NCBI RefSeq assembly: GCF_057098645.1 | Contig: NZ_CM169472.1 | Strand: one strand, 5' to 3' | DNA length: 64,000 nt | Shown here: positions 1-64,000 of the stretch, piece by piece | Position numbering within the stretch: the first letter of the stretch is position 1 | Layout of the letters: every line of letters starts with the position of its first letter | Made by a program: the position numbers and the translations under genes | The notes under the pieces: generated by a model | Told to the model about the DNA's origin: nothing | Seen by the model: the letters and a program-made list of their open reading frames with translations, nothing else | Database searches by the model: none

Positions 1-250
1 CTTGTTGCAAAAATACGGCCCCACCGCTGGCATTATTGGTCATATCCGAAAAAACCAGCCATTGCCCATCGGCGATACTCCAGACCTGCGTAATGCCTGA
101 AAGGCTTTGCCTGCTGGCGTGACAACTCGCTTTGATATCATATCCCTGGCATAAATCAATGGCCGCCGCGACACCGTTAGCAGAGAAAAGAGATGCAATC
201 ATTGACGGGAGTAGAGATAAATACTCCTTGCGTAGAAAGATAATCCGCAT
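1..250 (-). CDS. yfaL: Autotransporter adhesin YfaL, N-terminal fragment (gene continues beyond window start)
   Basis: Minus-strand translation from ATG (complement of 248-250) reads MRIIFLRKEYLSLLPSMIASLFSANGVAA..., recognised as the YfaL signal-peptide N-terminus; no stop within window. Confidence 0.6.
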   Translation of the reverse strand, partial: MRIIFLRKEYLSLLPSMIASLFSANGVAAAIDLCQGYDIKASCHASRQSLSGITQVWSIADGQWLVFSDMTNNASGGAVFLQQ

Positions 251-783
251 ATTAATCTGACCATTATTTTATATAAGACGGCATATTTAAACGCATTATA
301 CAATATGGGTTATCTTTCTTTTGTAAATTGTCCAACCCGATGCAATAGCTATTTTGTTATTATTTAATGAATAGTATCAGTGCGTCATAATTCAAGTTAA
401 TAACCTTAAGGGATACCAGTTATATTTAAACTAAATTAAAGTAATGAATAATTTTCTTATAATATAAGGTATATTAACAAAATGGCTTCGCATTTAACAA
501 TAACCGAATAGAAAACAACCATTTCGACATCAACAATCGCTTACATTCGCTTATATATTGACCACAACTGATACATCAGATTATGTGATGACTCGTGCTT
601 AGATCAATTTTTGCAATCATTAGCAAAAAGATTAATAAACCATCTATATCAATTTATCCAACCTATTCTGCCGTTCAAGAAATCGCCGAACAGTTATTTT
701 TAACAAATTTTTCTCTTCCCATTGACTTTCCCGGACACCTTGTCTGACCTAAGGTGCGCGAAAGCCACTTTTTCCTTCCTGAG

Positions 784-804
784 TTATCCACAAAGTTATG
801 CACT
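784..804 (+). promoter_or_regulatory. Two adjacent DnaA boxes (TTATCCACA at 784-792, TTATGCACT at 796-804) upstream of nrdA
   Basis: Exact and 8/9 matches to DnaA box consensus TTATNCACA read directly; nrdAB promoter is known to carry DnaA boxes. Confidence 0.6.
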
Positions 805-821
805 TGCAAGAGGGCCATTTT

Positions 822-867
822 CACACTATCTTGCAGTGAATCCCAAACATACCCCCTATATATAGTG
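822..867 (+). promoter_or_regulatory. Two putative NrdR boxes (CACACTATCTTGCAGTG and CCCCTATATATAGTG) about 31 bp apart at the nrdAB core promoter
   Basis: Palindrome-like 16-17 bp motifs with AT core about 80-120 bp upstream of nrdA ATG; spacing of about three helical turns fits NrdR box pairs. Confidence 0.5.
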
Positions 868-945
868 TTCTAAGCAGCTTCCCGTACTACAGGTAGTCTG
901 CACGAAACTATTGCGGAAAGAATTCCAAAAACAGGTACGACATAC

Positions 946-3231
946 ATGAATCAGAATCTGCTGGTGACAAAGCGCGACGGTAGCACAGAGCGCATCAATC
1001 TCGACAAAATCCATCGCGTTCTGGATTGGGCGGCAGAAGGACTGCATAACGTTTCGATTTCCCAGGTCGAGCTGCGCTCCCACATTCAGTTTTATGACGG
1101 TATCAAGACCTCTGACATCCACGAAACTATTATCAAGGCTGCCGCAGACCTGATCTCCCGTGATGCGCCGGATTATCAGTATCTCGCCGCGCGCCTGGCG
1201 ATCTTCCACCTGCGTAAAAAAGCCTACGGCCAGTTTGAGCCGCCTGCGCTGTACGACCACGTGGTGAAAATGGTCGAGATGGGCAAATACGATAATCATC
1301 TGCTGGAAGACTACACGGAAGAAGAGTTCAAGCAGATGGACACGTTTATCGATCACGACCGTGATATGACCTTCTCTTATGCTGCCGTTAAGCAACTGGA
1401 AGGCAAATATCTGGTACAGAACCGCGTGACCGGCGAAATCTACGAAAGCGCCCAGTTCCTTTATATTCTGGTTGCCGCGTGCCTGTTCTCGAACTACCCG
1501 CGTGAAACGCGCCTGCAATATGTGAAGCGTTTTTACGACGCGGTTTCCACATTTAAAATTTCGCTGCCGACGCCAATCATGTCCGGCGTGCGTACCCCGA
1601 CTCGTCAGTTCAGCTCCTGCGTGCTGATCGAGTGCGGCGACAGCCTGGATTCCATCAACGCCACCTCCAGCGCGATTGTGAAATATGTTTCCCAGCGTGC
1701 CGGGATCGGCATCAACGCCGGGCGTATTCGTGCGCTGGGTAGCCCGATTCGCGGTGGCGAAGCGTTCCATACCGGCTGCATTCCGTTCTACAAACATTTC
1801 CAGACTGCGGTGAAATCCTGCTCTCAGGGCGGCGTGCGCGGCGGTGCGGCAACGCTGTTCTACCCGATGTGGCATCTGGAAGTGGAAAGCCTGCTGGTGT
1901 TGAAAAACAACCGTGGTGTGGAAGGCAACCGCGTGCGCCATATGGACTACGGGGTACAGATCAACAAACTGATGTATACCCGCCTGCTGAAAGGTGAAGA
2001 TATCACCCTGTTCAGCCCGTCCGACGTACCGGGGCTGTACGACGCATTCTTCGCCGATCAGGAAGAGTTTGAACGCCTGTATACCAAATATGAGAAAGAC
2101 GACAGCATCCGCAAGCAGCGTGTGAAAGCCGTTGAGCTGTTCTCGCTGATGATGCAGGAACGTGCATCTACCGGTCGTATCTATATTCAGAACGTTGACC
2201 ACTGCAATACCCATAGCCCGTTTGATCCGGCCATCGCGCCAGTGCGTCAGTCTAACCTGTGCCTGGAGATAGCCCTGCCGACCAAACCGCTGAACGACGT
2301 CAACGACGAGAACGGTGAAATCGCGCTGTGTACGCTGTCTGCTTTCAACCTGGGCGCAATTAATAGCCTGGATGAACTGGAAGAGCTGGCAATTCTGGCG
2401 GTTCGTGCACTTGACGCGCTGCTGGATTATCAGGATTACCCGATCCCGGCCGCCAAACGTGGAGCGATGGGTCGTCGTACGCTGGGTATTGGTGTGATCA
2501 ACTTCGCTTACTACCTGGCGAAGCACGGTAAACGTTACTCCGACGGCAGCGCCAACAACCTGACGCATAAAACCTTCGAAGCGATTCAGTATTACCTGCT
2601 GAAAGCGTCTAATGAGCTGGCGAAAGAGCAAGGCGCGTGCCCGTGGTTTAACGAAACCACTTACGCGAAAGGGATCCTGCCGATCGATACCTATAAGAAA
2701 GATCTGGATGCCATCGCTAATGAACCACTGCATTACGACTGGGAAGCACTGCGTGAATCGATCAAAACGCACGGTCTGCGTAACTCCACGCTTTCTGCCC
2801 TGATGCCGTCCGAGACTTCTTCACAGATCTCTAACGCCACTAACGGTATTGAACCGCCGCGCGGTTACGTCAGCATCAAAGCGTCGAAAGACGGTATTCT
2901 GCGCCAGGTGGTGCCGGACTACGAGCATCTGCACGACGCCTATGAGCTGCTGTGGGAAATGCCGGGTAACGATGGCTACCTGCAACTGGTAGGTATCATG
3001 CAGAAATTTATCGATCAGTCGATCTCTGCTAACACCAACTACGATCCGTCACGCTTCCCGTCAGGAAAAGTGCCGATGCAGCAGTTGCTGAAAGACCTGC
3101 TCACCGCCTACAAATTCGGGGTCAAAACGCTGTATTATCAGAACACCCGTGACGGCGCTGAAGACGCGCAGGACGATCTGGTGCCGTCAATCCAGGACGA
3201 TGGCTGCGAAAGCGGCGCATGTAAGATCTGA
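946..3231 (+). CDS. nrdA: Ribonucleoside-diphosphate reductase 1, alpha subunit
   Basis: 761-aa ORF, MNQNLLVTKRDGSTERINLDKIHRVLDWAAEGL...; class Ia RNR large subunit; followed by nrdB and yfaE. Confidence 0.97.
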   Translation: MNQNLLVTKRDGSTERINLDKIHRVLDWAAEGLHNVSISQVELRSHIQFYDGIKTSDIHETIIKAAADLISRDAPDYQYLAARLAIFHLRKKAYGQFEPPALYDHVVKMVEMGKYDNHLLEDYTEEEFKQMDTFIDHDRDMTFSYAAVKQLEGKYLVQNRVTGEIYESAQFLYILVAACLFSNYPRETRLQYVKRFYDAVSTFKISLPTPIMSGVRTPTRQFSSCVLIECGDSLDSINATSSAIVKYVSQRAGIGINAGRIRALGSPIRGGEAFHTGCIPFYKHFQTAVKSCSQGGVRGGAATLFYPMWHLEVESLLVLKNNRGVEGNRVRHMDYGVQINKLMYTRLLKGEDITLFSPSDVPGLYDAFFADQEEFERLYTKYEKDDSIRKQRVKAVELFSLMMQERASTGRIYIQNVDHCNTHSPFDPAIAPVRQSNLCLEIALPTKPLNDVNDENGEIALCTLSAFNLGAINSLDELEELAILAVRALDALLDYQDYPIPAAKRGAMGRRTLGIGVINFAYYLAKHGKRYSDGSANNLTHKTFEAIQYYLLKASNELAKEQGACPWFNETTYAKGILPIDTYKKDLDAIANEPLHYDWEALRESIKTHGLRNSTLSALMPSETSSQISNATNGIEPPRGYVSIKASKDGILRQVVPDYEHLHDAYELLWEMPGNDGYLQLVGIMQKFIDQSISANTNYDPSRFPSGKVPMQQLLKDLLTAYKFGVKTLYYQNTRDGAEDAQDDLVPSIQDDGCESGACKI

Positions 3232-3240
3232 TATTGAGAT

Positions 3241-3530
3241 GCCGGATGCGGCGTAAACGCCTTATCAGGCCTACGGCTCGGTTTGTAGGCCTGATAAGAC
3301 GCGCCAGCGTCGCATCAGGCTCCGGGTGCCGGATGCAGCGTGAACGCCTTATCCGGCCTACGACTCGGATTTGTAGGCCTGATAAGACGCGCCAGCGTCG
3401 CATCAGGCTCCGGGTGCCGGATGCAGCGTGAACGCCTTATCCGGCCTACGACTCGGATTTGTAGGCCTGATAAGACGCGCCAGCGTCGCATCAGGCACAG
3501 GATGCGGCGTAAAATGCCTTATCCGGCATT
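3241..3530. repeat. BIME/REP array: three tandem ~88-bp units of inverted REP palindromes in the nrdA-nrdB intergenic region
   Basis: Units start near 3241, 3327 and 3415; each has GCCGGATGC(A/G)GCGT(A/G)AACGCCTTATCCGGCCTAC followed by GTAGGCCTGATAAGACGCGCCAGCGTCGCATCAGGC. Confidence 0.85.
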
Positions 3531-3552
3531 AAACTCCCAACAGGACACACTC

Positions 3553-4683
3553 ATGGCATATACCACCTTTTCACAGACGAAAAATGATCAGCTCAAAGAA
3601 CCGATGTTCTTTGGTCAGCCGGTCAACGTGGCTCGCTACGATCAGCAAAAATATGACATCTTCGAAAAGCTGATCGAAAAGCAGCTCTCTTTCTTCTGGC
3701 GTCCGGAAGAAGTTGACGTTTCTCGTGACCGTATCGATTACCAGGCGCTGCCTGAACACGAAAAACACATTTTTATCAGCAACCTGAAATACCAGACGTT
3801 GCTCGATTCAATTCAGGGTCGTAGCCCGAACGTGGCACTGCTGCCGCTGATCTCGATCCCGGAACTGGAAACCTGGGTAGAAACCTGGGCGTTCTCAGAA
3901 ACGATTCATTCCCGTTCCTATACTCATATCATTCGTAATATCGTTAACGATCCGTCAGTTGTGTTTGACGATATCGTCACCAACGAGCAGATCCAGAAAC
4001 GTGCGGAAGGGATCTCCAGCTACTACGATGAGCTGATCGAAATGACCAGCTACTGGCACCTGCTGGGCGAAGGCACCCACACTGTTAACGGTAAAACCGT
4101 GACCGTTAGCCTGCGCGAGCTGAAGAAAAAACTGTATCTCTGCCTGATGAGCGTTAACGCGCTGGAAGCGATCCGCTTCTACGTCAGCTTTGCTTGTTCC
4201 TTTGCCTTTGCAGAACGCGAACTGATGGAAGGTAACGCCAAAATTATTCGCCTGATTGCCCGCGACGAAGCCCTGCACCTGACCGGTACTCAGCATATGC
4301 TGAATCTGCTGCGCAGCGGTGCGGATGATCCGGAGATGGCGGAAATTGCCGAAGAATGTAAGCAGGAATGCTATGACCTGTTTGTCCAGGCGGCACAGCA
4401 AGAGAAAGACTGGGCGGATTATCTGTTCCGTGACGGTTCGATGATTGGTCTGAATAAAGACATTCTCTGCCAGTACGTTGAATATATCACCAATATCCGC
4501 ATGCAGGCAGTCGGTTTGGATCTGCCGTTCCAGACGCGCTCCAACCCGATCCCGTGGATCAACACCTGGCTGGTGTCTGATAACGTGCAGGTTGCTCCGC
4601 AGGAAGTGGAAGTCAGTTCTTATCTGGTCGGGCAGATTGACTCGGAAGTGGACACCGACGATTTGAGTAACTTCCAGCTCTGA
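3553..4683 (+). CDS. nrdB: Ribonucleoside-diphosphate reductase 1, beta subunit
   Basis: ATG at 3553 gives [37 protein letters not shown]..., 376 aa; the longer ORF-track call from 3340 reads through the REP array and is not used. Confidence 0.95.
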
Positions 4684-4937
4684 TGGCTAGCGTTACCCTG
4701 CGCATCACTGGCACACAACTGCTGTGCCAGGATGAACACCCTTCCCTTCTGGCGGCGCTGGAATCCCACAATGTGGCGGTTGAGTACCAGTGCCGCGAAG
4801 GTTACTGCGGCTCCTGTCGCACCCGACTGGTCGCAGGCCAGGTGGACTGGATTGCCGAACCGTTAGCTTTTATTCAGCCGGGGGAAATTTTGCCCTGTTG
4901 TTGCCGGGCAAAAGGCGATATTGAAATCGAGTTGTGA
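4683..4937 (+). CDS. yfaE: 2Fe-2S ferredoxin YfaE (supports NrdB cofactor maintenance)
   Basis: 84-aa ORF with CxxxxCxxC...C pattern (CREGYCGSCRTRLV...PCCC); start ATG shares one nucleotide with the nrdB stop (TGATG). Confidence 0.9.
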   Translation: MASVTLRITGTQLLCQDEHPSLLAALESHNVAVEYQCREGYCGSCRTRLVAGQVDWIAEPLAFIQPGEILPCCCRAKGDIEIEL

Positions 4938-4948
4938 TCGGGTACTAG

Positions 4949-4985
4949 CGCCAGATACGACGCTTACGCGTATTATCTGGCCTAC
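4949..4985. repeat. REP-like palindrome between convergent yfaE and inaA
   Basis: GCCAGATACGACGCTTACGCGTATTATCTGGCCTAC: inverted repeat GCCAGATA/TATCTGGC with REP-like tail. Confidence 0.5.
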
Positions 4986-4990
4986 AACGA

Positions 4991-5641
4991 TTACATGGCG
5001 TAGTAATACGCTTTTACCTGCTCCCAGTCCGCTTTGGGGATCGGCTCCAGATATTTTTCCAGCTGGCGGAAGTCATGATTAATCGCTTTATCGCGACGCA
5101 AGCGGCGACGACTTTTCTCCAGATCAAGAAAACCAGCTTCTGCCTTACCTTCTGTTTTCACATAGATATGGCGAACATAACAACAGCCATGCTGACGATT
5201 AATGCTATGCATTTTCTTAAACGCCAGCGCCACTGCTTTCAACATGGCTTGCCGTACTTCGTCAGAATAAGGCGATACTGCATGCTGGGCATACCAGTCA
5301 GCAATGCTGATGAACCCCGCCATATCTTCAGTCACCAGCAACGCGCGCCATTCCCCCTCAATTTTCACCGCTTCACCAAAAACGATCTTCGGCACGATGA
5401 CACCGGCCCGTTCCAGTTCTTTAATTACCGCAACCTCACGGACAATCGTTGGTCGGCCGAAAGGATAACGTACGGAATGAAACAGATGATGCGTCATGCG
5501 CTTTACATATAGCTTTTTGCCGTTGCGCTCGACGCATTGCACCCCGCTCATACCATTACGGCGATAGTTAGGCTCTTCAACCCAGTCGCCCTCTGTTGCC
5601 CACCAGTGATTAAATTCGTCGTGCTTTGCTGAAACTGCCAT
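4991..5641 (-). CDS. inaA: Acid-inducible Kdo/WaaP-family lipopolysaccharide kinase InaA
   Basis: 216-aa ORF MAVSAKHDEFNHWWATEGDWVEEPNYRRNGMSGVQCVERNGKKLYVKRM...; recognised as InaA. Confidence 0.9.
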   Translation of the reverse strand: MAVSAKHDEFNHWWATEGDWVEEPNYRRNGMSGVQCVERNGKKLYVKRMTHHLFHSVRYPFGRPTIVREVAVIKELERAGVIVPKIVFGEAVKIEGEWRALLVTEDMAGFISIADWYAQHAVSPYSDEVRQAMLKAVALAFKKMHSINRQHGCCYVRHIYVKTEGKAEAGFLDLEKSRRRLRRDKAINHDFRQLEKYLEPIPKADWEQVKAYYYAM

Positions 5642-5721
5642 ACCCTATCGCCTGTCATTTTTTATTAACGACAATGACTATAGGTGGTTACCTGCGAAAA
5701 ATCTTAATGAAACGTGTCGTA

Positions 5722-6912
5722 TTAATGAATTTCTTTTGCCACTACTAGCGCGACACCGCTTTTACCCTTCATTTGCAGCGCATAGACTCCACCAGCCACT
5801 ACCACTAATAGTGCGCCCAGCAGATAAATCATTTGGTAGCCAGTATGTGCAACCATCATCCCCATCACACAGGCTCCCAGCGCCAGGCCTGCATCCATCG
5901 CATTGAAGAAGAGGGAGTTTGCGACACCGATTTTATGCGGTTCCACTGAACTGATAATCTGCGTCTGAAAAACTGGCGTCACGGAACCATACCCGATACC
6001 AATCAACGCGCCAGAAACGACCATCATTACGCTGCCCTGGGTGTAGCCGAGAACCACCAGCCCAACCGTAAAGAACAGCAGGCAGGGGTAAACCACATAT
6101 TTCGGGCCTTTTTTGTCGCAAACATTGCCGGTGAAGGTACGGCAGATCATCAGGAAGATGGCGTAGCAGAGCAGGAAATTACTGGCCGCCGACATCAGAT
6201 TAAGTTCGCGGGCGTAAAGCGCCAGAAAGGCAGAAACCCCGGCATACGAAAAGGTCATAAAGAATGTAACCATGGCAAACGGCAATGCCGCGCGATCGAA
6301 CATGGCGGCGAAGCCCATCTTTGGCTTTGAACCGTCGGCATGGCTGATAACCGGCGGCACGGTCATAATCAGCGACAGGATAATCCCCACCGCCGCAACG
6401 CCAGTACATAACCAGAAAGCCATATTAAAGGCCTCCCAGCGCGCCATATTCAGGCCAATCCACGGCCCGACCACCATTGCCAGCCCCATTGCCAGAGAGA
6501 AAAAACTGATGCCCTCCCCACGTCGGGAGGCCGGGATCAGCCGCGCGGAAATCGTTCCCTTTACCGTTGTGATAACCCCGAAGGTAATACCATGAAGCAC
6601 CCTAATAAAAAGCAGTGATTCTATTGAGTGGCAAAAAGGATACAGCGCAGTGACCACCAAAAAGGCCAGAGAAGAGAGCACCAGAATAGTTTTATTCGAA
6701 TATTTACTCACCCATTGCCCGGCAAAGGGTCGAATAACAATCGCCGCAATTAAAAATAAAGTCACCAGCAGACCAGCTTTATCAGGGGATGCCTGGAGAC
6801 GATCGGAGATATAAATAGGTAATAAGGTCAGCAACACATAAAAGACGAAAAAGATAATAAAGCTAATAATGGTGATTGCCCAAAAATCTTTCGTCCATAA
6901 TTTTTCTTTCAT
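5722..6912 (-). CDS. Major facilitator superfamily transporter (12-TM-like, uncharacterised substrate)
   Basis: Hydrophobic multi-span protein; start set at MKEKLWTKDF (internal to the 416-aa ORF-track call) because the helical region begins there; divergent from a LysR regulator. Confidence 0.8.
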   Translation of the reverse strand: MKEKLWTKDFWAITIISFIIFFVFYVLLTLLPIYISDRLQASPDKAGLLVTLFLIAAIVIRPFAGQWVSKYSNKTILVLSSLAFLVVTALYPFCHSIESLLFIRVLHGITFGVITTVKGTISARLIPASRRGEGISFFSLAMGLAMVVGPWIGLNMARWEAFNMAFWLCTGVAAVGIILSLIMTVPPVISHADGSKPKMGFAAMFDRAALPFAMVTFFMTFSYAGVSAFLALYARELNLMSAASNFLLCYAIFLMICRTFTGNVCDKKGPKYVVYPCLLFFTVGLVVLGYTQGSVMMVVSGALIGIGYGSVTPVFQTQIISSVEPHKIGVANSLFFNAMDAGLALGACVMGMMVAHTGYQMIYLLGALLVVVAGGVYALQMKGKSGVALVVAKEIH

Positions 6913-7076
6913 ACTAAACGACCCGTTCAAATGGCGCACAAGGACACCGCTCAGCATCACAGGCTGAACCACTACAGGTGCGTCAAAATGTGATTTACTC
7001 GATAGAAATAGAGTATAAATGGATGCACTCTATAAGAGAAATTAATCGTTTTAATCATATTAATTAGATATTACTA

Positions 7077-7955
7077 ATGACACTAACCCAAATCCACACC
7101 CTGCTCGCCGTACTGGATTATGGCGGCTTTACCGAAGCCAGTAAGCGCCTGTTTATGACGCAATCCGCCGTAAGCCAGGCCATTGCCACCCTGGAGCAAG
7201 AGCTTGGCGTAGAGATCCTGATCCGCGAGCGGCGAAAAGCACTGCAGCTGACTGACGCCGGCTCACGCATCGCAAGCCATCTGCGGGCGATTACCCGTGA
7301 AGTGAACGCTGTGAAAGAAATTGCCGAGCAGGAAAAACATAACCCGACCAGAACGCTGCGCATCGGCTGCTTTCCCAGCGCCTGCGCGTGTATTTTACCG
7401 GGTATTATTCGCTATTTTGAAACTTATCATCCGCAGATAAAAATCATTCCTTACGAAGAGAACAGCAGTGAAATTATTGATTCGGTGCAAAACGAAACTA
7501 TCGATGCCGGTTTTGTCCATTTTCCGGTAACCGGAATGTATTCCGTCCCGGTATATCAGGATAAATTTACCGTGGTGCTGCCAGATGCTCATCCCCTGGC
7601 AAAAAATAACGCTATATCGGTGGAAGAACTGGTGGGAGAACCGCTCATTATCAGTAAGGGGCGTTATGAATTAAGCATTATGGCGTTATTTAAGGAAAAG
7701 AATATTACGCCGGTCATTAAATATGAATTTAACCATCCAGATACGGCAATAAGTTTTATTCGCCAGGGATTAGGAATTGCTCTGTTACCGGAGCTGACGC
7801 TGAAAGCCGTCGCCGGTGAGTTATGCTCTGTCCCGCTGGAGCCGACGTTTTATCGGCAAATTTCATTGCTGGTCAAAGAGGCGCCGGTAGAAGGCAGCCC
7901 ATTGTTTTTATTGCAAATGTGTATGGAAACCCTGGTGGTCAAAGGCATATTGTGA
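7077..7955 (+). CDS. LysR-family transcriptional regulator (intact; occupies the position of the K-12 yfaH pseudogene)
   Basis: 292-aa ORF with typical LysR N-terminal HTH (...FTEASKRLFMTQSAVSQAIATLEQELGVEIL...) and co-inducer domain; divergent from the MFS gene. Confidence 0.8.
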   Translation: MTLTQIHTLLAVLDYGGFTEASKRLFMTQSAVSQAIATLEQELGVEILIRERRKALQLTDAGSRIASHLRAITREVNAVKEIAEQEKHNPTRTLRIGCFPSACACILPGIIRYFETYHPQIKIIPYEENSSEIIDSVQNETIDAGFVHFPVTGMYSVPVYQDKFTVVLPDAHPLAKNNAISVEELVGEPLIISKGRYELSIMALFKEKNITPVIKYEFNHPDTAISFIRQGLGIALLPELTLKAVAGELCSVPLEPTFYRQISLLVKEAPVEGSPLFLLQMCMETLVVKGIL

Positions 7956-7958
7956 AAA

Positions 7959-7992
7959 GGGCATCCGGTCAGGTTTTGCCTTCCCGGATGCC
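7959..7992. terminator. Hairpin (GGCATCCGG...CCGGATGCC) between convergent LysR gene and glpQ
   Basis: 9-bp inverted repeat with ~15-nt loop immediately after the LysR stop and before the glpQ stop. Confidence 0.4.
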
Positions 7993-7999
7993 TGTGTCA

Positions 8000-9079
8000 T
8001 TAATTATCTTTATGCAGGAATTTAACCGCTTTATCAGGGAAATCAGTAAACAACCCATTTACACCCGCTTTGTTATATAGAGCATCATATAACTGATTCA
8101 CATCAGTTGTGTATTCAGGCAGTTTATCTGACCGCACGGTATAAGGATGCACTACCAGCTTGTTCTGCTGAGCATCTTGCACCATGCCAGTGAGTTTGAT
8201 ATTACCCGGCTGCGATGTCTCCTCAATCAACATATGGTAATCCGGACCAATACCATCTGCATATTCCGCCACCTGTTTCATGACACCCGGCTTAAACATC
8301 CAGTCGTAGTTGTAATTAACCCAGCTTCCATCCGGCTGTTTCTGCTGCGTTTCATTCCAGTCGGTATAGGCAATCAGCTGTACCAGATTGAGATCCATGC
8401 CCATTTTGGGTTCCAGCTCATTCTTAATACGCTTCAGCTCATCAGCATCAAAACATTGCAAATAAACTTTATCGTCTTTACCGGTGTAACCATATTTCTT
8501 CAGCACTTCCAGCGTTTTTGCCGCAATATCCTTCCCTTCCTGATGATGGAACCACGGCGCTTTGATTTCTGGATAGATACCGATATTTTTCCCGGTAGAG
8601 TGATTTAACCCCTGAACAAATTCAATCTCTTCTTCAAAGGTGTGCACCCGGAAGTCGGACTTACCCATTGGGAAACGCCCTGGATAAGTCTGCACTTTTT
8701 TACCGTTTTCAATATCGAAACCTTCGGTAAATTTCAACGACTTAATTTCATCCAGAGTGAAATCTATCGCGTAGTAACGACCGTCTTTGCGCGCCCGATC
8801 CGGGAAACGATCGGCAACATCAGTAACACGATCGAGGTAATGGTCATGCAGAACAACCAGATGGTCGTCTTTGGTCATCACCAAATCCTGTTCCAGATAA
8901 TCCGCTCCCTGCGCATACGCCATCGCTTTTGCTGGCAGCGTATGCTCCGGCAAATATCCACTGGCACCGCGATGGGCGATGACTATTTTTTCGTTGCTGT
9001 CCGCCGCCATTGCACTGCTTCCCATGACTATAGTGCTCATCATGATCGCCATGCTAAGGTTTTTCAGCGTCAATTTCAT
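8000..9079 (-). CDS. glpQ: Periplasmic glycerophosphodiester phosphodiesterase
   Basis: Start at MKLTLKNLSMAIMMSTIVMGSSAMAADSNEKIVIAHRGASGYLPEHT... (signal peptide + GDPD domain); the ORF-track call extends 19 codons upstream. Confidence 0.95.
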   Translation of the reverse strand: MKLTLKNLSMAIMMSTIVMGSSAMAADSNEKIVIAHRGASGYLPEHTLPAKAMAYAQGADYLEQDLVMTKDDHLVVLHDHYLDRVTDVADRFPDRARKDGRYYAIDFTLDEIKSLKFTEGFDIENGKKVQTYPGRFPMGKSDFRVHTFEEEIEFVQGLNHSTGKNIGIYPEIKAPWFHHQEGKDIAAKTLEVLKKYGYTGKDDKVYLQCFDADELKRIKNELEPKMGMDLNLVQLIAYTDWNETQQKQPDGSWVNYNYDWMFKPGVMKQVAEYADGIGPDYHMLIEETSQPGNIKLTGMVQDAQQNKLVVHPYTVRSDKLPEYTTDVNQLYDALYNKAGVNGLFTDFPDKAVKFLHKDN

Positions 9080-9083
9080 GCCA

Positions 9084-10442
9084 TTAGCCTCCGTTGCGTT
9101 TTTGCAGTAATTCCTGATGGCGACGTTTTTCGCCAATCATCACAACAATCAACAAGATAACCGCCAGAATGCTGCCGCCAATCATTACCATAAAGCCGCC
9201 ATCCCAGCCGAAGAAGTCCACGGTGTAGCCAACAATCGCGCTCGCCGCCACCGAACCGCCCAGGTAACCAAACAGACCGGTAAAGCCCGCTGCCGTTCCT
9301 GCCGCTTTTTTCGGTGCCAGTTCCAGCGCATGCAGACCGATCAGCATCACAGGGCCGTAGATCAGGAAGCCGATAACAATCATACAAATCATATCGACGG
9401 TTGGGTTACCTGCCGGGTTCATCCAGTAAACGATAGTCGCGATGGTCACCAGTGTCATAAAGAAAACGCCGGTTGCCCCACGGTTGCCACGGAAGACTTT
9501 ATCCGACATCCAGCCGCACAGCAGGGTGCCCGGAATACCCGCATACTCATAGAAGAAGTAGGCCCAGGAGGATTTATCCAGCGCGAAATGCTTAACCTCT
9601 TTCAGATAAGTCGGTGACCAGTCGAGGATGCCGTAACGCAGCAGATAAACGAACACGTTGGCGATGGCGATGTACCACAACAGTTTGTTCGGCAGCACGT
9701 ACTGCATGAAGATTTGCTTCGCGGTCAGCTCCTGTTCCGCTTTTTCGTTATAGTCGTCCGGATAATCATTTTTGTACTCTTCGATCGGCGGCAAGCCACA
9801 GGATTGCGGGGTATCGCGCATCATCGCAAAGGCGAATAATGCCACCAGAATGGCGCAGAAAGCGGGCATATAGAGCGCCGCGTGCCAGTCATTGAACCAG
9901 GCCATCCCCAGCAGGAACAGCAGCGGCGGAATACCACCACCGACGTTGTGCGCACAGTTCCACACTGACACAATGCCGCCACGTTCTTTCTGCGACCACC
10001 AGTGCACCATAGTACGACCGCATGGCGGCCACCCCATCCCCTGGAACCAACCGCAGAGGAACAACAGTACAAACATAACCGCAATGCTCGACGTCGCCCA
10101 TGGCACAAAGCCCATAAACAACATCACTGCCGCCGCCAGAATCAAACCTGCGGGCAGGAAAACGCGCGGATTCGAGCGATCCGATACCGAACCCATGATG
10201 AATTTCGAAAATCCATAGGCGATCGAGATCCCAGAAAGCGCAAAACCTAAATCACCGCGTGAGAATCCCTGCTCCACCAGGTAAGGCATAGCGAGCGCAA
10301 AGTTCTTACGAACCAAATAGTAAGCAGCATAGCCAAAGAATATCCCCAGGAAAATTTGCCAGCGCAATCGACGATAAGTCGGATCGATCTCCGCGGCAGG
10401 TAAGCGCGCTTTGTGTGGCGCTGGTTTAAAAATACTCAACAT
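9084..10442 (-). CDS. glpT: Glycerol-3-phosphate:phosphate antiporter
   Basis: 452-aa MFS protein [48 protein letters not shown]...; immediately upstream of glpQ in the same operon. Confidence 0.95.
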
Positions 10443-10549
10443 TGAAAGCCTCCGTGGCCCGTGGTCTTATTTATGATTAACAGCCTGATTCAGTGAGAGA
10501 ACCTGCCGTTTCTTGAGTTGCCGCGATGTTAAGAAAACATTCATAAGTT

Positions 10550-10660
10550 AAATGTGAATTGCCGCACACATTATTAAATAAGATTTACAAAATGTTCAAA
10601 ATGACGCATGAAATCACGTTTCACTTTCGAATTATGAGCGAATATGCGCGAAATCAAATA
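10550..10660. promoter_or_regulatory. glpTQ/glpABC divergent control region: CRP-like site (aaaTGTGAattgccGCACAcatta, 10550-10571) and tandem GlpR-like half-sites (10592-10660)
   Basis: TGTGA-N6-GCACA matches CRP consensus TGTGA-N6-TCACA; repeated TTCGA/GCGAA/ATGTTC half-sites resemble GlpR operators. Confidence 0.5.
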
Positions 10661-10714
10661 ATTCATGTTTTTACTATGGCTAAATGGTAAAAAACGAACT
10701 TCAGAGGGATAACA

Positions 10715-14779
<4,065 letters not shown>

Positions 14780-14790
14780 ACTCCTTTCTG

Positions 14791-14826
14791 ATGCCCGGTA
14801 AGCATGTGGTTACCGGGCATTTTTGC
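14791..14826 (+). terminator. Intrinsic terminator after glpC
   Basis: ATGCCCGGTAAGCATGTGGTTACCGGGCAT hairpin followed by TTTTTG. Confidence 0.7.
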
Positions 14827-14971
14827 GTACACGATTCCGTGCCCAGTGTATGCGTTGCAACGCAGTGAAAATTCCTCTGAAAACGTCTCGCAAAGGCTGA
14901 AACTGGCAGATGTCAAAGGCCTGGGATAACCGTAATGTCGCGTCATCATAAATATCAGGTGACGGACAACC

Positions 14972-15943
14972 ATGACCGAATCAACAACCTCCTCCCCGCA
15001 TGATGCGGTGTTTAAAACCTTTATGTTCACACCCAAAACCGCACGGGATTTTCTCGAAATACATTTACCAGAACCACTGCGCAAGCTTTGCAACCTGCAA
15101 ACCTTACGCCTGGAACCCACTAGTTTTATTGAAAAAAGTTTACGCGCTTACTACTCGGATGTTTTGTGGTCCGTGGAAACCAGCGACGGTGACGGCTATA
15201 TCTACTGCGTGATTGAACATCAAAGCTCTGCAGAAAAGAATATGGCTTTTCGGCTAATGCGCTATGCCACTGCCGCCATGCAGCGTCACCTGGACAAAGG
15301 CTATGACAGAGTCCCGCTGGTGGTGCCGTTGCTGTTTTATCATGGCGAAACCTCGCCCTACCCGTACTCACTCAACTGGCTGGATGAGTTTGACGATCCG
15401 CAACTTGCCCGGCAGTTGTACACCGAAGCTTTTCCATTGGTGGATATTACCATCGTACCTGACGATGAGATCATGCAACATCGGCGTATAGCTCTGCTTG
15501 AACTGATTCAAAAGCATATTCGCGACCGCGATTTAATCGGTATGGTCGACAGGATCACCACGCTTTTGGTTAGAGGCTTCACTAATGACAGCCAGCTACA
15601 AACACTGTTTAATTATCTGCTGCAATGCGGCGATACCTCCCGTTTCACCCGTTTTATTCAGGAGATTGCCGAACGTTCACCACTACAAAAGGAGAGATTA
15701 ATGACTATTGCTGAACGGCTGAGGCAGGAAGGGCATCAAATTGGTTGGCAGGAAGGTAAATTAGAAGGTTTGCAGCAAGGTAAATTGGAGGGTCTGCAGA
15801 AAGGTAAATTAGAAGGTTTGCAGGAAGGCATGCATGAGCAAGCCATTAAAATTGCCTTGCGCATGCTGGAGCAGGGCTTTGAACGTGAGATTGTGCTGGC
15901 GGCAACCCAACTCACTGATGCTGATATTCCGAACTGTCATTAA
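14972..15943 (+). CDS. yfaD: Rpn-family recombination-promoting nuclease (PD-(D/E)XK / YhgA-like putative transposase family)
   Basis: 323-aa [55 protein letters not shown]...[21 protein letters not shown]...; recognised as YfaD (RpnB); C-terminal region holds three 8-aa (GKLEGLQx) repeats. Confidence 0.9.
15701..15943 (+). CDS. Putative nested in-frame small ORF inside yfaD (RpnS-like C-terminal domain, 80 aa)
   Basis: In-frame ATG at 15701 preceded by AAAAGGAGAGATTA, nearly identical to the ypaA ribosome-binding context; would give [25 protein letters not shown]...; expression is inference. Confidence 0.4.
15749..15820 (+). repeat. Three tandem 24-nt coding repeats (CAGNAAGGTAAATTRGARGGTYTG) inside yfaD
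   Basis: Read directly: CAGGAAGGTAAATTAGAAGGTTTG / CAGCAAGGTAAATTGGAGGGTCTG / CAGAAAGGTAAATTAGAAGGTTTG. Confidence 0.85.
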
Positions 15944-15955
15944 AAGGAGAGATTG

Positions 15956-16177
15956 ATGACTATTGCTGAACGGCTACGGCAGGAAGGACATCAAATTGGC
16001 TGGCAAGAAGGTAAATTAGTAGGTTTGCAGCAAGGTAAATTAGAAGGTTTGCAGGAAGGCATGCATGAACAAGCCATTAAAATTGCTTTGCGCATGCTGG
16101 AGCAGGGCTTTGATCGTGACCTGGTGCTCGCGGCCACCCAGCTAAGCGAAGCCGATCTGGCAGCGAATAACCACTAA
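15956..16177 (+). CDS. ypaA: Small protein YpaA: free-standing duplicate of the YfaD/RpnB C-terminal domain
   Basis: 73-aa [76 protein letters not shown], about 85-90% identical to the last 80 aa of yfaD; own SD AAGGAGAG; two 24-nt repeat units. Confidence 0.85.
   Translation: MTIAERLRQEGHQIGWQEGKLVGLQQGKLEGLQEGMHEQAIKIALRMLEQGFDRDLVLAATQLSEADLAANNH
16004..16051 (+). repeat. Two tandem 24-nt coding repeats inside ypaA (same family as in yfaD)
   Basis: CAAGAAGGTAAATTAGTAGGTTTG / CAGCAAGGTAAATTAGAAGGTTTG. Confidence 0.8.
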
Positions 16178-16185
16178 TTAACACA

Positions 16186-16214
16186 GGCCCACAGCCGATC
16201 CCCATGGGCCTTTG
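16186..16214 (+). terminator. Hairpin after ypaA (GGCCCA...TGGGCC followed by TTTGAT)
   Basis: 6-bp GC-rich stem with 13-nt loop between convergent ypaA and rhmA; U-tract is weak. Confidence 0.4.
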
Positions 16215-16217
16215 ATA

Positions 16218-17021
16218 TCAATAACTACCTTTTATGCGTGGCCCATTTTTGCCTGATTTAAACATCGCCAGTCGTTGATCCAGGGCATCGCTGTAGAGCA
16301 TCGTGTCAACGCCAACAGCGACAAAGTTCGCTCCCCACGCCAGGCATTGCTGCGCCATATCAGGAGCCACAGCCAGAAAGCCAGCCGCTTTACCCGCAGC
16401 ACGGATCCGCCGAATACTGGTTTCAATAATTCGCTGCACTTCCGGGTGCCCAGCGTTATCCGGGTAGCCCAACGACGCAGAAAGATCCGCAGGTCCAATA
16501 AACACGCCATCAATCCCTTGGACGTCGAGGATTTCGTCCAGATTATCCAGTGCCGTTTTACTTTCCACCTGCACTAACAGACAAAGTGAATCGTTGACTT
16601 GCGCCATGTAATTCTCAATGCGTCCCCAGCGCGCAGCCCGTGCCACACTGGCCCCGACTCCACGCTCACCGTAGGGAGGATAGCGCGTGGCAGACACCAC
16701 CAGACGTGCCTGATCGGCAGTATCGACCATCGGGATCAGTAGAGTTTGCGCGCCAATATCCAGGACTTGTTTAATCAGCGGTTTACTGCCTTCCACCGGA
16801 CGGATCACGGGTTGGCTGGCATAGGGGGCTACCGCCTGTAGCTGGTGATAAAGATCCTGAATGGTGTTTGGCGCGTGCTCCCCATCAATCAGCAACCAGT
16901 CATAACCGGAAGTGGCGGCAATTTCTGCCATATAGGCAGTTGTTGAGCTTAACCACAGACCAATTTGCACTTCGCCCTTGCGTAAACGTTCTTTAAAGGG
17001 ATTGCTTAATAATGCGTTCAT
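16218..17021 (-). CDS. rhmA: 2-keto-3-deoxy-L-rhamnonate aldolase (HpcH/HpaI family)
   Basis: Start at [52 protein letters not shown]...; 267 aa; the ORF-track call from 17324 runs into rhmT. Confidence 0.9.
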
Positions 17022-17038
17022 CGTGTTCCTTAACCTAT

Positions 17039-18328
17039 TTAATGATGTGCCACGTCGGTCTGCGCAACGGTGCGATTTACACGCAGAGTGAAAATAATCA
17101 GCGAACCGATGACCGCCACCGCTGCCAGCGTCAGTAATCCCGCCGCATCGCTGGCAAATAACGTTTCTGCTTTCACGCGCAGGATCGGGGCAATAAACCC
17201 GCCCACTGCACCAAACAGGTTTACAAAACCAATCCCCGCAGCCAGCGCCGTACCGGAAAGCAGTTGTGTCGGCATCGTCCAGAACACCGGCTGCACGGCA
17301 ATAAACCCGATGGCTGCAACACACAGCGCTACGATCGCCAGTACTGGAGAAAGCAGCCCGGACAGACCAATACCAATGCCCGCCGCCAGTAATGTCAGCG
17401 CTGCGACATTACGCCGTTCGCCGGTTTTATCGGAATAGCGCGGAATAAGCCAGGTCCCAAACAAGGCCGCAACCCACGGAATGGCGGTGACCACCGACGC
17501 TGTAAAGCCCACTTTTGTTCCCAGCAATGCCGCAACCTGGGTCGGCAGGAAGAAAATTAATCCGTAAACCGCCACCTGAATGGTCAGGTAGATAATCGCC
17601 AGTTGCCAGACTCGCCCATTACGCAGCGCATCGCTCAGCCGAGAAGTCACTTTTTGTTGTTCTTCACTTGCCAGTTGATTGATAAGCAACGTTTTTTCTT
17701 GTTTACTCAGAAAACGTGCCTGCTCCGGTGTGTCATCAAGCCAAAAGAATGTGAATACCCCAGCGCCGACTGCCAACAATCCTTCAATCACAAATATCCA
17801 GAACCAGCCGGGATGCCCCATAAATCCATGCATCTCCAGCAGCGCGCCGGAAAGCGGTGATCCCAGTGTTAACGCCAGCGGTGCGCCCATATAGAACAGC
17901 CCCATAATGCTGGCGCGATTACGCTGCGGAAACCATTGCGAGGTGAGATAAATCATACCAGGGAAAAATCCGGCCTCCGCAGCACCAAGCAGAGTGCGAA
18001 CTATCAGAAATTTCGCTTCAATATCGGCCCATGCCATGGCTGCCGAAAGAAATCCCCACAGCAGTGTTGTCGTACCAATCCAGGTTCTGGCCCCCAGTTT
18101 GCGCATCAAAAGATTCGCCGGAACACCCAGAAACGCATATACCACAAAGAAAATGCCTGCTCCCAGCGCATAAGCTTCATTACTCAACCCGGTATCAATC
18201 TGGTAGGTCTGTTTGGCAAAACCGATATTCGAACGGTCGAGAAACGCCAGCACATACAGCGCCAACATAAACGGAATTAAACGCACACGGTTTTTCTTCA
18301 CCACGGCGTCAAGCAAAGCGGTGCTCAT
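17039..18328 (-). CDS. rhmT: MFS transporter of the L-rhamnonate cluster
   Basis: Start taken at [40 protein letters not shown]... (429 aa); the ORF-track call has 13 extra N-terminal codons. Confidence 0.88.
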
Positions 18329-18384
18329 AAAAAGCTCCTTAGAATATGTGGGCGTTACCGTTGTCACAGCAACGCCCGGAGTGA

Positions 18385-19602
18385 TTAGTGGCTGTAGGGG
18401 CGTTTCAAATTGCAGTCACGATTGAGTTCGACGCCAAAACCGGGTTTATCAAGCACTGATTTATGAATACGACCATTCACCGGAACCGGCTCATTGAGCA
18501 GAATCGGGTCAAACTGCGGACGCATCGTTGAACAATCCGGACTGGTCATCAGGAATTCGCTGAATGGCGTATTAGTGAAGGTGATCACCGCATGGTGGGA
18601 GTAAACAGACGAACCGTGCGGCACCACCAGTTGCCCCCTGGATTTGGCGATTGCGGCAATTTCCACCAGCGTGGTTAAGCCACCGCACCAGCCAACATCC
18701 GGCTGCATAATGTCGATACCGGTTTCTGAAAGCGTACGAAAAGATTGCAGTGTGCCGTGGTGCTCACCGCTGGTGACCATCATTCCGACTGGCGCGTTGC
18801 GTTTCAGTTCGCGATAACCTTCATACTGCTGTGGCGGCAGGCACTCTTCGATCCATTTCAGGTTATAGGGCGCGCAAGCGTGGGCCAGTTTGGTCGCATA
18901 GTTCACGTCCTGACTCATCCAGCAGTCGAGCATTAACCAGAAATCCTCACCGCATTTTTCACGCATATCCGCGACCATAGCGGCATCTTTGCGGATCCCC
19001 GCATCGCCATCATGTGGCCCCCAGTGCGTCGGCATTTTGCCACCGATAAAGCCCATCTCTTTTGCCAGATCCGGACGCGCACCTGTGGCGTAGAACTGAA
19101 TCTCATCACGAACAGCGCCGCCTAAAAGTTTATAAACCGGAAGCCCGACCACTTTGCCGAACAGATCCCACAGAGCCAGATCGACACAGGAAATCGTGTT
19201 CATCACCAGGCCACCAGAGCCGGAGTAATACAGGGTGGCATTGAGCATTTGATCATGGATCAGTTTGATATCACTGACACATTTACCCTCAATGAAACGG
19301 TTAAGGTGTTTTTCGACGATAAAACAGCCCATTTCACCGGCTGTCGAAACAGCGAATCCGGTCTGGCCGTTTTCTGCTTCGACTTCAACAACCAACGTGC
19401 CAAGAACGTTAATGCCAAATGACTGGCGTGACTGCTCGTAATCGCGGTATTTACTCATCGGGGTGGCAATATGATCGTCTATCCAGTGATTCGCCCCCTG
19501 GTCGTGATAATCACCGCCGCCAGCGCCTTTTTCTGCTGTCGCACCGCCAGTAAACCAGGCGCGAACCTGTTTAATTTTTGGTAGGGTCATGATGTTCTCC
19601 AT
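18385..19602 (-). CDS. rhmD: L-rhamnonate dehydratase (enolase superfamily)
   Basis: ORF M(ENIM)[78 protein letters not shown]...; true start may be the internal Met 12 nt downstream (at 19590). Confidence 0.9.
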
Positions 19603-19604
19603 TG

Positions 19605-20387
19605 TTATGAGGCTTGTAAGTCAAAGGGACTTTTCCATCCCAACAGACGTGAAATATCCCTGGCGCAGGCAATGGCCTTGCCCGCCAGATAATCACGGTA
19701 TTCTTCATTGATTTGTAAGCGGGTACCGACCACCGAGATCGCAGCGGTAAGCTCGTTATTGGCGTTAAACACCGGCGCAGCGACACAACGGACATCGGCG
19801 TAATCTTCGCCGTTGTCATAGCTCCAGCCCTGACGGCGAATACGCGCCAGTTCTTCGTGAAGTTGCTGTGGATGAGTAATCGTTGTGGGTGTCGCCTGCT
19901 CCCAGACCAGCCCTTCGATAATACTTTGCTGTACAGTTGCAGGTTGCCAGGCAAGCAGGCATTTACCTATTCCGGAGCGATAAAGCGAAAGGCTTTTTCC
20001 TTCATGTGAACGCACGCTGATAGTGGCTGATGACTCCACTTTCAAAATGTAATAAGCGCTGCCGTTATCAATAATCCCCAGGTGACATAACAGCCCGGTG
20101 GTATCCATCAGTTGCGTCAAACGCGGTCGAGCCAGTTCCCGGAGATCCATCTTGCTTAACGCATGACCGGAAAGCTCCACCAGTTTGGTCCACAAACAAA
20201 AATTTTCCTGGTGATCAAGGCTAAGAAAACGCTGACGCCTGAGTTCATTAAGCAGCAAATAGGCCGTGCTTTTAGGGATCCCCAATGTGTCAATGATCGT
20301 CGCAGCATTACAGGGGCCAATGCGGGCAATCAAATTGAGAATATCAATAGCCCGTGTCAGGGCGGGAACTTTGCTTGATTCCAACAT
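19605..20387 (-). CDS. rhmR: IclR-family transcriptional regulator of the rhm cluster
   Basis: 260-aa [58 protein letters not shown]... with IclR HTH and effector domain. Confidence 0.9.
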
Positions 20388-20605
20388 ACTGGACTCCAGT
20401 CTTAGATACTGGAATCAGTCTCGTTGCTCAGGGGGAGTAAAATTGTGAAGCGCATCAAATCCCGCTCCTCGTCCAACGGACTGGAGAAATTACGCACAAA
20501 TTTGTGAATCAGCGCACGGATTTTTTTTATTGAGTACAACAGGTTGGACAAATTTTGCCGGAGGGGGAATGTGCCGGTGCAGTAAACCGGCACAGAGTGG
20601 CGGAA

Positions 20606-21808
20606 TCAGACGGAGAAGGTCATGGACTCAACAACCTCAATCCAGCCATGCTCACTGGCAATGTCCTGGCCGTTTAACCAACGGCGTAGCATATTCAGTG
20701 CCATCATTGCGCACACTTCCTGACGGATAGCCAGGCTGTAGCGTGTAGTACTGAAACGCACACGCAGAGCGAAAGTGCCGTCTGGCGTGGCTAGCGCAAA
20801 GTTGAGATGCTCGTTCTCGAAACCCGAAACAGCCAGTGCCAGCCCGGCAAAATGGTTGGCCCGCCGTTCTGTAATCCAGTGCGCAGTTTGCGCCAGGGTT
20901 TCTTCCTGTGAAGGAACCACTTCACACGCCAGCAGTGGAGCACCTGCGCGAGAAAGTTGCAAAGCCAATAAACCACCGGTGAATTGCTCGCTCAACGTCA
21001 GGCTGAACTGGCGGTTTTGCAATTCGCGACTGATCTGCGCGGGCAGTCCTTCGGTGCCTTCGAAAATCACGCTCTGTCCGGCAACACGTTTAACGTCCAG
21101 CCACAGTTTTTCCATCGCCTGTTGCTCGCTTGCCGGTCCGGTGAGTTTCAGTTCGATGATCGGCATTGAGGAGCGATAGCCCATTGTTACCCCCGGCGGC
21201 AGTTGTAGAGTGTCCAGGCTTTGTGCCAGATCGCTTTCCGAACGACCAAAGGTAGTTAAACGCAGACAAACCGGCGGCTGTGGTAAAGAAAAACGCTCGC
21301 GCAGACGCGGCAGGATTTCGTGCTCGACCATCACCTTAAATTCTGACGGTACGCCGGGAGTAAAGAACATCAGGCAACGATTAAGCTGCACGGCAAAACC
21401 ACAGGCGGTGCCTACCGGGTTATTGATAAATTCAGCACTGGCAGGCAGCTCCGCTTGTTTACGGTTGCTCGGTGCCATTACTCGTCCACGTTCGTGGAAA
21501 TAGCGTTCCATCTCTTTGAGCCAGGCTTCATGCAGCACCAGGCCTTCACCTTTTGCTGTCGCAGCGGCGAGTGCGCTTAAATCATCGCTGGTCGGTCCCA
21601 GCCCGCCGTTAACGATCAGCACATCGGCGTGCTGACTACGTTCGCGAAGAATGGTGACTAAGTCATCAAGGTTATCCCCCACCGTATTGCGGCGAGATAA
21701 TGGCAACCCCTGATGAAAGAAAAAATCGGCCAGCCAGGCAGCGTTAGTGTCAACGATTTGCCCGTGTAACACTTCATCCCCGGTGGATAGCATTTCCACT
21801 TTTAACAT
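20606..21808 (-). CDS. yfaY: CinA-like competence/damage-inducible protein (MoCF-binding + CinA C-terminal domains)
   Basis: 400-aa ORF MLKVEMLSTGDEVLHGQIVDTNAAWLADFFFHQGLPLSRRNTVGDNLDDLV... Confidence 0.85.
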   Translation of the reverse strand: MLKVEMLSTGDEVLHGQIVDTNAAWLADFFFHQGLPLSRRNTVGDNLDDLVTILRERSQHADVLIVNGGLGPTSDDLSALAAATAKGEGLVLHEAWLKEMERYFHERGRVMAPSNRKQAELPASAEFINNPVGTACGFAVQLNRCLMFFTPGVPSEFKVMVEHEILPRLRERFSLPQPPVCLRLTTFGRSESDLAQSLDTLQLPPGVTMGYRSSMPIIELKLTGPASEQQAMEKLWLDVKRVAGQSVIFEGTEGLPAQISRELQNRQFSLTLSEQFTGGLLALQLSRAGAPLLACEVVPSQEETLAQTAHWITERRANHFAGLALAVSGFENEHLNFALATPDGTFALRVRFSTTRYSLAIRQEVCAMMALNMLRRWLNGQDIASEHGWIEVVESMTFSV

Positions 21809-21907
21809 GGTTATCTCCTGCTTTTGTTATCGAATCACTATAACGCAAAGGGAGATAAGGCGTAGTAAGAAACTGAATGGCGCGACAGAATGCCGCGCCG
21901 GAAGGGA

Positions 21908-22450
21908 TCAGAAACTGGCGTTAACCCCAACATACGGGCCGTCAGCCACGGCGTTGTCGCGGTTACCGTCTTTACCCGACAGATTCAGGTAGCGATAACC
22001 CGCCTCAATACTGACTGGACGCATAATGGTGTAACGCGCGCCAGCATTCGCTTCCTCATAACTTTTAATACCGCTGGAGAGTGAATCCGGAGAGTAGTAA
22101 TACTCGCCAAACAAACGGAAGCTGTTGCCAATTTTCCACTGCAAACCACCTCCTACCGCTGCGGCATAACCTTCATCGCCGTAATTCGGGTTGGTGTAAA
22201 CGCCTTTTCCGCCAACGGTCGCCATTAACGGCCCGAGAGGCAGATTCAACCCCAGCCCCACGCCCGCGACGTCACCGTCGTCGTCGTTATGTGTCCAGTT
22301 ACCGCTTAACGCCAGGCCCGTCGATTCAGTCCCAAAACCGACACCAATATTGGTGTATTCTTTACCCGCCTGGCCGCTGATGCTCATTGCATTGACCGAT
22401 GCAGAAACCAACAGCATTCCGGCCAGACCTGCTAGCGCAATTTTTTTCAT
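21908..22450 (-). CDS. yfaZ: Outer-membrane beta-barrel protein YfaZ
   Basis: Start at MKKIALAGLAGMLLVSASVNA (signal peptide) ... C-terminal GVNASF typical of OM beta-barrels; the ORF-track call has 7 extra codons. Confidence 0.85.
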   Translation of the reverse strand: MKKIALAGLAGMLLVSASVNAMSISGQAGKEYTNIGVGFGTESTGLALSGNWTHNDDDGDVAGVGLGLNLPLGPLMATVGGKGVYTNPNYGDEGYAAAVGGGLQWKIGNSFRLFGEYYYSPDSLSSGIKSYEEANAGARYTIMRPVSIEAGYRYLNLSGKDGNRDNAVADGPYVGVNASF

Positions 22451-22728
22451 TATCCCCTTTCCCACAAGCAATTAATCAAAATTCCCAAAGCTGCGGGATT
22501 GTACTGCCTGGCGCAGAGGATTCAATGAGCGAAAAAAGGGATCTAGTCACTTATTGTAACTAAATACTTCTTAAATAATTAAACGCCGAAAAAATAAACA
22601 CAGCTTACCGATACACACAAAAATAATAATAAGTGCAGTTATCATCGCAAAAGAGATTACTGTCACTTTCACATATTTCTGAGTTACCGTATTCTCATGG
22701 TTTCTTTTTATTTATAAGGAATACCCCT

Positions 22729-23154
22729 GTGCGACAACGGACTATTGTATGCCCTTTGATTCAAAATGATGGTGCTTATTTGCTGTGTAAAATGGCCGAC
22801 GATCGCGGCGTTTTCCCCGGTCAATGGGCGCTTTCGGGTGGCGGCGTGGAGCCCGGCGAACGAATTGAAGAGGCACTACGCCGCGAAATTCGCGAAGAAC
22901 TGGGAGAACAGCTGCTTTTGACAGAAATCACGCCGTGGACCTTCAGCGATGATATTCGCACCAAGACGTATGCAGATGGTCGCAAGGAAGAGATTTATAT
23001 GATTTACCTGATTTTTGACTGCGTTTCTGCCAACCGAGAAGTGAAAATAAACGAAGAGTTTCAGGACTACGCGTGGGTAAAACCTGAAGATCTGGTGCAT
23101 TATGATTTGAATGTTGCCACCCGAAAAACGTTACGTTTGAAAGGTCTTCTTTAA
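22729..23154 (+). CDS. nudI: Nudix-family nucleoside triphosphatase NudI
   Basis: GTG start at 22729 gives (M)[59 protein letters not shown]... with Nudix box; 141 aa. Confidence 0.85.
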
Positions 23155-23192
23155 CAATGATGACAGCCATCACTGGCTGTCAGATTGAAAAT

Positions 23193-23795
23193 TTAGTGGT
23201 TAACGAATTCCCCATCCAGATAAACTTTGCCTTTTTCCACATGCATGACTAAACCATCCAGATAATCAGGTTTAAATGTCGCATCACGCTTATCTTTAGC
23301 AATATATGTCAGGCAATGATTATGGGTAAAAATAACGATATTTTTATCAGGTGCTTTTCTTTGTAAGTCTTTAATTGCACTATAAATCTCATTACCGCAT
23401 TGAAGAAGTCGTTTATCTACCGTCAGCTTTTTACCCGCTGAAAACCAGGTCGCCGACTGAATGGTCCGGACGGTATTACTGGAATAAAGATCGAAATCAG
23501 GGATATCAGCGCTAAAAGCGTTGCCCAGTTCACGGGCATCCTGGGTACCTTTAACCGTAATACCTGTTTTATCTGACAAGCATTGATTGGTTGAACGATC
23601 GCAACGTTCAGCATGGCGAAACAAAACGACAACCGGGTGCTGCTGCGCCAGTCTGGCCAATGTTTTATTGTCGATACGTGGCAAACCATTGCTACTCCAG
23701 GCGGCATGAGTACCCAGTCCGGCAATTGCAGCGAGCGCCAGTAAAATGATGAAATATTTTTTTGACTTCAATGATGAGCGGCAAAAAGCTAACAC
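23193..23795 (-). CDS. ais: Aluminium-inducible LPS core heptose(II)-phosphate phosphatase (histidine phosphatase family)
   Basis: GTG start (complement of 23793-23795) gives (M)[38 protein letters not shown]...RHAER...; 200 aa. Confidence 0.85.
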
Positions 23796-23985
23796 GTAAA
23801 CTCCACCTATAGACAAGCGCAACCAGACAATTACCGTGAAATTGAGCGACATTTCTGGCGATAATTAGCAGTTGGTGTAATATTAAAATCCTACGATGTC
23901 GGCAAAATGCCTCAAAATTTTGCCAAATGCAAAGCCTAAATAAGAAAAAATATAAAAATTTCAATATTTACGTCTAATATTAGTT

Positions 23986-24002
23986 TCTTAAGGTTAAGTT
24001 AA
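23986..24002 (+). promoter_or_regulatory. PmrA (BasR) box CTTAAG-GTTAA-GTTAAT upstream of arnB
   Basis: Direct-repeat half-sites matching YTTAAK-N5-YTTAAK about 80-100 bp upstream of the arnB start; arn operon is a known PmrA target. Confidence 0.7.
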
Positions 24003-24101
24003 TATTCTATCCTTAAAATTTCGATCCAAATGGCAAAATATACACAACACTCTTTATAGCAAATATAAGTGGACAGGTATTCAATGGCGGAAGGAAAAGC
24101 A

Positions 24102-25241
24102 ATGTCAGAATTTTTGCCTTTTTCGCGACCAGCAATGGGCGTGGAGGAACTCGCTGCAGTTAAAGAGGTTCTCGAATCTGGTTGGATCACAACCGGTCCG
24201 AAGAATCACGCGCTTGAACAAGCCTTTTGCCAGTTGACGGGAAATCAGCATGCCATCGCGGTCAGTTCAGCCACCGCCGGAATGCATATCACGCTAATGG
24301 CGTTGGAAATTGGCAAGGGTGATGAAGTGATTACGCCTTCCCTGACCTGGGTTTCAACCCTCAATATGATTTCCTTGTTGGGTGCAACGCCGGTAATGGT
24401 GGATGTCGACCGCGATACGCTGATGGTCACGCCTGAAGCTATCGAGTCAGCCATTACGCCACGCACTAAAGCCATCATTCCGGTGCATTATGCCGGTGCG
24501 CCAGCAGATATTGACGCCATTCGCGCCATTGGCGAACGTTACGGCATCGCAGTTATCGAAGATGCAGCCCATGCCGTCGGTACGTATTACAAAGGGCGAC
24601 ATATTGGCGCAAAAGGTACCGCTATTTTTTCGTTTCACGCCATCAAAAATATTACCTGTGCGGAAGGTGGCCTGATTGTTACTGATAATGAAAACCTTGC
24701 CCGCCAGCTACGGATGCTGAAATTTCACGGTCTGGGTGTCGATGCCTATGACAGACAAACCTGGGGCCGTGCACCGCAGGCTGAAGTCTTAACGCCGGGC
24801 TATAAGTACAATCTGACCGATATTAACGCCGCGATTGCCATGACACAGTTAGCCAAATTAGAGCACCTCAACACCCGTCGGCGCGAAATTGCCCAGCAAT
24901 ATCAGCAAGCACTGGCAGCTCTCCCCTTTCAGCCATTAAGCCTTCCCGCCTGGCCGCACGTTCACGCCTGGCATCTGTTTATTATTCGTGTCGATGAACA
25001 ACGTTGTGGTATCAGTCGCGATGCGTTGATGGAAGCGTTAAAAGAAAGAGGTATTGGTACCGGGTTACATTTCCGCGCCGCTCACACACAAAAATATTAT
25101 CGCGAGCGTTTTCCCACGCTGTCGTTACCGAATACCGAATGGAATAGCGAACGCATCTGTTCGTTGCCGCTGTTCCCGGATATGACTACCGCCGATGCCG
25201 ACCGCGTCATCACAGCCCTTCAGCAACTCGCAGGACAATAA
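24102..25241 (+). CDS. arnB: UDP-4-amino-4-deoxy-L-arabinose--oxoglutarate aminotransferase
   Basis: [44 protein letters not shown]... (DegT/ArnB PLP fold); start 24102 chosen for the GGAAGGA SD; in-frame alternatives at 24084 and 24069. Confidence 0.93.
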
Positions 25242-26212
<971 letters not shown>

Positions 26213-26213
<1 letters not shown>

Positions 26214-28195
26214 TGAAAACCGTCGTTTTTGCCTACCACGATATGGGATGCCTCGGTATTGAAGCCCTGCTGGTTGCCGGTTACGAAATTAGCGCCATTT
26301 TTACCCATACTGATAATCCCGGTGAAAAAGCCTTTTATGGTTCGGTGGCTCGTCTGGCGGCGGAAAGAGGCATTCCGGTTTATGCGCCGGATAACGTTAA
26401 TCATCCGCTGTGGGTGGAACGCATTGCCCAACTCTCACCAGAGGTGATTTTCTCTTTTTATTATCGCCATCTTATTTGCGACGAGATTTTGCAGCTCGCT
26501 CCCGCAGGTGCATTTAATCTGCACGGTTCGCTGTTACCAAAATATCGTGGTCGCGCGCCGCTGAACTGGGTGCTGGTGAACGGTGAAACGGAAACGGGCG
26601 TTACATTGCACCGAATGGTGACACGTGCCGATGCCGGGGCCATTGTGGCGCAACTGCGCGTTGCCATTGCGCCAGATGATATCGCCATTACGCTGCATCA
26701 TAAATTGTGCCATGCTGCGCGCCAGCTACTGGAACAGACATTACCCGCCATTAAACACGGTAATATTCTGGAAGTCGCCCAGCGCGAAAACGAAGCCACC
26801 TGTTTTGGTCGCAGAACGCCGGATGACAGTTTCCTCGAATGGTATAAGCCGGCATCCGTACTGCACAACATGGTACGTGCCGTTGCCGATCCGTGGCCGG
26901 GTGCCTTCAGCTATGCTGGCAATCAGAAATTCACCGTCTGGTCGTCGCGTGTTCATCCTCATGCCAGCAAAGCACAGCCGGGGAGCGTGATTTCTGTTGC
27001 GCCGTTGCTGATTGCCTGTGGCGATGGCGCGCTGGAAATCGTCACCGGACAGGCGGGCGACGGCATTACTATGCAGGGCTCGCAATTAGCGCAGACGCTG
27101 GGCCTGGTGCAAGGTTCACGCTTGAATAGCCAGCCTGCCTGTGCCGCCCGACGCCGTACCCGGGTACTCATCCTCGGGGTAAATGGCTTTATTGGCAACC
27201 ATCTGACAGAACGCCTGCTGCGCGAAGATCATTATGAAGTTTACGGTCTGGATATTGGCAGCGATGCGATAAGCCGTTTTCTGAATCATCCGCATTTTCA
27301 CTTTGTCGAAGGCGATATCAGTATTCATTCCGAATGGATTGAGTATCACGTCAAAAAATGTGATGTCGTCTTGCCGCTGGTGGCGATAGCCACGCCGATT
27401 GAATATACCCGCAACCCGCTGCGCGTATTTGAACTCGATTTTGAAGAGAATCTGCGCATTATCCGCTACTGCGTGAAGTACCGTAAGCGAATCATCTTCC
27501 CGTCAACTTCAGAAGTTTATGGGATGTGTAGCGATAAATACTTCGATGAGGACCATTCTAATTTAATCGTCGGCCCGGTGAATAAACCACGCTGGATTTA
27601 TTCGGTATCAAAACAATTACTTGATCGGGTGATCTGGGCCTATGGCGAAAAAGAGGGTTTACAGTTCACCCTCTTCCGCCCGTTTAACTGGATGGGACCA
27701 CGGCTGGATAACCTTAATGCAGCGCGAATTGGCAGCTCCCGCGCTATTACGCAACTCATTCTCAATCTGGTAGAAGGTTCACCGATTAAGCTGATTGATG
27801 GCGGAAAACAAAAACGCTGCTTTACTGATATCCGGGATGGTATCGAGGCGTTGTACCGCATTATCGAAAATGCGGGAAATCGCTGCGACGGCGAAATTAT
27901 CAACATTGGCAATCCTGAGAACGAAGCGAGCATTGAGGAACTGGGCGAGATGCTGCTGGCGAGCTTCGAAAAACATCCGCTGCGCCATCACTTCCCGCCG
28001 TTTGCAGGCTTTCGCGTTGTCGAAAGTAGCAGCTACTACGGCAAAGGATATCAGGATGTAGAGCATCGTAAACCGAGCATCAGCAATGCCCGCCGCTGCC
28101 TGGACTGGGAACCAAAAATTGATATGCAGGAAACCATCGACGAAACGCTGGATTTCTTCCTGCGCACCGTTGATCTTACGGATAAACCATCATGA
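26213..28195 (+). CDS. arnA: Bifunctional UDP-glucuronic acid decarboxylase / UDP-Ara4N formyltransferase
   Basis: 660-aa [65 protein letters not shown]...; start shares one nucleotide with the arnC stop. Confidence 0.96.
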
Positions 28196-29082
28196 CCAAA
28201 GTCGGCTTACGCATTGATGTCGATACCTTTCGTGGCACCCGTGAAGGCGTGCCGCGTCTGCTGGAAATCTTGAGTAAGCATAATATTCAGGCCAGCATTT
28301 TTTTCAGCGTCGGCCCGGACAATATGGGCCGCCATCTCTGGCGACTGGTGAAGCCACAGTTTTTGTGGAAGATGCTGCGCTCAAACGCGACATCGCTTTA
28401 TGGCTGGGATATTTTACTGGCAGGTACGGCCTGGCCAGGTAAAGAGATTGGTCATGCCAATGCCGATATCATTCGTGAAGCGGCTAAACATCACGAAGTC
28501 GGCCTGCACGCCTGGGATCACCATGCCTGGCAAGCCCATAGCGGTAACTGGGATCGGCAAACAATGATCGACGATATTGCACTCGGCCTTCGCACCCTGG
28601 AAGAGATTATCGGTCAACCGGTAACCTGTTCTGCCGCTGCGGGCTGGCGTGCCGACCAGCAGGTGATCGAAGCAAAAGAAGCGTTCCATTTGCGCTACAA
28701 CAGCGATTGTCGTGGGGCCATGCCGTTCCGTCCACTGCTCGAATCAGGAAACCCTGGCACTGCGCAAATTCCGGTGACCTTACCCACCTGGGATGAAGTG
28801 ATTGGTCGGGATGTGAAAGCAGAAGATTTTAACGGTTGGTTACTCAACCGCATCCTGCGAGATAAAGGCACGCCGGTTTATACCATTCATGCAGAAGTTG
28901 AAGGCTGCGCTTATCAGCATAATTTTGTGGATCTCCTCAAACGCGCAGCTCAGGAAGGCGTGACATTTTGCCCTTTAAGCGAACTGTTATCAGAGACGTT
29001 GCCGCTCGGACAAGTTGTTCGCGGAAATATTGCCGGACGTGAAGGCTGGCTGGGTTGCCAACAAATTGCGGGTAGTCGCTGA
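28192..29082 (+). CDS. arnD: 4-deoxy-4-formamido-L-arabinose-phosphoundecaprenol deformylase
   Basis: 296-aa [51 protein letters not shown]... (polysaccharide deacetylase fold); 4-nt overlap with arnA. Confidence 0.94.
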
Positions 29083-30734
29083 TGAAATCGGTACGTTACC
29101 TTATCGGCCTCTTCGCGTTTATTGCCTGCTATTACCTGTTACCGATCAGCACGCGTCTGCTATGGCAACCCGATGAAACGCGTTATGCGGAAATCAGTCG
29201 AGAAATGCTGGCATCCGGCGACTGGATTGTGCCCCATCTGTTAGGGCTACGTTATTTCGAAAAACCCATTGCCGGATACTGGATTAACAGCATTGGGCAA
29301 TGGCTATTTGGCGCGAATAACTTTGGTGTGCGGGCAGGCGTTATCTTTGCGACCCTGTTAACTGCCGCGCTGGTGACCTGGTTTACTCTGCGCTTATGGC
29401 GCGATAAACGTCTGGCTCTACTCGCCACAGTAATTTATCTCTCATTGTTTATTGTCTATGCCATCGGCACTTATGCCGTGCTCGATCCGTTTATTGCCTT
29501 CTGGCTGGTGGCGGGAATGTGCAGCTTCTGGCTGGCAATGCAGGCACAGTCGTGGAAAGGCAAAAGCGCAGGATTTTTACTGCTGGGAATCACCTGCGGC
29601 ATGGGGGTGATGACCAAAGGTTTTCTCGCCCTTGCCGTGCCGGTATTAAGCGTACTGCCATGGGTAGCGACGCAAAAACGCTGGAAAGATCTCTTTATTT
29701 ACGGCTGGCTGGCGGTTATCAGTTGCGTACTGACGGTTCTCCCCTGGGGACTGGCGATAGCGCAGCGGGAGCCTGACTTCTGGCACTATTTTTTCTGGGT
29801 TGAGCATATTCAACGCTTTGCACTGGATGATGCCCAACATAGAGCTCCGTTCTGGTACTACGTGCCGGTCATCATTGCCGGTAGCCTGCCGTGGCTGGGA
29901 TTACTCCCCGGTGCACTGTACGCAGGCTGGAAAAACCGCAAGCATTCCGCAACCGTCTATTTGTTGAGCTGGACGATAATGCCGCTGCTGTTTTTCTCCG
30001 TCGCTAAAGGTAAATTGCCCACCTATATTCTTTCCTGCTTTGCACCTCTGGCAATGCTGATGGCGCATTACGCTTTGCTGGCAGCAAAAAATAATCCTCT
30101 GGCGTTGCGGATTAATGGCTGGATTAACATCGCTTTTGGCGTCACTGGCATTATTGCCACATTTGTGGTCTCCCCCTGGGGACCAATGAACACGCCGGTG
30201 TGGCAAACCTTCGAGAGCTATAAAGTCTTTTGTGCCTGGTCGATTTTTTCGCTATGGGCATTTTTCGGCTGGTACACCTTAACAAACGTCGAAAAGACCT
30301 GGTCTTTTGCCGCGCTTTGCCCGCTGGGGCTGGCGTTGCTGGTAGGATTTTCAATTCCTGACAGAGTCATGGAAGGAAAACATCCGCAATTTTTTGTCGA
30401 GATGACACAAGAATCACTTCAGCCAAGCCGCTATATTCTTACTGATAGCGTCGGTGTTGCCGCAGGTCTGGCATGGAGCCTGCAACGCGATGACATCATC
30501 ATGTATCGCCAGACAGGTGAGTTGAAATACGGCCTTAATTATCCGGATGCGAAAGGGAGATTTGTCAGCGGTGATGAGTTCGCAAACTGGCTTAATCAAC
30601 ATCGTCAGGAGGGGATTATTACACTCGTGCTTTCGATTGACCGCGATGAAGATATCAACAGTCTCGCCATTCCGCCCGCAGATGCCATCGATCGTCAGGA
30701 GCGTCTGGTGCTGATTCAGTATCGTCCCAAATGA
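29082..30734 (+). CDS. arnT: Undecaprenyl phosphate-alpha-Ara4N:lipid A arabinosyltransferase
   Basis: 550-aa polytopic membrane protein [53 protein letters not shown]... Confidence 0.95.
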
Positions 30735-31066
30735 TCTGGCTAACATTAGTCTTTGCCAGCTTGCTTAGCGTTGCCGGGCAGTTGTGTCAGAAACAGGCAA
30801 CCTGCTTTGTGGCGATAAACAAACGGCGCAAACATATCGCGCTGTGGCTGGGACTGGCGCTGGCTTGTCTTGGTCTTGCCATGGTGCTCTGGCTGCTGGT
30901 CTTGCAGAACGTACCGGTAGGCATTGCCTACCCGATGTTAAGTCTGAATTTTGTCTGGGTGACGCTGGCTGCAGTAAAACTGTGGCACGAACCGGTATCG
31001 CCGCGTCACTGGTGTGGGGTGGCGTTCATTATTGGTGGCATTGTGATCCTCGGGAGTACGGTGTAA
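30731..31066 (+). CDS. arnE: Undecaprenyl phosphate-Ara4N flippase subunit ArnE (SMR-like)
   Basis: 111-aa four-[73 protein letters not shown]...; 4-nt overlap with arnT. Confidence 0.9.
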
Positions 31067-31452
31067 TGGGCCTGATGTGGGGATTATTCAGCGTCATTAT
31101 TGCCTCAGTTGCGCAATTAAGCCTGGGTTTTGCGGCGAGTCATCTGCCGCCGATGACGCACTTATGGGATTTTATCGCGGCTCTGTTAGCTTTTGGGCTG
31201 GATGCCCGGATACTGTTACTCGGGCTGCTGGGTTATCTGCTTTCCGTTTTTTGTTGGTATAAAACACTACATAAACTTGCGCTAAGCAAAGCCTATGCCT
31301 TGCTCAGTATGAGTTATGTGCTGGTATGGATTGCTTCAATGGTACTTCCCGGCTGGGAAGGGACTTTTTCGCTGAAAGCACTACTGGGAGTAGCCTGTAT
31401 TATGAGCGGGTTGATGCTGATTTTCCTGCCCACGACAAAACAACGTTACTGA
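31066..31452 (+). CDS. arnF: Undecaprenyl phosphate-Ara4N flippase subunit ArnF (SMR-like)
   Basis: ATG at 31066 shares one nucleotide with the arnE stop (TAATG); [36 protein letters not shown]..., 128 aa; the ORF-track call from 30784 overlaps arnE out of frame. Confidence 0.88.
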
Positions 31453-31712
31453 GTTTTCCCTGCCGCTGTACACTGCCGTTCCCACTCATCGGGGCTATAA
31501 CAGCTTGCAGAGAGGACTTTCACCGTATGCAGCTTTTCACGATTAATACAATAAAGCGCATTCTGCAAAGGCGAGAGTAAATCCCCCACTTTCACGGCGA
31601 AGTCACTCTTCACTTCGGCGATCATTTTTATCGCGCCGCCAGCATCGCAGAGCATAAGTACATGTCTGTTATCTTGTTTATTGCAGCACGATTTTTTGAC
31701 CAGCCATTCCAT
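31446..31712 (-). CDS. pmrD: PhoPQ-PmrAB connector protein PmrD
   Basis: Start at [70 protein letters not shown]..., 88 aa; 3' end overlaps the arnF 3' end by 7 nt. Confidence 0.9.
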
Positions 31713-31821
31713 TGCATTATCCTGTTTGATAAGAGTTTTCACATCAATTTACAGATTAACAGATAAACCTATTATCAACGGCAATGGAATGGCAGAAATG
31801 AGAAGTGAAACGGAGGGTTAA

Positions 31822-33177
31822 TTATTGCTGACGTTGCACCCACTCTTTTAGCACCTGACGTGAAATTTTAATACCGCCGTTTTTCAGTTCAGGCGGCAAC
31901 GTTAACCAACGCACCGGTTGCTGAAAACGGGCCAGCTTATCTTTCACCCATTCACTAAGATCAACGCTCTCGTGGTCATACTCCATCACCGCCACCGCTC
32001 GATGACCAAACTCCTTGTCGGCAACGGGGACGATAAACACCTGCAAAACCGCAGGATGTGCAGCAATTACGCGCTCGACTTCTTCCGGCTGAATACCCTC
32101 TCCGCCACTGAAGAATAGATTGTCTAAACGTCCGACAATGGTCAGCTTGCCATTATGCATCTCACCGCGATCGCGCGTAGCGTACCAGCCTTCGTCATTA
32201 ACCAGTGAAACCAGTTGCCCGTTACGCCAGTAACCTTCTGCCATACTGGCAGCCCGCAGCCACACTTCATTATTAACGATTTTCACTTCCCGACCCGGCA
32301 GCGGCGAACCAACGTCTGCCAGGCCGTCGGCTTCTTTCGCACACACCGTGGAGGCAAACTCGGTCAGACCATAGCCGCAAAAGCAACGAATCCCCTGCTC
32401 GCGTGCCTGTTCCGTCAACTCGACCGGGATAGCCGCGCCGCCAAGTAACACCGCTTTCAGGGAAACGGAACTGCGGTTAACCAGCAAACGCCAGAGTTGT
32501 GTTGGCACCAGTGAAGCGTGAGTACAGCCTGCCAGCATTTGCTCCAATGGCTGTTTATCACGCACCGTCATCCGCGCACCAGCGTATAACCAGCGCCACA
32601 TAATTCCCTGACCGGAGACGTGAAACAGCGGTAAAGAGAGCAACCAGTCATCGTGATCGCCAAACGGAATCAACGATAACACCCCTTCGGCACTGGCAAG
32701 ATGGGCCTGATAAGTATGGACAGCGGCTTTCGGCAACCCGGTAGAACCCGAGGTCAACGTCATTGAGCACAGACGCGTCGGCTGCCACGTAGCGACATGT
32801 GCGCCTTCAACCCGCTGAATGTGCAGCGACGTTAATGCCGGAAACGTGTTTTCCCCATCCGGCACCAGCGCAAATTGCAGCGTCAGATTGGGCAGCAATT
32901 CTTCAAGCAACGGTTGCGGCAGCTGAGGGTTCACGGGCAACACCCGCGCCCCGCATTGCAGTAACGCCAGCCAGGCGAGCAGCGTTTGCGGCGTATTCCA
33001 CGCCCGCAACATCACGCCGCTGCCCTCAACCACACCCTGCACCGCAAAACCGGAGGCTAATTCATCGACGCGAGCACAAAGCTCGCGCCAGTTGAGTTGC
33101 TCGTCATTAAGACGTAAGGCGATGGTTTCTCCCCGCATTTGCCGCCAGTGACGCCACGGCCAGTCAGAGAAGATCAT
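31822..33177 (-). CDS. menE: o-Succinylbenzoate--CoA ligase
   Basis: 451-aa adenylate-forming enzyme [44 protein letters not shown]...; last gene of the men cluster. Confidence 0.94.
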
Positions 33178-34136
33178 AACAACCGCTCCAGTGCATCAAC
33201 TTCCACGACAGGCAGCGTGCTACCCGGCCAGCGACGTACCTGCTGCGCCTGCATCAGATCCAGCGTGTCCAGCCCTGGAATGGTGTCCGGCGTTAACCAG
33301 GCGGCAATCCGCGCCAGTTGCGTTAAGCCTAAGCTCGATTCAATGGAAGAACTGATCACCGCCGTCAGCCCCAGCGCGTGCGCCGCCTGTACCTGCTCGC
33401 GTACTTTTTCCAGACTGCCCGTGAGCGTGGGTTTGATAACTACCGCGCGCACGCCCTCTTCAGCCACAAAGGCAAAATCCGGCTCGCGCAGGCTTTCATC
33501 CCAGGCAATGGCAATGCCGGTTTCACGGGCAAACGCTCGCGAATCATCGCGGGTTTTGCACGGCTCTTCGAGAAACGCGATGCGGTCGCGATAATCCGGG
33601 TTAACGTATTTGGCAAACTGCTGACCTTTCAGCGGTGTCCAGGCGCGATTTGCGTCAAGACGCAAACGCAGATCCGGAATTGCCTCCAGCAACAGATTCA
33701 CCACCATGCCGTCGCGCACCGCTTCGTACAATCCCACTTTGACCTTCGCCACTTTCTCGCCTGGCATATCTGCAAGTTTGAGGATCAGATCGTCCGGATC
33801 GCCATTACACAGCGGTGCCGCACGGTAGTTGGCTGCTTGCGGCAACGTATCTGTCAGTTCTGCCAATGCACAGCTTACGCCAAAGGCCACGGAAGGCATC
33901 TGCGGTAGCTCGCAATCGCCTGCCAGCCAGTTATTTACCCAGGCAAGCAGCACACTTTGCGCCTCTTCCCAGGTTTCCTGACTGAAGCCCGGCAGTGGGG
34001 AGATCTCCCCCCACCCTTCGCGCTCGCCTTCACGCAGGCAAACATACAGCCCGTCGCGGGTTTTTAACCGCCTGTCGCGCAGAACCACCCCCGCGTCCAT
34101 GGGGATCTGCCAGCGGTATACCTGCGCGCTACGCAT
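33174..34136 (-). CDS. menC: o-Succinylbenzoate synthase (enolase superfamily)
   Basis: 320-aa [63 protein letters not shown]... Confidence 0.94.
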
Positions 34137-34993
34137 TACGGATTCCGTTTGAATTTGCTGAAGTCAGGCTGACGTTTCTGGTTGAAGGCGTTGCGACCTT
34201 CCTGACCTTCTTCCGTCATGTAGAACAGCATGGTGGCGTTGCCCGCCAGCTCCTGCAGCCCCGCCTGCCCGTCACAGTCGGCGTTCAGCGCAGCTTTCAG
34301 GCAACGCAGCGCCATCGGGCTGTTTTGCAGCATTTCACGGCACCAACGGACGGTTTCTTTTTCCAGATCCGCCAGCGGTACCACGGTGTTGACAAGGCCC
34401 ATATCCAGCGCCTGTTTTGCGTCGTACTGACGGCACAGGAACCAGATTTCACGCGCTTTTTTCTGCCCGACGATACGAGCCATGTAGGAAGCGCCCCAGC
34501 CGCCGTCGAAGGAACCGACTTTCGGGCCAGTCTGACCAAAGATGGCATTATCTGCCGCGATAGTCAGGTCGCACATCATGTGCAGAACGTGACCACCGCC
34601 GATGGAGTAGCCAGCCACCATCGCGACAACCGGTTTCGGACAGGTACGGATCTGACGCTGGAAGTCCAGCACGTTCAGGTGATGTACGCCGGAATCATCT
34701 TTATAGCCGCCGTAATCACCACGCACTTTCTGGTCACCACCGGAGCAGAACGCTTTATCGCCTGCGCCAGTCAGAATGATCACGCCGATATTGTCGTCAT
34801 AACGCGCATCTGCCAGTGCCTGGATCATCTCTTTTACCGTCAGAGGACGGAAGGCATTGCGCACCTGCGGACGATTAATGGTGATTTTTGCGATACCGTC
34901 GGTGGATTTTTCATAACGAATGTCCTCGAAACCTTCGGAGCAGTCGTGCCATTCAACCGGTGCGTAAAGCATTGCTTCATCAGGATAAATCAT
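34136..34993 (-). CDS. menB: 1,4-dihydroxy-2-naphthoyl-CoA synthase (crotonase fold)
   Basis: 285-aa [59 protein letters not shown]... Confidence 0.95.
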
Positions 34994-35007
34994 ATTGTGT
35001 CCTTTAG

Positions 35008-35766
35008 TCAGAAACGCAAGATCTGCGCCAGACTTGCGATTACGCCAGCGGGATTTTCCCGATGCGCGTTATGTCCGGCGCGAGGAATGACATGGCAGTC
35101 GGCAGCCAGTTCCGCCGCCAGGGCGCGGAATTTGCTGTCACGTTCACCACATAAATAATAAAACGCAAATGTGCGGGCGCTAAGGTTAGCACGTAAATCA
35201 GGCTGAACGGCGAGAGAAGTCGCCTCCAGCATGGCGGCAAGGGTTGCGCCATTATTGTTGCTGCGCAGCGCCACCAGCTCCCGGCGTTGATCGTCATTGA
35301 GCGAGGCAAAAACAGGCTGTTGATACCAGTCGGTAAACACCGCCGTTAACGGTTCTGAGCGAAAACGCTGCGCCCATTGGCGATCGGAACGCTGACGTTC
35401 CGCACGTTGTTCAGCATTTTGCAGCCCCGGATGCCCACCTTCGACAATAACCCCACAAAGCCCCGCCAGCCCCTGGCAAGCCGCCATCATCGCCACCCGT
35501 CCACCAAGTGAGTATCCCGCCAACCAGAAGTTAAGGATGTTGTAACTAACCAGGGTTTTACGCAGTAAGTCAGTGACATCATCAAATCCATCGACTCTAA
35601 TCGCCGCCGAACCACCGTGACCTGGGAGATCAACATACAACCGTGAGTAGTCGGCAAACGCCTCGCCTACTTCTTGCCATTCGTGGCAATCGCCGGAAAA
35701 ACCGTGCAAAAACACCAGCCAGGGTAAACCTGGTTTGCCGTGTTTTGCCTGCGCGTGCAGGATCAT
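35008..35766 (-). CDS. menH: SHCHC synthase (alpha/beta hydrolase)
   Basis: 252-aa [56 protein letters not shown]... Confidence 0.92.
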
Positions 35767-37433
35767 AAATGGCTTACCTGCGCCAGAAGTTGCTGGAGCG
35801 TTTGCGCACCATCGGTGTCGTTAACCACCATTTCAATCACCGTGGTGGTTGGCGTGCGCCAGGCGTCAGCAAGCGCCGTTTCAAGTTCCTGCCAGTTTTG
35901 CGGACGATGATATTTCAGCTCGAACATCGCGGCGGCGTGCTCAAAATGGACGTTTTGCGGCATCAGATAGAAACGCTCGCGCTCGCTTTGCGGCGTTGGC
36001 AACAGCGAGAAAATTTGCCCGCCGTTGTTGTTCACCACAATTAATACCAGCGGCGCGGAAACCTGGCGCAATAACGCCAGCGCATTCAGGTCGTAAAGTG
36101 CGGAGAGATCGCCCACAATCGCCAGCGTCGGTTTGCCGCTTGCCCGCTGAACGCCAGCGGCAGTCGAGAGCAGCCCGTCGATACCGCTGGCCCCACGGTT
36201 GCTGTACACCGGGTAACCTGCCGGAAGTTGCGAAAGCGCATCAATCAGACGTACCACCAGGCTGTTACCGACAAACAATTGCCCCTGTTCAGGCAGATAG
36301 TCGCAGATGCGATGCGCCAGTTGTGCTTCGCCAAACGCATCGCGACGGGCAATAACCGCCTGCATTGCCTGTTCCGCCAGGCGCGGAATTTCAACGCACC
36401 AGGGCTGGCGTTTTTCTGCCGGATGCAGTTCCAGCCAGTCGGCAATATTGGCAATTAACCGACGCCCGCGATGGTGCGCCGGATCAAGCCGCCCTTCGAT
36501 GTCATCCACAATCCAGTACTCTTCGGGTTCACAGCTTGCCTGCCATTGCAGGAGCCGTTTGCCCGTCAGGCTGCTTCCCAGTTGCACCACAATTTGCGCC
36601 TGTTGCAGTTCGCTGGTCGCTTTGGCATTGCCTAACCAGAGATCGGCACACGGCAGCGGCTGTCCGGTTTGCGACAGCACGTCGCCAATCAGCGGCCAGC
36701 CAAGAGTTTGCGCCCACAGTGCAACTTTTTTGCCCTCTTCCGCACTCATGCGCCCGGCAACCACCACGCCGCGCTTTTGCCGCCAGAAGAACCAGTCGCG
36801 CTGTTTTTCGCTCTCAAGACGAGGCGCTTCACGCAGCCACGGCTTATCATCCTGCCACCAGTCACCCAGACGCTGTTGCCAGCTAAGCCCAGTGTCGTCC
36901 ATCTCGCCATACAGCGGTTCAGCAAACGGGCAGTTGATATGGACCCCACCAGCATGAAGCGTACCGAGAGCATGGTCGATGGTAGAAACCAGCCAACGTG
37001 CGGGGATATCCTGGGTCGGGCGCGGCAGTGAAATACTGTGCGTGGGGTGAGAGGCGAACATTCCCGGCTGACGAATCGCCTGATTCGCGCCGCAGTCAAT
37101 TAGCTCCGGCGGGCGATCGGCGGTTAAGAGAATCAGTTTTTCTCCGGTTAACCCGGCTTCAATCAGTGCCGGATAGAGATTTGCCACCGCCGTACCGGAG
37201 GTGACAATCACCGCCACCGGCTGCTTGCTGACTTTCGCCAGCCCCAGCGCCAGATGCCCCAGTCCACGCTCATCGAAATGGGTGTGGTGAATGAATGCGG
37301 AATTCTCCGCCGCCGCTAACGTTAACGGTGTAGAACGCGAGCCAGGGGCGATACAGATGTGTCTTACGCCGTGACGCGTTAATGCTTCCAGAATGACCGC
37401 CGCCCAGCGTCGGTTAAATGCGCTTACTGACAT
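35763..37433 (-). CDS. menD: SEPHCHC synthase (ThDP-dependent)
   Basis: Start at [64 protein letters not shown]..., 556 aa; the ORF-track call from 37784 is an upstream in-frame extension. Confidence 0.93.
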
Positions 37434-37521
37434 GAGTTTGTCCGGTATCAATATTGCGGCTAAGTATAAGGAGCTACAAAAATAGATTATTGATATGAAT
37501 CGGTAATGATGCGACTCATTA

Positions 37522-38817
37522 CTATTCCATTTGTAATAAAGTACGCAGCCCTGCCGCTTTGTTGTCGATTTCCTGCCACTCTTGCTCGGGGTCGGAACCA
37601 CGGACAATGCCCGCGCCAGCATATAATCGCACGACATTGCCGCTAATTTTTGCTGAGCGCAGGGAAACGCAGAATTCGCTTTGTTGTAATGAGAGATAGC
37701 CCGCAGAACCAGCGTACCATTCTCGGGTGAACGGTTCGTGACGGGCGATAAACTGTCGCGCCAGATCGCGCGGTAAACCAGCAACTGCTGCCGTTGGCTG
37801 CAACTGATGTAAACAGATCACATCATCCGCTTTGTTGAGTGAAGTCCAGATACAGCGGCGAAGATGCTGTACTTTACGCAGACGCAGTACCTGCGGCGGT
37901 AAAACATCCAGCGTCTGGGTATCGGCCTGTAATCGTTGGCAGATATCTTCCACCACCAGCATGTTCTCGCGCTGGTTTTTATCATCCGCCATCAGCCACT
38001 CTCCTAACTGCTGCGCCTGCTTATCATCAGGATGATTTGCTACTGTTCCCGCCAGCGCTTCAGTACGCAGCGCTTTGTCACGCCGCCGCCATAACCGTTC
38101 CGGTGAAGAGCCAAGAAAAGCATTTTCGCCATCAAAGGCCATGTAAAAATGGTAGCAATTGAGATTCAGTCGACGACTGGCCGCCATCATCGCCGCCGCA
38201 TTGACCGGACTTGCGAAATGCAGGTCAGTTGCCCGAGCAAGCACCACTTTGTCGAGCTCACCTTCGGCGATGGTTTTCGTTGCCAGTTCGATTAATTGCG
38301 TCCAGCCCGTTTTGTCCGGCCAGTGTTGTTCTCGCGTAGTGGTTAAATGTAACCCAGGCAAGGGCTTGATACTCACCAGTGTGGCGATAAATTCTCTTGC
38401 CTTAATCGCATCGTGCTGAAGGGAGCTTTCGCTGAATAGCGTCAGCCGCAGCGTGGCTTTACCGCCACAGCGTCGCCATTCCAGGCGTGGTAAAAGTAAA
38501 TTGCCCTGCGACGGGTCAAACGCATTCAGCCCCCAAATGCGTAAGTCGGCGTGTTCCGGGTGCTGGCGAAGAAAACGTTGTGCCTGGTCCAACGACGTAA
38601 AACGGGTAATCGCGCCCAGGACGGCAGCTTCTTCATCACCATTACGTTGTTGCCAGTAGAATTGCGGGTACGTTTGCTGACTGGCCAGCCAGCTCAAGGC
38701 ATCAAAAGCGTCTTTGAGAGGGAAAGGAATATCGATAACCCGAATGCCGGGTGTCGCCGGAATCTCTTGCGACAAATGGCGCAGTAGATTTTCCAGCGCC
38801 GTAGTAAGTGATTGCAC
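37522..38817 (-). CDS. menF: Menaquinone-specific isochorismate synthase
   Basis: 431-aa [66 protein letters not shown]... Confidence 0.94.
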
Positions 38818-49679: not shown

Positions 49680-50222
49680 TTACGGTAACAGGCTCTTGAC
49701 GTCGATAGGCTTGGCTTCGTTCTCTGCTTCGCCCTTATCTTTGCCGTCGATTGCCATACCTGCCATCCGGTAGAAGTTATACTCCGGGTATTTGCCCGGA
49801 CCGGAGATCAGCAGATCCTCTTTCTCGTAAACCAGATCCTGGCGCTTGTATTCCCCCATTTCGAAATCCGGGGTTAACTGAATCGCCGTGGTCGGACAGG
49901 CTTCTTCGCACAAACCACAGAAAATGCAGCGTGAGAAGTTGATGCGGAAAAATTCCGGATACCAGCGACCGTCTTTGGTTTCTGCTTTTTGCAGCGAGAT
50001 ACAGCCGACCGGGCAGGCTACCGCGCAGAGGTTACAGGCTACGCAACGCTCTTCGCCGTCCGGGTCGCGGGTCAGAACGATACGACCACGATAACGGGGC
50101 GGCAGATAGACCGGCTCTTCCGGGTACATTCGCGTTTCGCGTTTGGCGAACGCGTGCAGGCCGATCATCCAGATACTACGAACCTGGGTGCCGAAACCTA
50201 CTAACAATTCTTTTAAGGTCAT
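49680..50222 (-). CDS. nuoI: NADH:quinone oxidoreductase subunit I (2x 4Fe-4S ferredoxin)
   Basis: 180-aa [78 protein letters not shown]... with two CxxCxxCxxxCP motifs. Confidence 0.95.
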
Positions 50223-50236
50223 GGTCTTATTGCCCC

Positions 50237-51214
50237 TTATTGCGCCTGCCAGAGAATGACAGCCGCCGTTACCAGCAAGTTGATCAGCGTCAGCGGCAGG
50301 CAGATTTTCCAGCCGAAGGACATTACCTGGTCATAACGCGGACGCGGTAACGACGCACGAATCAAAATGAACATCATCATAAAGAACGCGGTTTTCAGCG
50401 CGAACCAGATGAATGGCGGTAACAACGGGCCTTGCCAGCCACCGAAGAACAGCGTCACCATCAATGCAGAGATGGTCACAATCCCGATGTACTCACCCAC
50501 GAAGAACAGACCGAACTTCATGCCGGAATATTCAATGTGGTAACCATCCGCCAGTTCCTGCTCGGCTTCCGGCTGATCAAACGGGTGACGGTGACACACC
50601 GCCACGCCCGCGATGGCAAAGGTAATAAAACCAAAGAATTGCGGGATGACGTTCCACACATGCGCCTGGCTGTTGACGATGTCGGTCATGTTGAATGAAC
50701 CGGCTTGCGCCACCACGCCCATCAGGGAAAGCCCGAGGAACACTTCGTAGCTCAGGGTCTGCGCAGAAGCACGCATCGCACCCAGCAGCGAGTATTTGTT
50801 GTTACTTGACCAGCCCGCAAACAGCACCGCGTAAACCGCCAGACCTGCCATCATCAGGAAGAACAAAATCCCGATGTTCAGGTCGGCAACCACCCAACCC
50901 GGACTGACTGGCACAATTGCAAAGGCCAGCAGCAGCGAGGTAAAGGCAATCATCGGTGCCAGGGTAAAGATGACGCGATCCGAGAATTTCGGGATCCAGT
51001 CTTCTTTAAAGAACATTTTGATCATGTCCGCAACCAGCTGGAGCGAACCACCCCAGCCAACACGGTTAGGTCCGTAACGGTTCTGGAACAGACCCAGCAG
51101 GCGACGTTCGCCAAAGCTCATGAATGCCCCGCAGGTGACAACCACCAGCAGGATCACCACCGCTTTGAGGATGGTCAGCAGGATCTCAATCAGTTCCGGT
51201 GATATCCAACTCAT
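50237..51214 (-). CDS. nuoH: NADH:quinone oxidoreductase subunit H
   Basis: 325-aa [62 protein letters not shown]... Confidence 0.95.
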
Positions 51215-53937
51215 TGTTGTGCCTCCTTGAGATCCTCAAGATGCGCGCCAGCCAGCACCGGAGCAATGCCGGACATACCCATCGGCAAGCCCACCTGCCC
51301 TGCCGTCAGCCCTTCAGCGATTTCAACCGGCAGCGTGACCGTGTTGCCATCGTAACTAAAGGAGACGCGTGTACCTGCGTTTACACCCAACTTCGCGGCA
51401 TCCGCTGGGTTGAGTTTGATGTACGGCTGCGGCATACGACTCTGGAAGACCGGAGCACGCTGTGACAATTCATCACTGCCAAACAGGTGGTAGTACGGCG
51501 CAATACGCCATTTCCCGTCCTGCGGCTGGAAGCGTGCCGGTACGCTGGTGAAGTAATCCAGACCATTTTCGCTGGTTTCAAACAGACGCACGCCCGGATC
51601 GCCAAAGCGCAGTTTGCCGCCCACTTCGTCCTGGAATTTGTTCCACGCCTGCGGGGAGTTCCAGCCCGGAGCCCAGGCAAACGGCACTTGCGAACGATGC
51701 GCGGTCGGCTGGTTGTTACCTTCCATCGAGAAGGTGAACATGGTGTCAATATCCTGCGGCTGACGCGGCTCATGAACGCTGATATTGGCGCGCATGGCAG
51801 TACGACCGCTGTAACGGTGCGGTTCACGGGCCAGTTTCTGCCCACGAATACGGAATGTCGCATCCGGCGCAGCATCTTTGATACCTGCCAGTTCCGGGAT
51901 TTTCGCCACAACAGCGTCAATCACATGGTCGAGCTGCGTCCAGTCCACTTCACGGCTCAGCAGAGTGCTGTGCAGCGAGTGTAACCAGCGCCAGCTTTCC
52001 AGCATGACAGTTTTGCTGTCGTAATAAGCCGGATCGTAAACCTGGAAGAAACGTTGGGCGCGGCCTTCGTTGTTGATCACCGTACCGTCGCTTTCAGCAA
52101 AGCTGGCGGCGGAAAGCACCAGATGGGCGTTTTCCATGATCGCTGTGCGTTGATGGTCAACCACCATCACCAGCGGCGCTTTAGCCAGCGCAGCATTCAC
52201 GCGGGTAGCGGATGCGTGACGATGCAGATCGTTCTCCAGCACCACCACCGCGTCGGCGCGTCCGGTTTCCAGTTCGGTTAACGCTTCTTCAAGCGAACCG
52301 CCACCCATAATGCCCAGCCCCATGCTGTTGACGGAACGGGCAATCATGGTGATACCGACGTCAGCGCCGCGACCTTTCAGGGCTTTTGCGACGTTAGCCG
52401 CCGCCTGAATCACCTCTAAGCTACCGGCGTTCGTCCCGGAGATAATCAACGGTTTCTTCGCACCCGCCAGTGCCTGCACGATGACGTCGATTTTGCTTTG
52501 CAGTTCAGGTTCAATACCGTCAACCGCTGGCGCGGAGTTGTCCAGCGCATGGGCGATGGCAAAACCTAAACGCGCCTGATCTTCAACCGGTGCGCGGTAA
52601 GTCCACGCCGCGATATCATCCAGACGGGTGTCATCAACGTTGGTAACAAACAGCGGATGCTTAGCACGTTGACCGATGTTGAGGATTGCCGCAATCTGCC
52701 AGTCAGCCACTTTCTGTGCTGCCGCCATTTCTCGCGCTTTACCTTTCACCGCCTGACGCACTGCCAGCGCGACGCGCGCGCCGGTCTGGGTAACGTCTTC
52801 GCCCAGCACCAGTACCGCATCGTAAGATTCGATTTCGCGCAGAGCCGGAGTATAAATGCCGCCTTCACGCAGCACTTTCAGCGCCAGTTGCAGACGTTCC
52901 TGCTCACCGTGAGCGATACCGGTGTAGAAGTTTTCTTCGCCCACCAGTTCACGCAGCGCAAAGTTGCTTTCCACGCTGGCGCGCGGAGAACCAATGCCGA
53001 TCACTTTCTTCGACTGACGCAGAATATCTGCTGCGCCCTGCATTGCCTGTTCGGCGTTGAGGGTAATGAAATCATCGCCACGACGCTGTACTGGCTGACG
53101 CGGACGATCTTTCAGGTTGACGTAACCGTAACCGAAACGACCACGGTCGCAGAGGAAGTAGTGGTTTACCGTACCGTTGTAACGGTTTTCGATACGACGC
53201 AGTTCACCATAACGCTCGCCGGGGCTGATGTTACAGCCGATGGAACATTGCTGGCAGATGCTCGGCGCAAACTGCATATCCCATTTACGGTTGTAACGCT
53301 CGGAGTGCGTTTTGTCGGTAAATACGCCGGTCGGGCAAATTTCGACCAGGTTACCGGAAAATTCGCTTTCCAGCGTGCCGTCTTCCGGGCGACCGAAGTA
53401 GACGTTGTCGTGTGCGCCATAAACGCCCAGATCTGTACCGTCAGCGTAATCTTTGTAGTAACGCACGCAGCGGTAGCAGGCGATGCAGCGGTTCATTTCG
53501 TGAGAGATGAACGGCCCCAAATCCTGATTACGGTGGGTACGTTTGGTGAAACGGTAGCGACGGAAGCTGTGTCCGGTCATCACGGTCATATCCTGAAGAT
53601 GGCAGTTACCGCCTTCTTCACATACCGGACAGTCGTGCGGGTGGTTGGTCATTAACCACTCGACCACACTTTCACGGAACTGTTTCGCTTCTTCGTCGTC
53701 AATGGAAATAAAGGTGCCATCGGAAGCCGGTGTCATACAGGACATCACCAGGCGACCACGCGTGTCTTCCGCGTTTTGGTATTGCTTCACCGCACACTGG
53801 CGGCAAGCACCGACGCTTCCCAGCGCCGGATGCCAGCAAAAGTAAGGAATATCAAGGCCCAGAGACAGACAAGCTTCCAGCAGGTTGTCCGCTCCGTTGA
53901 CCTCGTATTCTTTGCCGTCTACATGAATTGTAGCCAT
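51211..53937 (-). CDS. nuoG: NADH:quinone oxidoreductase subunit G (Fe-S, molybdopterin-like fold)
   Basis: M(LM)[66 protein letters not shown]...; start taken at the second in-frame ATG (908 aa); first ATG is at 53943. Confidence 0.94.
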
Positions 53938-53989
53938 TAGCATGCTTCCAGTTTTCTCAGTCAGAGACTGAGCGTTAATCGAAATTCGG

Positions 53990-55327
53990 TTACCAGCGCT
54001 CTTTCAGCAGGTTCGGCTGAATCCCATTAATCAAATAGGTATTGCTGAACGGCTGTTTGATCCCCGCCTCAAATTCTTCGCGGAAATATTTGATGGCGCT
54101 CTGTAACGGCTCCACTGCACCAGGTGCGTGGGCACAGAAAGTTTTACCCGGGCCTAAGAATCGACACAGTTGCTCAAGTGTTTCGATATCGCCCGGCTGA
54201 CCTTCGCCACGCTCCAGCGCACGCAGAATTTTCACGCTCCACGGCAGACCGTCGCGGCACGGCGTACACCAGCCGCAGGACTCACGGGCGAAAAACTCTT
54301 CCAGGTTACGCACCAGCGACACCATGTTGATCTCATGGTCAACCGCCATCGCCAGCGCCGTACCCAGACGGCTTCCCGCTTTACCGATACTTTCGAATTC
54401 CATCGGCAGATCAAGGTGCGCTTCGGTCAGGAAGTCGGTGCCCGCGCCGCCTGGCTGCCAGGCTTTGAATTTCAGACCGTCACGCATACCACCGGCGTAA
54501 TCTTCGAGGATCTCGCGCGCGGTAGTACCAAACGGCAGTTCCCACAGGCCCGGATTTTTCACCCGACCGGAGAAGCCCATCAGCTTGGTGCCAGCATCTT
54601 TACTTTTCGAGATGTTCTGATACCACTCCACGCCGTTAGCGAGGATCGCCGGAACGTTACACAGGGTTTCGACGTTGTTGACACAGGTCGGTTTGCCCCA
54701 TACGCCGGAAGTTGCCGGGAATGGCGGTTTCGAACGCGGGTTAGCGCGACGCCCTTCCAGGGAGTTGATTAACGCTGTTTCTTCACCGCAGATGTAGCGC
54801 CCTGCCCCGGTATGGACGAACAGTTCGAAATCGAAACCTGTTCCCATAATGTTTTTGCCGAGCAGCCCCGCTTCAGTCGCTTCGGCAATGGCGCGGCGCA
54901 GATTCACTGCCGCTTCAATATATTCGCCACGCAGGAAGATGTAGCCACGGTAAGCTTTCAGCGCAAACGCGGAGATGAGCATACCTTCCACCAGCAGGTG
55001 CGGCAGTTGCTCCATCAACAGGCGGTCTTTATAGGTGCCCGGCTCCATTTCATCGGCGTTACACAGCAGGTAACGGATGTTCATGGATTCGTCTTTCGGC
55101 ATCAGGCTCCACTTCAGGCCAGTCGAAAAGCCCGCGCCGCCGCGCCCTTTCAGACCAGCGTCTTTTACCTGATTAACGATTTCGTCCGGAGACAGCCCGG
55201 TCAGCGCCTTACGCGCCCCTTCGTAACCGTTTTTGCTGCGGTATTCGTCCAGCCACACTGGCTGTTTGTCATCGCGCAGACGCCAGGTCAGCGGATGCGT
55301 TTCGGGAGTACGGATAATGTTTTTCAT
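53990..55327 (-). CDS. nuoF: NADH:quinone oxidoreductase subunit F (NADH/FMN-binding)
   Basis: 445-aa [76 protein letters not shown]... Confidence 0.95.
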
Positions 55328-55824
55328 TTATACCGCTCCAGCAGTTCAGGGATCGCTTCCGGGGTCAGATGCGCGTGAGTGTCCTCATCGATCATCATGT
55401 TTGGCCCTTTATCACAGTTCCCCAGGCAGCAAGTTGGCAGCAGCGTAAAGCGGCCATCAAATGTCGTTTGCCCTGGTTTGATGTTCAGCTTTTTCTCAAG
55501 CGCCGCCTGAATACCCTGATAACCGTTGATATGACAGACCACGCTGTCGCAATAACGGATCACATGGCGACCAACCGGCTGGCGGAAGATCTGACTGTAG
55601 AACGTTGCCACACCTTCGACGTCGCTTGCCGGAATACCCAGCACATCGGCGATCGCGTGGATCGCACCATCCGGCACCCAGCCACGCTGCTTCTGAACGA
55701 TTTTCAGCGCTTCAATGGACGCCGCACGCGGGTCTTCGTAGTGGTGCATCTCGTGCTCAATCGCTTCACGCTCTGCCGCACTCAGCTCAAAAGCCTCGGT
55801 TTGTGGTTGTTGATTCTCGTGCAT
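55324..55824 (-). CDS. nuoE: NADH:quinone oxidoreductase subunit E (2Fe-2S)
   Basis: 166-aa [83 protein letters not shown]... Confidence 0.95.
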
Positions 55825-55826
55825 AA

Positions 55827-57629
55827 TTAGCGGTCCACATCTGACATAACAAAATCGATACTGCCCAGATAAACAATCAGGTCAGACACCAGGCTGCCGC
55901 GGATCGCCGCCGGAATTTGCTGCAAATGCGCATAACTCGGCGTGCGGATACGAGTGCGATAACTCATGGTGCTACCGTCGCTGGTCAGGTAGTAACTGTT
56001 GATCCCCTTGGTCGCCTCAATCATCTGGAAAGATTCATTGGCAGGCATCACCGGCCCCCACGACACTTGCAGGAAGTGGGTGATCAGGGTTTCGATATGT
56101 TGCAGCGTGCGCTCTTTCGGCGGTGGCGTGGTCAGCGGGTGATCCGCTTTGAACGGGCCTTCCGGCATGTTGTTGAGGCACTGCTCAAGAATGCGCAGAC
56201 TCTGGCGCAGCTCTTCCACTTTCAGCATTACGCGGGTGTAGCAGTCAGAAACACCACCACCAACCGGGATTTCAAAGTCGAAGTTTTCATAGCCAGAATA
56301 AGGACGCGCCTTACGCACGTCGAAGTCGATCCCGGTAGCACGCAGGCCCGCGCCAGTGGTGCCCCACTCCAGCGCCTCTTTCGCGCCATAGGCGGCAACG
56401 CCCTGGGAACGACCTTTCAGAATGGTATTTTGCAGCGCCGCTTTCTCGTAAGACGCCAGACGTTTCGGCATCCAGTCTAGGAACTCACGCAGCAGACGAT
56501 CCCAGCCGCGCGGCAGGTCGTGCGCTACGCCGCCAATACGGAACCACGCCGGGTGCATACGGAAACCCGTGATCGCTTCCACCAGATCGTAAATTTTCTG
56601 ACGATCGGTAAAGGCGAAGAACACGGGCGTCATTGCGCCGACGTCCTGAATAAAGGTCGAGATATACAGCAGGTGGCTGTTGATGCGGAACAGTTCGGAG
56701 AGCATTACGCGAATGACGTTAACGCGATCCGGCACGGTGATCCCGGCCAGTTTCTCTACCGCCAGCACGTAAGGCATTTCGTTAACGCAGCCGCCGAGGT
56801 ATTCGATACGGTCGGTATACGGAATGTAGCTGTGCCAGGACTGGCGTTCGCCCATTTTCTCCGCACCACGGTGGTGGTAGCCGATGTCTGGTACGCAGTC
56901 GACAATCTCTTCGCCATCGAGCTGCAAAACGATACGGAAAGCACCGTGCGCCGACGGGTGGTTCGGACCGAGGTTGAGGAACATGAAGTCCTCGTTTTCG
57001 GTGCCGCGCTTCATCCCCCACTCTTCCGGTTTGAAGGTCAGGGCTTCCATCTCCAGATCCTGTTTGGCTTTGGTCAGCTCAAACGGCGAGAATTCGGTAG
57101 CGCGCGCCGGGTAATCTTTACGCAGCGGGTGACCTTTCCAGGTTTGCGGCATCATGATTCGGCGCAGGTTCGGGTGACCGTCGAATGTAATGCCAAACAG
57201 ATCCCAGGTTTCACGCTCATACCAGTTAGCGTTCGGGAACAGTTTGGTGAAGGTCGGTACGTGCAGGTCGTTTTCTGCCAGCGCCACCTTCAGCATGATG
57301 TCGCGGTTACGATCGATAGAAATCAGATGGTAGAAAACGGAAAAATCCGCGGCAGGTAACCCTTCGCGGTGTGTGCGCAGACGTTCGTCCATGCCGTGTA
57401 AGTCAAACAGCATGACGTAAGGTTTCGGCAGTTTCTTTAAGAAATCGCCCACTTCCAGTAATTGTTCACGCTTGATCCACACAACGGGAACCCCGGTGCG
57501 AGTCGCCTGAACAGTAAAGGCATCCGGCCCAAAACGGTTGCGCAGTTCGCCAATCACCGGATCATCAAGATGATCGCGGGTCTGCCAGGCGGGTTCTTGC
57601 GCGGTTAAGTCGGTCATATTGTTCACCAT
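55827..57629 (-). CDS. nuoC: NADH:quinone oxidoreductase fused subunit C/D
   Basis: 600-aa [63 protein letters not shown]... with NuoC-like N-terminal and NuoD-like C-terminal halves; true start may be the Met at codon 5. Confidence 0.94.
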
Positions 57630-57722
57630 TGCAAATGGTCCGTGGTGACTGTCGGCGCAGTAAGCTTCGCGAAATAGATTTAGGAATAAGCGAAGAAAAA
57701 TCCCTTTGCCGACAGGCGCAAA

Positions 57723-58385
57723 TTAAATCTCGTCAGGTGTACGCAGGTTGGTTACGGCAATGCGTTCACCGCGCTTGCGTTCGCGCTCTGATTGCATATT
57801 GGCGCGATAAACGCCCTGATCGCCAACCACCCAGGAGAGCGGACGACGTTCTTTGCCGATAGATTCCTGCAACAGCATCAGTGCCTGCATGTACGCTTCA
57901 GGACGCGGCGGGCAGCCCGGGATATACACATCAACCGGGATGAATTTATCGACGCCCTGCACAACGGAATAAATATCGTACATACCACCAGAGTTGGCAC
58001 AGGCACCCATTGAGATAACCCATTTTGGTTCCAGCATCTGGTCATACAGACGCTGAATAACCGGTGCCATTTTGGTAAAGCAGGTTCCTGCAACCACCAT
58101 CAGGTCAGCCTGACGCGGCGAAGCACGCAATACTTCTGCGCCAAAACGCGCCACGTCATGCACCGCGGTAAACGAAGTCACCATCTCAACGTAACAGCAG
58201 GAAAGACCGAAGTTATACGGCCAAATTGAGTTTTTACGACCCCAGTTAACCATGTCATTGAGCTTGCCCATAAACACGTTTTTGTTAACTTCTTGCTCCA
58301 GAGGGTCGGTTACGATCTCCTGCTTTTGCAGGGGGTAACGGTCGTTCTCACCGTTGGGATCTATGCGGGTGAGCGTATAATCCAT
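57723..58385 (-). CDS. nuoB: NADH:quinone oxidoreductase subunit B (N2 cluster)
   Basis: 220-aa [71 protein letters not shown]... Confidence 0.95.
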
Positions 58386-58400
58386 CTTAATGCCTCGCGG

Positions 58401-58844
58401 TTAGCGTTGACGATTAGCGATACTGTTCGTTTCCGGGTTCATACGCTCGCGGCGTGAACGCGCGGGCGTCCAGTCCAGCGCGCCAATACGCACCAGATAA
58501 ACCAGACCTGCCAGTAACACAAAAATAAAAATTGCAGCTTCCACAAAGCCTACCCAGCCGCTTTCGCGGATAGAGGTTGACCATGCGAACAGATACAGCG
58601 CTTCAACGTCGAAGATAACGAAGAACATGGCCACCAGATAAAACTTGGCGGACAGGCGTAAGCGGGCGGAGCCGACCGAGTCGATACCGGATTCAAACGG
58701 CACGTTTTTCGACCTCGCGCGTGCGCGACCGCCTAAAAACCAACCGCCTACCAGCATCAGGCAACACAGGCCAATGGCAACGATAAGAAAGATAGCGAAT
58801 GCCCAGTGATGAGCGATGACTTCAGTGGATGTTGACATACTCAT
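58401..58844 (-). CDS. nuoA: NADH:quinone oxidoreductase subunit A
   Basis: 147-aa three-[91 protein letters not shown]...; first gene of the nuo operon. Confidence 0.95.
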
Positions 58845-59473
58845 TGCTTACTCATCAAAAGTAGCGCCAGATTCACTGCTCTTCACGGCAGATGGACGCC
58901 ACATCGATTCATGGGGAGGAATAAAAAAAACCTTACAATCACTGTAGAAATTCTTTTATACAGCTAATTGATGTGGTCTTTTACTCCTTTCTATAACCTT
59001 TTGTCAACTTTAACAAAAGTTTCTTCACATTAGTTTACATAATATCAACACCATTAGCATTTAATGCCCTTTCACCCCAGATCCTTGACGACTCCAGGAT
59101 AATTAGATGTTGTTGAATCGTGTCCGTTGTGAAGCAATGGAAAAAATACGGGTCTATTTTGACAGGAATTTGTGTCGATTCCTCCCCCCAAAAGAGAGTA
59201 TTTTCTTGATCTGTGACACGCTTTTGTCATTCCATAACAAAAACGCAGCAACAAATTTACGTATTTTTTAACATCATTGTAGCAGGTGATTTTTTTCAGG
59301 CGATTATTTGTGCGTACGGGGCGTGAATCTCTGGTGATTAAAAAATGAACAGTTTTGTACGTTCTGCACGATGTGAAGAAGGTTCTTTACTAAAAAAAAG
59401 CCGCTGGGGTCTAAAACACCCCCAGCGGCTCGTTTTTACACTATTGTTCCAGGAATTATCTATGGTCCGTCGA
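58845..59473 (-). promoter_or_regulatory. nuo operon promoter/leader region (about 630 bp, AT-rich) between lrhA and nuoA
   Basis: Long non-coding AT-rich interval immediately upstream of nuoA with no supported ORF; individual regulator sites not resolved by eye. Confidence 0.4.
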
Positions 59474-60415
<942 letters not shown>

Positions 60416-61331
60416 TTATCACTTACTGGCGGCTCATACTGAGCTGGTTAATGCTGTGCACACACAAACAAGCAATTCCATTTGTAATGTGCCTCCCTGG
60501 CAGTTTCATCCGGAACCCGGACGAAAGTAAAAATGCATATGAGTTGCACTAAAAAAGCGACTCACATTGTTCCGTTATAATGCCTGAAGTAGATCACAGA
60601 ATATATCTTCAGGGATCGCATATCTATTAAGTTACTCACTCTTTTCTATTTATGACATGCGCGTGTTTGTATAAATGTAAATGTGAGTCCTTGTTCCACT
60701 CTCGTGCAGCATCGCTGGTCATACGCGAACACGTACAAACAGCAATGGTGAGGCGGCATCAAGAGCAGGGATCCGTCATTTATGCGAGCATTTTACCCCA
60801 AAAACCTTTTATTTATAAGGGTCATTGCGAATTATCTGATGCAAAGTTATGTTATGTTAGGCAAAGTAATCTTCTATTATTAATAAGCACATCAAAACCT
60901 TTTTGAATATTAAATAATAATTAATTAGCATCATCCTCATTCATTAATTCCGCTTAACAATAGTTTCACACCTTGCCCCCATTGCGACACCTCGGAAATC
61001 ATCACGCTGTTAAACTCTCCGTAATGCGGAAATATCATCATCGCGTTTCATTAGTGAATTCTTAAATGAGGCATTTTCACACAATTATCTTACAGATAAA
61101 AAAACCAGACCCACAATTAAGAATCAGAACAATTCACTATATAACACTGCATGTAAAGCATATACACCTCATTATTTTGTCATTATTAAGTTATTAACAG
61201 CACAATCGAGCCTTCCCCTCTGGCAAAATCTTATTCTGCAGACCTTCAAAACACCGTCCTGGGGGAGTACATTGTTCTAAGCTGACTTCCACGGCAGGGA
61301 GTGGCGATAACAGCAAAAAAGGTCAAGATTC

Positions 61332-62549
61332 ATGTCCCCCATTGAAAAATCCAGCAAATTAGAGAATGTCTGTTATGACATCCGTGGTCCGGTGCTGAAA
61401 GAAGCAAAACGCCTGGAAGAAGAAGGTAACAAGGTACTGAAACTGAACATCGGCAACCCAGCCCCGTTCGGTTTTGACGCGCCAGATGAAATCCTCGTTG
61501 ACGTGATACGCAACCTGCCTACAGCTCAAGGGTATTGCGATTCCAAAGGTCTTTACTCCGCGCGTAAAGCCATCATGCAGCACTACCAGGCTCGTGGCAT
61601 GCGTGATGTTACCGTGGAAGATATTTACATCGGCAATGGTGTATCGGAGCTTATCGTTCAGGCAATGCAGGCATTGCTGAACAGCGGGGACGAAATGTTG
61701 GTTCCTGCACCAGATTACCCACTATGGACCGCGGCGGTTTCGCTTTCCAGCGGTAAAGCGGTGCATTATCTTTGCGATGAATCCTCTGACTGGTTCCCGG
61801 ACCTCGATGATATTCGCGCTAAAATTACGCCTCGTACGCGTGGGATCGTTATTATCAACCCAAATAACCCAACCGGCGCGGTATATTCCAAAGAGCTTTT
61901 AATGGAGATTGTGGAGATTGCACGTCAGCATAATCTCATTATCTTCGCCGATGAAATTTATGACAAAATTCTCTACGACGACGCTGAGCATCACTCAATT
62001 GCGCCGCTGGCACCTGACCTGCTGACCATTACCTTTAATGGACTGTCGAAAACGTACCGCGTTGCAGGCTTCCGTCAGGGGTGGATGGTGTTGAACGGGC
62101 CGAAAAAACACGCCAAAGGCTACATCGAAGGTCTGGAAATGCTGGCTTCAATGCGCCTGTGTGCTAACGTTCCTGCGCAACACGCCATTCAGACCGCGCT
62201 GGGTGGTTATCAGAGCATCAGTGAATTTATTACCCCTGGCGGTCGTCTTTATGAGCAGCGTAACCGCGCGTGGGAATTGATCAACGATATTCCGGGCGTT
62301 TCCTGCGTGAAACCTCGTGGTGCGCTGTACATGTTCCCGAAAATCGACGCCAAACGCTTTAACATTCACGACGATCAGAAAATGGTGCTGGATTTCCTGT
62401 TGCAGGAAAAAGTTCTGTTGGTGCAAGGGACGGCATTCAACTGGCCGTGGCCGGATCACTTCCGCATTGTCACGCTACCGCGTGTCGATGATATCGAGCT
62501 GTCTTTGAGCAAGTTCGCGCGTTTCCTTTCTGGTTATCATCAGCTGTAA
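61332..62549 (+). CDS. alaA: Glutamate-pyruvate aminotransferase AlaA
   Basis: 405-aa PLP fold-type I aminotransferase MSPIEKSSKLENVCYDIRGPVLKEAKRLEEEGNKVLKLNIGNPAPFGFDAPDEILVDVIRNL... (SKTY motif present). Confidence 0.94.
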   Translation: MSPIEKSSKLENVCYDIRGPVLKEAKRLEEEGNKVLKLNIGNPAPFGFDAPDEILVDVIRNLPTAQGYCDSKGLYSARKAIMQHYQARGMRDVTVEDIYIGNGVSELIVQAMQALLNSGDEMLVPAPDYPLWTAAVSLSSGKAVHYLCDESSDWFPDLDDIRAKITPRTRGIVIINPNNPTGAVYSKELLMEIVEIARQHNLIIFADEIYDKILYDDAEHHSIAPLAPDLLTITFNGLSKTYRVAGFRQGWMVLNGPKKHAKGYIEGLEMLASMRLCANVPAQHAIQTALGGYQSISEFITPGGRLYEQRNRAWELINDIPGVSCVKPRGALYMFPKIDAKRFNIHDDQKMVLDFLLQEKVLLVQGTAFNWPWPDHFRIVTLPRVDDIELSLSKFARFLSGYHQL

Positions 62550-62558
62550 TCTTAATTT

Positions 62559-62590
62559 CACTGCCGGAGATTGCATCCGGCAGTGTTATC
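62559..62590 (+). terminator. Hairpin after alaA (CACTGCCGGA...TCCGGCAGTG followed by TTATCCC)
   Basis: 10-bp inverted repeat with 7-nt loop 10 nt downstream of the alaA stop; U-tract weak. Confidence 0.5.
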
Positions 62591-62632
62591 CCGCCACAAT
62601 GACCTGATGATGTCATCATACGTAAGGTCACT

Positions 62633-63232
62633 ATGAAACAGAGCCATTTTTTTGCCCATCTCTCCCGCCTGAAACTCATTAACCGCTGGCCGCTCATGCG
62701 CAACGTGCGGACGGAAAATGTGTCCGAACACAGTTTGCAGGTAGCGATGGTCGCCCATGCGCTGGCAGCTATCAAAAATCGGAAATTTGGCGGTAATGTC
62801 AACGCCGAACGTATCGCTTTACTGGCGATGTACCACGATGCCTCAGAAGTGCTCACCGGCGATCTCCCTACTCCGGTGAAATACTTCAATTCGCAAATCG
62901 CTCAGGAATACAAGGCTATTGAAAAAATCGCTCAGCAAAAACTGGTCGATATGGTTCCGGAAGAGCTGCAGGATATCTTTGCGCCGTTAATTGACGAGCA
63001 TGCATATAGCGATGAAGAAAAATCGTTGGTGAAACAGGCAGATGCACTGTGTGCATATCTGAAATGTCTGGAAGAACTCGCGGCGGGAAATAATGAATTC
63101 TTGCTGGCAAAAACGCGACTGGAAGCGACGCTTGAAGCGCGCCGCAGCCAGGAGATGGACTACTTCATGGAAGTATTTGTTCCCAGCTTCCATCTTTCGC
63201 TCGATGAGATTAGCCAGGATTCACCGCTGTAA
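62633..63232 (+). CDS. yfbR: 5'-deoxynucleotidase YfbR (HD domain)
   Basis: 199-aa [84 protein letters not shown]... Confidence 0.92.
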
Positions 63233-63243
63233 GCAGCTGGAGT

Positions 63244-63286
63244 CTGCGTCGCATCAGGCAATAAGCGCCGGATGCGACATCAGGCT
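63244..63286. repeat. REP-like palindromes between convergent yfbR and yfbS
   Basis: GCGTCGCATCAGGC...GCCGGATGCGACATCAGGC, same family as the nrdA-nrdB REP units. Confidence 0.6.
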
Positions 63287-63290
63287 CTTG

Positions 63291-64000: not shown

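Follow-up and report, generated by a model that had tools for sequence, protein, structure and literature searches.

The nrdA promoter of Escherichia coli K-12, nrdAp, has been studied by the Fuchs, Beckwith/Sclavi, Torrents, Sjöberg/Logan and Wade laboratories. Expression of nrdAB is coupled to the DnaA-ATP/ADP state, for which a nucleotide-switch model is available, Fis and IciA are likewise described as acting on nrd, and the promoter is described as having three DnaA boxes, one of which is specific for ATP-DnaA (PMC8203912). Expression is also coupled to dATP/ATP via NrdR (PMC12176259). The link between RNR expression, replication initiation and dNTP pools to which an earlier note on this DNA appealed is therefore established. 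Binding of Fis to the nrd promoter is covered in reviews, including PMC8203912. The literature further reports that H-NS bound in the upstream AT-rich DNA modulates nrdAB, and that microarrays failed to reproduce the regulation of nrdAB over the cell cycle, which speaks against the control model given below. Other described systems with which the locus can be compared are the NrdR operators of nrdHIEF and nrdDG, the double DnaA boxes of the DnaA regulon, the H-NS-bound promoter islands of the Ozoline laboratory and the 'nrdA-like promoter' of phages P1 and P7.

Composition and conservation of the yfaL-nrdA spacer

The DNA analysed here is a stretch of 64 kb, referred to as the window. In it, yfaL and nrdA diverge from a spacer of 695 bp (251-945), with the yfaL start codon ending at 250 and the nrdA ATG starting at 946, confirming the divergent control region described in the earlier note. 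The region is 100% identical to O145:H28 chromosomes and orthologous to the K-12 nrdAB regulatory region. Its identity to K-12 is 98% over 800 bp without indels, and the two are colinear with yfaL, ypaB and nrdA as the annotated neighbours. Every named site is identical in K-12 and we see no functional difference between the two; the O145 window differs mainly in the hypervariable 251-668. As an nrdAB control region the locus is well studied and already known, and its re-identification adds nothing new. The coordinates of its features are given in Table 1.

The GC content of 251-945 is 33.8%, compared to 51.6% for the whole window. The spacer had been described as ~700 bp of strongly AT-rich DNA, which holds for 251-671 (28% GC) but not for 672-945 (42.7% GC). 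Conservation is divided in the same way. Only two SNPs separate 669-945 from K-12, one at 815 in the promoter spacer and one at 903, 4 nt 3' of NrdR box 2, and the upstream part of the module is recognisable across Enterobacterales. At an identity of at least 99%, the upstream segment was found in only 393 of 5425 E. coli records, compared to 3821 records for 671-945. Between E. coli lineages, E. albertii and Pseudocitrobacter, 251-671 could not be aligned. Our main reading, to which we give a probability of roughly 90%, is that 251-945 is the E. coli yfaL-nrdA intergenic region and that it joins a conserved nrdAB control module to a hypervariable AT-rich segment with a different history and function. 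The features, their scores, the match to K-12 and the pattern of conservation come from this analysis; that DnaA, NrdR, H-NS, HusR and Fis bind is taken over from published work.

A search of 1-3198 with the Rfam covariance models at E<=1 gave zero matches, the spacer and leader included, and a structured RNA (sRNA or riboswitch) was rejected there on the basis of this permissive threshold. Within 1-5000, also at a permissive threshold, the only Rfam matches were REP/naRNA4 elements at 3199-3528 and 4907-4982, which sit between nrdA and nrdB and after yfaE. A terminator scan of 150-1050 detected no terminator-like site. In the 5'-UTR, the junction of a deletion of 914-926 was present in 983 of 5426 genomes (18%).

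Table 1. Features of the yfaL-nrdA region, in window coordinates
Feature	Position	Strand	Basis and remarks
yfaL 5' end (AIDA-I family autotransporter adhesin YfaL/EhaC)	1-250	-	Start codon 250-248; RefSeq annotation of a 100%-identical record; translation MRIIFLRKEY...
AT-rich (28% GC) hypervariable segment	251-671		Bulk of the published yfaL/ypaB 'promoter island'; H-NS-bound per PMC3661553
Conserved nrdA control module and 5'-UTR	672-945	+	Alignment of E. coli, E. albertii and Pseudocitrobacter; sharp conservation boundary at ~672
Fis-like 15-mer GTTCAAGAAATCGCC	673-687		G at position 1, C at position 15, A/T-rich centre; read from sequence
Annotated ORF ypaB, 47 aa	675-818	-	RefSeq and K-12 annotation; overlaps inverted repeat, HusR boxes, DnaA boxes and -35
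AT tract CAGTTATTTTTAACAAATTTTTCTC	691-715		Between Fis-like site and inverted repeat; read from sequence
Imperfect 45-bp inverted repeat TGACTTTCCCGGACACCTT-(9)-AAGGTGCGCGAAAGCCA	723-767		Arm alignment and folding
HusR (YnfL) box CCGGACACCTTGTCTG	731-746		Inside inverted repeat; Table 1 of PMC12844172
Second HusR box CACTTTTTCCTTCCTG	766-781		PMC12844172
Double DnaA box: TTATCCACA (784-792), aag, TTATGCACT (796-804)	784-804	+	3-bp spacing; abuts -35
nrdAp -35 hexamer TTGCAA	804-809	+	17 bp from TATCTT; CACTTGCAA conserved in 27/27 type-A loci
Weak DnaA-like 9-mer ATTTTCACA	817-825	+	In the -35/-10 spacer; 3 mismatches to TTATCCACA, 1 to TTWTNCACA
NrdR box 0 TCACACTATCTTGCAG	821-836		Contains -10; ends at presumed TSS ~836; 7.8 bits, rank 12
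nrdAp -10 hexamer TATCTT	827-832	+	Within box 0; conserved in type-A loci
NrdR box 1 CCCCTATATATAGTGT	853-868		17.1 bits, rank 1; conserved in all 79 loci
NrdR box 2 GTACTACAGGTAGTCT	884-899		11.4 bits, rank 2; central AG; 15-bp linker from box 1
13 bp of 5'-UTR (CGGAAAGAATTCC)	914-926	+	Deleted in a common E. coli allele; alignment
Shine-Dalgarno region ACAGGTA (931-937) and nrdA start codon (946-948)	931-948	+	ACAGGTA conserved in nearly all 79 loci
nrdA ORF	946-3231	+	ORF list

The promoter, its upstream elements and the DnaA boxes

With 8 of 12 positions matching, nrdAp falls below the threshold of the consensus scan and was identified by conservation instead; its weak score fits an activator-dependent promoter. 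Transcription probably starts near 836, at the site which we take to be the one placed 110 nt upstream of the ATG by Tuggle & Fuchs in 1986 and in RegulonDB. Relative to this presumed start, the Fis-like site (centre 680) lies at -156, and Augustin et al. (1994) reportedly placed the centre of a Fis site at that position. The coordinates given here are a probable assignment from the sequence; its AAGAAATC-GC is conserved across Enterobacterales. The adjoining AT tract, the T-tract of which is conserved in both promoter layouts described below, may correspond to the upstream activating or IciA-binding region of reviews such as PMC8203912. The two arms of the inverted repeat match at 15 of 17 aligned positions, a single 2-nt gap being allowed for, and the DNA fold has an energy of -7.2 kcal/mol (z = -2.46). 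The automatic repeat search missed this element because its arms differ by a 2-nt indel, and it was spotted by eye. It appears to be the published 45-bp inverted repeat.

The two adjacent DnaA boxes that had been noted at 784-804 were recovered by the motif scan at exactly those coordinates. The upstream box has 0 mismatches, the downstream box has 2 mismatches to TTATCCACA and 1 to TTATNCACA, and the two copies form a direct repeat (repeat D2). Single DnaA boxes are not enriched in the window (4 compared to 5.3 expected in one scan and 10 compared to 12 expected in another), and it is only their paired arrangement that carries information. Within the 64 kb, the pair with 3-bp spacing occurs just once (1 compared to 0.02 expected), and only 2 of 100 shuffles contained any match. 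In K-12, the identical 23-mer gTTATCCACAaagTTATGCACTt is bound by DnaA, with a ChIP-seq peak at nrdA that is 14-fold over the control, and double boxes of the DnaA regulon follow a 2-3-bp spacing rule (PMC11317965). Like those of polA, purH, nrdD, DARS1/2, datA and mioC, the nrdA pair consists of direct 9-mers 3 bp apart, one of which is a perfect TTATCCACA. In nrdA, however, the consensus box is upstream and the weaker box downstream, whereas most of the listed sites have the reverse order (PMC11317965). The 9-mer at 817-825 is a candidate for the ATP-DnaA-specific third site.

In the mechanism that we propose, the weak sigma-70 promoter (TTGCAA, 17 bp, TATCTT, start near 836) would depend on its upstream elements, namely the Fis-like site, the AT tract, the 45-bp inverted repeat with its HusR site, and the double DnaA box. 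DnaA bound at the double box would tune promoter strength, with ADP-DnaA or low ATP-DnaA being stimulatory. High ATP-DnaA would spread to the weaker site in the promoter spacer and exclude RNA polymerase.

Two promoter layouts in Enterobacterales

We compared 79 Enterobacterales loci by ungapped anchoring on the invariant NrdR box 1, which allowed 77 of them to be classified. Aligning all 79 upstream regions globally with MAFFT proved misleading because the two layouts are not colinear, and the box 1 anchoring was used instead. Type A loci (n=27, the window counted) have a consensus DnaA box upstream of the TTGCAA/TATCTT promoter and are found in Escherichia, Pseudocitrobacter, Yersinia, Serratia, Rahnella, Dickeya, Edwardsiella, Hafnia and Budvicia. 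In type B loci (n=50), the promoter is TTGTAC/TAGAAT and lies 12 bp further upstream. This layout is that of Citrobacter, Klebsiella, Enterobacter, Kosakonia, Kluyvera, Pantoea, Erwinia and Pectobacterium, and by inference also of Salmonella. Box 0 of type B is at the transcription start and matches the NrdR motif better than box 0 of type A. In the type B leader, a 3-bp-spaced double DnaA box (TTATCCACAgagTTAGTCACA) abuts NrdR box 1 downstream, and a third, inverted box follows. Most Enterobacteriaceae have their double DnaA box on this downstream side of the NrdR operator, whereas that of E. coli is upstream of the -35.

In 75 of the 77 classified loci (27/27 of type A and 48/50 of type B), box 0 precedes box 1 by exactly 32 bp. 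Complete palindromes at box 2 are limited to the Escherichia clade and a few others; elsewhere an (A)CACTA half-site is present at an offset of +31 to +33. The Escherichia clade lacks 10 bp that are found in the other type A species, which results in the 3-bp-spaced double box, and it also has the full box 2. The upstream DNA of Pseudocitrobacter, which has an E. coli-like promoter, gave 80.9% identity, compared to 66.4% at nrdA third codon positions; this is compatible with constraint, and recent transfer is not claimed.

These data provide a comparative framework, in which a conserved module begins with the Fis-like site at 673 and two promoter layouts extend across the order. We suggest tentatively, at somewhat below even odds, that the E. 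coli nrdA layout is atypical of its own family, including the readings given here for the leader DnaA boxes and for a shift of the NrdR pair. Should the layouts hold at the level of function, DnaA would serve most Enterobacteriaceae as a roadblock in the leader, or as a partner or competitor of NrdR, and the E. coli lineage would have moved its functional NrdR pair from boxes 0+1 to boxes 1+2. Such a shift, if true, would bring the genetics of Salmonella into line with the binding data from E. coli. Conclusions from K-12 on DnaA acting upstream of the -35 should be extended with caution to Salmonella, Klebsiella and Enterobacter, a point of some weight since NrdR is under study as a target for antibacterials. 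A literature search for an earlier comparison of DnaA-box positions at enterobacterial nrdA returned nothing relevant.

The NrdR operator

To rank NrdR sites, a matrix was derived from four independent boxes, those of E. coli nrdHIEF and nrdDG, and applied to 63,985 window positions. Two NrdR-like palindromes had previously been described near nrdA. Their best registers, 821-836 and 853-868, are within 1-2 nt of that description and 32 bp apart, and to this extent it stands; a third phased box at 884-899 had been missed. Box 1 was the top-ranked site of the window, and box 2 the second. Box 0 was not significant alone, as the best single score in the shuffles averages 13.3. When scored as pairs, 853+884 (spacing 31) reached 28.6 and 821+853 (spacing 32) reached 24.9, compared to a maximum of 19.8 in 100 shuffles; these start-to-start spacings of 31 and 32 bp correspond to linkers of 15-16 bp. 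Boxes 1 and 2 are thus two 16-bp palindromes that match the NrdR motif, and box 0 is marginal.

The box 1+2 pair shares with the nrdHIEF and nrdDG operators a 15-bp linker and a comparable affinity of 113-160 nM with ATP-dATP (PMC12176259), and its boxes take the first and second places with the matrix derived from those operators. The nrdA operator differs from them in having an extra phased box 0 over the -10 and in its own position, which is within the transcribed leader and not over the promoter.

Which two boxes form the operator is addressed by binding data. The classical reading is that NrdR binds boxes 0 and 1, with their 16-bp linker, and occludes the -10. The earlier note had proposed this pair, the pair score is above that of every shuffle, and box 0 keeps its place at exactly -32 in nearly all of the classified loci. 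Mutation of either homologous box raises nrdAB expression in Salmonella according to the literature, and a 2025 preprint treats the classical pairs as operators, with genome-wide FIMO recovering pairs at 31-32 bp. However, E. coli NrdR bound an oligonucleotide with boxes 1 and 2 with a KD of 113 nM (ATP-dATP) or 96 nM (ADP-dATP), compared to >6000 nM for an oligonucleotide with boxes 0 and 1. In earlier EMSA, mutation of box 0 was neutral while binding was lost when box 1 was mutated, and box 0 is assigned to the -10 region, with boxes 1 and 2 falling within the transcribed leader (PMC12176259). The boxes in the window are identical to the oligonucleotides tested, with SNP 903 falling in the 5-nt flank of the box 1+2 oligonucleotide. 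Moreover, the score of box 0 alone is within chance, and its conservation is confounded with that of the -10 element CACTATCTTG in E. coli-type promoters. We consider the classical pair unlikely to be the E. coli operator. The functional NrdR pair is box 1 (853-868) and box 2 (884-899), as the published binding data indicate and the matrix ranking agrees. Box 0 may still have a role in vivo, for example in higher-order NrdR assemblies, given its conservation at -32 and the derepression in Salmonella, and oligonucleotide binding alone does not argue against such a role. When the ratio of dATP to ATP is high, an NrdR tetramer carrying both ATP and dATP would bind boxes 1 and 2 in the initially transcribed leader and repress transcription, with box 0 over the -10 being at most auxiliary in E. 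coli.

The ypaB ORF and the AT-rich segment

Two further readings concern the DNA upstream of the promoter. It is very unlikely that ypaB, divergent from nrdA, truly codes for a protein and that the conservation of 675-818 is partly coding, even though the ORF is annotated in both RefSeq and K-12 and a HusR-dependent ypaB RNA was detected by RT-qPCR in stationary phase (PMC12844172). The relatives do not show a reading frame preserved under purifying selection. The E. albertii frame has a premature in-frame stop, and in Pseudocitrobacter 15 of 47 residues differ, with many non-synonymous changes despite conserved DNA sites. The ORF is composed of known regulatory sites, and a CRISPRi study attributed the apparent essentiality of ypaB to the nrdA promoter contained in it, which accounts for the phenotype. 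We conclude that ypaB is probably an annotation artefact over regulatory DNA. Equally improbable, in our view, is that the ~420 bp of 251-671 form an extended activating region of nrdA, with extra Fis or IciA sites or curved DNA, rather than silenced DNA associated with yfaL. Fis and IciA are reported activators of nrd for which AT-rich DNA is the usual substrate, and H-NS bound at 251-671 does modulate nrdAB. Against this, the segment is unconserved even within E. coli or in E. albertii, whereas conservation begins at 672. In species that lack yfaL, the conserved module is retained from the Fis-like site on, with unrelated DNA further upstream. The segment is also classed among promoter islands of foreign genes.

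The upstream ~500 bp, to which no function had been assigned, in fact belong to such an island. The yfaL/ypaB island is listed as 2342143_534, one of 78 published promoter islands; all datasets compared show it bound by H-NS, it is associated with genes acquired horizontally, and three foreign-gene predictors flag it (PMC3661553). Conversion of the published coordinates places it at ~202-736 in the window. The nrdA-proximal part of the same stretch contains the HusR boxes together with the 45-bp inverted repeat, targets of Fis and IciA, and ypaB as annotated. The consensus scan of 150-1050 detected 8 sigma-70-like matches, compared to 3.5±1.8 expected, and all 8 were at 263-607; the yfaL promoter or promoters are presumably within 251-671. 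Only 4 of 80 related loci have yfaL upstream of nrdA. We take 251-671 to be xenogeneic AT-rich DNA because of its low GC content with an excess of promoter-like sites, its H-NS listing, its hypervariability and this sporadic presence of yfaL. It resembles other H-NS-bound promoter islands in being AT-rich, dense in promoter-like sites and bound by H-NS in all datasets, but it is not entirely embedded in foreign DNA, as it borders on a core operon that is essential and highly expressed. In our model, the segment would belong to the yfaL side as an H-NS-coated promoter island typical of horizontally acquired DNA, and H-NS on it would keep yfaL silent and also lower nrdAB expression. The annotation is corrected in that the NrdR pair becomes 853-868 and 884-899, the upstream AT-rich DNA becomes a yfaL-tied, H-NS-bound promoter island and ypaB is probably an artefact.

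A partial copy of the control module in phages

Part of the module is also found in phages. Window positions 693-822 are 95.4% identical in P7 and related phages, and 708-822 are 82.6% identical in P1. The matched 693-822 covers the inverted repeat, the HusR boxes, the double DnaA box and the -35, and GenBank M95666 annotates the phage copy as an 'nrdA-like promoter' with a dnaA box. The phage copy stops before the -10 and the NrdR boxes, and it is antisense to annotated upf/pmg genes.

The yfaL-nrdA spacer joins a known control region to a promoter island

In database comparisons, bases 1-1200 of the window matched E. coli O145:H28 chromosomes at 100% identity, and the stretch has matches in 5425 of the 5426 E. 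coli genomes that are complete. K-12 MG1655 is colinear with the region, with zero indels (the NC_000913.3 position minus 2,343,919 gives the window position), and within 669-945 it differs only by SNPs at 815, in the promoter spacer, and at 903, 4 nt 3' of NrdR box 2. Experiments performed in K-12 therefore transfer directly to this DNA. The spacer is 695 bp long, and its GC content is 28% over 251-671 and 42.7% over 672-945, compared to 51.6% for the window. A search of the spacer and leader against Rfam returned zero matches. The region combines the nrdAB control region, which was already known, with a promoter island associated with yfaL and silenced by H-NS. The earlier note's observation of an AT-rich interval with DnaA and NrdR boxes near nrdA was confirmed, while its interpretation was supported only in part.

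An alignment was made of the window, a second E. coli lineage, E. albertii and Pseudocitrobacter. Conservation breaks sharply at about 672: 672-945 aligns almost base for base, whereas 251-671 is barely alignable. Among E. coli records, 3821 are at least 99% identical over 671-945 compared to only 393 over 251-670, and of 80 related loci only 4 have yfaL upstream of nrdA. The AT-rich part therefore goes with yfaL and not with nrdA. The upstream ~500 bp had been described as having no assigned function, which does not hold, as a published 534-bp yfaL/ypaB promoter island (PMC3661553) covers about 202-736 when converted from U00096.2 coordinates. H-NS binds the island in every dataset compared, and three foreign-gene predictors flag it (PMC3661553). 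All eight sigma-70-like sites in the scanned 150-1050 fell at 263-607 (3.5±1.8 expected), consistent with the island listing. H-NS is a reported nrdAB repressor. YfaL itself is highly divergent: over its N-terminal 600 residues, the protein of this strain is only ~74% identical to that of another E. coli lineage or of E. albertii; the divergence was seen in window 1-250 and in the upstream halves of four related loci (L003, L004, L009 and L024).

Features of the yfaL-nrdA region (window coordinates; NrdR scores and ranks from the 64-kb matrix scan)
Feature	Position	Strand	Sequence or remark
yfaL	ends at 250	-	AIDA-I family autotransporter adhesin (RefSeq annotation)
Fis-like site	673-687		GTTCAAGAAATCGCC; fits Fis core pattern; first element of conserved module
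ypaB	675-818	-	47-codon ORF (RefSeq annotation)
AT tract	691-715		next after Fis-like site
Imperfect 45-bp inverted repeat	723-767		arms match at 15/17 positions, one 2-nt gap
HusR (YnfL) box	731-746		inside inverted repeat (PMC12844172)
Second HusR (YnfL) box	766-781		(PMC12844172)
DnaA box, upstream	784-792		TTATCCACA
DnaA box, downstream	796-804		TTATGCACT
nrdAp -35	804-809		CACTTGCAA
NrdR box 0	821-836		7.8 bits, rank 12; first palindrome of the earlier note
nrdAp -10	827-832		CACTATCTTG
NrdR box 1	853-868		17.1 bits, rank 1
NrdR box 2	884-899		11.4 bits, rank 2; overlooked in the earlier note
nrdA	from 946		RefSeq annotation

The nrdA promoter and its NrdR and DnaA sites

The whole 64 kb was scanned with an NrdR matrix built, independently of nrdAB, from four nrdHIEF and nrdDG boxes. 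As phased pairs, boxes 1 and 2 scored 28.6 bits (spacing 31) and boxes 0 and 1 scored 24.9 bits (spacing 32), both exceeding the maximum of 19.8 bits reached in 100 shuffles. In a 2025 study, the upstream box of the classical pair was given the name 'box 0' and assigned to the -10 region, and a new 'box 2' was identified (PMC12176259). In that study, NrdR bound boxes 1 and 2 with a KD of 113 nM (ATP-dATP) or 96 nM (ADP-dATP), compared to >6000 nM for boxes 0 and 1; in an earlier EMSA cited there, mutation of box 0 was neutral and mutation of box 1 was fatal for NrdR binding (PMC12176259). Given KDs of ~100 nM versus >6000 nM, the pairing of boxes 0 and 1 in the earlier note is therefore historical and not the currently supported one: its box 1 stands as the top-ranked site, and its box 0 ranks 12th. 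Geometrically, repression acts from the early part of the transcribed leader (about +17 to +63, taking the start to be near 836) and not from the -10. We take the mapped nrdA start (Tuggle & Fuchs 1986, RegulonDB) to be 110 nt upstream of the ATG, at 836. A consensus promoter scan of 150-1050 did not list nrdAp, whose -35 and -10 are 17 bp apart and nearly invariant in the 27 loci with the E. coli layout.

The two adjacent DnaA boxes (784-804) were found exactly where they had been placed from sequence. Single DnaA boxes were not commoner in the window than in shuffles; the pair with 3-bp spacing was unique in the window, with 0.02 expected by chance. A K-12 DnaA ChIP-seq list includes nrdA, with the identical double box, and two boxes 2-3 bp apart are generally required by DnaA (PMC11317965). 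According to a review, nrdAB has three DnaA sites, one of them ATP-DnaA-specific, is activated by ADP-DnaA or low ATP-DnaA and repressed by high ATP-DnaA, and is further regulated by Fis and IciA (PMC8203912).

Two nrdA promoter layouts in Enterobacterales

We collected 80 Enterobacterales nrdA loci, of which 78 had enough upstream sequence, and analysed 79 sequences including the window. Since NrdR box 1 was present in all 79, the loci were anchored on it without gaps and compared over about 130 bp on each side (window equivalent 740-945). This revealed two non-colinear layouts, type A (n=27, window included) and type B (n=50), with a patchy distribution relative to family; two sequences were unclassified.

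The two nrdA promoter layouts
	Type A	Type B
Members	Escherichia, Pseudocitrobacter, Yersinia, Serratia, Rahnella, Rouxiella, Dickeya, Brenneria, Edwardsiella, Hafnia, Budvicia	Citrobacter, Klebsiella, Enterobacter, Kosakonia, Kluyvera, Pantoea, Erwinia, Tatumella, Pectobacterium
Core promoter	TTGCAA / TATCTT	TTGTAC / TAGAAT, 12 bp further upstream
DnaA	consensus box upstream of -35	3-bp-spaced double box TTATCCACAgagTTAGTCACA abutting box 1 downstream, then inverted TGTGGATAA
Box 0	overlaps -10	better match (ACTCACCATATAGCGT), at start site
Box 0 exactly 32 bp upstream of box 1	27/27	48/50

Only in the Escherichia clade and a few others does box 2 form a complete palindrome; the remaining loci keep just an (A)CACTA half-site at +31 to +33. 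The 10 bp between the DnaA 9-mers of other type A species are missing in the Escherichia clade, and their loss accounts for its 3-bp spacing. Mutation of either classical NrdR box in Salmonella relieves nrdAB repression, and there the first box shares a few nucleotides with the -10 (PMC2892513); these data fit the type B layout. The functional NrdR pair may have shifted from boxes 0 and 1 to boxes 1 and 2 in the E. coli lineage, which, if true, would reconcile the Salmonella and E. coli data sets. A prior description was not found in the limited literature searched, and the two-layout comparison is the sole part of this analysis that may be new. In Enterobacteriaceae bacterium RIT691, a 54%-identical yfaL lies upstream of a type B nrdA promoter.

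Elements of the conserved module that precede the DnaA boxes

The Fis-like site is centred 156 bp before position 836, presumably in agreement with the Fis footprint at nrd (Augustin et al. 1994). The 45-bp inverted repeat has a fold z of -2.46, and a motif series of AAGAAATC-GC, T-tract and TTATTGACA is recognisable order-wide. The HusR boxes were reported in 2026 in a study in which the repeat goes unmentioned (PMC12844172); HusR could be the factor acting at it. Older work tied the repeat to nrd cell-cycle regulation. In Serratia (L047-L051), ~220 bp upstream of nrdA, the site that corresponds to the E. coli repeat holds a near-perfect palindrome, TGACAAGCTTGTCA, which adjoins the conserved TTATTGACA motif.

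The ypaB ORF is composed entirely of nrdA regulatory sites. In E. albertii it is cut short by an in-frame stop, and in Pseudocitrobacter it carries many non-synonymous changes, with poor protein conservation. On these grounds ypaB is a doubtful gene, probably an annotation artefact. In a CRISPRi screen, its apparent essentiality was explained by the nrdA promoter inside the ORF; RNA from the ypaB strand has been reported (PMC12844172).

Phage copies and leader variation

The segment 693-822 recurs in P7-like phages (P7, SJ46) with 95.4% identity, and 708-822 in P1 with 82.6%. Such copies carry the inverted repeat, HusR boxes, double DnaA box and -35, and lie at 3001-3115, 1501-1615 and 1501-1629 of three records of P1/P7-type phages and phage-plasmids (L084, L085 and L087, respectively); related copies gave >300 plasmid matches among E. 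coli assemblies. GenBank M95666 already labels the P1 copy an 'nrdA-like promoter' and marks a dnaA box in it, and the phage copy is oriented antisense to the annotated upf/pmg genes.

In the nrdA 5'-UTR, a 13-bp deletion of 914-926 (CGGAAAGAATTCC), downstream of NrdR box 2 and ahead of the Shine-Dalgarno, is carried by 983 of the 5426 complete E. coli genomes. FDAARGOS_1265 (L083, around 1031), the one deletion genome examined, also has a box 2 that starts with TC, not GT. Further downstream, REP-type elements lie in tandem between nrdA and nrdB (3199-3528), with one more after yfaE (4907-4982); their Rfam match is naRNA4 (RF02564), and two of the copies exceed the gathering threshold (76.4 bits).

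Follow-up and report, generated by a model that had tools for sequence, protein, structure and literature searches.

REP elements are imperfect palindromes of 30-40 nt with a conserved GTAG/CTAC tetranucleotide at the foot (PMC3333891). In E. coli they occur as types y, z1 and z2, all of which are imperfect palindromes with GTAG at the foot (Ton-Hoang et al. 2012, PMC3333891), and they are found within composite elements. In BIME-1 elements, one y REP is paired with one z1 REP across a long linker (L), which often contains an IHF site. In BIME-2 elements, y and z2 REPs are repeated several times in tandem, the linker (S) and the flanking motifs being short; the copy number of BIME-2 differs among strains (PMC3333891). 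The array located between nrdA and nrdB in E. coli K-12 is known as REP164a-e (PMC10100675).

Several activities have been associated with these elements. REPs have been linked to Rho-dependent termination, and they act as exonuclease barriers (PMC6061677). At the DNA level, a subset of BIME-2 elements is cleaved by gyrase, with y REPs cut more often than z2 REPs (PMC6379681). The Rfam naRNA4 model was built on the Y-linker-Z2 unit of another array, REP325, and the naRNA4 complement was likewise able to condense DNA together with HU in vitro (PMC4550694). As summarised by Murashko et al. (2025, PMC12306157) on the basis of Liang et al. (2015), REPs located less than 16 nt past a stop codon (that is, within 15 nt) reduce translation of the gene that precedes them, nrdAB being a reported case.

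We analysed a stretch of 64,000 nucleotides, hereafter called the window, from contig NZ_CM169472.1 of the RefSeq assembly GCF_057098645.1. In the window, nrdA and nrdB are separated by a 321-bp spacer, which is filled by a REP array. The features of the region, in window coordinates, are the following:

946-3231 (+): nrdA; the translation is a full-length NrdA of 761 aa, and the matching genes are nrdA in RefSeq
3229-3231 (+): nrdA stop codon, TGA
3232-3240 (+): 9-nt spacer between the stop and REP1, TATTGAGAT, the same in K-12; local folds begin at G3241
3240-3274 (+): REP1, y-type, with the CTAC tail at the 3' end; C->A at 3267, as in O145:H28 genomes
3275-3284: S linker (as defined in PMC3333891), tail-to-tail, GGCTCGGTTT
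3285-3320 (-): REP2, z2-type, inverted, with GTAG at the 5' end on the + strand; the z2 hairpin aligns to Rfam naRNA4
3321-3326: head-to-head linker, TCCGGG
3327-3414 (+): unit 2, comprising a y REP (3327-3361), an S linker (3362-3372), a z2 REP (3373-3408) and a linker (3409-3414)
3415-3496 (+): unit 3, comprising a y REP (3415-3449), an S linker (3450-3460) and a z2 REP (3461-3496)
3497-3529 (+): REP7, the terminal, degenerate REP, ACAGGATGCGGCGTAAAATGCCTTATCCGGCAT; an inverted repeat without CTAC
3542-3545 and 3553-3555 (+): nrdB Shine-Dalgarno sequence, AGGA, and nrdB start codon
3553-4683 (+): nrdB; the translation is a full-length NrdB, and the matching genes are nrdB in RefSeq

Tandem Repeats Finder reported one array at 3240-3496, with a period of 88, 2.9 copies, 97% matches and no indels. 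Each 88-bp unit is made of a y-type REP and an inverted z2-type REP, and is composed, in order, of a 35-nt palindrome ending in CTAC (TGCCGGATGCAGCGTGAACGCCTTATCCGGCCTAC), a linker of 10-11 nt, an inverted 36-nt palindrome starting with GTAG (GTAGGCCTGATAAGACGCGCCAGCGTCGCATCAGGC) and the 6-nt motif TCCGGG. The strict REP tail CTTATCMGGCCTAC is found six times in the array, in alternating orientations (3261-3274, 3348-3361 and 3436-3449 on the + strand; 3285-3298, 3373-3386 and 3461-3474 on the - strand), whereas 0.01 occurrences would be expected by chance in the entire 64-kb window. The 88-bp period and the six alternating tails confirm the coordinates of the three near-identical units of about 88 bp, each containing inverted REP palindromes, that the original prediction had placed between nrdA and nrdB. 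The distance between the end of REP7 (3529) and the nrdB ATG (3553) is 23 nt, close to the predicted value of about 20 bp. A search for repeats within the spacer revealed that segments 3282-3369 and 3370-3457 are 100% identical, and one of the pair is therefore an extra copy relative to O145 and K-12.

Other features were noted in the surrounding sequence. A yfaE-like ORF is located downstream of nrdB. An antisense ORF of 11 codons (3519-3554, - strand), which overlaps REP7 in its 3' arm as well as the start codon of nrdB, is the equivalent of the annotated K-12 small protein YoaM (yoaM, b4779). The only other REP-tail match in the 64-kb window is a lone REP-like tail with one mismatch, CTTATCCGACCTAC, at 46925-46938 on the + strand, around which no inverted repeat was detected. 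Tandem repeats of 24 bp, probably lying within a coding region, are found at 15743-15828 and 16008-16059 (3.6 and 2.2 copies, respectively, 83-92% matches). The Rfam nuoG RNA (RF01748) is matched at 53945-53987 on the - strand, with 50.3 bits versus a gathering score of 33.

The nrdA-nrdB array is a BIME-2, as every sequence feature of this class fits. Six elements of 35-36 nt carry the exact CTTATCMGGCCTAC tail, the seventh being degenerate, and all of them are extragenic, lying between the nrdA stop and the nrdB start. The REP hairpins have predicted energies of -15 to -23 kcal/mol and feature internal mismatches. The sequence is repeated in the genome: when a query containing the array was searched, the median number of matching places was 20 per E. 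coli genome. Elements on the + strand start with TGCC-GGATG and thus do not contain TGCC^TGAT, the site by which z-type REPs are recognised, while the inverted elements contain GCC^TGATG. The two hairpins can be aligned to the naRNA4 stems Y and Z2, as expected for the y/z2 composition of BIME-2, and the linkers (10-11 nt tail-to-tail, 6 nt head-to-head) and the 2.9 tandem copies of 88 bp also conform to this class. The array does not have the features of BIME-1: linkers do not exceed 11 nt, units are in tandem, and the IHF consensus WATCARNNNNTTR has no match in the 3232-3552 interval. The statement in the original prediction that REP arrays bind IHF is consequently inapplicable to these short-linker units, IHF sites being a feature of BIME-1 and its long L linker.

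Alternative annotations of the spacer were rejected. The ORFs running through the array (3234-3431 on the + strand, 3122-3403 and 3315-3491 on the - strand) have no Pfam match and are products of the repeats. The Rfam naRNA4 model (RF02564) is matched with 76.4 bits at both 3288-3358 and 3376-3446, in each case on the - strand, versus a gathering score of 59.5; on the transcribed + strand, the score is 44.9 bits, below the gathering score. The alignment includes both hairpins and covers the full model, with REP325 having an "l" linker that exceeds the head-to-head linker of the array by 6 nt. As the matches are on the - strand and the + strand is below threshold, they reflect the shared BIME-2 repeat sequence and do not point to an sRNA gene. 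An "naRNA4 gene" was discarded because the matches that pass the threshold are antisense to nrdAB. Transcription in the modelled orientation finds no correspondence at this locus, since the operon is on the + strand, the matches are on the - strand, and no promoter-like site was found on either strand of the spacer (3232-3552). Intrinsic-terminator-like sites, consisting of a G+C-rich stem and a U run, were also searched for in the same interval, and none was found. The CRISPRi papers examined mention both REPs and nrdA and contain nothing specific on the nrdA-nrdB array. In annotation, the stretch should be labelled as a REP/BIME-2 element, not as spurious ORFs or as an antisense "naRNA4 gene".

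The array was compared to REP164. The two have in common the locus, the flanks, the 9-nt spacer following the stop, the y/S/z2 units, the terminal degenerate REP and the nrdB leader. They differ in size, as the K-12 MG1655 spacer measures 233 bp and contains two units and five REPs, while the spacer of the window measures 321 bp and contains three units and seven REPs. In addition, three substitutions distinguish the window from K-12, namely the C->A change in REP1 and G->A changes in two S linkers. Judged from its sequence, the array is the already described REP164 BIME-2 of the nrdAB operon with one extra 88-bp unit, and represents a rare, ordinary copy-number variant.

Positions 30000-42000 of the window are 100% identical to several O145:H28 genomes, and by this measure the window belongs to the O145:H28 lineage. 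Compared to O145 RM9872, the upstream flank is free of mismatches over 3,231 nt, and the downstream flank shows 2 over 3,200 nt. Once 88 nt are removed, the spacer of the window corresponds exactly to the RM9872 spacer, including the C->A change in REP1 and the G->A change in the S linker. Since the RM9872 spacer is recovered by deleting one unit, the third unit would be a recent private duplication. A recent private duplication in an O145:H28-type background is the most likely origin of the third unit, and an assembly difference is less likely. The duplication likely occurred by slippage or unequal exchange between direct repeats; a REP-associated transposase is a possible alternative route. 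The view that the third unit is an assembly error rather than a real allele would agree with the presence of two units in 25 of the 25 O145-labelled genomes found among the best 40 matches, as well as in several unlabelled genomes having the same score, and with the fact that the RM9872 spacer differs from that of the window by the 88-bp unit only. We regard such an error as very improbable, given that three-unit alleles are present in 9 independent complete genomes from several backgrounds, and that assemblers would usually be expected to collapse, rather than expand, tandem repeats.

Alleles of the spacer were counted in 5,426 complete E. coli genomes. Unit classes were split by BLAST E-value thresholds, because coverage is misleading: genomes with two units tile a three-unit query with overlapping pieces. 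A y/z2 allele is carried by 3,431 of the 5,426 genomes. The alleles are distributed as follows:

At least three units: 9 genomes
Two units, K-12-like: about 1,971 genomes (1,980 at full coverage minus the 9 above)
One unit, 145 bp: about 970-1,000 genomes (systematic sample)
O157 variant, 226 bp: about 290 genomes (systematic sample)
E. coli B variant, 241 bp: about 110 genomes (systematic sample)
Four REPs of another subtype, 189 bp: 281 genomes, including Nissle 1917, E2348/69 and ATCC 25922
REP-free, 88 bp, with a nested CCCTCTCCC/GGGAGAGGG palindrome: 1,684 genomes (31%)

Units thus number 0, 1, 2 or 3 in this set of genomes, in line with the predicted variability among strains. Three-unit alleles are not all alike. 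For instance, A30 and 99-3165 duplicate the second unit of K-12, the duplicated unit of O157 TR01 has a substitution of its own, K-12 GM4792 features a 95-bp (88+7) duplication absent from other K-12 genomes, and STEC306-308 carry another three-unit variant. Because these alleles are found on different backgrounds and have different junctions, expansion must have occurred repeatedly. Linker indels are also recurrent: an 8-nt tandem duplication in the S linker, CTACGGCT, is found in E. coli B-type alleles (B-LamR, PK8276), and the O157 variant shows a 7-nt difference at the linkers.

In REP-free strains, the spacer (E. coli CRE10, positions 401-488 of the retrieved sequence) is occupied by a nested palindrome, CCCCTCTCCCC..GGGAGAGGG..GGGTGAGGGG, presumably akin to "Box C". 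Two identity classes can be distinguished among these alleles, one including 966 genomes (at least 99% identity) and the other 717 genomes (95-99%). As 1,684 of the 5,426 genomes have no REP at this position, the array is dispensable, and any regulation that it exerts is either non-essential or supplied by another structure. Natural alleles of the nrdA-nrdB spacer range from the absence of REPs to one, two or three units, and include another REP subtype. This convenient series could be used in vivo to analyse how, within an operon that is essential, REPs affect the termination of translation, the decay of mRNA and transcription.

RNA folding supported the prediction that the array forms a very stable RNA structure. 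The RNA spanning the spacer (3222-3565) has a predicted energy of -177.7 kcal/mol, compared to -121.7 +/- 5.5 kcal/mol for shuffled sequences (z = -10.2). When the pairing span was restricted to at most 45 nt, the energy was -159.7 kcal/mol, and mostly one hairpin per REP was formed. In every fold, the first paired base is at 3238-3241, 6-9 nt past the nrdA stop. The global fold begins at spacer position 7, and in this fold the 3' arm of REP7 is predicted to pair with the 5' arm of REP1. The transcript may adopt local hairpins or long-range y:z2 pairing. In isolation, the REP1 hairpin of the window, which has one extra mismatch in the stem, is predicted at -15.1 kcal/mol versus -21.3 kcal/mol in K-12, while the composite REP1-REP2 hairpin is predicted at -52.8 kcal/mol versus -48.1 kcal/mol in K-12. 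Occlusion of the nrdB ribosome-binding site by the extra unit was considered and rejected, as predicted accessibility is equal across alleles; values for the nrdB Shine-Dalgarno/start region are 0.66 with one, two or three units and 0.64 without REPs.

The distance of 6-9 nt between the nrdA stop (3229-3231) and the first stem is within the range reported for REPs that regulate translation. The array would be transcribed as part of the nrdAB mRNA and fold into very stable stem-loops. Because the REP1 structure begins 9 nt past the stop, a ribosome terminating at nrdA would have to melt REP1, and this may result, as reported for the K-12 allele, in ribosome stalling and lowered NrdA synthesis. 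Liang, Rudd and Deutscher reportedly used nrdAB as a model in 2015; in their work, stalling is said to trigger mRNA cleavage and trans-translation, and the effect is said to be relieved by RNA helicases and by UV stress. By analogy with other members of the family, the array may have secondary effects, including a barrier to 3'-5' exonucleases, some attenuation of transcription and gyrase binding on DNA.

By analogy with the K-12 allele, the effect on NrdA would be set by REP1 and its distance of 9 nt from the stop, whatever the number of units. The third unit is probably silent with regard to both NrdA translation and the nrdB ribosome-binding site, since the stop-to-hairpin spacing and the predicted accessibility of nrdB are unchanged. 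In our preferred reading, which we consider probable, the array is a BIME-2 at the REP164 locus in which one unit has recently been duplicated, its main consequence stems from how close REP1 lies to the nrdA stop codon, and the third unit is in all likelihood neutral. The three-unit allele would then be a rare, neutral-looking variant that brings no conceptual change. The original prediction held that the array may buffer the nrdA:nrdB expression ratio or protect upstream mRNA from decay. An effect on the balance is plausible, having been studied on nrdAB according to PMC12306157, but would be mediated by REP1 spacing and not by unit number. The idea of upstream protection fared worse, as the effect documented for nrdAB in the same text is lower NrdA synthesis.

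Structures close to the nrdA stop are not confined to E. coli REPs. We compared the nrdA-nrdB spacers of 79 other Enterobacterales species, which range in length from 12 to 322 nt. Hairpins of -10 kcal/mol or lower, starting at most 15 nt past the nrdA stop, are predicted in 58 of the 70 species having a spacer of at least 30 nt; in a crude control, such hairpins were found in 17 of 36 other spacers of the 64-kb window. The hairpins belong to unrelated families. Lineage-specific REPs are found in Citrobacter, Klebsiella and Pluralibacter, the CCCTCTCCC family, to which the REP-free E. coli palindrome belongs, fills the spacers of Pseudocitrobacter and Phytobacter, and terminator-like hairpins with U runs are present in Kosakonia and Buttiauxella. 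Spacers of 12-17 nt, in which no hairpin was found, are present in Photorhabdus, Xenorhabdus, Providencia and one Enterobacteriaceae MAG. The possibility that REP-free E. coli strains have no structure near the stop was discarded, as their nested palindrome is predicted to pair about 5 nt past it.

Given that the species counted (58/70) are non-independent and the control (17/36) is rough, these data do no more than hint at the retention of a structure near the stop, as opposed to retention of the REP itself. A bolder proposal is that a structure located within about 15 nt of the nrdA stop is an ancient, selected device for balancing the two subunits across Enterobacterales, in which REPs, Box C-like palindromes and terminator-like hairpins are interchangeable, and that in E. 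coli the number of BIME-2 units further tunes NrdA:NrdB. We consider this proposal a long shot. If it were true, unit number would tune NrdA:NrdB, and hence dNTP pools and mutation rate, between strains.

Other roles for the array were weighed against the preferred one. There is an appreciable, if minor, chance that the array is a neutral or selfish passenger in a spacer that tolerates insertions, so that nothing is selected and effects on nrdAB are incidental. The polymorphism of the locus, both in presence/absence and in copy number (0-3 units, the four-REP allele in 281 genomes, no REP in 1,684), is what a passenger would display, as are the recurrent linker indels (8 nt in E. coli B, 95 bp in K-12 GM4792, 7 nt in O157), the variability of BIME-2 copy number among strains (PMC3333891) and the spacers of only 12-17 nt in Photorhabdus, Xenorhabdus and Providencia. 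A mere passenger fits less well with the translational effect reported for nrdAB in PMC12306157, and with the finding that all four E. coli alleles that were folded (three-unit, K-12 two-unit, B2-type and REP-free) are predicted to be structured from 4-7 nt past the stop onwards. It also fits less well with the strong hairpins that unrelated sequences form within 15 nt of the nrdA stop in 58 of 70 other species, against a crude control of 17/36. A role in differential mRNA stability, whereby stem-loops block PNPase/RNase II and shield the upstream nrdA after cleavage, as in malE-malF, is doubtful. The predicted structure is extremely stable (z = -10.2), and REPs resist exonucleases and define stable 3' ends, as stated in PMC6061677 (citing Newbury 1987 and Khemici & Carpousis 2004). 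Moreover, the transcripts listed as upregulated upon lowering of ATP by NaF include that of nrdA with REP164, and the authors linked these conditions to impaired 3'-5' decay of structured RNAs (PMC10100675). However, nrdB would stay unprotected, since the array is internal to the operon and nrdB lies downstream of it, and NrdA synthesis is lowered, not raised, in the nrdAB work described in PMC12306157.

Pausing or Rho-dependent termination in the spacer could lower nrdB relative to nrdA, to an extent growing with unit number; we deem this unlikely. Ribonucleotide reductase is an alpha2-beta2 enzyme for which NrdA and NrdB are needed in equal amounts, a requirement that argues against such attenuation. 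No intrinsic-terminator-like site (stem and T run) was found in the array, and the G+C-rich spacer, being nearly all paired, would be a poor site for Rho loading. Attenuation is in turn favoured by the extension of the untranslated spacer from 233 to 321 nt in the window allele, by the terminator-like hairpins and U runs found at the same position in several genera, such as Kosakonia and Buttiauxella, and by the BIME-associated transcription attenuation reported by Espeli, Moulin and Boccard in 2001, as cited in PMC12306157 and PMC6061677. Finally, the array could act on DNA or the nucleoid, either as a strong gyrase site independent of transcription or through a naRNA4-like two-hairpin RNA bridging DNA with HU. 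In a subset of BIME-2, sites of gyrase cleavage are more frequent than expected (PMC6379681), two units of the array pass the naRNA4 gathering score, and DNA condensation with HU in vitro was also obtained with the naRNA4 complement (PMC4550694). Yet the gyrase paper names other BIME-2 loci and leaves nrdA unmentioned (PMC6379681), the naRNA4 match is antisense to nrdAB (44.9 versus 59.5 on the transcribed strand) and reflects shared repeat sequence rather than a separate gene, and the array is absent from 31% of strains. A role of this kind seems distinctly unlikely, and we retain the preferred reading, in which REP1 acts through its distance from the nrdA stop.

The array can be set beside other described elements. 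Like BIME-1 (RIB/RIP), it combines a y REP and an inverted z-type REP. In contrast, BIME-1 elements are single-copy, contain z1 and have a long conserved L linker with an IHF site, whereas the units between nrdA and nrdB are in tandem, contain z2 and have linkers of 6 and 10-11 nt. REP325, the six-unit BIME-2 located between yjdM and yjdN from which RF02564 derives, is similarly made of tandem units of y and z2 hairpins. It differs in its locus, in its longer head-to-head linker and in the strand, the match at nrdAB being on the antisense strand. HU binding and nucleoid effects have been shown for REP325 only (PMC4550694). The REP-free E. coli allele occupies the same position as the array and is likewise predicted to be structured from about 5 nt past the nrdA stop, although its palindrome is of an unrelated family, is not repeated in tandem and includes no REP tagged with GTAG/CTAC. 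The malE-malF REP stabiliser (Newbury et al. 1987) resembles the nrdAB array in that REPs are transcribed within an operon and form stem-loops able to block 3'-5' decay. The effects documented in the two operons are opposite: expression of the upstream gene is raised in malE-malF, whereas translation of the upstream gene is lowered in nrdAB, because of the short distance that separates the nrdA stop codon from the first REP.

Follow-up and report, generated by a model that had tools for sequence, protein, structure and literature searches.

The MFS-LysR gene pair and its neighbours

Between inaA and glpQ, the window (the whole 64,000-nucleotide stretch of DNA analysed) carries a transporter gene of the major facilitator superfamily (MFS) and a LysR-type regulator gene in divergent, head-to-head orientation. 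nrdB and yfaE lie upstream and glpT downstream of this interval. The features of the region are as follows.

4991-5641, minus strand: inaA, one neighbour of the gene pair
5722-6912, minus strand: MFS transporter gene, 396 aa, WP_000660233-like (RefSeq)
5829-7715: 1.9-kb segment missing in K-12-type strains (alignment junction 5828 / 7716)
6768-8015: 'W' recombination tract, ~1.25 kb, comprising MFS codons 1-48, the spacer, LysR, the 44 bp between LysR and glpQ, and the final codons of glpQ
6913-7076: divergent control region, 164 bp, 37% GC
6979-6994: second conserved spacer block, TGCGTCAAAATGTGAT, nearer the MFS gene, with TGTGAT invariant (19-locus alignment)
7041-7055: candidate LysR binding site, a perfect dyad ATTAA-N5-TTAAT of the T-N11-A type (19-locus spacer alignment)
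7077-7955, plus strand: LysR-type regulator gene, 292 aa, divergent 'W' allele, WP_000176730
7959-7993: strong hairpin in the LysR-glpQ spacer, -27.8 kcal/mol, z -5.5
8000-9079, minus strand: glpQ, the other neighbour of the gene pair

An earlier note, made from the letters alone, had described a full-length MFS transporter on the minus strand and a 292-aa LysR regulator on the plus strand, divergent between inaA and glpQ; the open reading frames, RefSeq, Pfam and ortholog lengths all agree with that description, and its ~165-bp AT-rich shared spacer measured 164 bp at 37% GC. The minus-strand reading frame is listed as 5722-6972, giving 416 aa if an upstream GTG is counted; in RefSeq and in all orthologs the start is the ATG at 6912, and the protein begins MKEKLW. 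At 396 and 292 aa the two proteins have the same lengths as their Salmonella and Citrobacter orthologs, and comparison with orthologs disclosed no frameshift, premature stop or other inactivating lesion in either gene. Positions 4991-9136 match E. coli O145 RM9872 at 4145 of 4146 nucleotides, the sole mismatch being at 6012, so the DNA comes from that strain or one almost identical to it.

Remnant and null alleles in E. coli

The same note had stated that K-12 has only a LysR-family remnant at this site. Alignment with the K-12 MG1655 inaA-glpQ interval upheld this, and showed that the remnant of LysR, a 243-bp 3' end (yfaH), abuts a 105-bp 3' end of the MFS gene, with the deletion junction placed at 5828 / 7716. 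Both breakpoints bear the 8-bp direct repeat CAGATAAA in the sequence of the common E. coli allele, so the 1.9-kb loss looks like a microhomology-mediated deletion between these repeats. The K-12 locus thus occupies the same site, and yfaH corresponds to the last ~80 codons of the common allele of this LysR gene, whereas in the window both genes are complete and LysR has 83-85% protein and about 75% DNA identity to the remnant. The K-12 YfaH model NF007272 (PRK09729, 68 aa) aligns to LysR residues 226-290 with E 7.5e-40; the score of 134.9 bits falls just under the 139-bit cut-off because the W allele has diverged, though the homology is clear.

Loss extends well beyond K-12. Among 5,426 complete E. 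coli genomes, the region was kept (at least 80% of it present) in 1,214-1,215 (about 22%), only a K-12-type remnant was found in about 3,149 (about 58%), and 1,057 (about 19.5%) carry a null allele, inaA and glpQ being linked by an unrelated 107-bp filler. Together the three states cover 5,420 of the 5,426. K-12 and about 78% of strains are therefore without the pair, contrary to the possibility that the intact form is the usual one. Some otherwise full-length copies are interrupted by IS1 or IS5 elements or carry a frameshift, on both allele backgrounds. The extra O157-type gene matched no Pfam, NCBIfam or PADLOC family. Such repeated loss and disruption in E. coli shows that the module is dispensable in many niches.

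Ancestry of the module at its chromosomal site

Synteny was examined by scanning one genome per species, followed by tblastn of the neighbours. The order yfaE-(inaA)-MFS/LysR-glpQ recurs in E. coli, Escherichia sp. MOD1-EC7003, Escherichia sp. E1V33, E. whittamii, Salmonella (arizonae and diarizonae) and several Citrobacter species, and in E. albertii without inaA. In Klebsiella spallanzanii, Kluyvera and Pseudocitrobacter, yfaE-MFS/LysR is followed by reading frames of glpA, glpB and glpC size, and no dedicated enzyme partner lies beside the pair in these three genera. The MFS protein is 83-86% identical across genera and LysR 66-80%. The orthologs in Salmonella, Citrobacter, the Klebsiella oxytoca group and Kluyvera, which are likewise uncharacterised, share gene order, lengths, site and operator block with the pair described here, but most of these genera lack inaA in the interval, and in Klebsiella and Kluyvera glpQ/glpT is not adjacent. 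Because the same site is occupied in Escherichia, Salmonella, Citrobacter, Klebsiella and Kluyvera, the comparison supports an ancestral module, old and vertically placed between nrdAB-yfaE(-inaA) and the glp genes, with the K-12 state as a secondary loss.

Codon comparisons show both genes to be evolving under purifying selection; for the MFS gene against other Escherichia, dN/dS is about 0.07. This bears on the idea that E. coli retains the module only as a dispensable relic heading to loss, its intact state being without present selective value and its regulation irrelevant. Consistent with a relic are the roughly 78% of complete genomes without the module, the existence of two independent loss alleles, the IS1 and IS5 insertions and the frameshift on both allele backgrounds, and truncated copies in Salmonella too. 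On the other hand, dN/dS values are low, 0.04-0.07 in comparisons between species and 0.06-0.18 in those within E. coli, the operator and the gene lengths are conserved across genera, and an imported allele (see below) has spread nearly unchanged to unrelated E. coli with short E. coli flanks, which is easier to understand if it is useful. We regard a relic as improbable.

Replacement of the regulator half by a divergent allele

Against the O157-like strain L003, identity is 99-100% through inaA and the MFS body, drops abruptly from position 6768 and recovers after 8015. Within these limits, the W tract has about 76% nucleotide identity to the common E. coli allele, and its divergence from all Escherichia alleles sampled is about 24%; at its glpQ end the GlpQ C-terminus changes from NKE* to HKDN*. 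By the Nei-Gojobori method, MFS codons 60-396 have an identity of 0.997 and a dS of 0.00 to the common E. coli allele, and inaA and glpQ are likewise near-identical to it (glpQ comparisons with Salmonella and Citrobacter, misaligned by indels, were left out of the dN/dS analysis). For LysR, W versus common allele gave a nucleotide identity of 0.76, dN 0.10 and dS about 2.3, the dS being saturated and the depth of the W lineage only roughly known; for the tract, dS is about 2 and dN/dS about 0.04.

The common LysR allele lies at a dS of 0.21 from MOD1-EC7003 and 0.66-0.83 from E. whittamii and E1V33, values that match those of inaA and MFS; since its dS follows the species tree as theirs does, it is taken as the native allele. 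In bootstrapped neighbour-joining trees (protein, or codon positions 1+2), the sampled Escherichia alleles, including that of E. albertii, excluded W in 100% of bootstraps, and W was sister to them in 93%. The spacer behaves similarly. It is 164 bp long in W, 159-161 bp in Salmonella and Citrobacter and 151 bp in all sampled Escherichia, and W retains a segment found in the Salmonella and Citrobacter spacers; its identity is 80-83% to Salmonella as against about 70% to Escherichia.

Because the tract is ~24% diverged from every sampled Escherichia allele while its flanks are 99-100% E. coli, the regulator half is, by these comparisons, a xenologous replacement and not an inheritance, and only the MFS gene body is native E. 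coli. The earlier note's view that this strain keeps an ancestral module is accordingly right for the most part: the module is ancestral at the site across genera and the MFS body is native, but the MFS 5' end, the spacer and LysR have been replaced.

Spread and origin of the W tract

About 107 complete genomes carry the W tract, at 99.7-100% identity and with identical edges in each. The carriers are diverse: O145:H28, O169:H41 and O125ac:H10 are among them, as are numerous strains with small genomes from humans, animals and the environment. Up to position 6568, O169:H41 has another E. coli allele of the MFS body, and beyond that point its sequence is window-like, which indicates that the tract has moved between E. 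coli backgrounds with short flanks. Copies in unrelated strains differ by ≤0.3%, against 2-5% variation within E. coli for the native allele and the MFS body, and this low diversity within the tract speaks for import in the fairly recent past and against an old balanced polymorphism.

Searches for a donor were negative throughout. Among 100,044 GTDB species representatives there was none, the best match being 87% at the amino acid level; in a 5.8-billion-protein collection the W cluster bears only E. coli names, the next match is 84% and nothing outside exceeds 87%; plasmids yielded just 76-79% matches, on chromosome-like records; and a wobble-tolerant pattern found two metagenome contigs, both of them E. 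coli across the flanks. This failure across all four sources, together with the fact that every named carrier is E. coli, speaks for the view that W is no import at all but either a segment that evolves fast locally or an ancient E. coli allele maintained by balancing selection over a long time. Internal diversity would, however, be expected of an old balanced allele, and the W copies are at most 0.3% apart where the native allele and MFS body vary by 2-5%. Moreover, the species tree is reflected in the common allele (dS 0.2 to MOD1-EC7003, 0.7-0.8 to E. whittamii and E1V33) but not in W; a saturated dS with low dN excludes simple fast evolution; and the edges of the block are sharp. We consider an origin within E. 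coli very unlikely, and retain import as the explanation.

As to the source, W may tentatively be viewed as the sole sequenced trace of an unsampled enterobacterial lineage that branched before E. coli, E. albertii and the cryptic Escherichia clades had their common ancestor, the spread of the tract through unrelated E. coli backgrounds being due to selection for an effector-retuned regulator. We hold this to be possible but not the likelier case; if true, the changed effector response would re-tune the timing of exporter switch-on.

The LysR protein and its predicted operator

The regulator has an HTH_1 domain at residues 3-62 (Pfam, E 6e-19) and a LysR_substrate domain at 89-268 (E 1e-35), which in a protein of 292 aa is the architecture of LysR-type transcriptional regulators (LTTRs). 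The layout is also that of an LTTR, with a divergent neighbour gene and, in the control region between the two, a T-N11-A dyad. The protein scored below the NCBIfam cut-off for all 25 of the named LTTR equivalogs listed (GltC, AlsR, CidR, CynR, HcaR, CysB, OxyR and others), the best score being for GltC, 126.6 bits against a cut-off of 350.

The spacer alignment, of 19 loci from about seven genera, shows the dyad to be invariant across genera while the remaining spacer is variable. The dyad sits inside a nearly invariant block, AGAGAAATTAATCGTTTTAAT, and is single-copy in the window; it occupies the stretch 22-36 bp ahead of the LysR start codon, at 129-143 bp from that of the MFS gene. The TGCGTCAAAATGTGAT block may serve the MFS gene as a promoter element or as an activation site. 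A sigma-70 promoter and terminator consensus scan of 5600-8100 gave five promoter-like sites against 4.2 expected by chance, so that no start could be assigned from it; the lone sigma-70 match in the spacer is on the minus strand, has its -10 element at 7054-7059 and overlaps the dyad. Were this match real, its position over the dyad would point to the MFS gene being repressed, not activated. Beyond the pair's other end, the 7959-7993 hairpin is probably a bidirectional terminator of the convergent LysR and glpQ transcripts. An Rfam search of 4900-9200 returned just one sub-threshold naRNA4/REP-like match, which lies outside the gene pair.

The W and native LysR proteins differ at 46 amino acids, nine of them in residues 1-65 and 33 in the effector-binding domain. 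Since the imported and native alleles have nearly the same operator and recognition helix, and most of the differences (33 of 46) fall in the effector domain, the allele swap has probably kept the regulatory wiring, and may have altered the response to ligand.

The MFS protein and its likely transport function

The transporter matches MFS_1 (PF07690) over residues 14-346 with E 5.5e-46, with a second match at 213-375, and its hydropathy peaks merge into 12 hydrophobic segments. We sought motif A as G-x3-D/S-R/K-x-G-x-R/K and the antiporter motif C as G-x3-G-P-x2-G-G. A motif A-like sequence, GQWVSKYSNK, occupies residues 65-74 in loop 2-3 and has a second copy, GNVCDKKGPK, at 262-271; TM4 has a motif B-like RVLHG; and TM5 (GLAMVVGPWIG) has the GP and next G of motif C with the spacing of the first G off, a partial match only. 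The MFS_1 profile over both six-helix halves, the 12 segments and motif A place the protein in the MFS superfamily.

Its subfamily is less clear. The best NCBIfam matches, over residues 10-381, were PRK05122 and PRK12382 (YfcJ/YhhS-type), then the staphylopine exporter CntE, with E-values of 1.8e-32, 9e-25 and 2e-21 and scores of 112 (112.5), 87 (87.3) and 77 bits against cut-offs of 374, 364 and 235. The protein thus lies outside the YfcJ/YhhS families as curated, and because every other NCBIfam match was also far under its curated cut-off, any subfamily assignment is weak. The homology search that the earlier note had proposed accordingly yielded a superfamily and exporter-like neighbours, but no named subfamily. 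Although YfcJ/YhhS-type permeases and CntE are the top-scoring families across almost the whole length, scores this low set the protein apart in a separate, unnamed subfamily.

The nearest curated families are exporters, namely the YfcJ/YhhS type, CntE, and multidrug and sugar efflux proteins. So are the nearest solved structures. NorA, the DHA1 multidrug efflux pump of S. aureus, matches over the N-terminal six helices (E 2e-14), but identity is low and the C-terminal half of the MFS protein has no significant match to NorA. SotB, an E. coli sugar efflux protein, matches over its full length at E 3e-5, with low identity. As the best families and structures are exporters and no enzyme gene accompanies the pair in any genus, we favour a proton-coupled exporter of a metabolite or toxin over an uptake system, at odds somewhat better than even.

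An uptake function would make the permease a nutrient symporter and LysR a substrate-responsive activator of an uptake or catabolic route, with no efflux involved. LysR regulators do often activate uptake or catabolic genes, and the weaker NCBIfam matches include aromatic acid:H+ symporters and galactonate, lactate and 3-hydroxyphenylpropionate transporters, and among PDB entries there is a weak match to SfMCT, an L-lactate transporter. Set against this, no catabolic enzyme gene lies beside the pair in any genus examined, the neighbours being always core genes (yfaE or inaA to one side, glpQ or glpA to the other), and the top family and structure matches are exporters. Uptake therefore seems unlikely, though less so than the relic interpretation.

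A proposed working of the module

E. coli has several divergent LysR-exporter pairs, among them PunR-PunC (ydhB-ydhC), AaeR-aaeXAB and ArgP-argO. These share with the present locus a head-to-head LysR gene and exporter gene, a short AT-rich spacer and a T-N11-A dyad near the regulator start; they differ in that the LysR protein here has no detectable orthology to named LysR equivalogs. Judged by gene layout and profile matches, the architecture is that of a standard divergent LysR-exporter pair, and its two proteins are unnamed members of the MFS and LysR kinds.

Because established LysR-type regulators act in this way, the following scheme can be proposed. A predicted LysR tetramer would bind the invariant dyad at 7041-7055, just upstream of its own start codon, and in doing so would repress its own transcription. 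Together with a small-molecule co-inducer, LysR would activate the MFS promoter on the opposite strand, and the MFS protein, as a proton-coupled DHA1-like exporter, would remove the co-inducer compound or a related metabolite. We put the probability of the whole explanation, an old enterobacterial LysR-MFS module with its regulator half replaced and with a LysR-controlled exporter, at about 0.6.

The searchable literature held nothing on substrate, transport direction or regulation, and its only mentions of yfaH are as an uncharacterised gene or as a neutral site for a marker. STM2280 and STM2281, which we take to be the Salmonella locus tags of the pair, gave no match there, and the RefSeq names of both proteins are generic.

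Biological significance

These results do not overturn current understanding, as similar uncharacterised LysR-MFS pairs and K-12 deletions are common. Presence/absence polymorphism of the genes is ordinary accessory-gene variation, and a short import for which no donor turned up is a modest curiosity. What the locus does supply is the intact form of a K-12 pseudogene locus, comprising yfaH and an unannotated MFS stub, and with it a regulator-transporter module that is conserved across enteric genera yet polymorphic in E. coli, where it exists in four main states. Those four states make a handy natural knock-out series for finding the substrate. The allelic replacement of the regulator only, from an unnamed donor, is a tidy case of short-tract import at roughly genus-level divergence, and the W and common alleles could be used to test whether a swap of the LysR effector domain changes induction of an unchanged target.

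Absence, insertion and disruption at the inaA–glpQ locus

Three features of the locus differ among E. coli genomes or among species, at these positions:

Null allele: positions 1251-1357 of the equivalent locus in E. coli GPEC128-620 (L005), corresponding to window 5741-8006
O157-type insertion: positions 3453-5209 of the equivalent locus in the O157-like E. coli strain 272 (L003), its site corresponding to window ~7956-8000
inaA: window 4991-5641, compared with loci L010-L020, L022 and L031

Among the 5,426 complete E. coli genomes surveyed, 1,057 carried a null allele, having neither the MFS gene nor the LysR gene; inaA is instead joined to glpQ by a 107-bp filler, which does not clearly resemble either the module or the loci of other species. 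The O157-type insertion, found in 1,053 of the 5,426 genomes, places 1.76 kb of 34% GC DNA between the LysR gene and glpQ. Inside it lies an orphan gene (WP_001301786) encoding 356 aa rich in Lys and Asn, for which Pfam, NCBIfam and PADLOC gave no match; some copies of this gene are frameshifted or interrupted by IS1. The insertion also coexists with the K-12-type deletion, as seen in locus L006.

The imported tract that defines the divergent allele reaches into glpQ, where it changes the GlpQ C-terminus (window 8000-8015) from NKE* to HKDN*, so that the protein has 359 aa rather than 358; this change is common to all carriers of the allele. On the same background, IS1 and IS5 insertions in E. 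coli EF7-18-51 (L029) and 2017.06.04CC (L030) independently destroyed the 5' part of the LysR gene, the MFS gene, or both. The LysR gene is frameshifted in E. coli O125ac:H10 strain C 236-04A (L028).

The upstream side

A mechanically called nrdB ORF (window 3340-4683) runs ~70 codons further upstream, to a GTG; the annotated 376-aa nrdB starts downstream of this GTG, and the extension was rejected as an ORF-calling artefact. In the yfaE-inaA spacer, Rfam gives a weak match (window 4907-4982, plus strand) to the REP-derived nucleoid-associated RNA naRNA4, scoring 28.9 bits where the gathering score is 59.5 (E 0.026); the match probably reflects no more than a REP element.

E. coli, E. whittamii, Escherichia sp. 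E1V33, MOD1-EC7003 and Pseudocitrobacter have inaA between yfaE and the MFS gene, and E. albertii, Salmonella, Citrobacter, Klebsiella and Kluyvera lack it there, so the placement of inaA is variable too.

Follow-up and report, generated by a model that had tools for sequence, protein, structure and literature searches.

What does it mean that one short repeat is carried in different copy numbers by two adjacent genes of the same genome? The question is raised by a segment of the E. coli chromosome, flanked by glpC and rhmA (yfaU), in which the gene rpnE (yfaD) is followed by the small gene ypaA and each carries an array of the repeat. The DNA analysed, called the window here, is a single stretch of 64 kb. 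Strain 95-3192 is 100% identical to it over 561 nt (megablast, window 15640–16200). According to the original prediction, the number of repeats may tune the interaction between a long and a short protein. The anatomy of the locus, the extent of its variation and the molecular footprints of length-change events were read directly from the sequences. Taken together with work on related genes, the feature is very probably a hypervariable four-residue repeat that lengthens the first helix of the RpnS module, the number of units setting the pairing of RpnS with RpnL.

The gene rpnE (14972–15943, plus strand), an open reading frame that bears this name in RefSeq, encodes the full-length protein RpnE_L of 323 aa, which consists of a PD-(D/E)XK 'Transposase_31' nuclease domain and a C-terminal RpnS module. 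Profile searches found the N-terminal PD-(D/E)XK nuclease that characterizes the Rpn family. PF04754 matched residues 8–209 (E = 1e-87, Pfam), RpnE scored 720 bits with the equivalog model NCBIfam NF007418 (cut-off 583), and TIGR01784, the model of the Rpn family, gave 178 bits (cut-off 52). Searching PADLOC-DB 2.0 yielded no Rpn match and a single weak match to a 'putative invertase' (RpnE, E = 0.0019; YpaA, E = 0.0097); this library dates from 2023 and is probably older than the recognition of Rpn as a defence system. A promoter scan of 14700–16400 found no sigma-70-like sites, against 1.9 expected, which is neutral toward the internal promoter reported in the literature and speaks neither for nor against it. 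An antisense open reading frame of 59 aa across the rpnE array (15736–15915), with KPSNLPxC repeats, was rejected as a mechanical by-product of the repeat that carries no evidence of being a gene.

Within rpnE, a Shine–Dalgarno sequence AAGGAG (15689–15694, plus strand) precedes the in-frame ATG at 15701 by 6 nt. Translation from this codon gives RpnE_S (15701–15943, plus strand), an 80-aa in-frame internal product presumed to be the intragenic antitoxin. The internal ribosome-binding site and start expected of the Rpn family are thus present in rpnE as judged from sequence only, and use of the internal start of K-12 rpnE has been reported in the literature from Ribo-RET and SPA tagging. Meydan et al. 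described the internal product of rpnE as closely resembling YpaA.

A second AAGGAG (15944–15949, plus strand) was read directly 3' of the rpnE stop codon TAA (15941–15943), and AAGGAG-N6-ATG is common to the starts of RpnE_S and ypaA. From its ATG, ypaA (15956–16177, plus strand) is an open reading frame for a stand-alone duplicate of RpnE_S, 73 aa long and with a diverged tail; Zhong and colleagues renamed it rpnE_Ss, the second and expressed copy of RpnE_S (Zhong et al., PNAS 2023; PMC10400941). Local alignment placed the segment 15687–15925, which comprises the Shine–Dalgarno sequence, the start codon, the array and most of the RpnS module, against a second copy at 15942–16156 (both on the plus strand), and the sole gap in this alignment is one of 24 nt within the array. 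Thus, ypaA is a copy of the RpnE_S region together with its ribosome-binding site. It has the features of an RpnSs gene, being a separate intact open reading frame with its own ribosome-binding site and arising from a duplicated, adjacent RpnS region. The same rpnE–ypaA arrangement is found in K-12 and in E. fergusonii-type and E. marmotae-type loci. PF27070 (HTH_Rpn_C) is recorded as a precomputed domain on homologues. The description of the two proteins as otherwise near-identical was overstated, since 63 of 81 positions (78%) are identical. RpnE_S and YpaA agree fully in the first 16 residues and in the block after the array, and the last ~20 residues differ (tail on the YpaA side, DRDLVLAATQLSEADLAANNH).

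The rpnE array (15749–15832, plus strand) is made up of three 24-nt double units (15749–15820) and a terminal 12-nt unit QEGM, and the ypaA array (16004–16063, plus strand) of two such double units (16004–16051) and a terminal 12-nt unit QEGM. The first ypaA double unit carries a GAA to GTA change (E to V). The sequence confirmed the three units in yfaD, the two in ypaA and the E-to-V change on which the original prediction was based. The interval given in that prediction, 15749–16051, brackets both arrays, opening with the rpnE array and closing where the second ypaA unit ends. The array of the window is six 4-aa units longer than the K-12 allele in rpnE and four 4-aa units longer than the shortest allele in ypaA.

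Tandem Repeats Finder reported the rpnE array at 15743–15828 (period 24, 3.6 copies, 83% matches, score 130) and the ypaA array at 16008–16059 (period 24, 2.2 copies, 92% matches), and it found no further period-24 arrays within the 64-kb window. Self-similarity was also scanned as lag-24 and lag-12 identity in every 84-nt stretch of the window. At lag 24 the rpnE array reached an identity of 0.83 and the ypaA array one of 0.75, whereas no other stretch exceeded 0.52 and the window averaged 0.265 (sd 0.062); the arrays far exceed chance self-similarity. At lag 12 the highest identity was again that of the rpnE array (0.49; window mean 0.272, sd 0.055), which reveals a 12-nt sub-period beneath the 24-nt period. 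Each double unit is composed of QxGK and LEGL, the 4-aa unit following the G-x3 pattern QEGK/LEGL. Lengths differ only in steps of 12 nt, which makes four residues the basic unit. The 24-nt, 8-aa unit described earlier is real as a double unit and was mistaken as the basic one. Likewise, 24 nt as the sole unit of change was ruled out by alleles with 1, 3, 5 and 7 extra units. The variable units of RpnE_S start at residue 17, and both rpnE and ypaA show the strain-variable 12-nt repeats, 8–20 residues past the Met of RpnS, that are a mark of the Rpn family.

How far the arrays vary was determined by a census of complete E. coli genomes. The locus is present in 5,420 of 5,426 genomes (megablast, window 15640–16200). 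Identity to the window over the 561 nt reaches 99% or more in only 28 of the 5,426, and the exact rpnE array allele of the window (191 nt, at least 99% identity) occurs in 34 of 5,426, including one O145 strain. Two evenly spaced draws from the BLAST ranking (60 and 53 rows) gave 111 distinct genomes. Most census rows were classed by BLAST signature rather than by reading the sequence; 25 loci were fetched, and each signature class was checked on sequence with one to three loci apiece. The shortest form, W-QEGM-HEQ, was set to zero, and each further four-residue unit was counted.

Two genes were found in 62 (56%) of the 111 genomes and one fused gene, made up of the rpnE body and a ypaA-type tail, in 49 (44%), in a collection that is skewed to clinical and laboratory lineages and whose genomes are phylogenetically non-independent. 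Given as (rpnE, ypaA), the two-gene combinations were (0,1), the K-12 type, in 28 sampled genomes; (8,4), the ST131 type, in 8; (5,1) and (5,0) in 5 each; (5,2) in 4; (6,2), (8,6), (8,1) and (1,4) in 2 each; and (6,4) of the window, (4,4) of E2348/69, (3,1) and (7,1) in 1 each. The fused gene carried 0 units in 37 genomes, 2 units in 10 (O157:H7, CFT073 and 83972 among them) and 5 units in 2. Thirteen combinations and three fused-gene classes were therefore counted in 111 genomes, and copy number varies as predicted. Invariant repeat number across strains, named beforehand as the result that would speak against the prediction, was accordingly not what the census returned. That the two paralogues differ within one genome was borne out by 12 of the 13 combinations, the (6,4) of the window among them. 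Among the fetched loci, rpnE had 0, 1, 3, 4, 5, 6, 7 or 8 extra units and ypaA 0, 1, 2, 4 or 6; the 120 small-protein clusters listed from the protein database had arrays with 0 to 9 extra units. Every insertion or deletion in 29 loci and in the 120 listed database proteins was an in-frame multiple of 12 nt.

The events by which the arrays change length have left distinct footprints. Two ST131-type loci (L003 and L006), compared for 1.5 kb from the start of rpnE, show no substitution and are set apart by one perfect 24-nt duplication in ypaA, so that recent changes of exactly 24 nt exist and the slipped-strand type of change anticipated in the original prediction was seen. K-12 and locus L008 differ by a clean 96-nt indel of eight units, bounded by the 10-nt repeat CAGGAAGGTA. 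Loss of 12 nt between GAAGG repeats, TTAGAAGG[TTTGCAGGAAGG]CATG, would produce the alleles with an odd number of units, which are attributed to deletion between these microhomologies. The V-bearing ypaA unit has itself been duplicated in alleles P0012 and P0025. Pairs of loci with at most 6 mismatches in 2.5 kb of flank are often unlike in array state. New lengths would thus arise by slipped-strand events or unequal recombination between 12- and 24-nt units. A published proposal holds that RpnL has a part in promoting such changes.

A second class of footprints involves both genes. Apart from 3 substitutions, locus L005 differs from K-12 by a clean deletion of 195 nt that fuses the array region of rpnE with the tail of ypaA, as would be expected had the two direct copies recombined unequally. 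L012 combines an array of rpnE type with a tail of ypaA type, P0020 has a chimeric tail, and P0015 has the V-bearing ypaA-type array of the window with an rpnE-type tail, so that the crossover points vary among these alleles. Loci attributed by their source to E. fergusonii and E. marmotae have the order glpC-rpnE-ypaA, both tail types and unit numbers of (5,2) and (2,5). The two-gene state in these loci indicates that the duplication predates E. coli and that the one-gene state is derived. New lengths may therefore also come from homologous exchange between the rpnE and ypaA copies, and such exchange could delete the interval between them to leave one fused gene.

What unit number does is known from other Rpn paralogues. 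Zhong and colleagues showed that the RpnL proteins act as DNA endonucleases and are toxic, and that they are countered by the RpnS antitoxins translated from within their own genes (PNAS 2023; PMC10400941). According to the same paper, addition of one KGIE repeat to RpnC_S or RpnC_L abolishes neutralization, which is restored if both proteins carry it. Toxicity and neutralization were established for RpnA, RpnB and RpnP2, repeat matching for RpnC, and protection from phage only for the plasmid-encoded RpnP2 (PMC10400941). The toxin and antitoxin functions, the dimer interface and the repeat-matching rule are taken here from this literature on other Rpn paralogues, and we infer that the matching rule holds for RpnE and YpaA too.

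RpnE_L always holds a perfectly matched RpnE_S within itself. YpaA is a different matter. Equal rpnE and ypaA numbers occur in one of the 13 combinations, the (4,4) of E2348/69. With the marginal distributions taken as independent, 12 of 169 pairings (7%) would be equal, or ~0.9 of 13 expected against 1 observed, and equal numbers are thus neither avoided nor enriched. An early impression that equal arrays are avoided, based on the lack of a match in the first 10 two-gene loci, was dropped after E2348/69 (4,4) and the chance rate were considered. If YpaA served as a matched antitoxin of RpnE_L, equal numbers should be enriched, and the absence of enrichment counts against this role. Should the matching rule of RpnC extend to RpnE, the mismatched YpaA carried by most genomes (6 against 4 units in this one) would be an ineffective antitoxin for the resident toxin. 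With equal arrays so scarce, one may ask what YpaA is for if neutralization needs matched numbers.

One answer would be that YpaA is not kept as a matched antitoxin and instead acts as a reservoir from which recombination draws other tails and helix-1 lengths, thereby giving the toxin a new oligomerization/antitoxin module in a single step. This reading, suggested by the independent variation of the YpaA and RpnE arrays in the same genome, is possible and on balance doubtful. If true, its products would include the one-gene fusions (~44% of sampled genomes) and the chimeras with differing crossover points, and the reservoir would diversify Rpn specificity faster than slippage alone. A related reading, in which YpaA is a spare module and no working antitoxin, and recombination swaps the C-terminal array and tail of the toxin as a cassette-like specificity switch, is likewise tentative and less likely to be right than wrong. 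It would account for the ypaA-type tail of the one fused gene in ~44% of sampled genomes, for the differing crossover points of L012, P0020 and P0015, for the derived position of the fusion given the two genes of E. fergusonii- and E. marmotae-type loci, and for array numbers that are unequal in 12 of 13 combinations. However, fusion by deletion destroys the donor and is a one-way event that leaves no reusable cassette, while non-destructive gene conversion is inferred solely from shared unit types. Moreover, YpaA is translated according to the literature and so is not silent, and the fusions had already been noted by Zhong and colleagues (PMC10400941).

RpnA_S (7TH0) was the only Protein Data Bank match to RpnE_S, and a weak one (E = 0.19). 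Residues 1–13 of RpnE_S are identical to chain residues 1–13 of 7TH0 at 12 of 13 positions, and residues 47–76 align with chain residues 15–44; by this split of the alignment, the array would be an insertion in helix 1. In the Rpn family, RpnS is a helical bundle that dimerizes through its long first helix, as known from the crystal structure of RpnA_S (PMC10400941). An AlphaFold2 model of the RpnE_S monomer, built from an alignment of 36 alleles, predicted a continuous helix from residue 3 to 57 through the array and another from 62 to 69, with moderate confidence (mean pLDDT 74; 60–67 in the array). The RpnE_S of the window contains nine G-x3 units in a row, with glycines spaced four residues apart between G11 and G43 and with Glu, Gln, Lys and Leu in the positions between them. 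No allele seen departs from the G-x3 periodicity, and the motif fits a helix–helix interface with its register set by the number of units. As a side observation, RpnE was also matched by the Yae1_N profile (E = 3e-4) and by FliH models (E down to 1.6e-9, but at most 37 bits against curated cut-offs of 180–293); these matches are explained by the nine G-x3 units.

Could the array nevertheless be a neutral, slippage-prone linker of low complexity, whose length is unconstrained and irrelevant to the partner specificity of RpnE and YpaA? Such a linker agrees with the independent variation of the arrays within a genome, where equal numbers occur in 1 of 13 combinations and chance predicts ~0.9, and also with the fact that alleles with zero extra units are commonest, the K-12 type and the fused type without extra units making up ~59% of sampled genomes. 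It is nonetheless improbable. All indels in the 29 loci and the 120 listed database proteins keep the frame in steps of 12 nt, the G-x3 periodicity is strict in each allele, the flanking residues of the module vary little or not at all, and a single extra repeat alters specificity in the paralogue RpnC (PMC10400941). Finally, errors in the assembly of tandem repeats, which short-read assemblies can collapse, are a negligible source of the differences between genomes, as the arrays of only 12–108 nt lie well inside single reads, the collection consists of complete genomes only, all lengths are in frame and the classes recur in independent assemblies (e.g. 28 K-12-type and 8 ST131-type sampled rows).

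The reading preferred here is that the repeat lengthens helix 1 of a module that occurs twice in the window, once as the C-terminus of RpnE_L, also translated separately as the antitoxin RpnE_S, and once as YpaA. If helix 1 is the RpnS dimer interface in these proteins, the number of units would set the length and register of the helix. Length and register, in turn, would decide which RpnS pairs with which RpnL. The array would then be a hypervariable specificity determinant of an antiphage toxin–antitoxin family, recognized from the raw letters alone.

Among known systems, the closest are the Rpn systems themselves (RpnA–E and RpnP2; PMC10400941), in which the gene of a PD-(D/E)XK RpnL also encodes RpnS from an in-frame internal start, and helix 1 carries strain-variable 12-nt repeats that begin 8–20 residues past the Met. 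The rpnE/ypaA locus belongs to the same family, has the same architecture and displays the same phenomenon, with no difference in kind. Zhong and colleagues reported that four-amino-acid repeats are strain-variable in all E. coli RpnS and RpnSs proteins, and that downstream RpnSs copies can disappear, either deleted or fused to the rpn gene (PMC10400941). Since that paper published the phenomenon, ypaA included, the repeat variation at this locus is already known; its detection here is a rediscovery and adds no new biology. The tuning of specificity between long and short proteins by repeat number, as originally predicted, corresponds to the published Rpn model and is supported to that extent. 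The main text of Zhong et al. contains no allele census of rpnE/ypaA and no comparison of arrays within a genome, and it does not mention a resemblance to GxxxG motifs or FliH. The census, the chance-level equality of the two arrays and the motif likeness therefore go beyond that main text.

The TAEL repeats of HsdS (EcoR124I/EcoR124II), cited as an analogy by Zhong et al. (PMC10400941), are like those of Rpn in that a four-residue repeat forms a helical spacer whose copy number sets specificity. Whereas the HsdS repeats set the spacing of DNA targets, the Rpn repeats are thought to set protein–protein pairing. Contingency loci, which undergo phase variation by slipped-strand mispairing, also share an intragenic tandem repeat in a defence-linked gene whose length varies among close strains. 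In rpnE/ypaA, in contrast, the units are of 12 or 24 nt and all changes are in frame. The alleles all differ by multiples of 12 nt and the frame is kept, so no on/off switching results; neither a frameshift nor a promoter-spacing switch, by which contingency loci are defined, was found in any rpnE/ypaA allele seen.

RpnE_S also has the properties of a protein with a long GxxxG helix, with many consecutive G-x3 units in a segment that is predicted to be helical and in which dimerization is implicated. Long GxxxG repeats have been described as rare, with 0 to 12 units in FliH/YscL of different species (PMC2674601), and the deca-GX3 motifs of Yae1/Lto1 mediate complex formation (PMC4523923). FliH/YscL and Yae1/Lto1 have only the motif in common with RpnE_S, and homology is unsupported. 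The likeness to these rare repeats nevertheless suggests a structural reason why pairing may depend on helix length. While the number of units in FliH differs between species, that in RpnE and YpaA differs between strains of E. coli and between two paralogues in one genome.

In most genomes, ypaA, the stand-alone duplicate of the short protein RpnE_S, is annotated by RefSeq/PGAP as a pseudogene ('incomplete; missing N-terminus'). Among the rpnE/ypaA loci fetched from other genomes, this call is carried by L002, L003, L006-L011, L013-L015, L019 and L024. The pseudogene feature begins immediately 3' of the rpnE stop codon, and the loci annotated in this way contain an intact ypaA open reading frame with its own AAGGAG and ATG. 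The annotations of K-12 and of a small number of further genomes give ypaA as a normal coding sequence of 61 or 73 amino acids. The pseudogene calls look like an annotation artefact stemming from similarity to the full-length Rpn model.

The ypaA homologue of the Escherichia marmotae type (locus-internal positions 2501-2728 in L028 and L029) ends at its C-terminus in ...DRDLAARSHPAKRSRSGSE instead of the conserved tail VLAATQLSEADLAANNH, a difference that appears to be the result of a frameshift. In addition, BLAST returned up to four match sites for the rpnE/ypaA query in a few E. coli genomes, none of which is among the 111 sampled genomes; in such genomes the small gene could be present in additional tandem copies. 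A 59-amino-acid ORF on the minus strand (window 15736-15915) crosses the repeat array and has a repeat of its own, KPSNLPxC. In all likelihood, the repeat on the sense strand gives rise to this antisense ORF mechanically, as a by-product.

Between the convergent ypaA and yfaU (rhmA) genes, the terminator scan located a GC-rich 10-bp hairpin (window 16185-16211), which scored as a terminator on the minus strand only and may serve both genes. Downstream of ypaA, the window contains the rhamnonate genes rhmT and rhmD. These are missing from the strains of L020, L021, L026 and L027, in which a truncated yfaU adjoins yfaY (1776-3258 in L020 and L021; 2740-5150 in L026 and L027). The truncation and gene loss constitute a deletion polymorphism immediately beside the rpnE locus.

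Elsewhere in the window, an 88-nt unit is tandemly repeated 2.9 times with 97% identity (3240-3496), seemingly as a REP/BIME cluster. Its consensus includes palindromic units of the GCCGGATG...CCTTATCCGGCCTAC type.

Within RpnE_S, nine consecutive G-x3 units place glycine at every fourth residue (residues 9-44; window 15725-15832). The Rpn paper (Zhong et al., 2023; PMC10400941) makes no mention of a likeness between the Rpn repeat and the motifs of Yae1_N or FliH. The G-x3 run gave weak profile matches to both Yae1_N (deca-GX3) and FliH (GxxxG repeats), because of this nine-unit glycine periodicity.

Follow-up and report, generated by a model that had tools for sequence, protein, structure and literature searches.

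The PmrA box has been defined experimentally as CTTAAG-N5-XTTAAT, two directly repeated hexamers with 5 bp between them (PMC3973317), and in E. coli both pmrG (ais) and pbgP (arnB) are activated by PmrA (PMC3140997). For the pbgP box of Klebsiella pneumoniae a footprint has been reported (PMC2565834), and its box1, CTTAATATTATCCTAAG, was used both in the PmrA-DNA crystal structure (PMC3973317) and in the cryoEM complex of PmrA with RNA polymerase (PMC10570014). In the cryoEM activation complex the box overlaps or replaces the -35 element of the promoter (PMC10570014). Klebsiella box1 resembles the E. coli site in that the two hexamers of the direct repeat, 5 bp apart, replace the -35 element and are followed 10 bp downstream by the signature TAnnnT. 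It differs in lying about 170 bp from the start codon, in a half-site 2 that reads CCTAAG, and in having no adjacent ais. Klebsiella pbgP also has an extra PhoP-dependent proximal promoter (PMC2565834), which E. coli arnB lacks.

The same geometry is found with another regulator. The pho box at pstS, a class II-type site of the OmpR/PhoB family that is bound by PhoB, spans -41 to -25, as does the arnB box (PMC10570014). Both are direct repeats with an 11-bp periodicity, and both lie 10 bp upstream of the -10 element, although the regulator and the recognition sequence differ between PhoB at pstS and PmrA at arnB.

Here we analysed the intergenic region between ais and arnB in a 64-kb stretch of DNA, referred to as the window. 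This region is the E. coli orthologue of the pmrG-pbgP (pmrH) region of Salmonella enterica, whose box reads CTTAATGTTAATTTAAT. The two species share the gene order nudI, pmrG/ais, arnB, and their boxes are orthologous in position, each lying 115 bp from the conserved ATG of arnB. They are also alike in the arrangement of box, 10 bp, and TAnnnT, in the conserved -10 and -35 blocks of ais, in the GTG start of ais/pmrG, and in an in-frame upstream arnB ATG that would give MAEGK(M/A). They differ in the first base of half-site 2 (G in E. coli, T in Salmonella), in the start codon of nudI (GTG in E. coli, ATG in Salmonella), and in the spacing between box and ais promoter, which has 10 bp less in Salmonella. 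Of the two species, only E. coli has the Shine-Dalgarno (SD)-like AGGU before the upstream arnB ATG. Our analysis makes it likely that the ais-arnB spacer holds two divergent, activator-dependent sigma-70 promoters sharing one PmrA box, and that ArnB is translated mainly from the ATG at 24102, with a minor start at 24084 possible.

Locus and gene layout

The window is E. coli chromosomal DNA with 99.9% identity to the O145 strain RM9872, and a sequence search matched region 23100-24400 in 5,418 of 5,426 complete E. coli genomes. Converting the RefSeq annotation of RM9872 to window coordinates gave the gene order nudI, ais, arnB, arnC (Table 1). A preliminary description of this DNA, made from the sequence alone, had assigned the genes and their starts in agreement with the RefSeq annotation of the near-identical RM9872 and of K-12. 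The divergent spacer between ais and arnB covers 23796-24101, which is 306 bp at 33% GC.

ArnB is a PLP-dependent aminotransferase of the DegT/DnrJ/EryC1 family that matches the solved Salmonella ArnB (1MDO) over its whole length (E = 1.6e-216), and Pfam PF01041 is recorded on the Salmonella orthologue. Ais/PmrG belongs to the histidine phosphatase family, PF00300 being precomputed on Ais homologues, and is about 66% identical to Salmonella PmrG, which is encoded at the same locus with conserved synteny. Based on this family assignment and orthology, Ais is a predicted LPS core heptose(II)-phosphate phosphatase. The nudI and ais genes converge, and the 38 bp that separate them contain a perfect 8-bp hairpin at 23162-23181, GACAGCCA-tcac-TGGCTGTC, which is followed by a U-tract on neither strand.

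Table 1 Positions of genes, promoter elements, and candidate start sites, in window coordinates.
Feature	Position	Strand	Details
nudI CDS	22729..23154	+	RefSeq annotation; GTG start
ais (pmrG) CDS	23193..23795	-	RefSeq annotation; GTG start 23795-23793
ais Shine-Dalgarno GGTGGAG	23801..23807	-	5 nt before GTG; -5.9 kcal/mol; conserved in Escherichia
ais TSS	23897	-	K-12 primary TSS 2365723 (-), PMC12987492 Table 1; mapped via NC_000913.3 (L083)
ais -10 hexamer CATTTT	23904..23909	-	ends 7 nt upstream of TSS
ais -35-like hexamer TTGCAT	23927..23932	-	17-nt spacer to -10; block conserved in alignments
PmrA/BasR box CTTAAGGTTAAGTTAAT	23987-24003	+	CTTAAG-GTTAA-GTTAAT; sole occurrence in window
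Box half-site 1 CTTAAG	23987-23992	+	followed by 5-bp spacer
Box half-site 2 GTTAAT	23998-24003	+	
arnB -10 hexamer TAAAAT	24014..24019	+	exactly 10 bp downstream of box
arnB TSS	24028	+	K-12 primary TSS 2365854 (+), PMC12987492 Table 1; mapped via NC_000913.3 (L083)
GTG, first in-frame arnB candidate	24069..24071	+	no SD, +1.3 kcal/mol
ATG, upstream arnB candidate	24084..24086	+	385-aa form with six-residue extension MAEGKA; SD-like AGGU 24075-24078
arnB Shine-Dalgarno AAGGA for ATG 24102	24091..24095	+	6-nt spacing; -5.7 kcal/mol
arnB CDS	24102..25241	+	379 aa plus stop; PGAP annotation; conserved ATG
arnC	from 25245		RefSeq annotation of RM9872

The PmrA box and the arnB promoter

The preliminary description had recognized a 17-mer in the spacer as the PmrA direct-repeat box and placed it at 23986-24002. 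The sequence is indeed present, once, and its true position is one base to the right, at 23987-24003. How much weight such a match can bear depends on the pattern used. Against the loose consensus YTTAAK-N5-YTTAAK the box has one mismatch, and the window contains 7 matches with at most one mismatch where 2.96 are expected. When the 33% GC spacer was shuffled, a loose-consensus match arose on the + strand in 4.7% of shuffles (P = 0.047), and P was about 0.05-0.16 across the spacer shuffles for this consensus. The loose consensus alone is therefore weak evidence for a PmrA box, and these figures would be compatible with a fortuitous match in AT-rich intergenic DNA that plays no part in regulation. 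A box-like match at 22559-22575 in the yfaZ-nudI spacer was rejected as chance since it is not conserved in Salmonella. For the box between ais and arnB, on the other hand, the strict pattern CTTAAG-N5-XTTAAT is matched perfectly, and this is the only match in 64 kb, with 0.03 expected.

Conservation was assessed with 80 arnB loci from other Enterobacterales, one Salmonella locus, and further ais loci. When Escherichia, Salmonella, and Citrobacter were aligned, no other near-invariant block of the spacer was as long or as well conserved as the box, whose flanks diverge. T24014, A24015, and T24019, which form the TAnnnT signature of the arnB -10 hexamer, are invariant. The preliminary description had also put the box at the expected distance from arnB. 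The distance from box to start codon varies from 115 to 446 bp across arnB loci, so the meaningful distance is that from the box to the -10 element. By that measure the expectation is borne out: the window box lies exactly 10 bp from the -10, and of the 64 arnB loci with a recognizable box, which come from many genera, 60 have TAnnnT downstream of it at exactly this distance.

The position of the TSS relative to the box had been proposed as a check on the assignment. With the published K-12 arnB TSS at 24028, the box occupies -41 to -25, which is consistent with its proposed role. Given this agreement with an experimental TSS, the exact strict match, the near-invariant conservation, and the fixed 10 bp to the -10 element, we give practically no credence to a chance origin of the box. 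The match to the PmrA direct repeat was thus correctly identified, and the exact half-sites, the geometry of a -35 replacement, and the conservation at orthologous positions together mark the arnB promoter, on sequence grounds, as a predicted PmrA-activated promoter.

The arnB TSS lies 9 nt after the -10 hexamer, at the long end of the usual range, and leaves a 5' UTR of 74 nt up to ATG 24102. In a re-analysis of K-12 dRNA-seq data, the TSSs of arnB and ais were found only under antibiotic treatments, together with that of ugd (PMC12987492 Table 1), another gene with a pmra-box promoter (PMC12987492). A generic sigma-70 scan returned two weak sites only, neither of them at the real arnB or ais promoter; because it missed both, we regard the scan as uninformative. 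An Rfam search of 23600-24300 found no RNA family.

An additional feature of the transcript is an ATG 2 nt downstream of the arnB TSS, which opens a 9-codon mini-ORF, MAKYTQHSL*, at 24030-24059 (+). The AAATG at the TSS is kept in Escherichia, Salmonella, and Citrobacter, and the length of the mini-ORF varies from 2 to 9 codons, as in the Citrobacter example ATG AAA TAA. This could be a near-leaderless start-stop element, or merely a conserved initiation region.

The ais promoter and the probably shared box

The -10 hexamer of ais lies within the block AAAATGC, which is invariant in an alignment of 13 genomes. CATTTT is a weak -10 of the activator-requiring kind. Upstream of it, TTGC(A/T/C)T at 17-nt spacing was found in 11 of 14 genomes, and the E. 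coli TTGCAT also falls in a block that 13 genomes conserve. A search of the whole spacer with up to 2 mismatches allowed found no second PmrA box that could serve ais. Apart from the box itself, it matched only ATTAAC-N5-CTTAAG, which is this box read in reverse, as its self-complementary TTAA cores permit.

All 14 of the ais-bearing genomes examined keep the box upstream of ais, including 4 that have no arn operon beside it (one Escherichia lineage, Intestinirhabdus alba, C. rodentium, and a C. freundii-like genome). Citrobacter species without ais still carry the box with arnB, and so both ais-only and arnB-only genomes retain it. Box and ais -10 element are 94 bp apart in eight genomes, 84 bp in four, 73 bp in one, and 81 bp in one, C. 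tructae. The 94, 84, and 73 bp classes, which make up 13 of the 14 genomes, differ by whole helical turns, with C. tructae the sole out-of-phase case; this helical-phase argument draws on two or three independent indel events only. Relative to the ais TSS at 23897 the box centre is at approximately -98, and across the spacing classes it falls at -98, -88, or -77. A position of -98 is unusually distant for an activator, so activation of ais may require additional factors or bending of the DNA. On the absence of a second box, the retention of the box in genomes without arn, and spacings that change by whole helical turns, one box probably serves both the arnB and the ais promoters.

It could also be that the box acts on arnB only, with ais induced through a separate unrecognized site or indirectly, and with the observed spacing due to coincidence or shared ancestry. 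Such an arrangement would fit the separation of box centre and ais TSS, which at about 98 bp is long for direct activation, the spacing, which has changed independently only two or three times with one genome out of phase, and the TTTAAG half-site that most species have in the ais promoter spacer, where E. coli has TTTGAG. Against it speak the arn-less Intestinirhabdus, C. rodentium, and C. freundii-like genomes, in which the box is kept upstream of ais with 0-1 mismatches and its surroundings have diverged. The spacer also contains no further full box that could act on ais, and the ais and arnB TSSs co-occur under the same treatments. We consider an arnB-only box unlikely overall, if still a reading to be reckoned with, and favour the box shared by both promoters.

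Several other features of this spacer are recorded here as observations. An E. coli 8-mer, GGCAAAAT, is present in three copies in two orientations (23901-23924 and 24031-24039). Two of them are direct copies 131 bp apart, which is also the distance between the arnB and ais TSSs. The inverted repeat GGCAAAAT-N8-ATTTTGCC at 23901-23924 overlaps the ais -10 element and the promoter spacer; it is not conserved outside E. coli, and we give it no reading. The ais/arnB spacer has been listed as one of the “promoter islands” of E. coli, in which promoter-like sites are densely clustered and which have been discussed with regard to H-NS complex formation (PMC3661553).

Rearrangements of the region in related genomes

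The region has been rearranged in several of the genomes compared. In E. coli MB06232 (locus L098, 788-1510, corresponding to approximately 22500-24092 of the window), an IS1A has taken the place of nudI, ais, and the entire promoter region between ais and arnB. The insertion element ends 9 nt before the equivalent of ATG 24102, so that neither the box nor the upstream ATG is left, yet the annotation still gives an intact arnB. In the Escherichia lineage GCA_051324285.1 (L088, 774-1200) the arn operon has been recently deleted and the order is menE-pmrD-ais. The box and the arnB promoter have survived, along with the 5' UTR and some 90 nt from the degraded 5' end of the arnB coding sequence, and now point into pmrD in the antisense direction.

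In Intestinirhabdus alba, C. rodentium, and the C. freundii-like genome (L090, L092, and L093) the box is followed by TAnnnT at 10 bp, facing away from ais. The gene divergent from ais in C. tructae (L091, 1-1200) is not arnB; it encodes a 486-aa PMT/ArnT-like glycosyltransferase (PF02366) and is preceded by the same box and by a CCAAATG motif. In C. amalonaticus (L008, approximately 2290-2490), about 210 bp are inserted between the arnB promoter and the ribosome-binding site, and the box is shifted by the insertion to -327 from the arnB start codon.

GTG starts of ais and nudI

Translation starts were compared using SD strength, computed as the energy of the anti-SD duplex, and the 5' UTR was folded to give the probability that each position is unpaired. 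The GTG start that the preliminary description had proposed for ais is annotated by RefSeq in every E. coli record examined, is preceded by an SD (Table 1), and serves as the start in 12 of 14 genomes. The N-terminus that follows from it, V/M-L-A/P/V-F/L, is conserved and reads as a signal peptide. An upstream in-frame ATG at 23852 was rejected as the ais start, as it has no SD and is absent in sister species. In the window strain the ais reading frame is open up to this ATG, which would give 219 aa; K-12 has a closing TAG after it. Some database entries for Ais are 219- or 222-aa forms (P0004 and P0010). The 203-aa Ais of some E. coli results from an internal ARL tandem duplication and not from another start.

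A GTG start had likewise been proposed for nudI, and it is the one annotated by RefSeq. An AAGGA lies 8 nt upstream of GTG 22729, with a duplex energy of -6.2 kcal/mol, and Salmonella nudI has an ATG at the identical position, followed by the same N-terminus.

The start codon of arnB

The three in-frame arnB candidates named in the preliminary description, GTG 24069, ATG 24084, and ATG 24102, are all present. The first is unsupported. GTG 24069 has no SD, its mean unpaired probability in the folded 5' UTR is 0.05, meaning that it is predicted to be paired, and it aligned to no start in the other species. The two ATGs both lie downstream of the TSS at 24028, on the same mRNA, and each has a usable SD (-5.2 and -5.7 kcal/mol). 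The AGGU of ATG 24084 is 5 nt upstream of it and reaches -5.2 kcal/mol. The statement that only 24102 has a good SD is thus right in ranking 24102 first, at -5.7 kcal/mol, and overstated in the contrast that it draws with 24084.

The preference for ATG 24102 held up on comparison, with the caveats discussed below. The N-terminus that follows from it, M-S/x-D/E-F-L-P-F-S-R-P, is conserved in about 80 Enterobacterales species, and an AAGGA-like motif is found upstream of the arnB start in most of 80 species. PGAP places the ArnB start at this ATG in all seven of the PGAP-annotated E. coli records examined, MB06232 included. The caveats are that the curated K-12 record uses the equivalent of ATG 24084, giving the 385-aa NP_416756.6 in NC_000913.3, and that ribosome profiling with tetracycline (TetRP) was scored on manual inspection as “4. 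multiple” sites for arnB (PMC4909307, Table S3). ATG 24084 is therefore a real, documented ambiguity. The K-12 annotation itself has moved from the upstream ATG in 2006 to the downstream ATG in 2014, and the TetRP algorithm called “no change” from the 2006 annotation (PMC4909307, Table S3). The crystal structures of Salmonella ArnB are of the 385-aa form; these proteins are recombinant, so the structures are silent on the native start. An N-terminal peptide of ArnB was not found in the published N-terminomics supplements searched, and arnB is unmentioned in the Mg-starvation Ribo-RET paper.

If ATG 24084 were the principal native start in E. coli, ArnB would have 385 aa and ATG 24102 would be an internal Met codon. 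The curated K-12 record, the 2006 annotation with its “no change” call (PMC4909307), the AGGU at -5.2 kcal/mol, and the in-frame ATG of Escherichia, Salmonella, and some Citrobacter all speak for such a start. Its distribution and variability do not. An in-frame ATG equivalent to 24084 is found only in Escherichia, Salmonella, and a few Citrobacter, and in most species it is absent or out of frame. Most Citrobacter have a 1-nt insertion that results in ATG GCT TGA, as seen in the C. freundii group, and Citrobacter Awk4 has ACG in place of the ATG. The SD-like AGGU is missing outside Escherichia; both Salmonella and Citrobacter have lost it. The six codons before ATG 24102 (24084-24101) are polymorphic in E. 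coli: about 4,100 genomes encode exactly MAEGKA, and about 970-986 of the 5,426 (about 18%) have MTDGKK instead. These two versions are separated by three non-synonymous changes in five codons, in a protein whose remainder is highly conserved. In 13 complete E. coli genomes a 1-nt deletion, leaving a shorter A-run, shifts the frame of the upstream ATG away from that of arnB, and these genomes too are annotated with an intact arnB. The 2014 K-12 annotation and PGAP also both use 24102. In view of this evidence we judge it improbable that ATG 24084 is the principal start.

We conclude that ArnB is probably translated mainly from ATG 24102, with ATG 24084 as a minor start at most. As the six-residue extension is restricted to one clade, variable, and out of frame in some strains, it looks dispensable. 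The conserved ATGGC(G/T)GAAGGAAA makes more sense as the region where ribosomes bind for ATG 24102.

A model for the divergent control region

In the proposed model, the PmrB sensor responds to Fe3+, Al3+, or mild acid, or else phosphorylated PmrA is protected by PmrD (PMC2565834). PmrA-P would then bind 23987-24003 as a head-to-tail dimer and bend the DNA (PMC3973317, PMC10570014). With the box standing in for the -35 element, RNA polymerase would be recruited to TAAAAT, and the arnBCADTEF transcript would start at 24028. The box, the -10 element, and the TSS of arnB are in place for this step, and the contacts between PmrA and RNA polymerase would, by homology, be those of the Klebsiella cryoEM complex. 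The same bound dimer may stimulate the weak ais promoter (TTGCAT, 17 nt, CATTTT) from approximately 100 bp away on the same helical face. Judging from conservation and spacing, distal activation of ais by the box is the most likely arrangement. Translation would begin at GTG for ais and nudI, and mainly at ATG 24102, behind AAGGA, for ArnB. A minor fraction of ArnB may come from ATG 24084 and would carry the dispensable six-residue extension.

A bolder version of this model is also possible, though we put it forward tentatively and with some doubt. Here the quasi-palindromic box would be bidirectional, a -35 replacement for arnB and a phase-locked distal site for ais, and would be kept with whichever gene remains. 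This version would also include two ArnB proteoforms and a near-leaderless mini-ORF on the arnB transcript.

The ais-arnB control region is already known, and the accepted picture of it is unchanged by our analysis. What is added here are refinements only, namely the 10-bp rule between box and -10 element, the finding that arn-less genomes keep the box, and counts of the variants of the upstream ATG across E. coli genomes. The comparison adds support for control of both divergent genes by one box. For ArnB, reference annotations still disagree on the start, with 385 aa in the curated K-12 record and 379 aa in PGAP. Both the arn operon and ais act in lipopolysaccharide modification and are the basis of chromosomal resistance to polymyxin and colistin, and accurate promoter and start maps of this region therefore matter for reporter design, resistance prediction, and structural work.

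Follow-up and report, generated by a model that had tools for sequence, protein, structure and literature searches.

Two genes in the window, arnF and pmrD, converge tail-to-tail and share 7 nt of coding sequence on opposite strands. We regard it as probable, though by no means certain, that their junction is an ordinary spacer-free meeting of two convergent units, with no dedicated regulatory device, at which each transcript would end inside the opposite gene. The window, a stretch of 64,000 nt, is part of the Escherichia coli chromosome; the 1.2 kb queried from it was 100% identical to O145:H28 strains. The sense/antisense overlap of the two mRNAs is real, as RNA-seq surveys report, and its regulatory effect is probably small. 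If there is any effect, the expected direction is that PmrA-driven read-through from the arn operon would lower pmrD expression. The genes concerned are as follows.

24102-31452, plus strand: the arnB-arnC-arnA-arnD-arnT-arnE-arnF operon (RefSeq), read-through from which would be antisense to pmrD.
31066-31452, plus strand: arnF, 128 aa, undecaprenyl-phosphate-Ara4N flippase subunit, the last gene of arnBCADTEF (RefSeq, NCBIfam).
31446-31712, minus strand: pmrD, 88 aa, signal transduction/connector protein (RefSeq, NCBIfam).
31446-31452, both strands: TTACTGA, the coding segment shared by arnF and pmrD (sequence, ORFs, RefSeq annotation).
31822-33177, minus strand: menE, which closes the men operon and lies upstream of pmrD in the same orientation.

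The plus strand at 31440-31460 was read directly from the window as acaacgTTAcTGAgttttccc. The arnF stop codon, TGA at 31450-31452, is the first in its frame, and the pmrD stop appears as TTA at 31446-31448 on the plus strand, which is TAA on the minus strand (31448-31446). On the arnF side, the shared segment consists of the third base of the Arg127 codon, the Tyr128 codon, and the stop TGA; on the pmrD side, it consists of the stop TAA, the codon for Gln88, and a single base from that for Thr87. The genes are adjacent, lie on opposite strands with their 3′ ends facing, and have at least 1 nt of coding sequence in common, which makes them a convergent overlapping gene pair. Sequence, ORFs, and RefSeq annotation agreed on the 7-nt overlap, confirming that it is real. 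The first-pass annotation had located both stop codons correctly and had given the length of the overlap as 7 nt; the stop triplets themselves have no base in common and lie 1 base apart.

The same annotation had reasoned that the 3′ UTRs of the two genes must be antisense to each other, which the geometry contradicts. The UTRs diverge: from 31453, that of arnF extends rightward, antisense to the coding sequence of pmrD, and from 31445, that of pmrD extends leftward, antisense to the coding sequence of arnF. From geometry alone, complementarity of at least 7 nt between the full-length arnF and pmrD mRNAs is unavoidable. Because full-length mRNAs share these 7 nt, termination of both transcripts before the overlap, which had been proposed as the observation that would disprove an interaction, is impossible for functional mRNAs.

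The assignments of the two genes as arnF and pmrD hold, since both proteins scored above the NCBIfam cutoffs. ArnF belongs to the equivalog family NF002816 (140 bits, cutoff 99), the model spanning residues 4-122, and PmrD belongs to NF011994 (175.8 bits, cutoff 96), with residues 1-85 of 88 covered and the last three residues, KTQ, lying beyond the model. PF11183 was recorded on PmrD homologues, and the 88-aa PmrD was nearly identical from end to end to the chain in PDB entries 2jso and 4hn7, an E. coli protein with solved structures. Because NF002816 coverage ends at residue 122, the overlapped codons of ArnF (127-128) fall in a tail outside the model, and those of PmrD (87-88) are likewise outside theirs. 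An alternative upstream start, GTG, would extend PmrD to 98 aa and leaves the 3′ end unaffected.

Within E. coli, the overlap is widespread. The K-12 MG1655 RefSeq annotation contains the identical 7-nt overlap (arnF 2372892-2373278, pmrD 2373272-2373538), and an overlap of 7 nt is also annotated in a divergent strain in which the junction is only 90% identical. Of 5426 complete E. coli genomes, 5236 contained the 60-nt junction, and arnF and pmrD were both annotated across it. As a class, the arnF/pmrD overlap is ordinary, convergent coding overlaps being common in E. coli: in a published census (PMC4161906), 75 of the 663 adjacent pairs that overlap were convergent. Among the seven convergent pairs in the window, arnF/pmrD was the sole overlap, the other six being separated by gaps of 38-66 nt.

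A PmrD homologue profile led to 18 genomic loci, for which stop-to-stop distances were calculated by script; S. enterica proper was added separately. Thirteen loci with intact arnF (Escherichia, Salmonella, and Citrobacter) formed the comparison set, with an S. arizonae assembly as a 14th. The distances obtained are given below, positive values denoting overlap.

+7 nt: an E. coli-like contig and E. albertii.
+6 nt: S. enterica subsp. diarizonae and S. enterica proper.
0 nt: Citrobacter, one locus.
-2 nt: Citrobacter, six loci.
-3 nt: Citrobacter, three loci.
-9 nt: Citrobacter, one locus.
-23 nt: the S. arizonae assembly, in which arnE/arnF are apparently degraded.

Intact arnF/pmrD pairs in the three genera thus ranged from +7 to -9 nt, with no spacer. 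Because the distances vary over this range, the conserved trait is the missing intergenic spacer and not the overlap itself. Neither the exact overlap nor the junction sequence is conserved between genera in these alignments: identity to the window was 0.18-0.53 at 31421-31465 versus about 0.6-0.8 in the flanks, which makes this the least conserved stretch between arnE and menE across genera. The ArnF tails varied freely between genera, and the ArnF orthologues in 16 genomes stopped within a few codons of one another's place. The retention of a spacer-free junction in three genera could also reflect selection for coupling and not simply a lack of insertions, an observation that counts against the reading we prefer.

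The pmrD context is reported to be common to Citrobacter, Salmonella, and Escherichia and different in Klebsiella, and the gene was probably acquired horizontally (PMC3140997). In our set, pmrD-like genes were found upstream of or adjoining amn in Klebsiella aerogenes, in a K. variicola-type genome (K. pneumoniae complex), and in Raoultella, and a Pseudocitrobacter gene of the PmrD family occupied yet another locus, at neither the arnF nor the amn site. Two Escherichia genomes and Intestinirhabdus alba have lost the arn operon by deletion and nevertheless kept pmrD, both of these Escherichia genomes retaining a 3′ remnant of arnF. Since pmrD survives the deletion of arn, it is independent of arn in cis.

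Termination signals were sought around the junction and along the paths that each transcript would follow beyond its own stop codon.

31453-31712, plus strand: the arn read-through path, fully antisense to pmrD mRNA, with a C/G ratio of 1.15-1.78 in 78-nt windows.
31066-31445, minus strand: the pmrD 3′ UTR path, antisense to the arnF coding sequence, with a C/G ratio of 0.94-1.79 in 78-nt windows.
31274-31315, minus strand: the most stable hairpin on the pmrD 3′ path, -16.5 kcal/mol.

Three scans of the window detected no intrinsic terminator, defined as a G+C-rich hairpin followed by a U-tract, up to 450 nt from the two stops, and none was found over the same distance in seven of nine orthologous loci. 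The nine loci together yielded three isolated terminator hits only, which corresponds to chance level. The strict scan recovered 3 of 12 control convergent gene ends, with 0.95 background hits per kb on each strand; because it was this insensitive, the absence of an intrinsic terminator is weak evidence, and a comparison of hairpin strength was preferred. The best hairpin within 60 nt on either side of the junction reached -9.1 kcal/mol on the plus strand and -11.2 kcal/mol on the minus strand, weaker than the median best hairpin of random 121-nt windows (-12.95 kcal/mol). In the window, a G+C-rich palindrome (-15.7 to -23.6 kcal/mol) was present in all six remaining convergent gaps. An inverted-repeat search revealed no notable repeat at the arnF/pmrD junction, and by this search and by hairpin strength the junction lacks the stem-loop of a bidirectional terminator. 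Rfam-type RNA families were also absent from 30700-32100, the only match being a chance hit to a vertebrate lncRNA model (E = 0.45). Neither the sequence itself nor the comparisons gave any sign of a dedicated regulatory element where arnF and pmrD meet. With no terminator-like hairpin to halt either transcript nearby, the two could overlap over a long stretch.

Both read-through paths were C-rich relative to G, with C/G mostly 1.1-1.8, in the 63rd-96th percentile in most windows. Because any strand antisense to a coding region typically has a C/G ratio above 1, these values are to be read only as compatible with Rho loading on either path after translation stops. Between the menE stop and pmrD no hairpin was found (best -6.2 kcal/mol), so men read-through could pass through pmrD into the region antisense to arnF, and the minus-strand unit that ends inside arnF may include it.

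The hairpin at 31274-31315 was considered as a pmrD terminator inside arnF and was rejected. It is strand-asymmetric, its G.U pairs on the minus strand being A.C mismatches on the plus strand, and the U-rich stretch 3′ of it occurs in Escherichia only. Across 17 orthologues, pairing was kept in 93.6% of alignment cells, compared with 92.3% in column shuffles; 48 of 500 shuffles reached the observed value, and one pair alone changed on both sides. The pairing is found because the conserved ArnF peptide LSKAYALLS imposes it.

The small gene pmrD has a patchy distribution and is regarded in the literature as horizontally acquired; in the Escherichia/Salmonella/Citrobacter lineage it lies between arnF and menE with no intergenic DNA. 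According to the reading that we prefer, it was packed against the distal end of arn. The stop codons, situated in poorly conserved C-terminal tails, would drift by a few bases and so produce a short overlap. Neither unit would own a terminator at the junction, and each transcript would run into the opposite gene; indeed, with no spacer and no hairpin, each must enter it. We infer from the sequence where the arn and pmrD transcripts end, and their ends are probably set by Rho-dependent termination, polymerase collision, or 3′ decay.

The arnF/pmrD overlap is already annotated in RefSeq and catalogued by ExcludonFinder, which lists arnF-pmrD among 165 convergent excludons of MG1655 (PMC12288877, NAR 2025), the criterion being that RNA-seq coverage overlaps in 50% or more of 58 MG1655 data sets. 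Its authors named the pair as functionally related partners in the same pathway and reported that synteny is higher for excludon pairs in general than for other neighbours (PMC12288877). The membership of both genes in one regulatory circuit, the singling out of this pair, and the higher synteny of the class are points against the reading we prefer. In our literature search, we found no paper that tested a reciprocal effect of arnF and pmrD on expression. The available part of the Adams 2021 Term-seq supplement text contained no entry for pmrD or arnF, and the SMRT-Cappable-seq supplements contained no arnF/pmrD entry. The additions made here are the spacer-free layout kept in three genera, the location of pmrD at another locus in Klebsiella and Raoultella, the lack of a junction hairpin, and the non-conserved tails.

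The statement of the first-pass annotation that PmrD is a connector that raises arn expression is well founded for Salmonella, and the connection is weak in K-12. In Salmonella, the PhoP-induced connector PmrD protects phospho-PmrA and thereby increases arn (pbgP) transcription (PMC2565834; PMC3140997), and at low Mg2+ the induction of pmrD leads to the induction of arn (PMC2565834). The connection in E. coli K-12 is weak because PmrB is a stronger phosphatase there (PMC2565834; PMC3140997). PmrA also represses pmrD transcription in Salmonella, which is explained by promoter binding (PMC2565834; PMC3140997); by the published view, this PmrA-pmrD feedback loop is absent from E. coli (PMC3140997). 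Known regulation, with co-induction predicted at low Mg2+ as in Salmonella, would argue against strict mutual exclusivity of the two units. Two sites in the window bear on this circuit.

23987-24003, plus strand: PmrA-box-like site CTTAAGGTTAAGTTAAT, which lies about 100 nt upstream of arnB and differs from YTTAAK-N5-YTTAAK by 1 mismatch.
31764-31780, minus strand: PhoP-box-like site CGTTGATAATAGGTTTA, with 2 mismatches, preceding the pmrD ATG by 52-68 nt.

From its position and the literature, the first is the putative PmrA site of arn. The second is a candidate pmrD promoter element, and the published PhoP-dependent expression of pmrD in E. coli (PMC3140997) fits it. No PmrA box with up to 2 mismatches was present in the pmrD promoter region (31713-31821).

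These sites are relevant to an alternative explanation in which the junction would provide negative feedback in cis. Read-through from arn, driven by PmrA-P, would cross pmrD and its PhoP-dependent promoter and would lower pmrD expression; polymerase collision, occlusion of the promoter, and cutting of the RNA duplex by RNase III could act alone or together. Such feedback would add to the promoter-level PmrA repression known in Salmonella or, in E. coli, replace it. We consider this explanation unlikely, although several observations are in its favour. The pmrD gene and its promoter all lie within about 330 nt of the arnF stop, and because no terminator-like hairpin occurs at or after this stop, arn read-through would be structurally unimpeded. 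The pair appears in an RNA-seq list of overlapping convergent transcripts (PMC12288877), the spacer-free layout is kept in three genera, and the sign of the effect matches PmrA-dependent pmrD repression in Salmonella (PMC2565834; PMC3140997). A PmrA box is found at arnB and not at the E. coli pmrD promoter (up to 2 mismatches allowed), and it is in E. coli that such feedback would be easiest to see. Klebsiella, which has neither PmrA repression of pmrD nor the convergent layout, fits as well, though a missing PmrA box would explain this equally.

Against such feedback, the junction sequence is not conserved, and nothing in the sequence comparisons argues for selection. Antisense RNA that runs on past a stop codon is typically a target of Rho, and the path here is C-rich relative to G, so the read-through may be rare and of limited length. 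Within the 7.4-kb arn operon, arnF occupies the distal end and is probably the least abundant part of the transcript. The Salmonella loop, moreover, is already explained by promoter binding (PMC2565834; PMC3140997). Finally, the available part of the RNase III/p19 dsRNA tables, obtained from cells in non-inducing growth, showed no pmrD or arnF duplex among the entries listed; the nearby entries listed there were duplexes of menE and arnD only. A stronger form of the idea, in which the tail-to-tail placement of pmrD in the Escherichia/Salmonella/Citrobacter lineage would act as a built-in cis-antisense brake independent of PmrA binding at the pmrD promoter and would be the only feedback in E. 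coli, appears to us slightly more doubtful again.

Klebsiella was also considered as a natural test of coupling and was set aside, as pmrD there adjoins amn and not arnF. A qPCR study in Klebsiella found no effect of PmrA on pmrD mRNA (PMC2565834); because the convergent layout is missing, an unrepressed pmrD neither supports nor refutes antisense coupling.

A further explanation, which we judge to be improbable, is that the overlapped ends constitute a bidirectional terminator, the two units terminating each other by collision, so that the layout would serve termination and not regulation. Many convergent E. coli pairs reportedly have overlapping ends and terminate in a manner neither Rho-dependent nor intrinsic-like, and the arnF and pmrD units are convergent with no other recognisable terminator. 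However, the published model needs a stem-loop at which the polymerases pause, and none above background exists here. Both units must also be well expressed together, which leaves the ends undefined in states in which only one unit is active, for example when Fe3+ induces arn without PhoP activation. The last explanation, that the overlap is an annotation artefact because one of the stops is not the true protein end, was effectively refuted: both stops are the first in frame, curated equivalog models cover almost the whole of each ORF, PmrD matches the protein of solved structure from end to end, and the ArnF orthologues end at nearly the same place.

The arnF/pmrD junction also has practical consequences. 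Any deletion, tag, or insertion placed at the 3′ end of arnF or pmrD also changes the last codons and the stop of the partner, and polar insertions in the arn operon abolish any read-through into pmrD; both points call for caution. If damping of pmrD by arn read-through were true, it would form a cis-acting layer in the PhoPQ-PmrD-PmrAB circuit, a much-studied model for the connection of two-component systems and for the setting of polymyxin resistance.

Compared with other convergent overlapping pairs in bacteria, arnF/pmrD shows no essential difference. Such pairs likewise share few 3′ bases, each stop codon being placed beyond the other. The arnF/pmrD overlap is short, is confined to non-conserved tails, and varies among relatives, which fits the stop-codon drift proposed for the class (PMC4161906). 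The one distinguishing point is that arnF and pmrD share one regulatory circuit. Feedback by arn read-through would follow the same logic as PmrA repression of pmrD in Salmonella, in which the active PmrA/arn branch lowers its own activator; the Salmonella loop operates through PmrA at the pmrD promoter, whereas the antisense route for arnF/pmrD is hypothetical. Collision-assisted terminators (Ju et al. 2019; Wang et al. 2022 preprint) are likewise convergent, with overlapping 3′ ends and without canonical terminators, and in them polymerases converging head-on set both 3′ ends. These terminators have a short intergenic region with a stem-loop that pauses both polymerases, however, and arnF/pmrD has neither. 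Excludons, of which Listeria provides the paradigm, are likewise neighbours on opposite strands with overlapping transcripts, and the pair is named in the MG1655 excludome (PMC12288877). In contrast to classical excludons, in which expression is mutually exclusive and functions are often opposing, the functions of arnF and pmrD cooperate. Because they cooperate, and because pmrD induction leads to arn induction in Salmonella, any effect of the overlap would be a damping feedback and not a switch; if it proved true, the excludon catalogue would gain a case of feedback within one pathway in place of a switch between opposing functions.

The final 23 nt of menE (window 31822-31844; K-12 v2 2371672-2371694) coincide exactly with the position of a published RNase III duplex captured by p19 in MG1655, and a second published p19-captured duplex from the same strain lies approximately 78 nt deeper into the gene. 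Because these duplexes map there, MG1655 contains an antisense RNA that covers the 3' end of menE. One promoter-like sequence was found in the pmrD-menE intergenic region:

31748-31775, + strand: sigma-70-like site, TTTACA-16-TATTAT, 10/12 match

This site is oriented into menE in the antisense direction; both it and read-through from the arn operon past the arnF stop are candidates for the source of the antisense RNA. On the opposite strand, no terminator-like hairpin was detected in the gap between the menE stop and pmrD (31713-31821, - strand), where the best structure reached -6.2 kcal/mol, and pmrD may also be transcribed by PhoP-independent read-through from the men operon.

Within the arn operon, arnT and arnE overlap by 4 nt (30731-30734) and arnE and arnF by 1 nt (TAATG, at 31066), in both cases on the same strand. 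Short same-strand overlaps of this kind are typical and are associated with translational coupling. Two further features were found within arnF or across its 3' end:

31261-31299, - strand: three PhoP-half-site-like matches with 11-nt spacing, inside arnF and overlapping the hairpin region at 31274-31315
31326-31580, + strand: 84-aa ATG open reading frame, in another frame, across the arnF/pmrD junction

The half-site-like matches are probably chance occurrences in an A+T-rich stretch, and the open reading frame is probably spurious.

The junction itself varies among genomes. Rare frameshifted E. coli pmrD alleles (P0006, P0007, P0020, P0034, and P0015) encode products of 103-110 aa, the changed C-termini of which extend beyond the usual stop, so that the coding sequence shared with arnF grows to roughly 50-70 nt. 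At three loci, L003 (Escherichia sp. MOD1-EC7003), L004 (E. coli SCPM-O-B-8794), and L017 (Intestinirhabdus alba), the arn operon has been mostly lost while pmrD is kept, and ais now lies a few hundred bp from pmrD. The two Escherichia loci, L003 and L004, retain a 3' remnant of arnF of 22-90 codons, and pmrD of L004 encodes 90 aa and ends at another stop. In Salmonella enterica subsp. arizonae CCUG 6322T (L010), arnE carries an in-frame stop and the arnF match is limited to residues 1-84; this could mean either that the two flippase genes are pseudogenes in this assembly or that the assembly itself is in error.

Elsewhere in the window, Rfam searches returned the following RNA elements:

3288-3358 and 3376-3446, - strand: two tandem naRNA4 matches, 76.4 bits each, in the nrdA-nrdB intergenic region
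53945-53987, - strand: nuoG RNA motif, 50.3 bits against a gathering score of 33

The naRNA4 matches are REP/BIME-type elements. According to the annotation, the nuoG motif occupies the intergenic gap between nuoF and nuoG, immediately 5' of the latter.

PmrD-family genes also occur in other settings. In Klebsiella aerogenes, the K. pneumoniae complex, and Raoultella, which together with Pseudocitrobacter are represented by loci L024-L028, amn (AMP nucleosidase) lies downstream of and co-directional with the PmrD-family gene, and the Pseudocitrobacter gene occupies a third locus. Many of these 79-85 aa proteins are labeled "histidine kinase" by NCBI, which looks like a misnomer. Nine separate stretches of P0108, a 579-aa protein from the representative library, match the PmrD profile, suggesting that it is made of tandem PmrD-like domains, and distant single-domain relatives are found in Rahnella and one Acinetobacter MAG.

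Follow-up and report, generated by a model that had tools for sequence, protein, structure and literature searches.

The 64,000-nucleotide stretch of Escherichia coli chromosome analysed here (the window) carries, on its minus strand, the LysR-type regulator gene lrhA, a spacer of 629 bp (58845..59473), nuoA, nuoB and a fused nuoCD, in that order. The LrhA protein encoded here is 99.7–100% identical to the annotated LrhA of K-12 and O145:H28, and the K-12 annotation gives the gene order as nuoB-nuoA-lrhA-alaA. Because nuoC is present as a fused 600-aa NuoCD, the nuo operon has 13 cistrons, which corrects the 14-gene operon of an earlier note on this DNA. The control of nuo by multiple global regulators that the same note had described is borne out by ArcA ChIP-seq, RpoD SELEX, published statements on CpxR, and RyhB.

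The spacer has a GC content of 0.39 (0.345–0.42 in 200-bp windows), as against 0.51–0.58 in the flanking genes. Two A8 runs on the plus strand (58923-58930 and 59392-59399) correspond to U8 tracts in the transcribed minus strand, the former in the nuoA leader and the latter in the lrhA terminator. The previously described gap of about 630 bp, AT-rich, with poly-A runs and devoid of a supported open reading frame (ORF), stands, with exact coordinates, 39% GC and no conserved ORFs. Within a 50-kb K-12 stretch this spacer is the second longest of 47 gaps, exceeded by the 919 bp between lrhA and alaA, and the rest measure at most 337 bp. It is 99.8% identical to its counterpart in E. coli O145:H28 strain RM12761, and it is present as a single chromosomal copy in 5419 of 5426 complete E. 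coli genomes. Positions are given as window coordinates (Table 1), except that ‘pos’ denotes nucleotides past the lrhA stop codon on the minus strand, such that the window coordinate equals 59474 − pos.

Table 1 Features of the lrhA–nuoA spacer and its flanking genes, with window coordinates
Feature	Coordinates	Strand	Basis or measure
lrhA CDS (LysR-type regulator), upstream neighbour	59474..60412	-	312-aa ORF
Predicted lrhA intrinsic terminator	59392..59438	-	Folding, inverted repeat I1
Fast-evolving filler, no detectable constraint	59279..59391	-	Mean conservation 0.45
Distal ArcA site, three direct repeats, TGTTAAAAAATACGTAAATTTGTTGCTGCGTTTTTGTTATGGA	59231..59273	-	Equals K-12 ArcA ChIP-seq site ‘nuoA2’
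Near-invariant upstream block, core AATGACAAAAGCGTGTCACAGATCAAGAAAATAC	59191..59236	-	Mean conservation 0.91
Upstream copy of 10-nt perfect inverted repeat (I7), GGGGAGGAAT	59178..59187	-	Repeat search
Conserved block B, ACGGACACGATTCAAC	59109..59133	-	Conservation 0.85; directly upstream of 59107
Proximal ArcA site, three direct repeats, GTGTTGATATTATGTAAACTAATGTGAAGAA	59022..59052	-	Equals ArcA ChIP-seq site ‘nuoA1’
Core sigma-70 promoter	58978..59022	-	RpoD SELEX listing; conservation 0.97 across genera
Main transcription start sites (putative)	58972 and 58969	-	From K-12 TSS-seq
Leader hairpin 1, mRNA 5′ end	58936..58970	-	−7.8 kcal/mol, z = −2.3
Conserved U8 tract (58923-58930), then AUUCCUCCCC (58913-58922), second inverted-repeat copy	58913..58930	-	Conservation 0.85
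Leader hairpin 2 and U-rich tail	58854..58902	-	RNAalifold consensus, 74 distinct leaders (~30 genera)
Proposed RyhB pairing core, AAGCAAUG, ribosome-binding site and start codon	58842..58849	-	Identical to K-12
nuoA CDS	58401..58844	-	147-aa ORF, 100% identical to K-12 NuoA
Two filler segments			Mean column conservation 0.44–0.45
Upstream blocks	pos 196–330		Mean column conservation 0.83
45-bp core of upstream blocks			Mean column conservation 0.91
Promoter region			Mean column conservation 0.89
Core promoter			Mean column conservation 0.97
Leader			Mean column conservation 0.80

Conservation of the spacer was assessed across 80 Enterobacteriaceae loci fetched via NuoA. In all 80, lrhA lies upstream of nuoA in the same orientation, and the spacer has a median length of 629 bp, with most examples falling between 619 and 634 bp. 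When nuoA third codon positions (mean 0.735) serve as the reference for column conservation, about half of the spacer proves to be conserved above nuoA synonymous sites. Among the 80 loci, 65% of the columns in the near-invariant upstream block (59191..59236) are at least 97.5% conserved, and consensus scans revealed no transcription-factor motif that fits this block. The perfect inverted repeat I7 occurs in two copies in the 64-kb window, where 0.10 would be expected. The other conserved blocks are presumably bound by proteins. Pairing at the RNA level between GGGGAGGAAU (upstream) and AUUCCUCCCC (leader) was rejected, given that no mapped transcript includes the upstream copy and that no compensatory changes are seen. 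An antisense small RNA with its 3′ end at the block-A hairpin was also discarded, as Term-seq lists no plus-strand 3′ end there.

A hairpin beginning 44 nt past the lrhA stop codon has the form of an intrinsic transcription terminator, wherein a GC-rich stem-loop directly precedes a U-tract. Specifically, an A-tract (59430-59438) is followed by the arms GCCGCTGGGG (59420-59429) and CCCCAGCGGC (59400-59409), and then by the U8 tract (59392-59399). The arms are also given as GCCGCUGGGG and CCCCAGCGGC, and the stem as folded comprises 12 pairs closed by a 10-nt loop. The predicted folding energy is −25.5 kcal/mol for the hairpin alone and −31.7 kcal/mol (z = −4.06) for an 89-nt segment. If the structure is defined as a hairpin that folds at −10 kcal/mol or lower and precedes a T-rich tail, it is found after lrhA in 73 of 81 Enterobacteriaceae spacers (the 80 loci and the window), compared with 22 of 405 shuffled sequences (5%). 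These hairpins have a median energy of −19 kcal/mol, and their tails start at a median of 79 nt past the lrhA stop codon. The stem sequences vary among genera while pairing is kept. A consensus terminator scan of the spacer did not list the lrhA terminator because the 10-nt loop is longer than 8 nt.

Term-seq in K-12 places an lrhA 3′ end 31 nt past the stop codon, and thus an lrhA transcript end is documented upstream of nuo. At the U8 tract of the terminator itself, the K-12 tables give no 3′ end in at least two of the three conditions. A 3′ end that is recessed and fully paired may be a poor ligation substrate and consequently give no Term-seq signal at this position. The predicted terminator would presumably act efficiently in vivo.

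The nuo promoter consists of a −35 hexamer TTGACA (59002-59007) that matches consensus at 6 of 6 positions and a −10 hexamer TAAAAG (58978-58983) that matches at 4 of 6, separated by 18 bp, which is within the 16–18-bp spacing of sigma-70 promoters. An RpoD-holoenzyme SELEX peak in the K-12 spacer is listed with TTGACA-18-TAAAAA. The −35 hexamer resides within a 13-bp inverted repeat (I4, 58995-59022), and the core promoter is invariant across about 30 genera. Our stricter consensus promoter scan of the spacer did not list the nuo promoter because the last base of the −10 hexamer is not T.

TSS-seq of K-12 assigns 4218 reads to a nuo start with a 5′ untranslated region (UTR) of 128 nt and 1744 reads to one with a 5′ UTR of 125 nt (5962 in total), where the printed upstream sequences terminate in ...TAAAAAACCACA and ...CATCA, respectively. 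Transferred by sequence identity, these primary 5′ ends would fall 6 and 9 nt past the −10 hexamer. The dominant K-12 starts therefore indicate a leader of roughly 125–128 nt, or about one-fifth of the spacer, and the ‘long leader’ that had been proposed for the whole region is not borne out. Other start positions have been used in the literature. A published PBAD-nuoA fusion takes as +1 a position 263 nt before the ATG (59107), with an oligonucleotide that begins TCTAATTATCC. In addition, the numbering of ArcA sites points to two start sites in databases, separated by about 174 nt; the lower one lies about 88 nt before nuoA. This last position (about 58932) falls on the 3′ foot of hairpin 1 and may represent a reverse-transcriptase stop or a processing site. 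An 88-nt leader, deduced from the ‘G86C/C87G’ numbering in a paper on RyhB, was dropped because the fusion oligonucleotide starts 263 nt upstream and TSS-seq gives 128 and 125 nt.

Two ArcA sites lie upstream of the promoter, at −301 to −259 (distal) and −80 to −50 (proximal) relative to the start site. Both K-12 ChIP-seq site sequences, which are TGTTAA-type direct repeats, are unchanged here, and the repeat cores of the distal site are kept across genera. In K-12, ArcA represses nuo 2.7-fold. Two E. coli alleles exist for 59018-59065, a segment that takes in the proximal site. Within the proximal ArcA site, the sequence GTAAACTAATGTGAA (59024-59038; conservation 0.92) resembles a CpxR box with one mismatch to consensus. 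Direct binding of CpxR to the nuo region is stated in the literature, and we treat this candidate box, picked out by its resemblance to the consensus, as a lead. Apart from it, consensus scans of the spacer for CpxR, FNR, CRP, ArcA, IHF, NarL, Fis and Fur sites yielded only weak matches. Papers of 1995–2004 reportedly describe control of nuo by ArcA, NarL, FNR, IHF and Fis.

At the mRNA level, the proposed RyhB core corresponds to an 8-nt complementarity (58842..58849) with what we take to be the RyhB sequence. Pairing of RyhB over the ribosome-binding site and start codon has been validated by compensatory mutations in K-12, and the ribosome-binding and start region is identical in the present strain.

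The leader harbours two hairpins. Hairpin 1 shows changes on both sides in 8 of 11 pairs, with 73.5% of cells paired in what is a gappy alignment. Hairpin 2 (58861-58902) is formed by an outer stem, in which GUGGCGUC (58895-58902) pairs with GGCGCUAC (58861-58868), and an invariant inner stem, in which CUGC (58888-58891) pairs with GCAG (58876-58879), and is followed by the tail UUUUGAU (58854-58860). Between 98 and 100% of its cells are paired, compared with 23–44% in slid controls, and three outer-stem pairs exhibit compensatory double changes (15, 14 and 20 sequences). The E. coli hairpin has a predicted energy of −19.9 kcal/mol (z = −2.4). The distance from the end of the stem to the AUG is 15–16 nt in all 74 leaders, and the tail contains on average 4.9 U per 8 nt (61% U versus a background of 32%).

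Hairpin 2 also coincides with mapped RNA ends. A Term-seq dataset (Adams et al. 2021) contains nuoA leader 3′ ends at −14 and −10, equivalent to 58858 and 58854 in the window, with 125k–476k reads under three growth conditions, or 5–10 times the values in neighbouring table rows. These ends carry an intrinsic-terminator score of 11.56, where the threshold is 3, and a Rho score of 0.82. Thus, a hairpin and U-tract with a mapped 3′ end reside within the 5′ UTR, as would be seen with an attenuator. The main text of the Term-seq paper never mentions nuo, and our literature search uncovered no paper that combines nuoA, its 5′ UTR and intrinsic termination. Leader hairpin 2 with its coinciding 3′ ends is an under-described feature.

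The earlier note had raised the possibility that transcription from lrhA extends into nuo or causes interference at the nuo promoter, such that the two units are coupled. The shared orientation and the adjacency kept in 80 of 80 loci would suit this proposal, as would the Term-seq tables, which hold no 3′ end at the predicted terminator U8. However, the 12-bp GC-rich stem with its U8 tract is kept across genera, an lrhA 3′ end is detected 31 nt past the stop codon, and K-12 TSS-seq records 11 reads for the lrhA start against 5962 for nuo, a difference of about 500-fold. Read-through is unlikely because the terminator hairpin is conserved and lrhA is transcribed at this much lower level. Term-seq supplementary file 2 also lists no Rho-termination region for lrhA or nuoA. 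In work by Bongaerts from 1995, inactivation of lrhA is said to have caused no significant change in nuo expression, which also counts against read-through. What lies here is essentially a strong lrhA terminator together with a single nuo promoter near nuoA, the arrangement that the note itself had set against its proposal; database-derived starts at about −263 and −88 also exist. On this evidence we regard coupling of the two units as highly improbable. We give still less credence to the idea that the conserved blocks conceal an unannotated gene, either for a small protein or for a small RNA on either strand. Blocks of 40–50 bp are conserved to the extent of nuoA first and second codon positions, and six mechanical ORFs (37–60 codons) exist in the spacer, but the frame, start codon and stop-free state of these ORFs are intact in only 0–2 of 79 other genomes. 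The six ORFs and the upstream ORF of the leader were rejected as genes on the basis that they are not conserved. Moreover, the K-12 RefSeq annotation has nothing inside the spacer, and an Rfam search of 58300-61400 gave no match at E ≤ 1 in the spacer, with a chance miRNA match inside lrhA as its sole result. Within the spacer, the Term-seq lists contain, on either strand, no 3′ ends beyond those of lrhA and the leader, the K-12 TSS-seq data list only nuo starts there, and the blocks overlap or adjoin ArcA ChIP-seq sites and the promoter.

Two further proposals concern the nuo transcript itself, and both merit more weight. A second nuo promoter farther upstream, starting near 59107 and producing a 263-nt leader under some conditions, is possible but doubtful. 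The published nuoA fusion takes its +1 there, the ArcA numbering corresponds to two database starts about 174 nt apart, and conserved block B lies immediately upstream, where the semi-conserved −10-like sequences TCTAAT, TAAAAT and TTAAAT occur. Nevertheless, the K-12 TSS-seq data list no reads at this position, no good −35 was found, and the 35 bp downstream are unconstrained (0.44). The other proposal, which we consider less likely than not and about as probable as the second promoter, is that hairpin 2 serves as a transcription attenuator or as the 3′ end of a stable, functional small RNA of about 115–119 nt derived from the leader, wherein a regulated fraction of nuo transcription would stop 10–14 nt before the start codon. 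The strong Term-seq ends (−14 and −10, three conditions), the terminator score of 11.56 beside a Rho score of 0.82, the covarying stem and the U-rich tail in all 74 leaders agree with such a role, and, in the manner of classical attenuators, the leader has a short upstream ORF that overlaps the hairpin's 5′ arm. Yet this ORF is without a Shine-Dalgarno sequence, varies in frame and length, and, in 6 of 80 loci, lacks a start codon. The U-tract, at four Us, is short, the stem has internal loops, inspection of the leader found no convincing alternative (antiterminator) fold, and the leader as a whole folds no more stably than shuffled sequences (z = −0.46). Trimming of decaying nuo mRNA by 3′ exonucleases up to a stable hairpin would give the same ends, and the fixed distance of 15–16 nt to the AUG would suit a function in translation or in mRNA stability just as well. 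If either form of this proposal is correct, hairpin 2 sets the share of complex I mRNA that is completed, which would be a new layer of control for a textbook operon, atop ArcA, Fis, NarL and RyhB.

We hold with high confidence that this spacer is the known lrhA–nuoA control region, in which nuo has its own promoter and is insulated from lrhA, with global regulators acting on the DNA and RyhB on the mRNA. In this model, a 44-nt lrhA 3′ UTR and the predicted strong intrinsic terminator would close the lrhA unit, followed by about 110 bp of apparently unconstrained filler. Some 300 bp of regulatory DNA would come next, with the two ArcA sites and the conserved blocks, on which Fis, IHF, NarL, FNR and CpxR are reported to act. 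The sigma-70 promoter TTGACA-18-TAAAAG, with its −35 hexamer in a palindrome, would then initiate transcription at 58972 and 58969. The resulting leader of 125–128 nt would carry a 5′ hairpin, the U8 tract, a C-rich box, the covarying hairpin 15–16 nt before the AUG and the RyhB site. This six-part layout is what suggests to us that nuo is transcribed from its own promoter in a tuned and insulated manner. The application of K-12 data to the present strain should be sound, given that only one of the 15 differences between the two spacers falls within the 430 bp closest to nuo.

No respiratory enzyme of E. coli is larger or costs more iron than complex I, and expression of complex I is tightly managed for this reason; the spacer is where this management takes place. 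The nuo control region is already known, has been studied since 1995, and is ordinary apart from the conserved leader hairpin. The present analysis removes the speculative read-through link to lrhA and provides a base-resolution map backed by conservation. This map also reveals selected parts that go beyond the known account, namely the 45-bp invariant block, the inverted repeat of 10 nt, and the leader hairpin together with the 3′ ends mapped to it.

The locus is the same as the nuoA-N region of K-12 (Bongaerts et al. 1995, Wackwitz et al. 1999, Zhang et al. 2004, Park et al. 2013). The K-12 spacer is 630 bp long, compared with 629 bp here, and the two differ at 15 positions. Of these, 14 lie in the lrhA-proximal 160 bp, including 9 in the filler at 59279..59391; the filler, the loop of the terminator and the lrhA 3′ UTR carry a few substitutions. 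Within the 430 bp nearest nuo, the two spacers differ solely at the final base of the −10 hexamer, which is G here and A in K-12, whereas the ArcA sites, the −35 hexamer and the leader are identical. The nuo region of Salmonella (Archer and Elliott 1995) and those of about 30 Enterobacteriaceae genera have the same gene order and a spacer of about 625–630 bp, and they share the lrhA terminator, the invariant core promoter, the upstream blocks and leader hairpin 2. Sequence differences in the other Enterobacteriaceae affect the filler, terminator stem, hairpin 1 and U-rich tail. A motif in the lrhA 3′ UTR, GTAACAAAATGTAAG, is found in most genera but is degraded in E. coli.

A more distant counterpart is the nuoA-N operon of Pseudomonas putida, which has two promoters and four Fis sites (PMC6072106). 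In both systems a long regulatory region with several Fis sites precedes nuoA and more than one start has been reported, although their sequences are unrelated and lrhA is not reported upstream in P. putida (PMC6072106). The closest parallel for the leader is ispU, for which a terminator score of 14.1 is given (Adams et al. 2021). The ispU element is backed by reporter fusions, whereas the nuoA element is known from a supplementary table alone, and the nuoA U-tract is shorter than that of ispU and ends inside the ribosome-binding region. In both cases, however, a Rho-independent 3′ end with a high terminator score is situated within the 5′ UTR.

The lrhA-nuoA spacer holds a conserved upstream block (see table) that, across roughly 30 genera, is conserved to the same degree as the first and second codon positions of nuoA. 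Scanning this block for transcription-factor consensus motifs gave no match. After the block comes a YCCCY-loop-RGGGG inverted repeat, with variation confined to the loop.

A 10-nt sequence, GGGGAGGAAT, occurs twice in the entire 64-kb window, and both copies reside within the lrhA-nuoA spacer, where they are placed in inverted orientation with 255 bp between them. Only 0.10 copies are expected in a window of this size, and two copies were reached in none of 100 shuffles. Each copy lies inside a conserved block, one in the nuoA leader and the other upstream of the promoter.

Features of the lrhA-nuoA spacer and the nuo operon, in window coordinates
Feature	Position	Strand	Remark
Conserved upstream block	59191-59236		~45 bp; conserved across ~30 genera
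GGGGAGGAAT, copy 1	58913-58922	+	spacer
GGGGAGGAAT, copy 2	59178-59187	-	spacer
Leader upstream ORF	58883-58912	-	MNRCGVHLP* in the window
nuoC	55827-57629	-	fused 600-aa NuoCD

The upstream ORF in the nuoA leader overlaps the covarying hairpin 2 of this leader at its 5′ arm. Its start codon (ATG or GTG) is present in 74 of 80 loci, and the ORF reaches up to 23 codons in other genomes. It lacks a Shine-Dalgarno sequence, and its frame and length vary among the 80 loci. Downstream, the operon comprises 13 cistrons rather than the 14 genes stated in the earlier note, because nuoC encodes a fused NuoCD protein. Published TSS-seq data for K-12 also include a minor start (40 reads) located 18 nt inside nuoA (window 58826 region), which was assigned to nuoB.

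Within E. coli, the ArcA/Fis segment next to the promoter (59018-59065; 409-456 nt after the lrhA stop codon; loci L084 and L085) exists as two strongly divergent alleles that differ at 12 of 48 positions. Despite this divergence, the repeat cores TGTTG, TGTAAA and TGTGAA are retained in both. E. albertii shares several states with the divergent allele, which probably corresponds to the 1043 genomes of the 90-95% identity class. Insertions are present in three other spacers: one measures 937 bp with 50% GC (L015), and two exceed the usual length by about 120 bp (L061 and L075). Locus L058 is titled Chryseobacterium sp., yet its lrhA-nuoA locus is of the Enterobacteriaceae type, and the record is therefore probably mislabelled or contaminated.

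On the other side of lrhA, the divergent lrhA-alaA spacer (60413-61331; 919 bp in K-12) is longer than the lrhA-nuoA spacer. The lrhA 5′ UTR spans 371 nt and contains a Term-seq 3′ end 50 nt upstream of the ATG (intrinsic-terminator score 3.75); lrhA expression varies by strain, according to the literature.

The published Term-seq 3′ end of lrhA itself maps to 59443, 31 nt past the stop codon. This position is upstream of the predicted terminator hairpin and falls in a second predicted stem, wherein the final lrhA codons pair with the 3′ UTR. Comparison of the first 45 nt downstream of lrhA in loci L005-L082 revealed a near-invariant sequence, GTAACAAAATGTAAGTGTAAAAA, directly before the terminator in most non-Escherichia genera; the E. 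coli sequence has diverged at this position. GTAACAAAATGTAAGTGTAAAAA resembles the CpxR box (GTAAC-N5-GTAAG).
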